DNA of 54,808 bases, filler included, from Jimgerdemannia flammicorona (Eukaryota), in assembly GCA_003990765.1 (NCBI GenBank). It is 3 parts of 3 records of this genome, joined end to end, with 100 filler letters (N's around TTAATTAATTAA, not from the genome) between each part and the next. Parts side by side here need not be neighbours in the genome. Positions count along the whole stretch, not along the records: positions 18,306 to 36,510 come from RBNJ01002264.1; 2 more parts are not named here. One strand, 5' to 3'. The translations under genes were made by a program, and so were the position numbers. Within the stretch, counting starts at the first letter, position 1; every line of letters begins with the position of its first letter. The notes under the pieces are model-generated. The model searched no databases and was not told where the DNA came from. It saw only the letters and a program-made list of their open reading frames with translations. This document shows, one piece after another, positions 1 through 54,808 of the stretch.

Positions 1-911
1 ATAAAATTAAATTCTCAACCATCAATCATAACAAGCAGCAAATTGAAAATTTCTAAAAATAATTCTGGTACTGCTGAGTTGTGACGGTGGACGCTTTAGT
101 GAACCCCTGTTTTTGGTAGTGAAGAAAATGCTTGATTCAGAATTTGATAACTACGGCCTCAGAGCGTGTATGTAATACATGCTTTTTTTTTTTTTTTTTT
201 TTTTTTTGGTGATTAAATTCATATTTTCAATACTTAGTGCTAACAACGACAAATGTCTCTTAGGAATGAATATCGTAAACAAAAACCCAACTATTCACCG
301 CGCAAACATTAATGAGGATGCAGCCATTGTAAGTGTTTCTGAAAAGAGAAATACATTGCCGATTTTACGTTTTATAGCAGAACTCATATTTAGACACCAA
401 CTTACCTGTTGGCCATACAATTTCAGGTATATATACTTGATTAATTTTTGATGGTCAAATTGTATATTATGTGTGTTGGATGCAAAGCAGACTCTATAGT
501 TCTTGCAAAAAATGGAGCGATTGTAAGACGGGCGTTATAACACAATGCATCAGCTACGACCAGATGCAAAGACAAAATTCACGAGTTTAGTCGTGTGGAT
601 GTTCGGGTGCTTCCTGTGGGGTTTATTCGAAAAATTAGACAATTTTTGCCCAGTTTATTTTTGCCAAGTGCGTTTTTAATGAGTGATTACGGGAATGTAC
701 ATGAAAAACGTGAAGCTGTGTAAGATGTCTGTGTAAAGTTCAAAGGAAGAATTAAAAAAAAAAAAAAAAAAAAAAAAAACCCCTCAAGATATCTCTCTAC
801 ACCTATTTCGGTGTCCAGACCAAACAGCTTTTCTCTGGCGCAGGAGCAATGACAAACCCAAATAAAAATCCCAACCGTGCCGCAAAAAATGTTCATATTC
901 GTGCGTGACCC

Positions 912-3900
912 TTAACTCCGCGTCCCACCCATCGTCTCCATCTGTATATACTCCTCCACATGCACTCCATCCATCGCCTTATCCACTCTCGCTCCCACTC
1001 CCACCTCCCCGGCGGCCCTCCCTGGCTCTGGTGCGATGGTCGCGACGCCCTCGACATGGTTCTTGGCGTCCTTCTCCCACATGGTCACGTACTGGGGTAC
1101 TTTCTCCCTCTCCTGCAACCACATGAGCTGCGTCGGGGCGACGAGTGCCCTGATCATCTTTGCGATGACGCAAGGAAGAATGGCGACCCACAGAGTGATG
1201 ACAAGGATGCACCAGAACATAGGCTTGCTAGCGATCCCCTCGAAGTCGCCAAAGACGGCGTACTCGTGGCTGTTGCTGTTCGGGTACACGGCCGAGTAGA
1301 CGAGCTGCCACAGGGCGAAGGCGAAGACCTCGGCCCACGCGGTGACATGTGTGATGAGGGTGTGGTTGTGGCACTCAATGTAGGCGACCTGGACGGTGAC
1401 AACGAGGACGACACTAAAGTAGAGCATGACGCCGAGGGTGTAAAGCTGCAGGGAGCCGTTGAGCTGGATCTCCCACTGCGCGTTGAAGAGCCCGTTGAGC
1501 GACAGGGGGATGAGAACGACGCAGATGGTATGCCACCACGCGGTGATGACCCACTGGGTAAAAATGCGAAGATTGAACGCGCCATCGCGCTGGCCGATAC
1601 GGTAGGCTTCCGGATTTGCGAGAAGAGTGGATGCGTTGAGGTCTTTCTCGAACATGCCGATGACCATGACGGGGAGGGAGGAGAAGAGAGTGTTATAGAG
1701 GGAGAGGGTCCAACCTTCGTAGAGACTGGTGCCGGAGAAGCCGGCCCAGAACTGGAAGACGCCCTGGGTGAGGTAGAAAGTCATGCACTTGTAGAAGGTG
1801 CCCAATGTGAACTTGGACACGCGGATGTATGACCAGTGTCCGTGCACGAAGAGCAGCTTGCACAAAAACCTGAACTGCGCGATGGAGTAGTCCGACGACC
1901 GTGCAGCCTGCATCCCCTCCTTCCCCGTGATCCCAATCCCAACATGCGCCTCCTGAATCATCGCAATATCGTTCCCGCCATCGCCAATGGCGAGTGTGAC
2001 GGCCCGTGGGGCGGTCTCGCGTATGGATCTGACAACCAGCGCCTTCTGGCTGGGGCTAACGCGGCAGCAAATGACGGAGTCGACAAGAAAGCCGAGATGG
2101 CAGAAGAGGGTCATGAGCCCCGCGTCCTGATCGAGTAGTGCCAGCGTCGCGCCGTCGATGACCACGACAGCATGCCGCGCCTTTCCCAGTTTGACGTCCA
2201 CGACGGCTTGCTCCAGGAGCCGCCGTAGGTCCGCCGTCTGGTCAAGAATGATGACGTTTGACTGATCCTTGATCAGGCGGCATGAGTGGCCGATGTTAAT
2301 GGCCGTTTCGCGCTTGTCGCCCGTCAACATCCTGGTTAAACATATGGAGGAGTCAATCGCGCAAAATTAATTCCACCAGGTCGCAAAAAGCTTCCCTCAG
2401 CTAAAATACCCAACATGGCACTATCAAACAAACCCAATCAACCAACCAACCAACCGACCGACCCTCCCTCTTCCTTACCACATCTTAATCCCCGCTCTCC
2501 TCAACCTGTCGATCGCATCCGGCACCCCCTGCTGCAACTTATCCTCAATAGCGGTGGCCCCCGTCATCCTCATCTCCTTCTCAATCTCCTCGCCGGCGGC
2601 CTCCATATTCTCTTGCCTATTCGTGAGCGACATGGTGGCCTCGACGTATCTCTTACTCCATCGAGCGTACTCTTCGGGTTCGAGAAACCTGTGTGCGTAC
2701 AGCAGGGTGCGTAACCCCTCCGTCGCGAACTGCTGGATGTGGTATATGGTGCGTGCATACTCCCATCCCTCATCCTGCAATGGTGGGTCGCAGTACGAGG
2801 TGAAGTTATTGTGGCCTGCGGGCGGGGGTGGCGAAGAAGGCGGTGCGTCGTCGTAAGGAGATCGGTCGTTTAACATCTCGTCGAGCGGGGAAGTGACAAA
2901 CTCTGAACGTGGGGTGGACCCGCTCGGGATGGCTGCGAGGTCGCTTCTATGAGGCAGCTTGCCACCACCGCCGCCCTTCTCCTTTGATCCTTTGATGTCC
3001 GCAAAGGGTGATGCCGCCCACGCGGGTGTCGTCGGCGAGACGAGTACGTTCGGGACGCTAAGCCGGTCGAGGATGATTGAATCAGCGCCTTTGCAAAGGA
3101 GCACAATCCTCCCGTCCGGTAACCGCACGACGATGGACATGCGCTTCCTCTTACTCGAGAACTCGACGACGTTCAATATCTGGAACTCTATCGGCTCCGC
3201 CTCGCCCGGCATGCGCACCTTGATCGACTTGAGCGTCTTCTCGGTGACGACAAACCCGAGGTCCCTCGCCGCAGACACGAGCGCGTATTCGTCGGGCGAC
3301 GCGGCCTGGTATGTAATCTCCCCGGTAACGGGGTCGTGCTCGGGGACGGCGGTATGGCACAACGCCATGGCAAGCAGGAACCAGCCGGACCGCACCACTG
3401 CGGGGTCGTTCGGCCGATCACGGATGCGGCGCACAAGATCCTCGGTGTTGGCAATGGTAGGCACCGGGGCGGGGGGTGGGGGAGGGGTCGGCATCGAGAT
3501 CTCACCGTCTGGATTGAGCGCCACGCCTTCCTCGACGTGCTGAACTGTTATATCCTCCGAGCTCTGGCCCCGCCTCCACCCACGGAGTGAGGACTTAATT
3601 CCATTGCTGAGCCTTCGGATGCTTCCCGAAGCACGCGTGCTGCTGGATCGACGACGACCAAGCGTGTTCTCGTCGGTTTGATCCATCACTCGATCTGCCG
3701 CGCGCTTGCGGATATCGGAGTCGTGGAGATATGCCCACCCGCCGACGCTAAGGTTTCGGAATAGCATAACGTTGTCGGTGAGTGTCCCCGTCTTGTCTGA
3801 GAAGACAAAGTTGACCTGCCCCAGCTCCTCGTTGATGGTGCATGTTTGCGCCGAGGCGGGGGTGTCGCTCTCGGCATGGTACATGTCAGCGTCGTTTATA

Positions 3901-5558
3901 ATCCAGTAAACCTGCACGAGTTTGATAATCTCCATGGTGACGTAGAGCGATATGGGAATTAACGTATTGAAGAGAATGATGAACTGAAACACGGTGGTCG
4001 CGTTGTCCCTTCGTGAGTTCCGGAGGTACCATGCATTTCCCAACGTCCGACTCTGCCACGAGATAGACATTGCAGAGAAGAAAGCCGCGAGCGCCACGAC
4101 GAAGCAGAAGATGATAAGGACGACGCGGTTAATGAGTCGCTGGATGGAGGGTGCCTTCGTGTGCGGGTTCTTGTTGGAATTCATGCGGATCTTGGTCTCC
4201 TCCCCGCTGAAGATCACCATGCCGTAGATGTAGTGTGTGTTACGGAGGATCGTGCCGCGGAGAAGGATCTGGTTGATGGTGAGGGAGTGGCGCACTTCTG
4301 TGACGTCTTGGAGGTAACCATCAAAGTTGTAGAGGTCGTTGTTAGGGAGCTCGGTGCCGACGGTGCCTAGGTAGGTACATGAGCGGGGGGGGGCGTGACA
4401 AGTAATTGAGCAAGTGAAAATGAGTTTGGAGAGGAAGGAGGGGAGGGGGGGAGGGGGAGGAAGAGAAGAAGAGAAAAAAGCAATTCTCTCATTTCATGCA
4501 ACAATTGTAATAACCCGACCTATCTCCCCAACACACACACACACACATATGGATGTACCTTCAAAATCCGCTAACGCCTCCGGCGAGGTCAACACCGCAT
4601 TCGTCTCCTTTAATGCCTGCCTCTGCTTGAGATTGGTCTCTCCGTCCAGTGCAGCAGTCTCGACATAGCACGTCCCCTCCTCTCCCGGGCTGTACAGCAG
4701 GAGCAGATCCGCCGGGATCCACTCGTTTTGATCAACGCGCACGTAGTCCCCCATGGCGACTTCGTGCCACCGAACCTTAAGCCAGACACAAGCGCGTGTA
4801 CCCGTCGTGGTGGAGGTCGACGTAAACGAGTCTCTGCGAGCGATTCCATTCCTGTTTCCCTCGGGGGAGGTTGTACCTCCGCGGTAGACGCGCAGGACAT
4901 ATGTCTCCTTGTTGTTCTCGGCTCTGTCGGCGCGATGACGGCGCAGATCGTCATAGGCCTCGTGGGCCATAGCGATAGACATGAAGAGGGCGAGGGGGAA
5001 GATAGTGGTGTACTGGCCGGTGGGGGACCAACCGGGGACCATCTGGATAACGGCAACGAAAAGGAAGTAGGTATTGGCAACCTTTGAGAACTGGGCGTAG
5101 AGCTGTTTCGGGAGGAAGTTATAGACATTATATCGGGCGGTGGTGATGCTGTTGGTGGAGTACGGCTTCGCTGTGGCTGGGTCGACGAGCGGTGTTGCAC
5201 GCGAGGGTACGATGGGAATGCTCCGGGTCTCGGGTATGGAGGAGGGCACGGGGGCGCGGAAGGAGATGGCGCGGGCGAGCTTCTGGGAGAGACGACGGCC
5301 CAGGCCAAGGTTTTCCGCAGGCGCGTTAGGAGCACGCGTTGGGGTGCGGTGAATGCGGCGAGGGTTCCGGTGGCTTCGAGGAGTGGAGCCGAAGCGCAAG
5401 GTGGAGGTGGATGTAGGGCTCGGTGTGGTGGAGTTATTGAGTGTTGTGGAGGATGAGGCAAGCATGGTGAAGGGATAGAAGCCGGGTGGGTCGTCAAGAA
5501 GGATCGAGTCTGTGTCGGGGTCGGCGTCGGCGTCGTGCCAGTCCATGTGAGGGTCCAT
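912..5558 (-). CDS. DNF3: P4-type ATPase (phospholipid flippase), DNF3-like; 3 exons, ~1435 aa
   Basis: Exons 5558-4559, 4366-2479 and 2331-912 join in frame across GT-AG introns. Motifs: LDGETNLK (A domain), PISLYVTME, FSDKTGTLT (phosphorylated Asp), KGADS, TGDK, GDGGND, then C-terminal TM helices. QMVPGWSPTGQYTT and EELGQVNFVFSD resemble the DNF3 clade; subfamily assigned by recall only. Confidence 0.93.
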
Positions 5559-6278
5559 ATTATATTTTATTATTTTATTTCTCGCTTTTATGTCTCAGCG
5601 CCAGGTTTGTCAGCCTCTCTTTCAGCCATCCTAAATAGCAGCCACTGTATTTCCTTTGTAGATCCGTCCACGGTCTACTCAGTTTGGAAACCCATGTATA
5701 TTTGAGGCGAAGTTTATTAAAAAGTACCTTATGGCCTATCTGGATTGGTACCTTTTTAACCCATACCCATTTGCACTGCCGCCTGTTGCCTGCGGGACGG
5801 CTCAAACCACCCACGTGGTATGCCGGAAAAAGCATATCCTCGGTTCGAACCCGAGATGTTCTTAAGACTAACTGATTCTCTCAACACACAACACACATGT
5901 TAGGAGGGGGCCACAGAAAAGACAATTTCGGATTTGTGCGCGCAACGGTCACCCCTCCCCTATTGTAATGTCACTCGTATCCTGCTCACATCGTTTTTAA
6001 TGACGCCGCACACCCAAATCTTGTCCTCATACCCTCGTAAATTCTTGTTTTATCTACTCAAAAAGTGATCTTGGAACCAAGTACTAAGTAATTATATATA
6101 CAAGAGCAAATAACTAGATGAGTCAGCAAGAATTTATTTCTGTGTATATATATATATATATATATACGGGGCTTCGCCGAGTTGGATCGACCAAACTTGA
6201 AGGGGATCGAACCGGACCAAAGAGGTACTAGTTCTCTATTTTCTACACATAACCCCACACTCCCCACGATGCACCACC

Positions 6279-7890
6279 TCAATTCGCCCTCGCCTCCTCT
6301 GCATCCACCTCCCTAACACTATTCTTGTCGTGCAGTGCCCTGACCGCCGCCAGCATGGTCTTGACCTCGGGCAGGGTGGCGAGACCGTGCGCCGCCCACC
6401 TGATCCTGCACTCAGAGTCGACGAGGAAGACGTAGCCCAGGTACTGATTGTACATGCCAAGCGGCTTGCGCAGCCGCTCGATGTTCTGGTAAAGGAGGAT
6501 GTAGTTGGCCTGGGATGGTGTGACAGTTTGGTAAATAATCAAGTTCTCGGTCTGGAGGGATTCGAGAGAGTGACGTAGCAAGCAGCATATGGATGATTTA
6601 GGGATTGTGTCGATACGTGTCGATACGTACGCGGCGGGCTTCTGCTGTGTTCTTCCGTATGCTGGGCACGAATGCCCGGAGGATGAGCGACTTCAGCTTG
6701 TTCTCCTGCACGTTCATCTTTGTCCCGCAAGTGCAAGAAAGGAAATACAAGTCAAGTTAGCATCAAGACACACTTGACCTCAAACAAACATTGGCAACAA
6801 CCGTCATCGAAACGCCAGAACCATCACAGCTCGCACTTCAAACCTCACCTCGATCAACTGGATGTTCTTCTGCCCTCCGTACACTTCCAGGAACGGGTCG
6901 ACAAAGCTCGCAGCGTGCGGCTACTTAAGGGGGCCATATGGTATAGGGTGAGAGGTCGCCCATGTAAACACGCTTTCAAAGAGATATACCTTTTCATTCA
7001 CGCACGCACCTCCCCGAACCTTGCGAACACGAATGCCATCAGCGATGTCTTGCCGTGCAGGCGGTCGGTTGTGTTCACTTGATTGTTGTACAGATCAACG
7101 CCACGGAAGTTGGGCATGTAGTTGGCCTTCTACTCGGCGAGGGGCAAGCGAGATGGAGTCGTTCAAGCTTCCTATGCACACGATCCACCAAGAATAGGAG
7201 CAAGCACGAGAAACGAGACGTTGGGGCTTACATCCTTCTTGATGAGTTTAGTGCTCGCCTCCCACATCTTACCGCCGTGAATATGTATGTCTAGGGGTGA
7301 TGCAAGGTTCTAGCCTTAATATGCAGGCTGGGGTAGTTCGACCGCTTCATCCATGAACTCCAAAACGAATTCGCTACCTTGCATATCCTTCCAGTACGAC
7401 TCTGAAAATTTCTCGGTCCTATCACAACCATACCCAAAAGCATTGCTGTCAGCTAGCATCGCATCCATGCCATTTTCCCCATTCCCATCATTCCCGTTTC
7501 TCTTCGACAGTAATCCGCCCAGGCGTCATCCCACCGCAACACGCACAAATACTTCCTCTCTTCCGCGTTCGCCGCCGCCACTCTCTCGTAATCCAAATTC
7601 TTTATAATATTTCCAATACCGCCCGTTTCACCCACGACCGGTGGCTCGGGAACACCAAACACAAGCGGCGTCGTCGGCATAGGGCGTTTACGCGGGGTTG
7701 CGGGCTGTGGCTGCTGTTGCGGCTGTGATGGCTGTGGTTGCTGTTGCTGTTGCTGTTGCGGCTGGGCCTGGGGCGGGTCTTTGGTAGAGGAAACGAGGCG
7801 GACGGGTCGGCCTCGGTGCAAGGGCATGGAACCAAGGAAGGATGGCCTGCGGAGCGGAGTGAAAAAGTGTCTAGCGAGCCAGGGATGCAT
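6279..7890 (-). CDS. ATP10: Mitochondrial ATPase assembly factor ATP10; 7 exons, 317 aa
   Basis: Exons 7890-7547, 7418-7378, 7290-7232, 7129-7010, 6920-6849, 6717-6631 and 6509-6279 splice GT-AG to 954 nt in frame. It has an Arg-rich presequence-like N-terminus and a Q/P tract. Family motifs: KANYMPNFRG, NVQENKLK, NQYLGYVFLVDSECRIRWAAHG. Confidence 0.9.
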
Positions 7891-8291
7891 TCTTGGAGTT
7901 AGGTTGCAGGGGTGTTGACGCGACCAGGAAATTGTGCTGGGTTCGATTCCAAGCCACGCGCGTCATAGTATATAATTACACCCCACTCTTCCTCTCTGCA
8001 GCCTTGGTTGGACACGTTGGATTCAATATAGATGAAATAAATATACAGCGAAAAATAGGGAATCTATGTAGGGGAAAATAATGTACGATGAATGTCTATT
8101 CCGAACCATAATCAGACAATCGTGATGAGAAACACGGGGCAGCGCTATCGATCAAGTGATTCGACGCCAACGAGGGGCCGATATATATAATACAAATATC
8201 CAAGAAAGAACCAGAAAAAGGAAACGGGCACAAATAGTTTAATTACATAAGTTACAGTCCTCCAACCCTCCCTCCCTTTCAATCGATATCA

Positions 8292-11003
8292 TCAACCTCC
8301 ATCCTTCCGCCCTCCCTCCCAACCTTCCACTACCTCCTCCACGGCCACCACCTCGACTTCGACCTCCTCCGGGGTTCCTCCTCCTCCGCTCCCGCCCGTG
8401 CTCCGACCACCGTTCCCATTCGCGCTCGCCTGCGCAAACACTCCGCCACTGACCAATTCGTCCAACTCGGCCATCGAGTTATGCGTCTTGAATATGACCA
8501 TGTTCTCCAGACTATACTTGCCCTTTATCTCCGCCGGCTTCACCGCTAACCCAGCCTCCGTGGGCACGGGGACGGGCTGCCTCGCCAGTACGACAGCGAA
8601 CTCCTCTTTAGCTGCACGGGTGTCGCCCATGAGGACGAGCGTGCGGCCCATTTCATACCGCGCAAAGTAATATAAGTAGTGGTCGAGCCTAATGCGCCAC
8701 GCCTCGCGAAACACGGTCCGGAAGGATTCGAGCGCGCCCGTAACGAGGGTATGATGCCGCGCAAGATCTGGATCCAAAGCCGGCGCATCCGGGTCGGTGT
8801 AGAAGGCCTGCTGGCGGAGGAGGATGCCGCGGAGGAAATGGGCGAGGCAGAAATCGTCATAAAAGTTGTCGTAGGGCAAATCTGAGCCGGAAAGGGAGGA
8901 GAGTAGCAAGATCTCGAGCTGCGCAATCTCAGATTCGACCAGCGATGCCGAGCGACGAAGGTGTACGAGGGGCATGATCTCGTAGCAGTTCCAGACGTGC
9001 AAGAGCTCGAGACCGGGGAGGAGGAGGCGATTGGACTGGGCGAGGAACTTGCGCGCCTTGCGGGCGACGAATTTCTGTTGCAAGGGTCGTGGACGGTGTG
9101 TCAAGGTGGACAGTAGGCGAGTTGAAATAAAATAAATTCACACATGAACAACAAACTCTTCCTACCCACTTTCCAACCCCCATACTCACCTCAATCGGTA
9201 TTGACTTTCCAGCAATCTTCTGTAACAGTCCTGGCACCTTCCCCATCAACCCCTCCACCTCCTTCATGGTCTTCTCCTTCTCTTCTTTTCTCTCTTCCTC
9301 GATCCCCATGGCAACGACATAAGCGCAAATGGCCCTCTGATACGTATACACGGCTTTGGACCAATTGCTTTCCTTGCACAGTATCACGTACGCCCTAAGC
9401 GCCTCGGTATACTCCGCGCTGACCATATGGCAGAGCCCGAGCTCCCAGTAGCAAATGTGATGCAGCTGCTTCCAGTCCGCCTGGATGGCGATGGCGGTCT
9501 CGTACGACTCGACAGCCTGTGGGATGTGCCTCCGGGCCTGCCGCAGGCGGGCGGAGAAGTATAGGAAGAAGGCAGACCGCGGGTAGAGGTGGAGGTTGTG
9601 GGCGAGGATCTGCGCTGCGAACTGCGGCGACGCGTCCGCGCAGGGGACCATGGATGAAATGACAGTGTGATAAACGAGGAGAGCCATGTCGGCGAACTGG
9701 CGTCGAAGGCCCGTCTCCGAGGAGACCGGGAGCTGTAGCGGTGGGGGGAGGGACGGGTCGGAGGCGGAGGCGGCGGACCAGCCGCCGATGGACTCCAGGA
9801 CGGAAACCCCCATAGCGCGGTTGCCGGAGAAACCGATGATCTCAAAGACTTTGAGGACGGTGGTAGGGAGGAGGGAGAGCATGAGGTTAAAGAGGCCAAT
9901 GCCGAGGGAGACCCCCGAGGTCAGGTGCTCGTCGATCTCGTACTGCGCTGCCACCCGGGCGCCGCCATGACCGGGGTCGGCGAGTTCAGCTTCATCGATC
10001 TCGGCGTCGACAACCTCGAGGAACTTTTGGAGGCTGCGGTAGATGGTGTAGGAGGAGCGGATGTTGAGGCCCTCGCGGATGAAGGCGACCAGGGTCTCGT
10101 CGTGAACAATGCTGATAATGGCTTTGAGAAGGTAAGCTTCGGCGTAAACAAGTTCCTGGTGGGTGGAGGGAGGGGCCGCAAGGTTACATTTGATGAGCGT
10201 GATGGCATTTATCGAAATGAAATCGGTCCTATCCTCGGTTCGTCAAATCCGCTTTTTGCCCTCCTCTTCAAAAATTCAAATAAACTCGCCCGTTCCAGTA
10301 AAGCAAAACAGAAATTCCCATTCTATAGGCCACAACCCTCCAGTTCCTCCTTTGACTCATCCCGCAATGAGCTCTTTCCCTTTTGCCCGCAAAAAATACC
10401 ACACCTACTCACTGCATGCCTTTGCATCCTCGTCATAGCCTTCACAGTAGCGACTCCCGCGCTCCCCCTCACAAAATTCGCCAGCGCCTCAACCAACCCC
10501 GCGTCCTTTTTCCTCAGGGCGCTCGCGAGATTGATGGTATGCTTGAGGCACTCTAGTGCCTTGTTCACATCCGCTGGCTGGAACGTCATGAGGGCCTTGA
10601 GATAGTTGACGAATGAGTATCCCAGGGTGTGGTACATTGAGGACTTGTATCCACTTAACAGTAGAGTCTCCGCTTCGGTCATGCGTGAGTCGAGAAACAG
10701 ATCGAGCCCCTCACGCACGGTGGCGAGGTCGGCATTCAGACGGGTGTTTTCGTCGGTTGTGGGGAAGGATTGGGAACGGCGGACGAGGGTGCGGAGGTTG
10801 GGCAGACGAGTGAGATTGGGCATGGATGCAGTGGAGAGGGAGGAGCGCGTCGGTCTGCGGACGGGGTTGGAGGAAGGGGAGGAGTTGGTAACAGAGAGCG
10901 GAGGGGGGGTTGTCTTGAAGGGGCTAGCAATAGAGGACATATAAAATGTGGACCTGGCTCTGGAGTCGTCTGACCGAGGTTTGTTGTTTGAGGCTGTGGT
11001 CAT
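8292..11003 (-). CDS. IML2: IML2/TTC39 family TPR protein; 3 exons, ~779 aa
   Basis: Exons 11003-10413, 10155-9190 and 9074-8292 are in frame. Motifs: QRHA|ELVYAEAYLLKA, SGVSLGIGLFNLMLSLLP, IIGFSGNR, WKQLHHICYWE, ESNWSKAVYTY, KIAGKSIPIE|KFVARKARKF, GKYSLEN. Confidence 0.9.
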
Positions 11004-13513
11004 TGTGGAGAAGGGGAGGGAAGGAGTTTGTTTGGGTTGGTTCGGTCCATAAATAATTCATTGCTTGACTGCTTTCGGTCACAAATGGTGCGAACCAGAA
11101 CGTAGCATCTCGCTTGTCTCAATCTCTCTCTCGCCGGCATTTCATTTACCCTTCCACCGGACCTCAAATCTCCCCCAAAGCCCCGAAAACACATCCACGC
11201 CACCGTGGGCTGTGGCGCCGAGCTTATAAATATCTGGCTATTTTGGCTATTTTGGGCGCTTGGGCACGCGATCTGTTGTATTTCAGCATCACAAGAAAGA
11301 AAGGAAAGTCAAGTACATACGCATCCACCCATTCGTCTCAACTGTTATACCTATGTCGCCTCGTACCCCCAAAAACCGGAATCCTTCACTATATGGCGCA
11401 GCATGACACGATACCTACATGCTTTGAGGTACCAAAATCCAAAGGTACTGTCAGCTGTGATCCTGAACCAAAAAGCTATTTTTCTATATATCCTAGTCCC
11501 AGTGTAAGGGTTGAAACAATTCATAAGCCCCGCTCCCGCCCGCGTCCGCGCACCATCCCGTAATTCCCGCTCGTTCTCGTCGCTGTCTTGGAAAGAGCGC
11601 AGCCGCTGACGGCGCCGATGGATGCTGCGGCTCCGAGGCGAAGTCCTCGGAGAGATGTGTATTTTACACAAGGTTGGCTGATACGTATGTTGACGTCCTA
11701 GTCTGTATGAGAGGGCTCGTCAAAAATTCCGAAAAGAGGAAAAACGTAGAAACCAAACCATCATGCTGGGATGAAGATTCTGACCCCGAAAGTCCACGTG
11801 GACATCGTGGGCCGGTATATCTACATGCTTCAAAGAGAAATTCTCCTTTCTTGCTTGGTTTCATTTCCGCTCGGTATTCCTCGTTATGGAACGATGCATG
11901 CTATGGTTTCCCGCCAACTCGTGCTTCAAAGAGATGGACTCGATGCCTGCTGAGCGCTTGCGATAACCTTAAACATTGTTGAGGGATAAAATGGTACGAA
12001 TCTTTGGTAGGTAGGGATAGGTTGACACATATAAGAGAGTGCATTGCAGACAGAAGTGTAATTAACGACAACCCAAGCCTATCGCACTCTACCATTGTCT
12101 CATTATCTCTCGACTGATATAACGCTGGTTTTCCGAATGCACGTCCTGTCAACAAAAGTCTCCGAAGCCTTAACGCAAGCCGGATCGTATATTCGTCGAA
12201 TTTGGAGGTCCAGCTGCGGTGGGCACTTTGGAGTGTTAGGTATACTCAAGCAATTGCCTGTGGCAATTTTAAATTTCTGTGCCATGCTCTTGTACAAAAA
12301 ATGTCTAAAAACCATCAGTATGGGAATGGTCATTAGCTTCATGGAAAGATAGCAAGAATCTAATGCCGTCTGGCAGCTGTATATACTTGTTTTGATTCTC
12401 CTACCTTAGGCTTGCACAAATGTCAAGGCTTCTTGCCAAAGACTGTGCCCGATGACAGACAAAGAAGTTCTCTCGTTAAGCTTAGCGATGATCGTAGGTT
12501 TGAATCTGACAGCCTGGAGTACAGATCAAAAGTGATCTTGGCTTAGTTCCCTCGCACCAGTACGACGAACCCACACCGCTCACGTCTCCATGCGGCAAGT
12601 AAACATCTCGGCATTGATCTTTACAAAACAACGATCCTTTGCTATTTCATAAATTTTAAGAGTACTTACATAAGTTAATGCATCAATAAGGACACAGCAT
12701 AGTGAGACAACAGTCACTTTCAACATTTGCTGCACTCATCGCAAAATCTCAACCATACATTGCCAACACATGTACACCGAGTATGCCATGCATGTGAAGT
12801 GGTTTTATGATGAATCTCCTCTAGATGCAACCATTCGCTTTCTCTTACTCCTGAGTCCGGAATTCAAGTGGCCCATCTACGGAGTACAGCGTGACTGCTA
12901 CTCGGCTGTTCATTTCCTTTTTTGATTCTAGCTCCGAAGGAAGTTCTCCACGTGGCAGCGTAACGTGACGTGTATGATAATTCAGGAAGGCTGCGACCAT
13001 TTATGATTTTGTAGATGGTATCGAATGCAAGCCATAAAGGCCCGTGTTACTAGTTAAGTAGGGAAGGAAAGAATAAAACTGGAAGAAGTGATTGAAAGGG
13101 AATTGAGGAGCATTAATGCGGCAGGCATGATTCATAGTGATAGATATAATTGACAAGGTATGCTGCTGTGCGTCCATCGGATCTCTCCTAACATATACAT
13201 ATGCTGAAATACTATGCACCGTAGAGATGTCTAGTTTACATGGGATGATTGGAATGATCAAGTGATTACAACGGGGCACCGATCATTTGCTTTTTTTCCC
13301 GCCTCGGTAGATCAAAATTATGTAAGTCGGGTCACTACTATTTGGAGTAGATGGCTAGATTTCCGAGGTCGTTTGTGTGGTACATATGCCAGTGCCAACT
13401 GCCGCCGCTTATTGGTGTTTTGAGTGGCGTCCGTTGCCATTCTTAAGATGGAAGCCAACTTAAAAGCATCAGGGAGGTCCGTCCTCTTCTTCCCCAAACG
13501 CTCGGGACGGCAA

Positions 13514-14630
13514 ATGAATGCAACCGCAAACCCTCTACAACCCGACGTCACCACGACCACCGCTGCCTGGGCATGGTTCAACTTTGCCTTCTCTTTCCTG
13601 AGCTGCGTGACCGTTAGCCACAAAGCTTATCGAGAACCCTCCAGGCTTCGATGGAGCTGTGTTGCTATGAGCGTCCTATGCGTGGTTTTGAGCCTCTCCA
13701 ACTCTCTGCGTGCCCGGTCGCAAATACCCGAGGACCCAGTTCTCATGTTCAAGTCCCTGCTCTTAATCCCGTTCATCAATCTCATGGTCGCCATTATGCT
13801 CGACACGGGCAGCAAGTTTTACGGCCTGGGCAATCCCATCAACTGGCTGTACTGGATCACCATCTTAGCAACGGTAGTGATCAATACGCTGATCATCGTG
13901 GGGATAGTGCTGGAGTACGGGTTGCTAATCGTTGACAGGGGCGCCTTCATCACGATGATTGGGAAGGTTGGCTATCCAGCCGCATTTTTCTTCGCCTTTT
14001 GGTACGCGTTTTACCCAGTGGTCAGCATGAGGAGAAGTGATAATACACGTCCATCAATCGTGGCTGTGGGTGTATGGTGAGTCATCCATACTTTTTTTTT
14101 TTTTTTTTTTTTCATACGATCGGTTTGTTGCATTAACCACTAATAATAATAACATGCCATTATTAGGTACTTGACGGGAATAGCCATACACAGCGCTGCT
14201 CAATTTTCTTTGATAGTCGTTTCGCTCGTTTATTCTCCCAAACACTTTAAAGATCTGGACATAAACAGGGTCGCTGCAATGGTTTTCCTCCGGTATGTGA
14301 TTGATTGCATGCGCGCATTGCTATACATTATCATTTGACCTCTTTCTTATATATCGACCTCACACAGAGTTTTATCGCATTATTTTTTAAAAAAAAATAA
14401 AAATAAAAATAAAAATAAAATAAAAAAGGGTGATTATGCTCAGTTTCTTAGCCTACCCTCCTCCTGACGTAGTCATCATTTTCATAAGGAAGAGGTTCTT
14501 TCCCAGTACTCTCCCGCACTCGATAGCTGGAATTCCGAACAATCTGGGCCGGGAGATTCCGTTGAAATCCACGAGCGACATAGCCTTCTCAACCATGTCG
14601 ACGGACCCAATTACAACAGACACCATATGA
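13514..14630 (+). CDS. Uncharacterised seven-transmembrane protein (GPCR-like topology); 3 exons, ~296 aa
   Basis: Exons 13514-14076, 14167-14292 and 14429-14630 give 891 nt in frame, with donors GTGAGT and GTATGT. The product has seven hydrophobic segments, an N-terminal NAT sequon and a Ser/Thr-rich polar tail. The last acceptor (AAG) was chosen because it preserves the frame. Confidence 0.7.
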
Positions 14631-15423
14631 TCCGCCTCAGGAATCACGTTTCCGGCCATCGACCCCGTCGTGCGACGGTGCCAGTTCGCCATGCGAATTG
14701 AAGTACCTTCAACCTTGGACCGCAATGTCACGTCGTTTGTTGTGCAAGAAACGGTGTGACCTCGAGATGGATGCTGGCCTTGCCTTCCTAGCCTCGTGTT
14801 CTCTGCTGACGTTCGCCTCCAAAGACCACCCGTCAATCGGGCTGAATCCGATCAGATCGTGTAGGCCATGTACGACACGTGGGCACCAACGATGATGACA
14901 CCTAACATATTTGGGCCTCCAATCCTTTCGTGTATAGTCGAAAAATGAATCATCACGGCGTCTAGTGTAAATAATTTAGTATTTGTCGGACGATAATTAT
15001 CACTTTTAGAATGGCTTGTGATCATGTAAATTTGTTCATGTCAATCCTTGTATGTACATGTTTTTATTAATTATATAACCAGCAACACCTAGGCTCCAAA
15101 TAAACAGCGCACGGCAGTAAGTCCACCGTCCACAGCGGTGGACGGACCAATGGTCCAATGGTGGAGGGACTTAGGATTCCGATTGCTGTCAGACATGAGT
15201 CTGCGACCCCCCCTTTCAGGCAACCGCAATATGTCATTGTCGTACCGGTCCCACATGTTGTCAATCAACAAAGCAATTATTATTATTATTATCCTCTTTC
15301 CCCTGAATATATACACTGAACACTTTTTTCTTTTTTTTTTTCTTTTTTTGTGTCGACCAAAGTATCCCCTCTTCCCTTTTCCCTTCACTTGCTCCTTTAT
15401 CTAGTGAATAACTTCCCCTTAAA

Positions 15424-17037
15424 ATGACAACCTCCTCCGCCAGAGTCCTCGAAGAGGGCCGTCTTTCCCCCGTACTCCAACGAGAGGAAGTTGATTACGA
15501 AAAGCAGCAATTTTCCGAGGTCGGCCTCAACGACACCCCCGACCACGCCCGTCACTTTTCTACCCCCACAAACCAGAAGCCCGTCCTCTCCGGCTTCAAC
15601 ACCGACGGCCTGCCCACCCTCGACCAGGTACTCACTCGTAAGACCTTACCCCCGGTCTGCCTTTACAACTACTACATCGTCCTTCGTGACCGCCTCCACG
15701 CTGAGGAGCAACTCGACTTCTACCTCGACGTCCGACATCACGAGAACCTCTGGCGACGCTTTCTCAAGGACGCTCGCAAGTCTGGCATCATCACCGAAGA
15801 GGACATTCAACTGGGCGGTCACCACCTCTTCAATCGTCTCTCCCATGCCTCCCTAAGCACCACCAACCAGCGTCCTTCCTCCCGCCTCTCCGACTTCCCC
15901 CTCGCCTCCGACCGCCCTTCCTCCCCCTCCACCGGCCGCAACTCGCCCCTTCCCGGCGCTTCGCTCACCAGCAACCCTAGTAACCGCTACCCGACCTCCG
16001 ACACTGAAGAGATCAGCACCGACCCGCGCGACCGCGACGACCCGGAGGGGCTGCAGGCCGCCCTGGGCCCTCGCAACTCCATGGTGGACCCCTCGCAGGC
16101 TGGCCGCTCCGCGAAGCCGCGCCCAACCCGTGCAGAGATCAAGGCCTCGGCCGAGCGAATCTACCACAAGTATATCATGCCGTCCGCAATTAAGGAGTTG
16201 CGTCAGCTCCCCGACCCTGTTCGCCGGAGGATCAAGCAAGCCATCGAGAACGAGGGCCGGGACAATCCGGAGGTGTTTTTGGAGGCAAAGAAGCTCGTAT
16301 TCGACGCCATGGAGGTCGAGGCCTTCCCGAGGTTCCTAAGGGCAAAAGTCTGGAGCAACACCACCATTCCCGAAGCGTTGATACGGTTGGTGATCGGTCT
16401 GATATTCCTATTCCTAGGGTTCTCGATGGTACTCAGCTTTGTGTTTTTGGACTGGGGTCCGGATTGGCAAAAGTGGACTGTCAGGATTTGGGTGAGTAGG
16501 ATAGAACGAGGTCGCTCGGATATTTATTTTTATTCATGGTCAGACGAGCGATTTGCGATTCGCGATTTGCGATTTGCGATTTTATTTTTATTATCATTCC
16601 CGTTCTCACTTACCCAATATTAACCTCATTTTTCGGCAACTCTAGGCCATGCTTCCCATCTGGGTCGGCGTCCTTAATCTCCTCATTTATCAGACGGAAT
16701 TGGATCCAATTTGGGTCCTAATATTCGGCGTCAGGTTGGTTCATTTTTATTTATTTATTTATTATTCGAATAATTATTCGAATAATTATTCGTTTCCCTT
16801 CATTTTTTTTAGCATTGCTCCTACTGAGCACATTCTTCTTCCGCCTTTTAACTATGTCATTCCTGCACTCCTTATCCAAACCACAGCGAAACCACAACGT
16901 TTCATTTCAACCGTATCCGTGAGAAGAAGGTCCACTCAATCCTCATTAGCCGTTCCATCTGGCTCCTGATCGTCAGCATCTTGATCTCCGCCATCGTCAC
17001 CCTCATATTCTGCGTCGTACCGGGGCACAGGCTTTAA
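15424..17037 (+). CDS. RAX1: RAX1-like RGS-domain membrane protein (polarity/bud-site landmark family); 3 exons, 435 aa
   Basis: Exons 15424-16491, 16646-16734 and 16887-17037. It shows LPTLDQVLTRKTLPPVCLYNYY...LDFYLDV, a split RGS domain (SAERIYHKYI...AMEVEAFPRFLRAK), three C-terminal TM segments and terminal VPGHRL. Confidence 0.9.
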
Positions 17038-18205
17038 GTGTCGTGGGTGGGCGGCATGGCGGATGGGTCAGGTTAGTCGATTATAAAACATGCGGCGGAA
17101 GTTTCGATTCGCCGCCTGAAGTGAGCGATTTTCTGGAGATGCCCGGTTTAAACTGGGACTCACCCATGGATTGTGATGTCTGTGTGGGAGAAAGCTACAG
17201 CGCGCTGTTCGATTTCCGCCCACCTTCCTAATGAACTTGTAATTTTCTTTGCTTTGTGTCCTGATTCGTGTGGATTGGAGCGAGCGAGGTCGTCGAAGGA
17301 TGCAACTCGACCATAAAATGCCAGCCCATCCGTCTCGAATTATATACCCTCTGTAATCAGTACTTTTATTTTCTTGCAAAGTGCAATTTTTAGAGTGACA
17401 GTTTATTAATGGTTGGGACAGGGCTGAGTTGTAATTTTTGGAATTCTATACAAAACACATCTCAGTCAAAATAATTAGTACTCGAGATATTTTTAGACAT
17501 CCTTGACAGGCCGTGCGCATTGTGTACTAATTATCTATAATGGTCCGTGCATTGCATAGATGCTTCCAAATGAGGACACTTGGATCTTTCATTCGCCCAT
17601 ACTATGCTCGCTCTTTTCATACTATTATGCGAATAATAGATGAATATATATTATTTATTTGGTTAAACTTGACAAGTATGAAAGATTATACAAAAAACGT
17701 GCAAGCAAAAAAGAAGGTGAAAGGTTGTTTTGACGCGGGTGAGTTGGTACATAGTAGTGAGTCGCGTATATCGACTACTTTGTACTTTTCACATCAAAGG
17801 AACTGCCTGTACAGAACAGTCATTTGATTGACGCAATTTATTGAAATGCACAAGGACATGCTTTTACCAAAATAATACCGTAAAACATTCAAGATCTCGG
17901 CTCGTAGACTAATATAAACGTGGAAGAGACAATAGTGCAATATGTCAGAGCTACTCCAAAGAAACGACTTCCAGGCAACCGAATGTTTCACTTACTGCGT
18001 TCTTCCAGTATTACGTTCTCTTCCGACGAATCCAATACCCAGTTCGTTGTCAAGATATGCGGTAATTGTGACCGCCTGCGGGAGTGACATTTCCGAAATG
18101 TCACCATCAGGTTTTGAACAAAAAACAAAACACCCCTCCCCCTCCTCTCTTCCCCCCCTCTCCCCTCCCCTCCCCTCTTCCCCCCCTCTCCCCTCCCCTC
18201 CCCTC

Positions 18206-18305
18206 NNNNNNNNNNNNNNNNNNNNNNNNNNNNNNNNNNNNNNNNNNNNTTAATTAATTAANNNNNNNNNNNNNNNNNNNNNNNNNNNNNNNNNNNNNNN
18301 NNNNN
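18206..18305. other. Artificial contig linker (N-run, TTAATTAATTAA, N-run)
   Basis: 100-bp spacer with a six-frame stop cassette at 18250-18261. Confidence 0.98.
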
Positions 18306-18329
18306 AAAAAAAAAAAAAAAAAAAAAAAT

Positions 18330-21200
18330 AGTAATTGAAAAGACTTAAGGAGGACTACATCAGTATTTTGCTCCTTAAGTCAAGAAAGAATGAGCTTAAG
18401 GGGACTTGGTTGTATGCCTGCCAAAGGTCAAGAAAGATATAGTGGCTCAATCTCTTGGCCCATATCTCATTCAAGAGCAAGACATAGGAGAGAAATGAGA
18501 AGTGAGTTTATAAACTATCTTGGTAGTACAAAATCTCTGTCAGACCACTATAGGTTTTGAAATAATCTTCCAAACACTGCTCAAAGAGTTGGTGAAACAT
18601 CTCAGTGAGAGCAATAGGATGAAAACTATTGATTGTCTGGGATTCCTCCTTCTTGGGGATTAGAGAGATAATGGCAATGTTCTAATAGCAGAGAGTGAGT
18701 CCACAAACCATACATAACTAAGAAGAAAGACAAGGCTTTCAACAGGCTATAGTGGGCATCCTTCTCACCTGCTATCACCTGAAAGATCCAGACATACAAG
18801 AAGTCAGTACCACAGGCCTTCATGAAGGAGTGGTTATAGATGGTACTCTAGACTATAGGTTGGTTGAATGGCTGCAGTCCAAGGGCCCCCATGCTAAGAG
18901 AGAAGATATCCTCAGAGTTGTCAAGATATAAGATAGTATTCTGGTGCCCAAAAATTATAGTAAAATAGAATACCACATCATAAAATCTAGAAGAGCAGAG
19001 GAGTGAGATTGAAGAAGAGCAGGCAGGGTAGAGTAGTATGCTCACTTAAAACCATAAATGATATTAGAGACTGAGGATGTACTGTGAAGAAGGTCCTGTT
19101 ACAGAAGCAGTACTGCTCTGATTTCCCTAGTGTCATATGAGCCCAGAATGTTCTTACAGATAGACTATAGACCAGATATCAAAAGAGAGTCAAGGGAATC
19201 TACAAACTGCTATTGATCTTCTACAGAGTAAAAGCCAGAGATATGGTCCTGAACACAGTAGATAGACCTGATAATGGTAGTATAAATAATATCTGAAGAT
19301 TTCTGAAGATGGAACTTGGATAACTAGGTTGATCAGATATTTTACAGAGAAATAGTAGACACTAGCCAAGATAGCAACCAGTAAGGAAGAGAAAAGAAAG
19401 AGATGGTGAGAAGAGAGAGGTGGTCAGTAGTAATAAGAGGGGTAGAGTAGGTGAGAGATATGTGGAGAGACACAGTAGTGAACATATGATCAATGTGTGT
19501 GGATCCAGCCACTAAGGTCAAATGATTCAATGACTATGTCATCTTAGAGATATCAATACCATCTGATCATAAGGACTAGAGTTGAAATCACAATGCAGAT
19601 ACCAAAGTATATATTGATATCAACAATTATAAGAGCCTTACTCAGAAAGAGACCAGATACAAGATCTCAGAAACCACCAATAGGAAGAGAGAGTAGAGCA
19701 TAAACTCCAACCAATGCTAAGCCCTAGAACATGAGCTAAATATTGAAAGAGTTGGCAGAGGACCCAGAAATATTGAGGGTAAAATGGTTTAATATAAGGA
19801 CTATAAGACCACCATTCTGGTGACCTATGATCCTAAGTAATACCAGAGAATAAAATATATGAATAAGTGGAGAGTGATACTTTAAAATATACAATATTTC
19901 ACAAATGAAAAGAATGTTAAGGGTGTGACCAATCAATCAACTGAGAATATTGAACCTGTTTTCAGTTAGTCTATGTATATTGAGAAACCTGACTCTCATT
20001 GTGGGCTAAGTACATTAGCACTAATAGCTGGGGAGACACCTGAAGCAAAGGCTTTCATCTTGAGATTTATTGCCATTTTACTTGTTATGGCAACAGTACC
20101 ATCTATCTTCAAAGTAGGGCCAGCTAATGGGGAGGCAAGGGAGGGAAGGGTAAGACTAAGTTCTGTAGCCCATATCTTATAGAAGTTCTGTACCACAGGC
20201 CATATTACCAGCCAACTATTAGTCCCAGGCATAGAAGGATTAGAGGATCTGTACATTCATAACCTCTATAGTATTCTTGTTTTGGGGGAGTATAGGGTCT
20301 CAGACTGAGAGTACTAAGAACCTGAGTACCTTTATCTTCTTTTGAAACATCATGATATAATCAGAATATAAAAGAAATTCAATGATTAATACCAAGATAT
20401 ATGACATATTGAGAACTTTTGATAACATCACATAGATATTGTATAGGTTCTTCTTGATCTGCCCAATCTTCAAATAGCAAAGCCATCAATATAAATACAC
20501 TACAGCTAAGTGCCCTTCTCAGCTAGTGACAAATGAGAGATCAGCTTGTGAGTCATATATAATAGAGCAGCTACAGCAGTAGCTCTCTCTGGCTCAGGGT
20601 ATGCCTGGCTCTTATCTTTGATATAAATCTTCTTGGCAGTGGCAGTATATGATTTGAGAAAGACAAGAGTCAAGATGGGGGACAGATGGACTAGCAGTAC
20701 TAGGTCCTGCAGGTATAATCTGGAGCACAAGCTCAGGGGCCTTGGCTTTGCTCTTTTTCAAGAGTATGGTTTTGGTGACCAAAGGCATAACTATGGGAGT
20801 TGTCTCCTTATGAAGTATACTAGACTGTGATATAGTAGCTTTAGTAGTTCACTTGTTTACTCATTTCTGGACCTCCAACTATATGTTTATGACAAGACTA
20901 GTAAGAGGGAAGGCCAAAGACTTTTGGGGGTAGTAGTGGATAGAGCAGTGAAGATACTTCTCAAAGGGGCACCAGATGATAGAAGGATGATGGATGCAGA
21001 TTATACAGTAAGCTGCACCATTAGTTGAGTATTAATTTTGACCAAATTGGTCACTTGAGTCAGCAGATCTGAGATCTGCTTTCTCATGACAGCCATCTCT
21101 TTGATCAAATCAGAGTTGGTTGAGAGGCTTGTATGACTGGCAGTCAGGGTCATATCTAAACTAATGTTTGGGCAATCATACTTATCGTATGTAAGGGGTA
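18330..21200 (-). mobile_element. Decayed LINE (non-LTR retrotransposon): ORF1 plus ORF2 (APE endonuclease and start of RT), cut by the contig end
   Basis: Minus-strand relics: ORF1-like region ~21150-20000; APE-like ILFICE, GHQNGGL, VGVYA..LIIVDIN; RT motif IFLDLWQAYNQVP (from FLDLxxAYDRVP) near 18400. There are many stops. 18330-19450 is homologous to 24820-25950. Confidence 0.75.
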
Positions 21201-22139
21201 GGGGTATAGGAGAGAAGACAGAGTACTGGGCATTATGGTCTGAATCAGAGGTGATTGTGATCTCCTTATTATCCTCTACATTATATAGTAAAGATAAATA
21301 TACTAATATTGATTATATATACTAATACAATATACATATCACTATAAGGATACTCTTGCCAAAGTCAAGAGAGAGAAGGCTGATATTGTAGGATTTAGTA
21401 TAGTAGAGAGAAATGCTAAAGTACATAAAGAGATAGATCTCATTTGCATTATTACCGATAATAGAGAAGTTGGCTGAAATTGCTGAAATAGGCAGAGATG
21501 GGTTTGTTTGTTTGTTTGAAATTGTAAAAAATAAGTCATATGATCTTTATTTATATAATTAAAAAATAATAGTCAAGTAGGGTATTTATACCTATTGAGA
21601 GGCCTAGCTAATCAAAGTGATTGCTTTCTTAATTTGGAAAGGCTTTGGGCCATAAAGCCAAGGCTAGCCAAATAGGGAAATCATGTGTTAGAGTTAGGTT
21701 AGGGCTAGGGTTAGAGCTAGGCTTCAAGTAAGGATTTAATTATTATAAAAAAGAAAAGATACATCAGAGCAATAAAAGATAAAAACTCCTAAGATGAGAA
21801 AGCAAAAAGAGACCAGTGAAGTAAATAACGAGCTAAGAAAAATAAAATAAGTTTAAAGAAGTAATTACTCTATAGACAGACTGGATAAACCATTTAGTCA
21901 TGACTGTAAAGATAACAAATACAAAAAGCAAAGTGAGAGAAGCTAAAGAAAATATACATAAGTCTGATATCAACTATAGGAATAATATTGACAACCAAAT
22001 ACCAAGTGGCTAATATGAGATATATAACTCAATATGCTCTCAACAATAAGGAATCAACTGAGACAAATGAGATAAAGAAAGAAATTAAGAAAATGCATAA
22101 TTATCTAATCACTCAAGCATATTCATAATTTTGCTCAGA

Positions 22140-25100
22140 TAGAACCTGACTACAAGGTAGCTACAGAATTATACATAGCATTGATAGTATAGTAGGCAGT
22201 CTCATAAAGAGCATGAAGAGAGTAGGCATGAAGTTCTTCCTGTCACTCTTCATTAGTAAACTAGTCAAGTTGTTCATGACTAGTATTATCTTGAAAGACT
22301 GAATATGAACCATCAAGAAGACCACACCTATGGAGATGGTCATAATAAAACTTATCTATATAGAGGCAGGGGCAGAGTTGGCCAAAGTAGCTATAGTACC
22401 AGATAAGGGCAGATTTCCAGAAGAGTCGACTGCCCAGAGTCCTCGTTTGCACCATGTCCACTCCACGCGTCCACCAGCTCACCACCGCCCCAATCACAAC
22501 CCATGCCTTCACCCACGACAGGGAGAAGCTCGCCATCTGCCCCAACACCAATGAGGTCCACATCTACAAGTCGCTTGGTGATAACTGGACCTTGGAACAT
22601 ACTCTCAGCGATCATGACCAAATAGTCACCAGCGTTGACATCGCCCCAAACACGAACCGTATCGTAACCTGCTCGCAGGACCGCAATGCGTATGTGTGGT
22701 CCTTCGATGGTCTTCATTGGAAGCAGACCTTAGTGTTGCTGCGTATCAACCGCGCTGCTACTTATGTCCGCTAGTCCCCCAATGGGGACAACTTTGCGGG
22801 CCAGCGGTGCGCGCGCTATCTCCATCTGTTACTTTGAGGAGGACAACGATTGGTGGGTCAGCAAGCACCTAAAGAAACCCATCCGCTCTACCGTCCTTTC
22901 CGTCGACTGGCACCCGGACAACGTCCTCCTGGCTGCCGGCTCCGCCGAAAACAAAGCCCGTGTATTCTCCGCTTTCATTAAAGGTGTCGACAAAAGACCT
23001 TTTCCCAGCGTGTGGGGCGACAAATTGCCTTTCAACACCGTCTGCGGCGAGTTCTCTAGTCGCGGTTGGGTACATGATGTCGCATTCTCTCCATCAGGCG
23101 ACGCACTGGCCTTTACTGGTCATGACGCATCTGTACATGTCGTTTACCCCGTTCCCGACCAGGCTCCTGTCGTCGTCACCATCGATACTCCTAGCCTACC
23201 TTACCTCTCTCTCTTCTGGGCCTCTGAGAACAGTATCGTTGCAGCTGGACATGATTGTGCGCCGGCCTTGTTCGAAAAATCCAATGGCCAGGATTGGCAT
23301 CTGTCGGGCTCCCTCGACCAAGGCAAGAAGAAGGTATCTGCTGATGCCAGCGTTCTCAACCGATTCCGGCAGTTGGATTCGCGTGGGCAGGCCGACCTTA
23401 ACACGACCCATCAAAACACCATCACTCAAATCTTGCCTTATGCTGGCACTCGCGATAACATTACCCATTTCTCTACTTCGGGTGTTGACGGCAAGCTTGT
23501 CATTTGGGAACTCGATCCAAGCCGTGTCTCGGCCATCCTCTCCAATCTGAAGATCTAGATCTAGATCGTCAATATTTGGGAGCTTCGGGCAATCAAGTTG
23601 AGATTGGGAAGACACGCAGCGATACTATGTATTTGTCGTGTGCTTACGGTAGTGATCCTAATGGCAAAGTAAATAATGACATAACAAAAACCGAGCATAC
23701 AGATTACACACAAAACACTTGTATGTTTGCTTGAGAGAAATTTTTAATCCGATTCGTGCACTGAGATACGTTAGGCACATCCTTTATTTGGTGTCGTTGT
23801 ACAAGTGTCCTCTCAAAAAAAAAAAAAAAAGGGCAGATTGCACAAGTCAGGAGAAAAGGAAATGACATGGTCAGCCCTCTGTGACTGCAAACAGCCATGG
23901 GGCATGATGTACTGAATGAGAGCCTGAGAGGAGGAGAACCATTTCTGTAACAACTGATCCCAAAGGAAAGACTGAAGGAAGGAGCAGAGTAAGTGAGTCT
24001 TATGGACCTAGGGATGATGTCTCAGTATCAGTCAAGGAAGTCAAGCCAAGAGATCCAATACCAGAACTTATCAATAATAGAACCTAGGAGATGTATGATA
24101 AAGTGCTTGCTGAGAGAGCTGATGGAATTGTTACCAGACTTGCTATACTAATCCATATGGGCTTGGAACATATAGCAGAAATCTGACATTCAATAAGAAA
24201 GGAAGAGAGGCCAAGAATTGAACTACCAAGCAGAGCTGACTAGAAAATCCAACTGCCCAAGTGATAGTATCATCAAAGACCTACTTGGAATGTTTTAACA
24301 TCTTTAGTAGTTGTCAGATAGGATACTTATAGAAGTAGAAGGCTATACTCTAGCTAAGGCCTAATGAAGATATATATAATGACTGGTTTGACTATTGGTA
24401 ACTAGAGGGAACTATGGATATAGCAGAAACCAAAAGTTTATTCTGACTTCACTGTATTCTGTAATATAAGATCAATAAAGTCAAATTCTTTATTAGTATA
24501 TAAGATGCCCAGATATATATAGAGGGGTGGTTATGGTCATGGCTCATCCCCAATCAGTACAGTACAGTCAGCTGGATCAATATAACTACACTTCTCAGAG
24601 TTGAGCTCTATACTGTTCACTGTGAGTCAATTCTCACAAAAGTCAATTATCCTTTAACTCTCACCAGTAGTACAAGGAGTAAGGACAATATCATCAGTAA
24701 AGAAGAGTCTGAGGGAGAAGTCATACTCCTTAAACTGCTTATCAAAAGAGGTGGCAAGAGGATTGATGAAGATGTTGAAGAGCCAAGAGGAGAGAAGAGA
24801 GATCTGGAAGAGACTATGAATGATGCTAGAAGGGCTACATCAGTATCTTATTTCTCAAGATAGGAGAGAATAAGCTTAAAGGAGACTTGATTGTATGTCT
24901 GCCAGAGGTCAAAAAAGACATAGTGGCTTCATTTCTTAGCCCATGTCTAATGCAAGAGCAAGATATAGGAGAGAGAAGAGAAGTGGGTTTGGAAGCCACT
25001 CTGGCAGAATGATATTTCAATCAGACAACTTCAGATTTTGACATAACCTTCGAAATACTGCTCAAAGAGTCAGTAAAATATCTCTATAAGAGCAATAGGG

Positions 25101-25954
25101 TGAAAACTATCAATCATCTGGGCTTCCTCCTTCTAGGGATTCAGAGAGATGATAGTGGTATTCTAGTGGCAGAGAGTGAGTCCTCAAACTACACACAACT
25201 GGAAGAAGAAGAACATGACTTTTGACAGGCTACAAGGGGTATTATTCTTGCCTACTATCACTTGAAGGATCCAGATATGTAAGGAGTCAGCACTACAGGT
25301 CTTTGTGAGAGAGTAGCTATAGATGGCCCTCCAGACCACAGATTGATCAAACCAAGACTATAGTCCAAGAGCCTCTATGCTAAGAGAGAAGATATCCTCA
25401 GAGTCCATCAAGATACAAGATAGTATTCAGCTGTCCAAAAATAATTATAAAATAGGACACCACATCATTAAATATCAGAAGAGAAGAAGAGTGAGATTAG
25501 AGTAGAGAAGGTAGAGTAGAGTAATATAATTGCTTAAAACCACAAATAATATTAGAGACTGAGGATAATTTGTGAAGAAGGTATTGCTGTGGGAGTGATA
25601 CTGTCCTGATTTTCCTAGCATCATATGAGCCCAGGATGTCCTTATAGATAGACTATAGACCAGAGTTCAAAAGAGAGTTAAGGGAATCCACAAACTACTG
25701 GTAATCTTCTACAGAGTAAAAGCCAGAGATATAGTCTTGAACAAAGTAGATGGACCTGAAAATGGTATCACAAATAATATCCTAAGGTTCCTGAAGATAG
25801 ACTTAGACAATCAGATCAGTCTGATATTTCACAGAGAAATGGCAGACAATAGCTAAGATAGCAACCAGCAAGAGAAAGAAGAGAAAGGAGATAGTGAGAA
25901 GGAAGGAGTGATTGGTAGTAACAGAAGAGAGGAGTAGATAAGAGATATATAGAG
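22140..25954 (-). mobile_element. Second decayed LINE copy (RT and C-terminal Cys/His region), interrupted by the ARPC1 retrocopy
   Basis: Translation near 24600-24830 reads SLFQISLLSSWLFNIFINPLA...LFFTDDIVL...LNSEKC (RT QG/ADD region). A C-terminal W...CPCL...HLHRCGLL relic at 22320-22410 continues across the retrocopy. Confidence 0.8.
22416..23830 (+). pseudogene. ARPC1: Processed retrocopy of ARPC1/ARC40 (Arp2/3 complex WD40 subunit)
   Basis: Intronless coding region 22454-23558 with [26 protein letters not shown] and WWVSKHLKKPIRSTVLS. It has a nonsense TGG>TAG at 22772 and a frameshift near 22799. It includes a 38-nt 5' leader, a 3' UTR and A16 at 23815-23830. The direct repeat AAGGGCAGATT lies at 22405-22415 and 23829-23839. 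Confidence 0.93.
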
Positions 25955-27460
25955 TAGGGATCCCAGCTGTGGCTAAGCCACTCTGGCCAGCTGTGGCTGG
26001 CTAGAGCCATGGCCGACCATAGCTGGCCACTGGCTGGCCAGATGGCTGAGCTTAATTTTCAGGTTATAGTAGAGCTTTGCAAACCTGTAAAATAGGCATT
26101 TTACATAAATATCAATAAATTTGCAAATATATTTCCAAATCTATTTATCTTTGTTGTGCTAGATTTTTATACTAAAGGCAAATCCAACAAGCTATAGTAC
26201 ATTCAATTCAGATGCATATTCATAGAGTTATTAACATTTTTATAAATACCACTCAATTAGTTAGCTGAAAATTTAAGGCCAAGCCAGGGTGGCTCGGCCT
26301 TAAATTTATAGATTGACTAGTTGGTTAGACTAAATTTGTAAATTTAAAGCCAAGTCAGTTGGCCAGTTGGCTGTTAAGGCCAAACCACTTGGCCAGTTGG
26401 CTGTAAATTTAAGACTAAACCACTTGGCTAGTTGGCTGTAAATTGAAGGCTGAGCCACCCTAGCCAGCTGGCCAGCCATCTGGACTTACTTTAGAAATTA
26501 TACAGAGACTTTAAATGTCAACTGCATAATGAAAACACATAATATTTCAATTATCTTTATTGCTCTGGATTCACCTGATATTGTGAATCTGAAATGCTTA
26601 AATATGTTAAATTTTGCTATATTTTCATTGAGCTATTAAATTGTAAAGAAGCATATAATTTCTACTCTATCTGAGGTACACAATCCTAGGCTCATAAGTA
26701 GCCTTTTTGATTAATTTGGCTTTGTGAAAGTACTTAATTTAAGGCTGAAATTGTAACAAGTTATAATATATATATATATATCTAGGGATCCTAGATGGCT
26801 GGCCAGGTGGTCAAGCTTAATTTTCAGATTATAGTAGAGCTCTGCAAATCTGTGAAATAGGCATTTTACATAAACATTAATATATTTGTGAATATATTTC
26901 CAAATCTATTTATCTTTGTTGTACTAGATTCTCATATTAAAGCTGAATCCAATAAGCTATAGTACATCTAATTCGGATGCATATTCATAGAGTTATTAAT
27001 AGTTGAGTCTATTGATGAGTTTAATTATAAGGTTCATAATTGTCACTTGACCAGTTGACTGAAAATTTAAGGCCAAGCCAGGGTGGCTCGGCCTTAAATT
27101 TATAGATTGGCTAGCTGGCCAGACTAAATAGACCGAGCCACTTGGTCAGTTAGCTATAAAATTAAGGCCGAGCCACTTGGCCAGTTTGCTGTAAATTTAA
27201 GGCTGAGTCTACTTAGTCAGTTAGCTGTAAATTTAAGACCGAGCCACTCTAGCCAGCTGGCCAGCTATCTGGGATCAATTTAGAAATTATACAGGCACTT
27301 TAAATAAAAAAATACATAATATTTCAATTATCTTTGTTGTGCTGGATTCACCTGATAATTATAACTATCTGAGCTAAGCTATAAACACTACCAAAATATA
27401 TAGAGAAGATGCCAGCTTATATAGTGTACAGTACTTATACTCAACCTTTTGATTATAACT
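25955..27460. repeat. Two tandem copies of a non-coding, MITE-like element with internal ~35-bp repeats
   Basis: Copies start TAGGGATCC at 25955 and 26783 and share several hundred bp. An internal inverted motif GATCCCAGATGGCTGGCCAG / CTGGCCAGCTATCTGGGATC occurs (~27255-27277). The tandem unit is ~GGCCGAGCCACTTGGCCAGTTGGCTGTAAATTTAA. Confidence 0.65.
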
Positions 27461-27637
27461 TTATATTGTACTTAATATAAAAAAAAAAAAAACATAACTT
27501 GATATAAAATATCATTGAGTTTAATCAAATAGAGAGTTTTTTTTATTATTGTTTATAATATCAATTATTGCAATAATATTTGGCTTTAAAATTAAGCCAA
27601 GCCACTCAAGTTCCATGCCCTTGCTGATCTTCTCTGT

Positions 27638-30600
27638 GAGACAGAACCATTGATGGAGGCAGAACTGTTGATAGAGACAGAACTATTGATGGAGGCAGAA
27701 CTGTCGATAGAGACAGAACTATTGATGGAGGCAGAACCGTTGATGGAGGCAGAACCATTGATATAGGCAGAATCATCGATGATGGAGTCGATGGAGGCAG
27801 AACTGTTGATATAGGTAAAATTGTCGACGATGGAGTCGATGTAGGCAGAACCGTCGATGGAGGCAGAACCATTGATGGAGGCAGAACCCTCATTGGAGGC
27901 AGAGTCATCGATGATGAAGTCGATGGAGGCAGACTGTTGATGATGGACGACAGAGTCAATGGAGGCAGAACCATTGACAATGAAGGCAGAACAGTCGATG
28001 GAGGCTATGGGAGCAGAACAGTCAATGGAGGCTATGGGGGCAGAACAGTCGATGGAGGCAGAACCGTCGATAGAGGCAGAACCATTGATGGAGGCAGAAC
28101 CATTGATGGAGGCAGAACCATTGATGGAGGCAGAAGCATTGATGGAGGCAGAAGCATTGATGGAGGCAGAACTGTTGACAATGGACGATGGAGTCAATGG
28201 AGACAGAACCATTGACGATGGAGGCAGAACAGTCAATGGAGGCTTTGGGGGCAGAACAGTCGATAGAGGCTATGGGGGTAGAACTGTTGATGGAGTTTAT
28301 GGAGGCAGATCTGTCAATGATAGAGTTGATGGAGGCAGAACCATTGATGGAGGCAGAACTGTCGATGGAGGCAGAACCATCAATGGAGGCAGACCCATCA
28401 ATGGAGGCAGAACCGTCAATGGAGGCAGAACCGTCAATGGAGGCAGAACTGTCGATGATGGATGATGGAGTCAATGGAGGCAGAACCATTGATGATGGAG
28501 GCAGAACAGTCGATGGAGGCTATGGGAGCAGAACAGTCAATGGAGACTATGGGGGCAGAACAGTTGATAGAGGCTATGGGGGCAGAACCATTGATGGAGT
28601 CAATGGAGGCAGACCCATTGACAATGGAGTAGATGGAGGCAGAACTGTCGATGGAGGCAGAACCATTGATGATGGATGATGGAGTCAATGGAAGCAGAAC
28701 TGCTGACGATGGAGGCAGAACAGTCGATGGAGGCTATGGGGCAGAACAGTCGATGGAGGCTAAGGGGGCAGAACTGTTGATAGAGTCGATGGAGGCAGAA
28801 CCGTTGATGGAGACAGAACCATCGATAGAGGCAGAGCCATTGATGGAGGCAGAACTGCTGATGGAGGCAGAACCATCGATAGAGGCAGAACTGTCAATGG
28901 ACAGAACCGTTGACGATGGAGGCAGAACTATTGACAATAGAGTTGATGGAGGCAGAACCATCGATGAAGTCGATGGAGGCAGAACCATTGATGGAGGCAG
29001 AACCATTGATAGAGGCAGAACTGTTGATGGAGGCAGAACTGTTGATGGAGGCAGAACCGTCAATGGACAGAACTGTCGATGATGGAGTCGATGAAGGCAG
29101 AATCGTTGATGAAGTCAATGGAGGCAGAACTGTCGATAGAGGCAGAACTGTCAATGGACAGAACTATCGACGATGGAGTCGATGGAGGCAGAACCGTTGA
29201 TGAAGTCAATGGAGGCAGAACTGTTGATAGAGGCAGAACCATCGATGGAGGCAGAACCATCGATGAAGTCAATGGAGGCAGAACTGTCAATAGAGGCAGA
29301 ACCATCAATGGAGGCAGAACTGTCAATGGAGGCAGAACCATCAATAGAGGCAGAGCCGTCGATGGAGGCAGAACTGCTGATGGAGGCAGAACCATTGATG
29401 GAGGCAGAACTGTCAATAGATAGAACCATTGATGATGGAGGCAGAACCGTTGATGAAGTCGATGGAGGCAGAACTGTTGACGGAGGCAGAACCATCGATG
29501 GAGGCAGAACCATCGATGGAGGCAGAACTGTCGATGGAGGCAGAACTGTCAATGGACAGAACTGTCAATGAAGTCAATGGAGGCAGAACTGTCAATAGAG
29601 GCAGAACCGTCAATGGAGGCAGAACCATCGATGAAGTCGATGGAGGCAGAACTGTCAATAGAGGCAGAACTGTCAATGGAGGCATCGATGGAGGCAGAAC
29701 CATCAATTGAGGCAGAACTGTCGATGATAGACAATAGAGTCAATGGAGGCAGAACTGTTGACGATGGAGGCAGAACAGTCAATGGAGGCTATGGGGGCAG
29801 AACTGTCGATAGAGTCAATGGAGGCAGAACCATCAATGGAGGCAGAACCGTCGATGGAGACAGAACTGTCAATAGAGTCAATGGAGGCAGAACTGTTGAC
29901 GATGGAGGCAGAACAGTCGATAGAGGCTATGGGGGCAGAACTGTTGATGGAGTTGAACCATCAATGAAGGCAGAACCGTTGATGGAGGCAGAACCATCGA
30001 TGATGGATGTTAGAATCAATGGAGGCAGAACTGCTGACGATGGAGGCAGAACAGTTAATAGAGGCAGAACCGTCAATGGAGGCAGAGCCATCGATGGAGG
30101 CAGAACTGTTGATGGAGGTAGAACCATCGATGGAGGCAGAACTGTCAATGGACAGAACTGTCGACAATGGAGGCAGAACTGTCGACAATGGAGTTGATGG
30201 AGACAGAACCGTCGATGGAGGCAGAACCATCAATGATAGACAATAGAGTCAATGGAGGCAGAACTGTTGACAATGGAGGCAGAACAGTCAATGGAGGCAG
30301 AACAGTCAATGGAGGCTATGGGGACAGAACAGTTGATGGAGGCTATGGGGGCAGAACTATTGATGGAGTCGATGGAGGCAGAACCATCAATGGAGGCAGA
30401 ACCATCAATGGAGGTAGAACTGTCAATAGAGTCAATGGAGGCAGAACTGTTGACAATAGAGGCAGAACAGTCAATGGAGGCTATGGGGACAGAACTGTCA
30501 ATGGAGTCGAACCATTAATAGAGGCAGAACCATTGATAGAGGCAGAACCGTCAATGATGAAGTCAATGGAGGCAGAACCACTGACAATGGAGGCAGGACA

Positions 30601-31386
30601 GTTGATGGAGGCAAAACCATCAATAGAGGCAGAACCTTCGATGGAGGTAGAACTGTCAATAGAGACAGAACTATCAATGGACAGAACTGTCGATGATGGA
30701 GGCAGAACCCTCAACAATGGAGTTGATGGAGGCAGAATCATTGATGGAGGCAGAACTATCGACGATGGATGATAGAGTCAATGGAGGCCAAACCATTGAA
30801 GATGAAGGCAGAACAGTCAATGGAGGCTATGGGGGCAGAACTGTCGATGGAGTCAATGGAGGCAGAACCATCAATAGAGGCAGAACTATCGATGGAGTCA
30901 ATGGAGGCAGAACTGTTGACGATGGAGGCAGAATAGTCAATAGAGGCTATGGGGGCAGAACTGTTGATGGAGTCAAACCATCAATGGAGGCAGAACCATT
31001 GATGGAGGCAGAATCATTGACAATGGATGATGGAGTCAATGGAAGCAGAACCACTGATAATGGAGGCAGAACAGTTGATGGAGGCTATGGGGGCAGAACT
31101 GTCAATGGAATCGATGGAGGCAGAACCGTTGATGGAGGCAGAACTGTCAATGGAGGTAGGGCTGTCAATGGAGGCAGAACCATCAATGGAGGCAGAACCA
31201 TCAATGGAGACAGAACTGTCAATGGACAGAACCATTGATGGTGGAGGCAAAACCATTGACGATGGAGTCAATGGAGGCAGAACCATCGATGAAATCAATG
31301 GAGGCAGAACCGTCGATAAAGTTGATGGAGGCAGAACTATTGATGGAGGCAGAACTGTTGATGGAGGCAGAACCATCAATGATGGA
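27638..31386. repeat. 3.75-kb tandem satellite, 18-bp consensus TCGATGGAGGCAGAACCG, with higher-order structure
   Basis: Directly visible repeated GATGGAGGCAGAAC, with recurrent variants GATGGAGTC, GGCTATGGGGGC and AATGGACAGAAC. Confidence 0.95.
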
Positions 31387-31469
31387 TACATAAATAAATC
31401 ACCATAAGGTACCTTTTGAAAAATTTCGCCTTATATATATATATTCATAACTTCCAGAGTTTACTAATC

Positions 31470-31790
31470 ACTCTGATGCTCTTTTCCCACCACCCATTTT
31501 CCTCTCATCACTTGTCACTCATTCCAAAGCCTCATTGCTCATCGCTCATTTCAGCTTATACCAATGCTATTTTCTGACACCCATTTTAGTACACCTTGCC
31601 TTCCAATGCCCCACACGTGACAGCTTCCTTGCTCTAGGTTTGGAATTTCTTTTGCTGGAGAGGGAAGGGGAGCCTTGCCTTGTGGCTCGTTGCTCATTTC
31701 AAAGCCTCATCGCTCGTCACTCATTTCAGCTCACACTGATGCTCTTTTCCAACACCCATTTTAGTACACCTCACCTTCTAATGCCTCGCT
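31470..31790. repeat. Local imperfect direct repeats
   Basis: GCTCATT(T)C(C)AAAGCCTCAT(T/C)GCTC and ATGCT-TTTTC--ACACCC-ATTTTAGTACACCT recur two to three times. Confidence 0.6.
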
Positions 31791-31962
31791 TAAACTTTAT
31801 ATTATTTTTAGTATAAAAATGACAAAATTAGCTAAACAAAAACATCATCTAAAAGTTATAAGATATCAAAAAAAAAAAACAAATACTTTTTGATACAATA
31901 ATTAGATTTAAAAAAGAAACTATAGGTAAATGTAATTCTATATAAATAATAATAAAATTAAT

Positions 31963-33403
31963 TATATATATTTTAGTATTTTTTATTTTATAATAAATAT
32001 CAAAGAATAATTATAACTTTAGTCACTTAGTTGCAAAAGTGACCAGATACTTGTTTTAACTTAACCGCTCCAAATAGGCTTGGCTGCTTTTCGGGTGGCT
32101 TGGACAGCTTGATTTGGTGCCGGATTTCTCTATACTGACTGATTTTCTTGTTATAGAAAGAGGCAGCATGAAAATTCTAAGGAATGGAGCTATCCTCTTG
32201 AAACTTGGCATGGAGATTGCCTCAAATTACTAGAAAATTATCCTGATCTCTGTTTCTTAAAATATCTCTTGGTTGTGGAGATATTTGGACTTGAAGTTTT
32301 GATCTGAGTTTTGGAAGAACTTGAATAACTTGTCAATGGATCAAGGAATAGTCTTCAGCTTTGGATAAATTGTAGCTGAGGTCTCTGAAGATATTTGGGA
32401 TGTGTTTGCTCTCGGAGATCCTTGGTGGTTCTTCAGATATGGGCTAATTTCTCATGGTATCATATTTTGAGGTATCTCCTTGACATTTTGGTGTATATCT
32501 CCACAGTGAGGGGTTGTAATCTTATTATTCTCGGTGAGAATGTTTTCAAGGTTCTTGGCAAGCTCTGTTTAAAAGGGGAGATCCATGGGATTCGAACTGA
32601 GCTCGAATAATTTGATCAAAGTGTGAGAACCGGTCTTTGGTTTTGACTTGATTTTACTGAGAGTCCCAATTGACCCAAATTCAGTATATACCTCAGTAAA
32701 ATAAATCAAAACCAAAGACCGGTTCCCACACTTTGATCGAATCGTTCGAGCTCAGTTCGAATCCTATAGATCTCCCCTTTTGAACAGAGCTTGCCAAGAC
32801 CCTTGAAAACATTCTCACCGAGATTAATGAGATTATGACTCCTTACTGTGGAGATATACACCAAAATGTTAAGGAGATACCTCAAAATATGATACCGTGA
32901 GAAACTAGCCTATATCTGGAGAACCACCAAGGATCCCAGAGAGTAAATACATCCCAAAAATCTCCAGAGATCTCAGCTACAATCTATCCAAAGCTGAAGA
33001 CCATTCCTCAATCTATTGATAAATTATTCAAGTTCTCCCAAAACTCAGATCAAAACTTCAAGTTCAAATATCTCCACAACCAAGAGATATTTTAAAAAAC
33101 AGAGATCAGGATAATTTTCTAGTAATTTGAGGCAATCTCCATGCCAAGTTTCAAGAGGATAGCTCTATTTCTTAGAAATTTCATGCTACCTCTTTCTATA
33201 ACAAGGAAATCAGTCAGTATAGAGAAATTCGGATTTGGTTTGCCACCAAATCAAGCTGTCCAAACCACCTGAAAAGCAGTCCAAGCCTATTTGGAGTGGT
33301 TAAGTTAAAACAAGTATCTGGTCACTGTTATAACTAAGTGACTAAAGCTATAATTATTTTTTGGTATTTATTATAAAATAAAAAATACTGAAGTATATAT
33401 ATA
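31963..33403. mobile_element. Foldback / long-palindrome non-autonomous element (~700-bp arms, 30-bp spacer)
   Basis: 31963-32661 is the reverse complement of 32692-33403, apart from mostly transitions and small indels. Both ends sit in (TA)n. Confidence 0.9.
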
Positions 33404-33422
33404 AGTACAAAAGCCAATCCAT

Positions 33423-34440
33423 TTAATTATTCAAATTTTTATCAAAGTTCCACCATGATTTTAAACATAAAAGTACTCTTGCAGTTTCTGGATGTAGTCT
33501 ATTTCGATTTGTAGTAATAGTATTTCCTGCAATTGAAAAAAGTGATTCACAAGGAACACTTGATGCTGTAATTGCTAACCAATCTCTTGCCATAGCTGCT
33601 AGAGTTGGAAACTCTTTTTCATGACTTTTCTACCAGTCTAATGGCTTTACTCTTTGATCAGCAATTGGTGTATCAAAGTAGAGTTTTATCTCTTGATCTA
33701 TATTGATAGCATCAACTAATTCAGAAGTAGACTTGAGATCTTCTTCTGTTAGATCTAAGAATTCTTCAAATGCAGTCTTCTTAGAAAGTAGTATTTCAAC
33801 TTATCTAGGAATAGACTCAGTGTAGATTTTTACATGTTTTTTAAGAAGATTGAAATATGCTTTCTGATTCTTAACAATATCAGTTTTTCTGATATTTTTC
33901 TGATAAAGATTAGAATTAATCTTTATATGAGGATCAAGAATAGTAGCTAAACTGAATTCAATAGGAAGTTTCATCTAGTAATTGTGAAGTTTCTCAGCCA
34001 TATTTTTACTCTGATCTGTTGATTGAGCATTTAACTTATTGATAAGACGTATATATATACTATGTACAAGATTGAGAGTAGGATAATTTTCAGCAATCAG
34101 AATTTCAGAAGCTTTAAAAAACATCTTCAATTGATTGTAATCTCTACTGATCTCTTTCCAATCTTAATCTGTTAAAGAATTCTCTTTCAAAATAGATCTA
34201 TGCTCAGTATTAGCAATAAGCATATCAAGAGCTTTATACTACCCAAGTGCAATATCTACCATATGATAGGTAAAAGTCCAGTATGTAATTATATCAATAG
34301 CTGGTTTATGAAACTTTTCTTCTGAATATTCACAAAGCTTTTGAAGTTCTTGTATAAGCTTTGGACTTCTATGTATTGTAGAAATACATTGGCAAAGTTT
34401 ATTGAGAGATTGATCAGGAAAATTGCTATTAATCTTATAG
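33423..34440 (-). mobile_element. hAT transposase relic (C-terminal half)
   Basis: Reads IDIITYWTFTYHM (from DVxTRWxSTYxM) and the dimerisation domain PLDW*KSHEKEFPTLAAMARDWLAITASSVPCESLFSIAGNTITTNRNRLHPETARVLLCLKSW. It has stops and is truncated at 34440 by the Penelope-like element. Confidence 0.88.
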
Positions 34441-36290
34441 CAGAGGAGGAAGAAGGCCCAGCGGGAGCCAAGGGAGCGAACCCAGAGCCAGTATCAAAGT
34501 GAACGGAGGACATGTGGAAAGGCGTGTATAAGGGGGATGAACAAAGAACATAACCGAAAATGTATCAGCTGTTTATTGCCATGTAAAAATGCGGTCCTTA
34601 TATACAAAATACGACGTCCCAAAAGGGAGGACGCGCCACAACTCGGGGCGAACCGAATTAGGAACCACATGACCACCAGAGATAGGTGGAGATAAAGGGG
34701 GAGTTAATCCCAGTTGCAGGATAAAAATCACAAACAAATACAAACAAAACAAATCCAAATCGAGATTAAAAAACATCCGCAGACCCCGGAGGGGTGAGCG
34801 CAAGCGAGGGGTGAGGCCGAAACGGAGTGAGCCGCAGTGAGCCCGAGCGAAGCGAGGGGCCGAAGGCAGCAGAGGGGAGCGGAGTAAGGCCAAGACCCCG
34901 GAGCGAGCGCGAGACCCCGGAGGGGGCAAGGATGTTTTTTAATCCTCTCCAGCAGAACCGGAGGCACCAGAAGGTGATGAAAACGCAAAATGAGAGTGAT
35001 GGAGTGAAGAAGAAATAGAAGAAAGATGCAAACAAGCAATCAGAGGGCGTTGGGAAAGAGATGAAAGTCCATGGCATGAAAGAGAAGAGCGCAGGATGGT
35101 ATCAGGGCATTGAGCAACCCAGCAAGCATGATCAAATGATATGACAAGAATCGGGAGTGGGAAAGAAGAGGGGGTATGGAGAGGGTAAGGGGGGAGAGAG
35201 GGAAGGGAGGGGGGATAAAGAGGAGAGAGAAGGGTAGAGCGAACAACAGACCATTCAACAGAAGCAAGCAGATCACGAACGATAGAAATAGGGTAGGCAC
35301 GATGATGGACCATGAAGTTGCCAAGAACCCGAACAGCAGACACCCAGTCAGAGCGACAGGAGCAGCATAATGCAAGACGACGAGCCTCACCCCGAATGCA
35401 TTCAAGAAGAGTGCAACGAGGATGATTGGACAAGAAGTCAGGGAACTGTTGGGAATGGGGAAAACGAGAATAAACAACAGTTCGGAAAGGAGAAAGAGAA
35501 ATGGAAAGGTCCAAAAAGAGAATACTAGTCATACCGCACACCCAGGTAATAGAATGGTGGGGAGGGTAGATGCCCAGGAACACACTAGGGATATCAACAC
35601 CAGTAATAGTGAAGACAATAAAGTCATCAATGTATCGGCGAAAGAAGATATCTCCAGCCCGGAATGCAATGGAAAGAGGTGAAGTAATTTACATAATACA
35701 CGCAGAGAAGGAAGAAGGCCCAGCGGGAGCCAAGGGAGTGAACCCAGAGCCAGTGTCAAAGCGAACGGAGGACATGTGGAAAGGCGTGTATAAGGGGGAC
35801 GAACAAAGAGCGTAACCGAAAATGCATCAGCCGTTTATTGCCACGTAAAAATGCGGTCCTTATATACAAAATACGACGTCCCAAAAGGAAGGACACGCCA
35901 CAACTCGGGGCAAACCGAATTAGGAACCACATGACCGCCGGAGATAGGTAGAGATAAAGGGGGAGCCAATCCCAGTTGCAGGATAAAAATCACAAACAAA
36001 CACAAATAAAACAAATCCAAATTGAGATTAAAAAACATCTGCAGACCCTGGAGAGGTGAGTGCAAGCGAGGGGTGAGGCTGAAACGGAGCGAGCCGCAGC
36101 GAGCCCAAGCGAAGTGAGGGGCCGAAGGCAGCAGAGGGGAGCGGAGTAAGGCCGCGACCCCGGAGCGAGCGCGAGACCCCGGAGGGGGCAAGGATGTTTT
36201 TTAATCCTCTCCAGCAGAACCGGAGGCACCAGAAGGTGACGAAAACGCAAAACGAGAGCGATGGATTGAAGAAGAAATAGAAGGAACGCA
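34440..36290 (-). mobile_element. Penelope-like retroelement: two ~590-bp direct terminal repeats (34440-35030, 35702-36290) around a 5'-truncated RT
   Basis: The minus frame reads FFRRYIDDFIVF (YIDD at 35623-35634), SILFLDLSI, FRTVVYS and FLSNHPRCTLLECIRGEARRLALCCS. This is the PLE-type RT C-terminus/thumb. The ORF stops at 34939 with no GIY-YIG after it. The sequence is CpG-rich, so young. Confidence 0.8.
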
Positions 36291-36510
36291 TTCCATCGGC
36301 ATCTCTCTCCACTACAATTCACGTTACACACACTTTTCGACACACTTTCAAAGCTTTTATTGGAGAAAGATACTAAGGCAATGTCAACCAGCAAGCAAGC
36401 CGACGCGCGTACTAGGTCGGGTGGACCTGGGGCCTTCGACTGGCAGACTGTCGGGAGAGGGTATGGTTTGGGGATGGGGTCTTTCGGTGACTCGAGTGGG
36501 CAGGGTGGCT

Positions 36511-36610
36511 NNNNNNNNNNNNNNNNNNNNNNNNNNNNNNNNNNNNNNNNNNNNTTAATTAATTAANNNNNNNNNNNNNNNNNNNNNNNNNNNNNNNNNN
36601 NNNNNNNNNN
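36511..36610. other. Artificial contig linker
   Basis: Same 100-bp N-TTAATTAATTAA-N cassette as at 18206. Confidence 0.98.
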
Positions 36611-36620
36611 AAAAAAAAAA

Positions 36621-39390
36621 GAGTATAGAGTTAACACATATTCACATAGTGCTATTTTTTTTTTTTATAAAAAGAATAGGTATATTATAGAGTTATTTGC
36701 TTGGTTAAATGTGTTCTTTAATAGCTAGATCTTTTAGTTCTATTTAAAGGAGTTTTAGTTTAGGTTATAATATAGGATATAGTAACTTGTGTAGAGATTT
36801 AAAGTCTGGAAGAATTTTGATTTCATGATCTATGTATCTTTTAGATAGTAGTCCTATAGGTAGGTTATTTGGAAAAAATATCTTTGAATTCTTGAACCAG
36901 AGGTTGGACTGTCTTTAGGAGATCCTTTTCTATTTCTGACTTAGAGAATCATATAATTATCAGAAATACTTGTTTGTACTTTTTGAAAAGCTTTTTGAAT
37001 TGAATTAGAAATATAGTTTCTATTAATGCTTTTATTGGCTTCTTTACTTCCAATATAACCTTCTTTCCTTTTTTGTTTAGAGTGAGCTTGTTTTCTCTTC
37101 AATAAATATTAGAGTTATATAGTACTAACTAGGGTTTTCTCAGAATAATATAGTGTCCTTATAGAGATATAATATAGAGATTTAATTTTTCAATATATTC
37201 TTATATTATATAAGATAACTTGGCTACTATTTTGTTAACTTGATATTTCTTTCCATTAGCTATAGAAATCTTAAACTCTACTTATTATAATAGACAGATA
37301 GAGATAATTTTCAATTCCTTTACTAGTTATTTACTAATGAAATTATCAGATATACTACTATTTATAAGAATATCTATTTCTCATCCTTTGATTTTTCTTT
37401 AAATAGTAGTAGGCTAGTATTGATGATACTAATATGTATTCTCCTTATAGCTTATACTTCTAGTACTTCTAAATCCTTCAGTACCCCAAGTATTTTCTTC
37501 CAGATTTATAACTTTCTTAATTATTGATATCTTGGCTTTTTCTAGAATTAGTTGTATAATTCAATCTTGCTTCTTAATTTTAAAGAATTATATACCATTA
37601 TTGATTAGAAGTACTTTGACCTCTTTATAATAATCTAGATCAATTATCTCTGTATCTAGATTAATATAGTATTTAGTACTAAGATCTGATCATGGTATAA
37701 TTCTTCTATAATACTCTTTAGATATCTGTATGGCTAGCCTAATAGCTATAAGTTATTACTGTCCTATAGGAATTATTATATCTTAAATGACTGCTAGGTC
37801 TAACCTAATTACTTCTGAGGTTTTTGCTTCTAGTATAATAGTATCAGGATATAGTTTTTGAACTATCAGATATAATTTTTCAGTTTGTGTGATAAGTATT
37901 ACTATTTCTTTCTTAGTAATAGCTAAAGTCTTCTTTGTTTCTGTCTTATCCTTGGTCTTCTTTAAAAATTTAGCAGTAATGTGTTCTTCTTTTTAGTAGT
38001 AGAAATAGGCTTTGCTTTTATATAATTTTTCCTTTTCCTTCAGTATAAGACTTAATTTAGTAATATTATCTAAATTTATTAGAGTTGATCTTATAATCTT
38101 TTTGGAGTATTCATATCCTTATTGGGGCTTTTTGATTGGTTCAGAGAAATAGTTTTTTCCAAAAAAGATTATATTAAAGTAATCAGCAATCAATATTACT
38201 TCTTCAATAAGTTTTGGATTTTATATATAGTTCTACTTTCTATTTGATATAATTCTTAAGTTCTTATATATATCTATTATGTTTTCAGCTTTGCTGATAT
38301 TATTAATCTTCAAGGCTATACTCATAAAGATAGCAATATAGGTCATAACTGATCCTGTTTGTCACAGAGATACCAATTTGTCTCTAGCCATCTTTTTTAA
38401 ATTGATGAACTTGAACTACTATATAAGTTATTCTTAAAACTTATCCTAATCTGAGAGATCTTCCTTCTCATCCCTGGCTACTTGGAATTTCATTTTTTTA
38501 CTAAATAGTTATATCTTCTTATAGTAGTACTCTTATATAAGCAACTAACTCATTATTTGATATATCTATTATTATTAAATATTAGTTCATATTGAAGAGC
38601 CAGGTTTCAATATCACTACTTCTTCTATTGTAGGATTCAGATGATGGTAACTTGAGGTGAGACTTCTTGGCTATAGTAGAGAGGCCTGCTATTGGTCCTT
38701 TGTCTTTAAAACCTAATATCTCTTCTATTAATTATATCTTTACTTATATCTCTTAATAGGCCTATATCAGCTATGCTATTTATTCTTAAAGCTATTGTAT
38801 ATCTTCTATAGAGATCATGATGTTAAAAAGAGTTTATACTAGTAAGAAGGTAATATTTAATTATCTACTATTAATAATTATAGTAAATATATATATTATA
38901 GAGAACAATTATACTTATTGAAATATAAAAGTATTTTAATATAGTTAAGTCAGATAAAATCTAAGACTTAGACTATATATTAATAAATATCTAAATAGAA
39001 GTATATATATAACTAGATTTAAATTATCTTTAGGAGATTTAAGTAAAAGTATAATAACTAACTAGACTGAGTTTTATTGAAGTATTCAGAGAGAATATTT
39101 ATATAAGAGAAATAAAAAAAAATAAAAAAAATAGATAGAATATTACTAAGCTATATATCAAGCAATGAGTCATACTTGATGGAACTTAGTAAAACATTAT
39201 AGAAAGTTACTAAGTATTAATTAGTAATGATTAGAATATTGATAGAACTATTTAGAAATCAGATTCTTAGTAAATAATTAAGTAATTTCATACTATTCTA
39301 AGCTATTCTGGAATGTTCTACTGAGTAATATGATAAAGAAAAGATAATAATTTGATAAAAGAAAAATAGAGTATAGAGGATTATTATATA
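36621..39390 (-). mobile_element. Heavily decayed Ty3/Gypsy element (LTR-like region, gag, dUTPase, protease, start of RT)
   Basis: Minus-strand relics are colinear with the 45283-51317 element. A dUTPase relic lies at ~37470-37840 (LAIQISKELYRRIIP*SDLS...EIIDLDYYKEVKVLLINNG), a protease relic near 37350-37400, and a KPITLPLDRYIDHEI-like RT start near 36830-36880. Extremely TpA-rich; boundaries approximate. Confidence 0.7.
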
Positions 39391-40270
39391 TATCTCTAAT
39401 CTCAAACAAAAGTTAGAGAAAAAGAAAAAACCTTCTAACTAACTAATAGAAAGTATATTTATAGTAAGTAAGTAAAGACTTATATAAGAGATCCTCTCAA
39501 AAGAACTGATATATAAACTAAGATTTGAAAAGATCTCAATTCTACTCTCTAAGTCTATAGGTCTCAATCACATTACTGTATCAACTCCTAGTTTCAGTTG
39601 GATACTGCTAAATGAGGAAGGTCCTACTCTCTAAGCCTGTAGACCTCAATTGCATTACTGTATCAGCTCTTAGCTCTAGTTGAGTATAGTCAGAATACTG
39701 ATCACAATATCACCCTATTGTCTACTAGCTAATCAAAAGGCCCTACTGAGATAATACTTGCTTTAACTCTAATAACTACCCTCAGCCTAGTATCTAACTG
39801 ATTTATTATTATTACTCTTCCTTTTATCTATAATAGCTATCTCCTCTCTCATCCTGATTTTATCTAAAAAACAGTTATCTATATCAGAACTATACTTACT
39901 AAGAAGCTCACCAAAGCTTAAAGAGCCTTACTATAGATACTAAAACCTATAGATAACCTATACTAGCACTTGATGCCTAAGGTTGGCTAACTCTCTATAT
40001 AGTCCATAATATATCATAATAATATCTTATTGATAATAGCAAAAGAAAAAAGAAACTATATCAAAATAAGTATACCCCAGATATAGTTAAAGATACCAGA
40101 AACTACAAAAAGTAGAAAAATACTAATCTGATACTAATAAAAAAGCAACTCATTACTATTGCCTCTCTTCTATTACTTTGTAATAAGTATATTAATCTAA
40201 GATAGAGAGAAAACAAGTAGTAAAAAAGAGACTTAAAAGGTTGCCTATCAAAACCTTATGACTAGTATAC

Positions 40271-40590
40271 TTAGTACTTCTAATAAATTGAATTAAATCA
40301 AATTTAATCCAAATTTAATTTAATTCAATCAAATCAAAGGTCCAATTCAATTTAATTTAAATCAAATTAAAGACTAATTCAATTTGAAATTTAATTTGAA
40401 TTCTATTTTTTAAAATATAATAACTTAACAAATATATATCTAAATTTAACAGTCTTTAGCTTATTAGATTTAAAGATTGTTAAATTTAGATATATTTTTA
40501 TCAAGTTATTATATTTCTAAAAATAGAGTTCAAATTGGACCCTCAATTCAATTTGATTCAAATTAATTCAATTCATTTGAGAGTACTAAA
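40271..40590. repeat. Small AT-rich palindromic MITE-like element
   Basis: The ends TAGTACTTCTAATAAATTGAATTAA and AATTAATTCAATTCATTTGAGAGTACTA are imperfect inverted repeats. A central hairpin ATATATCTAAATTTAACAGTCTTTA / TAAAGATTGTTAAATTTAGATATAT is present. Confidence 0.65.
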
Positions 40591-43500
40591 TATAGGTAGA
40601 GAAAGAGGTACTCTAATAACTCTCTCTATTATATAGTCTTGAAGATATCTGACTATTCAGTATTACTAGGCATAGATCACTTTTTATAATAGATTTAGAA
40701 CTACTGATAATGATCAAATTGTTATAACTATATATCTCTAGGTAAATATCTTTTATAAAGATTACTTTAGCTACTTAATCTCTGATAGTATTAAAATAAT
40801 CTATAAGAATTATCTAATAGTAGATTTGAGTATAGAATATATTTAGATCTTCACTTATTTCTTAGTAGATTATATTGAGTTAATTCTTTAAGATCTGCTT
40901 AATTTTATTTTTATATATAGTAGATATTTTATAGCCAAGTCTTCTATACTATAAGTGTTGTGACATCATCTCATTTTATATTATTTATAGTTATAAATAT
41001 AGCTCTTGCTAAACCTTAAAGACTGAAAAGTATAAGAACTATTTTCTTTACTATAGTCAGAATTTTTATAGTAATATATTGCTCAAAATTATCAGAGAAA
41101 GTAATGATTGATTCATCAGAGATATATTTATAAAATACTGATAGTTTCATATCTATCTTATCTAGATATCTTGGTTTGATTTGAGTGGATATTTAAATAA
41201 TAGTGATTATTTATTATTTAGCTTGAAAGTGAGAGATTTGTCTTAAATTATCAATTAATAGATACTAAGTTATAATATAGCAGATGCTTAATCTCAGAAA
41301 TATAGTAGATTTCTTTATATTAAATACTTAATCTTCTTTGACTTCTTGGAGTTCTCAGAGATATAGAAGTGAGTAACTTTCACTGGTACCATTCGGGTAA
41401 TATAAGACTCAGACAATACTTTTTACTATATTTTTGGTATCTGACGACTATTGACATAGATGATAATGATCGAACTGGTGAGTGTACTGGCCAGAGGGGA
41501 GATGGCACCTTTGGCTGGCAGTAGGTAGGAAGGAGGGGAGATGGTTTGGAGATGCTGGGTGCTAATAGTGGTCAAGAGACTGAAGGACAGGAGATGGGTC
41601 AAGGAGTTGATGAGACTATAGAGAAGGAGAGATAGTTATGGAAGATATTGACAAATATCACAGCTAATGAGTTGGGTGAGATGGACTTCAGAGTAATTAG
41701 TGAGAGGTACTGGAGAGAGATTCTGTAAGAAGAAGAGGTAGTATGGAAGATTTAAGATAAGCTGATAGCAGGTCTGCTGGAGGCAGAGGAGTATGAAGTA
41801 GATGGAGATAGAGAGGCAGAGTTGATGAGAATTATAAATAACTATGTAATCTATCTGTAGAGCTCTAAAAAGGGATTGGCAAAGTGGTAGATGATATATG
41901 AGAAGTACTAGTCTAACATAGAGGCTATAGATAGTGAGGACTATTGGAAGATCTTAGTAGCTCTAGATGTCCAGCAGAGAGAGGCTGAGGAGCTTGAAGC
42001 AGAGAGAAACTTGGATATTTGTAAGCACACAACCTCCAAGCCACTGAAATCACATATCACTCTCTGAACAAGTCATGGAAATCACATGCAACCTCTGAAC
42101 AAATCCAGAAATCACATGTAGGATCACAAAGCTGAGTTAAACCAAAGTCAGAGTATACAAAGCTGAGTCAACTCAAAGTCACAAAAAATAAGATTTATAC
42201 AAATAGAGTCTTATCAATCAGGACCAAATGCATATATACTGAGTACTCAGATGTATTGAAATAGAGAACTACAATAAACCAAATAAATAACCACAACTCT
42301 CCAATATATATAACTATGACCACCAAGATTTATAACTACATCTGTGCTGATATTTGGAATACTATTGTCAACCAAGCTACATCTCTTCTGTCTCTTATAA
42401 ATATCTATAGCCTAGCACCTCTTTACTTCATGTAAACCTAATGGAATGCTCTGAACATACTTAGCAAAATCCACTAAATCAGACAAATCTCAAGCTACTA
42501 TCAGATCAGCTATCTTCTGGAAGATATGATTAAATACTACTATGATACAGACATTACCCAGATGTCTCAATACTAGAAACTTATTACATACAAATATCAA
42601 GAACTCTTCTATAAGTACAGTATCTTTATTCTCTACCTCTGAGTTACTACTACTGAAATGGTTGCCACTCTGTCCTATGGGCAAATTGACAATATAGTAT
42701 AAGAACTCAACCACAAGTATATCAAGTATATTCAAACTATAGACAGAATCTTCCTACACCTTAACAATCATATTCTACAAATGCCCCAAGTTGGATATAT
42801 AATAAAAGACATCTGTAATATAATCCAATTTGATGATGAAGCAGAAGATAATGATCCCTCCAATACTGATATAATCTCAAGTCAAGGATCTCTGCCAACC
42901 CTAATTATCCTGCCAATCTTGCCAATAAACTTACAATAGTTCATAACCACCTATGAGACTTATTGGGATAATAATCACTAGCATAAGTACTAACTTATAT
43001 TTACCCCCAATTACTTCAACTACAATGAAGAGACCAGAGAATACAACCTGTATCTCTAGACAACTCTCAAGATTAAACCAACAACCCCACCTCTTAAGTA
43101 TGAATGAAATAAGCCACAGCTACTACCATACTACAACTCAGCAACTCATAGTGCTATTACCTATAAAAGGTATGCAGATAGCAAATCCAAGAAAGTGAAG
43201 ATAATGTATCCCTCCTTTGTCCACCAACTTCTTATCTAGTATATAAGACAGATGATGCTATTCTATAAGACAGTGACAAAGTCCCAATGTATTATTATCT
43301 CAGTAAATAGAGAGAAGTAATCTGCAAACCACTCTTCCTAAATAACTACTTTATCAGAGATAATATCATTAATAGTGATATCATTGAAGACTACTCAGAT
43401 AGTATCTAAATCTATAGATAGTTTAGTAGTTATTAGTTTAAATTAGCCTTATATAACATAACTGTGAACTGACTCAGTAGTCAGACAATCTCTTGACATA

Positions 43501-45282
43501 TCAGATCACACTTATACTATATGACTGTATTCTGACTCAGCAAGGTACTAAGTACTATATTCATATTTAGCATAGTCTAGATAGCCCCTCACTAGTATAA
43601 ATATCCCCTCTCCCAGATCTCAGAATCTCAGACTCAAATATACAAGAACAGCTTCTGAACACTTCTCTACAATATCCCTTCACACAACTACTCCTAATAT
43701 AGCAATATTATGAATAGTGAATAAATCTATTTAATAACCCACAAACCACTCTTAAGTAAATCCACTTCCTGTTAGGTCCCACTTCTAACCCTATCATGAA
43801 ATTTCCTAATTGGATATTATCTGTAGTGATATGTCAATTCAACTAAACTGGTCTTAGTTTCTTGAACTTCCTGAAATATAGAAAATCCTGAATATCAAGA
43901 ACTTGTCCAAAAAAGGACTTTGGTTGAAATGTCAATCTGATCTTGATATTAATAAGTATAGAGGATATACTCTATATGAAATTGATCTTAACCTTAAGAA
44001 AACAGTCTTCTAGAATATCCAGAACTTTCAGAAAACCTCTCCAGAACTACATAATAGTTACCCTAACAAGTAACCCTCTTATAACTTGGTAGCAGCAGTT
44101 TACAATTTAATTCTGCTTCAAGATACTTCCTCACTCTACTACAAACCTCTCTGAGAATTTCTATAAGTTGGTATAAAGCCCAACCTCTAAACTGGAATTA
44201 TCCCAAACTATCTGACAATCTGAAGAGAATTGAACCTGACATACAAGGACAATTTGACCTCCATATCTATAATAAGTGAGACAGACTTTATTCAAAGAAA
44301 GAAGTACTCTAATTAAATCAGCAGATAGGCAAAATCCTATTTACTGAACTCCTTGCTCTACATCCCACAAGTCAAGATGAAGAAGGTCTTATAGAAGTCT
44401 TCTTTACTCTTCTCAACAAGAGTTTTGTCTGCTCTACAAATCTGAGCAATCTAGGACAACCAGCAGCAGTCTTTCTAGTCTTATATAGTTCCTCATGAAG
44501 CCCAAGCCTCTATAGCCAAGTGGCTCAACTCTACTGACTTTCACTATACCAGAACTAAGACTACCTTATACTACCACTTTCAGAATTGTAAGGCCTACTA
44601 TATTCTTAAGAAAGAAGCAAAAGAAACTCTCTATCAATAATATGACCTCAAACCAGAAGTAGACCTAGCTACAATGTTATCTACAACTGAAACCAATACT
44701 GAACCAGAACTTGATTTTAAATTAAGCTCATCTGAAATCAGATATATAACTAATTCTGTCTACTTTGACACTGAGAAAACTCAATTACACAGGAACCTAA
44801 GCCAAGAGAAGGAGGAGTATCTTAGTGAATTCAATCTCAGATATACTACTAAAGAAGATGTACCTCCATCAGGACAGAATACATCTATATAGTAACAGAT
44901 AGCTATCTATTGAGTCCTTACTCCAGACCTGCAACTATTACTCCAGTAACTTATACAGACTCAAAGAATACTATCACACTCTATACTAGTACCTCAAGTA
45001 GTATCAGTAACATCACTACCAGTAGTCTAATTGCCTCTAGTAAATAATATAACAAATCAACAGATTCTAGACCTCATAGCCCAGATAGCAATAATAGTAA
45101 CAACCATTACTACCTTAGCTAAACAGACCAGACCAATAAAAAGTCTGAGCCTATCTACCTTCAATAGTACTGTATAAAAAGTTCAAAGCTTCATTAGTAT
45201 AGTTGACACCAACTTCAAAGCCAATCAATGAACTAATGAGCAAGTTGCTGACTATCTTCTGATGAATAATCAAGACCACACT

Positions 45283-45685
45283 TGTAACATTTTAGCATAG
45301 TTTATTTCTTTTCTTTGTCTTTCTTCAATATTCTATGACCTTCCGGTACTTTCCAAATACTTAGAAATCCTTTCTTCGCACCGAGCATTAACTAGTACTT
45401 ATTTAGTTAGTCACTGAATATCCTGGAAACTTGTAGAACTTTATTTGTCATCATTTGTCATCTTTGCTGAGAACTTTCCTCTTGGTATTTTCCTTTGATT
45501 TCTCAGATCCTTCTGGATTCTTCTTTCAGATCTTGTATAAATATCTCCTTTGTTCTCATGAATAAAGTCTCAGAATATTTTCTCTCAGAAATCCTTTGAG
45601 AACACTTGAATTCTTAGTATCTCTTTGAGCTACTTAGGACTACCAGAATTAGTCGCTTCCTCATTTAGAAACTAGAACCATTACA
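45283..45685 (+). repeat. 5' LTR
   Basis: TGTAAC...ATTACA, matches 50915-51317; contains TATAAA and AATAAA. Confidence 0.95.
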
Positions 45686-48600
45686 CTTAGTAGTAGCAGT
45701 TAAGTTACACCTAGCCTTATCAAGACACCTCTCAAGATATCAGTTACAACACTATGGAGGACAATGGGTAGAACCCTTCATACAGTACCTACAGTCCAGG
45801 CAATGCCTTATACAATCAGTACAATCAGCAAGAAGAAGAGGAATAGCAAAACCCTACCCAGTCGAATGGGGCCATCAAGAGTCTTTTGCAGACTGCATTA
45901 GCTCAGATTGCTCAACTTCAAGAACATATAGAAAGAAAGAAAAGCAAGGCCCCCACTCATACCTCCACACCTCTACTGACATCAATACATCTAACAGTAG
46001 TCACTATCAAGCCTCAGAAGTCTGACACTTTTGATGGTCAAAGAGAAGGACTGTCTACCAATGCCTGGCTTTTCCAATTGGAGCAATATAGAGAACTGAC
46101 CAATTTGGAAGAAGCAACACTAGTCCAATTTGCCACCACACTCCTCTGAGGGAATAATGCAATTTTGTGGCAAAATCATGTTCAGAATACCAGATTCTCT
46201 GGCTGAATCAAGATCTGGGGTAAATTCTCTGATACTATTCAAGGCCAATTCAAACCAGTCAACAGCACCAAAGCCATGTGAGACTGTCTGGCAAATGTCA
46301 AACAACTCAAGTCTGTGTAAGTATATAATGTACAATTCCTGTCAATCCTGCTAGAATTACCACATGTCACTGAAGATGAGAAGGTTGACAAGTACATCTG
46401 AGGTCTAAAAGGTCAAACCTGAGTTCGTGTTGAACTAGAAGAACTCAAGGACCTAGATACAGTAATGAAAATTGCTGATAGGTTTGATATTATCACCTAT
46501 GATTACTGCTTTGAACAGAAGTGACCACCTTTCAACAACAACAACCACAGAAGGGAGGAACCCAAAGTCAGAACTGTTGGACCTGCCTCCATGGACCTAG
46601 ACACTATTGACAAGAACAAGAAAGGCAAGCTCACACCTAAGGAAAAGGAGTGCCTCAAGAAGACTGGAGCCTGCTTCTTTTGCCATCAGCCTGGTCACAT
46701 TGCAACCAAATGTCCCAAGAAAACTGCTGAACCAAAGAGGATCCTGGTTCTGTCCAAAGACACTCAAGGTCAACCAGTTGAACAAGAAGTTGTACTCAAT
46801 TTCATGCAAGTCAACCCCAAGGCTCAGATCCCTCAAGTACAGTCAGAAGGAGCCATTGGTTTGGACCTTCAAGCAATACAACAAGTCACTATCCCAGTGC
46901 ATGAAAGAAGGCTCATTCCAACTGGTCTTTCAGTCGAAATCCCCAAGGAACATTATGCAAGAATTACACCAAGATCTGGCCTTAGTTTCAAGCACTCATT
47001 AGATGTTGGTGCTGGAGTTATTGACCCTGACTTCTGAGGTAAAATGTAAGTTCTACTAGTTAACCACAAGAACCAATCATACACTGTCAATGAAGGAGAC
47101 AGAATCACACAGCTCATTCCGGAGCGAGCTACTCTACCAGTCATCAAAGAAGTCACCAAGCTGTCTTCAACTAAGCAAGATCAGAAAGGCTTTGGCAGTA
47201 CTGATAAAGTTGCAAGCATAGCCAAGAACCAAGCCAATTCAATGCTCATCTTCAAAGGTCTAGTCAAGGGACAAGAGCTAGATGTTCTCATAGACAGTGG
47301 AGCTGTTGGGAACTTCATCAACAAGAACCTCATCGACAAGCTCAAGATTCTCACCAAACCAGCTGGTAAGAATGGTAGAGTTGTCACTGCAGATGGCACT
47401 ACCTTACCAATTGACTCAATTGCTGCTAAACTTCCCCTCAAGATCCAGAAGTACTGGGAATGTTTAGATTTCGAGATAGTACCACTAGGAGACCATGACC
47501 TGATCCTAGGCAAACCCTGGCTTATATGGCACAACCCTCAGATTGATTGGACCAAGAATGAAGTCACCTTGATTCAGGATAGAGCCAACATTACCATCAA
47601 GCCAGACAAGACTCAGACAAGAACCCCAATTGTGATCCTTTCAGCAATTCAGTTCAAGAAGGCCCTCAAGAAAGCTATCTGTGTCTTTGTGACACTGATC
47701 CAACCAAAGAAAGAAGACAAGAAGCTATCAATTAGTGAAAGTGTCAAGTTACTGCTGAATAAGTATAAGGATGTCTTCCCAGACAAACTACCTGGTCTAC
47801 CACTGTCAAGAGACCATGACCATGAAATCAAGTTGGTACCTGATACAGCTATACCTAAGAAGAAAATATACCACATATCTCTACTCGAAATTGAAGCAGT
47901 CAAGAAGGAACTCAATGAACTCATTGAGCAAGAAGCCATTCAGCCAAGCAAGTCACCCTTTGGCTCCCCAGTCCTATTTGTCAAGAAAAAGAATGATACT
48001 TTGCAAATGTGCATAGACTACTGAGCACTCAACAAGATTACAGTCAAGAACCACTATCTGCTACTGCTCATAGATTAAATCTTTGATGCTCTCAAGAATG
48101 CAAAGTACTTCACCAAGATTGATCTCACCTCTGGGTATCACCAAATTCGAATCAAGCCAGAAGACATACCCAAGACTGTCTCCATGACACCCTTTGGACT
48201 CTATGAGTTTCTAGTCATAGCCTTTGGTCTCACCAATGTACCAGCAACCTTTTAAGATATCATGCAAACTATCTTCAAGGATCAGCTCTATATCTTTGTA
48301 CTTGTGTACATTGATGACATCCTGATCTTCAGTAGTACTGAAGAAGAACACCTCAAGTACATTGAACAAGTCCTCAAGATCCTCTGTGAGAACAAACTCT
48401 ATGCAAAGCTCAAGAAATGCGAATTTTTCAAGAATAAAATCAAATACCTTGGACACATTATATCAGCCAAAGGAATTCAAGTAGACCCAAGGAAAATATA
48501 AGCTATTGAACAGTGGCCTGTACCAGCAAACCTCACTGAACTCAGATCCTTCCTTGGTCTGGCTAGATACTATTGTCAATTTGTCAAGAACTTCTCTGGT

Positions 48601-50914
48601 ATTGCAGAATCTTTGACAAACCTCCTGTGAAAGGAACCCAACTCTAACCTCTATGTCCCTTACATCTGGGATGCCTTCTGTCAACAAGCCTTTCAAGAAC
48701 TCAAGAACTGACTGACCCATGCACCTGTTCTTAGAAACATGGACCCAAACTTGAAGTTCATGGTCACTACAGATGTATCTAACTTTGCCATTGGTGTAGT
48801 CATTTCTCAAGATGATGGTCAAGGATACCAACCTATCACCTTTGAGTTAAGAAAATTGTCCCCAGTGGAACAAAAGCTAGCTACTCACAAAAAGGAACTC
48901 CTGGCAATCATGTATGCTCTCAAGACCTAGCAATACTATCTAGAAGGAGTTAATTTTGATGTGATCACTGATTACAGATCCCTTCAGTATATCAACACTC
49001 AACCAACCCTTTCTCATCAACAAGCCAAGTGGAGTCAACTACTTCAGACCTTTACCCCAAACATCATCTATAAGTCTGGCAAAGCTTTAGTTGTACCAGA
49101 TGTGCTGTCAAGAAGACCCGACCTTGCTGCGATTTTACAAGTCACTGTGGCACCTGAATTCCTCAACCAGATCAAGAAGGCATATGAACAAGACTCTCTG
49201 GTTCTACAAAGGAATACCAAGGAATTCAAGAAAAAGTACACCATCAAGGACAACCTCATGTACTATCAAGACAAAGTATATATTCCTGCTAACCCTGAAC
49301 TATGGTACAAGATTCTTCATAAACATCATGACTCCCCACTAGCTGGTCACCTTGGAACTGAGAAGACCATCAAGAATATCCAACGAGACTACTACTGGCC
49401 AAATATGCTCAAGGAAATCAAGGAGTATGTCCAAAGCTGCGATCTTTGCCAAAGAAACAAGTCAAGCAACCAAGCACCTGCCGGTCTTCTACAACCCTTG
49501 TCAATTCCAACCAAGAAGTTCGAACAAGTCACAATGGACTTCATTGTGCAACTCCCACAAACCAAAACAGGCTATGATACTATTATTGTATTTGTGGACC
49601 ATCTCATCAAGATTACAATCACTGAGCCAACCACAACCAATGCTGCTGCCCCAGAAATTGTAAGAATCTTCTTCAAGACTGTCTTCCATCATTATGGACT
49701 TCCCTGAGTAATTATCAGCGACCATGACCCCAAGTTCACAAGTCACTTCTGGCAAGCACTCTTCAAGACCCTTGGAACCCAAATTGCTATGTCCATGGCC
49801 TTTCATTCTCAAACTAATGGACAGATAGAGCAAATGAACAGAACACTTGAACAAATGCTCAGAAACTATGTGTCTTATGAGCAAGATGATTGGGACCACT
49901 ATCTGATCTATGCCGAGTTCACCTACAATAATGCCAACTAATCATCAACTGGTCTTTCCCCATTTCAGCTACTTCACAGTCAAACCCCTGAGACCCCTGC
50001 AAGCCTAGTCTAATTCCAGCAATCCAGTCACACACAAGTCCCCACAGCCCAGAACCTTATTGACAAAATGGATTCCCTTCTCAAGATCACCACTATGAAC
50101 CTGCAAAAGGCTCAGCAACATCAAGCTAAGTATGCAGATAAGAAGCAGCAAGATGTTATATACAACATTAGTGATATGGTTCTACTTAAAGCCAACAACA
50201 TCAAGGCTCAATCTCAAGTCAACTGCCAGTCAGCCAAATTCCAGCCCAAGTATCTTGGACCCTTCGAGATCACTGAGCAAGTCTCCACCTGGTCTTACTG
50301 TCTCAACTTGCCAACAACCATGCATATACACCCAGTATTCCATGTGTCACAACTCAAGGCCTGGAACCAGTCACTCCCATACTCTGGCTGAATTCCGACA
50401 CCATCAGCACCAGTCATAGTTGAAGACCACATCGAGTATGAAGTTGAGAAAATCTTAGACAAACAAATCTGATACTGTCACACAGAATACCTAGTCAAGT
50501 GGATGAGTTACCCTGAATATGAGGCTACCTGGGAATCTGCTGCCAATCTCAAGAACTCCCAAGATCTCATCCAAGAGTTCGAGCAAAAAGGAACTCATTG
50601 ACTGCCCGTGAGATTCTCCTCTTGGATAGTAGATGACCTACTGTGCTGATCAGGCACATTACGTATCGGGGCCCTCTAAGGGATATAGCATCAGAAATAA
50701 GAGATACAGGAGAACCCTATAAATTCAACAACCAATGAGATTCAAACCAGTTCTCATCTGATCAAGATGATACTTTGGCCCTCACCTTATATAAGGATGG
50801 CCAATCCTTGCCAATGAGTCAATATATTTAATTTGAAGTTTCTTTTAGTCTTGTTGTTTATTATATATAACTTTGAGAATTCAATGAGGACATTCATTCT
50901 TAAGGAGGGGGAGA

Positions 50915-51317
50915 TGTAACATTTTAGCATAGTTTATTTCTTTTCTTTATCTTTCTTCAATATTCTATAATCTTCCAGTACTTTCCAAATGCTTAGAAAT
51001 TTTTTCTTGGCACCGAGCATTAACTAGTACTTATTTAGTTAGTTACTGAATGTCCTGGAAACTTGTAGAACTTTATTTATCATCATTTGTCATCTTTGCT
51101 GAGAACTTTCCTCTTGGCATTTTCCTTTGATTTCTCAGATCCTTCTGGATTCTTCTTTCAGATCTTGTATAAATATCTCCTTTGTTCTCATGAATAAAGT
51201 CTCAGAATATTTTCTCTCAGAAATCCTTCAAGAATACTTGAATCCTTAGTATCTCTTTGAGCTACTTAGGACTACCAGAATTAGTCACTTCCTCATTTAG
51301 AAACTAGAATCATTACA
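50915..51317 (+). repeat. 3' LTR
   Basis: Follows the polypurine tract AAGGAGGGGGAGA and precedes TSD ACACT. Confidence 0.95.
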
Positions 51318-54300
51318 ACACTCTAGAATAACTCTTTACTACTACTATAGCCTATGTCCATTGAGTTGTTACATTCTTCTGAGGACCTGCTGAAGAATGA
51401 TAGCAAATCCTTTCTGAAAAACCCCTTATATGGGATACCTAACCTATAGTTGTTGCTTAAAATATAGCAAATAATGTCTCAGGATATAGAGCTCATCCTA
51501 TAGCCCCTGGACTCAAACAACTTATAATTGCTCAATACTATAGTAAAACTCTGATTGTTGAATCTTGAGTCAAACTCTACAACCTCAAATTTGATATATA
51601 TAGTAAGGAGAAATTTGAAACCTTCTGTATAAAACTTAAGTCACTCCTGAACACTGTCAGCCTAGAATATATTACCAATGATGAAGCACAAAATAGTACA
51701 AGAGCAGACCATTTATTTGATGTACTACCTGAATGGTTTACAAGAAAAATCTAAGAACAAGGATGTCCAGTTGATTGTGACTACCAATAATAGTACTTGG
51801 TAAGAATCAAGACTATGGTCAAGTGAATCCTGATGGCTAGACCAATTCTGTCTCAAAGACAATTCAACAACAGAGAAAAGACTTGGATCAAGAAAAAAGA
51901 ACCCAAGTATGAAGTATCCCAAGCTCTCTCTATATCTACATTATGGACACCCTAAAATCATGAATCCATCTAGCCAAGTATCTTCAAGAAACTTACTAAA
52001 GAGAAAGAAATAAACTTTGAAGAAGTAGAGCATGTTTCTATTACTGAAAGACAGGATACATGGTCAGTGTCTGCCCTAATCGAAAACTCTGAACAATAAT
52101 ATGAGCAACTATTACCACTCTGCACCACCTCAACAATCTGACTACCAAGATATTGAACTTTGTTAAGTTAAGGTAAACAGCCAAGGCCCTAATCAAAGAA
52201 AGTCAAAAAGTAGCCAGATATGACCTATATACAGCTAAAGAAGCTATAGTTTCCAACTGAGAAGTTAAGCAAGTCTATACTAGAATTAGCATCCAGATCC
52301 CAAAAGGACATATTGGAAGAATATGCTGTCACAGCAGCCTAGTATTAAAAGGACTCTCAGTAGAAGGAAGAGTCATTAATAAAGATTACATAAGTAAAAT
52401 TATTATCCTTATCTGAAACCACAGTTGAACACTCTTTAAGATCCCTATTGGTTTCTATATTGCCCAGATTCTATTTGAAAAAATCAAGTCAACTCTGATA
52501 ATCAAGGAAGTCTCTGAACTACTGTCTACTATTTGAAGATCTAGAGAATTTGACTTATCAAATAAGATCTCAGCCCAATATACTATAAGCAAAGAAGAAC
52601 AATTCTATAAGAAAATCAAAAAGAAATATATACCAAGTGACTGATGCCTCCATGGTGTTGAAATGTACTTTTCTGAATAATTGACAATTGCTTCTCTTGT
52701 ATTAATGAACTGACCCAAAGGAGAACTAACAGAAGGAAAGCTCCTATAACTAAAATCACTACTATTAGATCAGACAAACTGCTTACACTCCAAGCTTTTG
52801 TTAACTGAGCACCTATCAAGATTATGATAGACAGTGGTGCCTCAGACAACTTTATCAATGAAGAAATAGCCAACAGGCTCAAGGTTCTGACCTCTCTGGT
52901 ATAATAGACTCAAGCAATTGCTACAGCAGATAGAATCTTTCATGTCATTAGTAAGGAAGTCCACAACCTACCCTTCTAAATTGGTGACTATTGAGTATAT
53001 GTTACCCTTCAGATTATACTACTTCCTAATAATGAAATCATCCTTAGGACTCTATGATTAAAATAAGAAAACCCCATAATCAATTGGGTAAACCATTCTC
53101 TGACTATCAAGAAAGGACACCACAACTTCAAACTGTAAGGTAAAAAAGACCTACTCAGTTCTAGTAACTCTGGACTAAAGATCACCCACATCAATAAGCT
53201 ATAGCTTAAGAAATTGGCTAAGAAATGTTCTCTTTTTGCTATCTCTATCTGACCATCCAAAGGAGAACCTGAGAACTCTAAAGAAGATTTTTCCAAAGTT
53301 GACAGCTACATCAGACCCCTACTTTAGAAATTCTGAGATATATTTCCAAAGAAACTCCTGAAAGGTCTACCATCTAAATAAGCAGTAAACTATATCATCA
53401 AGACTATCTCAGATGCCAAGCCAGCCTTCAAGTTAATCTACCACATGTCTTCAAGAGAAATTGACATACTTAAGAAAGAGATTGATGAACTTCTAGAATA
53501 AGAATTCATTAGACCCAGTGTATTACTCTATAGTACACTAGTCCTCTTTGTTGTCAAAAAAGGAGAAGATCTATAAATATATATAGACTACTGTGATCTT
53601 AATGAGTAAACAATCAAGAACTACTGCCCTCTACTCAGAATCGATGAAATATTTGATAGACTTATGAACCCACAATTCATGAGCTCTTTTGATCTGTGAA
53701 ATGACTATTAGCAAATTGCCATAAAAGAAGAAAATATCTACAAGATAGTCTTCCAAACTCACTATAGACATTTTGAGTTTTTGGTTATACCTTTTGGCTT
53801 AACTAATGCTCCTGCAATCTTCCAGACTCTGATGAATACCATTCTGTATCTATATCTAGACAAATTTATTATTATTTATATTAATGACATCCTAGTCTTC
53901 AGCAAAACCCTGAAGGACCATCTTGAACATCTTGAACTAGTACTACTGAAACTCTAAAAAAACTGACTCTTTGTAAAACTCAGTAAATGTGAATTTCTCT
54001 TAAAGGAAATTCAATTCCTTGGACATATTGTCATACCTAATAAAATCAAAGTAAACCCTAGCAAAATTTCTGCAATCAACAATTGGCCTAGATCTAAGAA
54101 GCTGAAAGACCTCTCTAGTTATTTCTGGGATTAGTAAACTATTACTGGTGATTTATTGCCAACTTTGCCAAGATTGCTACTATTCTTATCCAAATAACTA
54201 AGTATAGTAAGAAAGAAGAACAGCTCTGAACCATGAAATAAGAGAAAAACTTTTAAGCCCTGAAGGATACCTTGATAACCACTCCAGTACTTCAAATGAC

Positions 54301-54427
54301 AAACCCTACCCTACTATATAAAGTTACCACTGATGCCTCTGACCTAACTCTTAGAGCAGTACTCATACAAGAAGGACACTCTGTAGCCTATTATTCTTGT
54401 AAGTTCAATGATACTGAAATTAACTAT

Positions 54428-54808
54428 TGTGACGTCTACAATTGACCCTATCCAAATTCAGAGTACCCTGTGACCACAAGATCAGACGACATTATGGTGC
54501 GATAACTGGTGACCAGCCCAATCCGTCAAGTGATTTCACCAAAAGAAGACAAGATGACCCAAGCCAAAATGAAGACCATGTTATTTAAGGAACCCTACTC
54601 CACCTCAAGGATCAGCACCAAAGAACCAAGTACCCACCATACAATGCCTCCTATTCGCCGAACCAACCAGACCTCCCGCCACTCTACCCCTTTGCCTGGC
54701 CCAAAGACCCTGATCTTTGAAGCTATCAAGAAGGCCATCTGGCGCCCAGATACTTCCGAACACTTGAACTTCTACACTGAAGACCTTGGACACTTCATCA
54801 ACTACCGG
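54428..54808. mobile_element. Probable younger insertion (LTR-like TG start) interrupting the host RNase H
   Basis: The host frame ends at ...TEINY, then TGTGACG begins sequence with more CpG. It runs off the contig end. Confidence 0.5.

What the first reader, a model, noticed from the sequence alone, without database searches (positions are those of the whole stretch)
22405..23839. Mammalian-style processed pseudogene of ARPC1 in a fungus
Seen: a full-length intronless ARPC1 with 5' leader, 3' UTR, 16-nt poly(A) and an 11-bp TSD (AAGGGCAGATT, first two bases shared with the tail), inserted antisense into a LINE ORF2. Every host gene on contig 1 has introns. Established: poly(A) plus TSD plus intron loss is the signature of LINE target-primed reverse transcription in trans, common in mammals and seldom described in fungi. 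Inference: this lineage may generate retrocopies routinely.
Basis: partly seen in the sequence, partly recalled or inferred. Interest (0 to 1): 0.75.

Follow-up and report, generated by a model that had tools for sequence, protein, structure and literature searches.

The report
ARPC1 processed pseudogene in a fungus
A dead, intron-free DNA copy of the messenger RNA for an actin-branching protein was pasted into an old jumping gene of a fungus, a kind of event common in mammals and little studied in fungi, and this genome holds at least one more such copy and a large family of elements able to make them.

Summary
Confirmed. The 1,399-nt insert is a processed pseudogene of ARPC1. The parent lies elsewhere in the genome with three GT-AG introns, all precisely missing here, and has no genomic A-tract. 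In 27 of 29 other copies of the host repeat the 11-mer is single, so it is a true target duplication. Spliced RNA contigs lack the stop and frameshift. The host is a decayed LINE (CpG o/e 0.03-0.05, insert 0.95), so it was dead before the insertion and is probably not the driver. A better candidate is an abundant poly(A)-tailed L1-like family (15,819 search candidates); this link is inferred. Targeted searches found a second full-hallmark retrocopy (actin, 17-bp duplication) and a Rab6 candidate, but 0 of 98 poly(A) tracts screened looked like mRNA copies, so 'routine' is only partly supported. The scan had noted other retrocopies on other DNA of this genome, unchecked here. The copy preserves the 3' UTR from before a later insertion split the parent's. 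A new member of a known kind, in a lineage where nine literature searches found no report.

The parts
22405..22415 (+). Left target-site duplication, AAGGGCAGATT, preceded by ...GAT
   Evidence: single copy at the empty site in 27 of 29 homologous repeat copies
22416..22424 (+). First 9 nt of the insert, not covered by any RNA contig: upstream transcript start or untemplated bases
   Evidence: RNA contigs of three runs begin at 22425-22426; the parent's 5' region is not in the assembly
22425..22453 (+). 5' leader shared with the spliced mRNA
   Evidence: Covered by contigs of X1, X2, X3
22454..23558 (+). Intronless, disabled ARPC1 coding sequence; lost-intron junctions after 23118, 23296 and 23425 (82, 149, 83 nt, GT-AG)
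   Evidence: parent G000:C23858:1-1028 (L002)
22772..22774 (+). Premature stop at a tryptophan conserved in relatives
   Evidence: RNA contigs of X1, X2, X4 differ from the copy here; relatives have W
22798..22799 (+). 2-nt deletion (frameshift), private to the copy
   Evidence: X1, X2, X4 contigs carry two more letters here
23391..23392 (+). 12-nt in-frame deletion between short direct repeats, private to the copy
   Evidence: Parent contig, X1, X2, X3 and the Endogone protein all have the longer form
23559..23814 (+). 3' UTR, uninterrupted; the parent's is split at 23647-23649 by a later insertion with a 3-nt duplication. An 11-nt difference from the parent lies near 23791
   Evidence: Parent pieces on C23858 and C12971; same junctions as loose ends in X1 and X4
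23815..23830 (+). Poly(A) tail, 16 nt; first two As may be templated, last two shared with the right duplication
   Evidence: the parent continues with non-A sequence after two As
23829..23839 (+). Right target-site duplication
18346..25954 (-). Host: decayed head-to-tail array (at least two units) of a non-LTR retrotransposon; RT motifs at about 24579-24794, cysteine-rich stretch just left of the insert, telomere-like hexamers at about 21688-21716
   Evidence: CpG o/e 0.03-0.05; 0 of 30 CpGs of a less decayed copy survive in the right flank

Best explanation
A spliced, polyadenylated, essentially full-length ARPC1 mRNA was reverse-transcribed in trans by a LINE ORF2 protein through target-primed reverse transcription. 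The endonuclease nicked at ...AT|AAGGG..., the exposed TT paired with the poly(A) tail, and a second nick 11 nt away gave the duplication. It landed in an already dead, CpG-eroded LINE array, has no promoter, and has since gained a stop, a frameshift and further deletions. It encodes nothing. SHOWN: intron loss, untemplated tail, true duplication, private lesions, younger than its host. INFERRED: the priming chemistry (from established L1 biology) and the driver, most likely the abundant poly(A)-tailed L1-like family (about 0.6 for that step alone).
For: Three of three introns in the assembled part of the parent are lost precisely; 10 substitutions in 872 aligned nt. No genomic A-tract at the parent's 3' end. 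Single 11-mer at the empty site in 27 of 29 copies. RNA contigs are colinear with the copy from 22426 to 23649 but lack its stop, frameshift and 12-nt deletion. 1 of 51 parental CpGs mutated in the copy against 30 of 30 in the host flank. Candidate driver: poly(A)-tailed family with AATAAA (18 of 98 tracts in one cluster), RVT_1 E 1.6e-30, endonuclease-like motifs upstream (motif identity recalled), best match human L1 ORF2p E 2e-40 against R2 7e-17, 15,819 candidates with 150 scored at 88-96% identity apart from the query itself, and frames up to 1,230 aa. Two of its insertions have 17- and 21-bp duplications starting at AT|AA, like this site. Independent case: actin copy with 17-bp duplication, tail and intron loss.
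Against: The junctions were not checked on DNA reads: no DNA run held more than 0.12 of the words and only RNA-type contigs were laid. The parent's first 532 nt are missing from the assembly, so intron loss there and the origin of 22416-22424 are untested. No sequence feature ties the copy to one LINE family. No fully open ORF2 of the candidate family was shown: both ~1,230-aa frames have a stop inside the matched part. The Pfam LINE endonuclease family found no match in the genome. Three deletions against about 15 substitutions is indel-rich and unexplained.
Confidence: 0.93

Rival explanations
1. Same mechanism, but driven by an active member of the host LINE family or another non-LTR or Penelope-like element.
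For: The insert sits inside that family; it has 385 search candidates and copies with less CpG decay (o/e 0.47-0.58). Earlier scan notes list further retroelement families in this genome (unchecked).
Against: The host copy had lost its CpGs before the insertion. Its copies end near telomere-like hexamers rather than poly(A), and its RT is no closer to L1 than to R2 (E 2e-10 and 3e-10).
Confidence: 0.25
2. Free cDNA made by an LTR-element reverse transcriptase was captured at a staggered double-strand break, with no LINE endonuclease.
For: Ty1 makes retrosequences and its cDNA is captured at breaks in yeast (PMC7175516, passages). Deletions in the copy fall between short repeats.
Against: No LTR sequence flanks the copy; full length, a tail, no loss of target DNA and an exact 11-bp duplication are the LINE hallmarks (PMC5470649, passages); the actin copy repeats the pattern with 17 bp.
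Confidence: 0.05
3. Assembly artefact or contaminating cDNA joined to repeat DNA.
For: No DNA reads were laid; the assembly is fragmented (35,354 contigs) and the parent's contig starts inside an exon shared with the copy.
Against: An artefact would not duplicate 11 nt of host sequence, carry lesions absent from RNA contigs of four runs, or keep a 3' UTR that the assembled parent has interrupted.
Confidence: 0.02
4. A functional retrogene, with the stop and frameshift as sequencing errors.
For: Full length and about 99% identical to the parent.
Against: Three separate coding lesions, none seen in RNA contigs covering them; no promoter-like DNA upstream, only decayed LINE.
Confidence: 0.01

Closest known systems
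L1-mediated processed pseudogenes of mammals (PMC5470649, passages; PMC3747384, abstract and passages)
   Same: Intron loss, poly(A) remnant, target duplication, complete 3' UTR, housekeeping parent, disabling mutations, and a poly(A)-tailed L1-like family in the same genome.
   Different: Host is an early-diverging fungus. The target is ...AT|AAGGG, looser than the mammalian TT|AAAA (consensus recalled). Density appears far lower. The driver is inferred, not shown in cells.
Processed pseudogenes of flowering plants, attributed to L1-clade LINEs with relaxed poly(A) recognition (PMC3747384)
   Same: Poly(A)-tailed L1-like LINEs, poly(A)-tailed non-autonomous elements and mRNA copies in one genome.
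   Different: That review discusses mammals, plants and algae; its one occurrence of the word 'fungi' was not among the passages shown.
Magnaporthe grisea chimeric retropseudogenes, MINE/MGL (PMC2104539, passages)
   Same: Fungal LINE reverse transcriptase copying a cellular RNA, 10-20-bp duplications.
   Different: Those are mostly template-switch chimeras of a non-coding RNA fused to a LINE 3' end; here a protein-coding mRNA stands alone with its own tail.
Fusarium graminearum processed pseudogenes (PMC12311193, passages)
   Same: Intron-less copies of fungal genes: 11 of 162 curated cases.
   Different: Those cover about 27% of the parent on average, and A-rich tracts did not discriminate them; this one is full length with all hallmarks.
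Ty1 retrosequences of yeast and Zorro3 of Candida albicans (PMC7175516, PMC1965478, passages)
   Same: Fungal reverse transcriptases; Ty1 copies cellular RNA; Zorro3 is a target-primed, poly(A)-ended element.
   Different: Ty1 is an LTR route. Zorro3 inserts into poly(A) tracts without large target duplications, and the passages seen do not describe mRNA copies.

Membership tests
Processed pseudogene (LINE-type retrocopy) | Intron-containing parent elsewhere in the genome, introns lost precisely | tested here: met
   3 of 3 introns in the assembled 3' part; the 5' 532 nt of the parent are not assembled
Processed pseudogene (LINE-type retrocopy) | Untemplated poly(A) at the mRNA 3' end | tested here: met
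   Parent has only two As at that point
Processed pseudogene (LINE-type retrocopy) | Target-site duplication, single at the empty site | tested here: met
   27 of 29 homologous copies overlap by 11 nt
Processed pseudogene (LINE-type retrocopy) | Homology limited to the transcribed region | tested here: met
   3' end stops at the tail; 5' end lies 9-10 nt before the RNA contig starts, those bases unexplained
Processed pseudogene (LINE-type retrocopy) | Disabled, lesions absent from the expressed gene | tested here: met
   Stop, frameshift and 12-nt deletion absent from RNA contigs
Processed pseudogene (LINE-type retrocopy) | Junctions confirmed in genomic reads | not testable with these tools
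   No DNA run held the stretch above 0.12 of its words
L1-clade LINE (candidate driver family) | APE endonuclease followed by RT in ORF2 | tested here: inconclusive
   RT met; endonuclease read from recalled motifs in 3 of 5 copies examined; PF14529 found nothing in the genome
L1-clade LINE (candidate driver family) | 3' AATAAA plus poly(A), 5' truncation, target duplication | tested here: met
   Cluster of 18 of 98 tracts; truncated copies of 680 and 190 nt with 17- and 21-bp duplications
L1-clade LINE (candidate driver family) | RT groups with L1 in a phylogeny of LINE clades | tested here: inconclusive
   No tree built; only a comparison with solved structures, where L1 (2e-40) beats R2 (7e-17) and other clades did not appear
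L1-clade LINE (candidate driver family) | Mobilises poly(A) RNAs in trans | not testable with these tools
   Circumstantial: mRNA copies and a poly(A)-tailed non-autonomous family in the same genome
Functional retrogene | Intact reading frame | tested here: not met
ARPC1 / Arp2/3 41-kDa subunit (parent) | Sequence match to ARPC1 above other WD40 proteins | tested here: met
   E 1e-79 against 2e-5 for the next family; homologue names

The most novel reading that the evidence does not exclude
This Endogonales-like fungus carries a massively amplified L1-like element with relaxed, poly(A)-only template recognition, a fungal parallel to mammals and flowering plants. It has produced tens to hundreds of mRNA retrocopies, some with intact frames (actin, Rab6), and may have seeded intronless gene families such as the Ras-like paralogues. 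The copies also record earlier transcript structures.
Probability: 0.45. Interest if true: 0.7.

Novelty: new member of a known kind. Interest (0 to 1): 0.5.

Why it matters
A 2017 review notes that gene retroposition has been little studied in fungi (PMC5470649, passage), and the fungal cases I found are fragments, chimeras or LTR-derived. This case has parent, empty site, transcript and a candidate enzyme family in one genome, plus a second complete example. That makes testable whether L1-like amplification, rather than being a mammal or a plant, decides where retrocopies form. It also gives an internal clock for CpG decay in repeats (1 of 51 CpGs mutated here, 9 of 96 in the actin copy, 30 of 30 in the host). 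Such copies can also break short-read assemblies at their parent genes (inferred from where the parent's contig begins).

Tried and rejected
1) The 5' part of the parent: protein and DNA searches found only the copy itself. 2) Unbiased screen: the first 100 listed of 21,424 A16 tracts (contigs C1-C25 only) gave 98 analysable tracts; 9 had an exact duplication against 22 of 490 control positions, about 4 expected by chance. None looked like an mRNA copy by CpG content and 3'-end clustering; only four upstream stretches were scanned on Pfam: two gave nothing, one a low-complexity collagen-like hit, one an intron-containing AMP deaminase gene. The screen would miss interrupted tails like the actin copy's. 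3) EF-1alpha family (16 rows, 8 contigs) and tubulins (7 rows, 5 contigs): no retrocopy; one intron-containing tubulin gene has a genomic A45 tract downstream, so a tract alone proves nothing. 4) Ras family: 78 rows, 18 intronless over nearly the whole domain, 15 fetched; none showed tail plus duplication. A 14-nt repeat around L201 was rejected because it does not abut the A-run. The Rab6 copy has no duplication in the DNA fetched, and its downstream A27 belongs to a separate repeat. 5) PF14529 search of the genome: no match. 6) No RNA cover on the LINE flanks: contigs cannot show absence, so not used as evidence. 7) RIP-type mutation considered for the flanks and not favoured: CpG is lost while CA and TG are not depleted. 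8) In the empty-site test 2 of 29 loci did not give 11: one paired with a neighbouring tandem unit, one gave 6. 9) Literature searches listed no paper on mRNA retrocopies in Mucoromycota; only listings were seen for most, the library lacks most subscription journals, and no supplements were read.

Full report
Observation. The window is three contigs joined by N spacers; the finding lies on G000:C2264. The sequence shows AAGGGCAGATT at 22405-22415 and 23829-23839, a 1,399-nt insert between them, and A16 at 23815-23830. The insert reads as an ARPC1 coding sequence from 22454, broken by a TAG at 22772 and a frameshift near 22798. ARPC1 subunits are the best solved-structure matches (E 1e-79; next family 2e-5). 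The closest named homologues are from Endogonales, Mucoromycota (98% and 84%), which I use only as lineage.

Parent. A genome search gave, besides the copy, four exon matches on C23858 and one 3' UTR match on C12971. The gaps are three GT-AG introns of 82, 149 and 83 nt, each absent from the copy with no leftover base. Copy and parent differ by 10 substitutions in 872 aligned nt, plus deletions of 12 and 11 nt. The parent has two As and then other sequence where the tail begins, so the tail was added to the RNA. The first 532 nt of the parent are not assembled.

Transcripts. Four of the 24 listed runs were laid, all contigs, two of them RNA only by guess. One X1 contig runs colinear with the copy from 22426 to 23649 with 15 other letters and 14 gap letters. 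X1, X2 and X4 lack the stop and carry two extra letters at 22798; X1, X2 and X3 carry the 12 nt. The lesions are therefore private to the copy. Contigs of three runs start at 22425-22426, so the copy is full length or nearly so; its first 9 nt are unexplained.

A fossil 3' UTR. In the assembly, and as loose ends in X1 and X4, the parent's 3' UTR is split at 23647-23649 by an insertion with a 3-nt duplication; DNA on its far side includes a fragment of the poly(A)-tailed LINE family described below. The copy is uninterrupted, so it was made from the earlier allele. One X2 contig goes on to 23681 along the copy, which suggests an uninterrupted allele or a close relative in that run; the table was cut, so whether X2 also holds the split form is not shown.

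Empty site. The right flank gave 385 candidates, 40 scored, 29 loci cut out besides the window's own. In 27 of the 29, left and right flank overlap by exactly 11 nt. The other two gave 6 nt and a pairing with a neighbouring unit. The homologous 11-mers differ from this one at 1-4 positions. The repeat is a true target duplication.

Host. The flanks match RVT_1 on the minus strand and belong to a head-to-tail array spanning 18346-25954. A less decayed copy shows endonuclease-like motifs upstream of the RT (read by eye from recalled motifs, no Pfam hit). Most copies lose homology near telomere-like hexamers, in line with earlier scan notes on telomere-repeat-tailed arrays (only partly checked). 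CpG o/e is 0.05 and 0.03 in the flanks and 0.95 in the insert. None of 30 CpGs of a less decayed copy survives in the right flank, while 1 of 51 parental CpGs has mutated in the insert. The host was dead before the copy arrived.

Driver. The genome has 21,424 A16 tracts. Among 98 examined, 18 cluster as one 3' end with AATAAA and 14 as a second cluster, in which four copies bounded by duplications measure 1.17-1.19 kb and the two scanned had no Pfam hit. The first family encodes an RT with endonuclease-like motifs upstream in 3 of 5 copies examined and is far closer to human L1 ORF2p than to R2; the host is equally far from both. It has 15,819 first-look candidates; the 150 scored are 88-96% identical apart from the query itself, with frames up to 1,230 aa. 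Two truncated copies have 17- and 21-bp duplications beginning at AT|AA, as here. This makes it the likeliest driver, but nothing in the copy names its enzyme, no tree was built, and PF14529 found no match in the genome.

How common. The actin search gave one intronless full-length row among 28. It has a 17-bp duplication, an interrupted A-tail absent from the parent, and an intron-containing parent on two contigs at 93-99% identity; its 374-aa frame is open but carries a codon deletion, and 9 of 96 CpGs have mutated. An intronless Rab6-like gene with an open frame matches 111 nt of another locus at 100%, where a GT intron follows; no duplication was found, so it stays a candidate. EF-1alpha and tubulin searches gave none, 15 of 18 intronless Ras-like rows examined had no tail plus duplication, and 0 of 98 A16 tracts looked like mRNA copies, which caps long-tailed copies at roughly 3% of tracts on those contigs. 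Earlier notes report two more poly(A) retrocopies and several U6 copies in this genome (unchecked). My estimate, by inference, is tens to a few hundred: recurrent, but far from mammalian numbers (thousands; recalled).

Known versus new. The hallmarks are those given for L1 retrocopies in PMC5470649 (passages), which also says fungi have been little studied. PMC3747384 (abstract and passages) ties such copies to relaxed poly(A) recognition by L1-clade elements. Fungal precedents exist: 11 of 162 Fusarium pseudogenes (PMC12311193, passages), Magnaporthe LINE chimeras (PMC2104539, passages), Ty1 retrosequences (PMC7175516, passages), a histone H3 transcript or retrocopy captured by a hAT element (PMC6710886, passages), and Zorro3 (PMC1965478, passages). 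Nine searches listed no report for Mucoromycota; subscription papers and all supplements were unseen and could hold one.

Verdict. Real, and a full member of the processed-pseudogene class on every feature testable here. The mechanism is old; the lineage, the completeness of the evidence and the candidate driver are what is new. Interest 0.5.

Noticed in passing
L076 (G000:C4850, actin match 8938-10053, minus): Second mRNA retrocopy: intronless actin, open 374-aa frame with a codon deletion, 17-bp target duplication, interrupted A-tail; intron-containing parent on C28370 and C19130.
   Followed up: yes
L198:590-1560 (G000:C9063): Intronless Rab6-like gene with an open frame abutting CpG-poor repeat DNA; 111 nt identical to an exon followed by a GT intron on C10897; no duplication found.
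   Followed up: partly
L199-L212; G000:C3192, C7754, C14054, C18406: Many intronless Ras-like paralogues, several clustered on one contig, without tail or duplication in those fetched; possibly an old retrogene expanded by DNA duplication.
   Followed up: partly
L146, L114, L158: Very abundant poly(A)-tailed L1-like LINE family, 15,819 search candidates, some frames near 1,230 aa.
   Followed up: partly
L104, L117, L167, L168; window 39542-40267: Poly(A)-tailed element of near-constant length (1.17-1.19 kb) with target duplications and no Pfam hit in the two copies scanned; looks non-autonomous; a fragment lies in the window.
   Followed up: partly
window 18346-25954: Head-to-tail array of the host LINE, unit about 5.2 kb, with telomere-like hexamers near 21688-21716.
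   Followed up: partly
L002:1029-2426 and L040 (G000:C23858, C12971): Unclassified insertion in the parent's 3' UTR with a 3-nt duplication and a nested LINE fragment; RNA contigs read into it.
   Followed up: partly
window 22798, 23391, 23791; L076: Several deletions in both retrocopies fall between or within short direct repeats; slippage during reverse transcription or later repair, not resolved.
   Followed up: no
L046:80-1500: 1.4-kb poly(A)-tailed, CpG-depleted insert made of short tandem repeats, with a near-perfect duplication.
   Followed up: no
run X2, window 22425-23681: Two ARPC1 haplotypes about 5% apart in one run; mixed sample or second allele.
   Followed up: no
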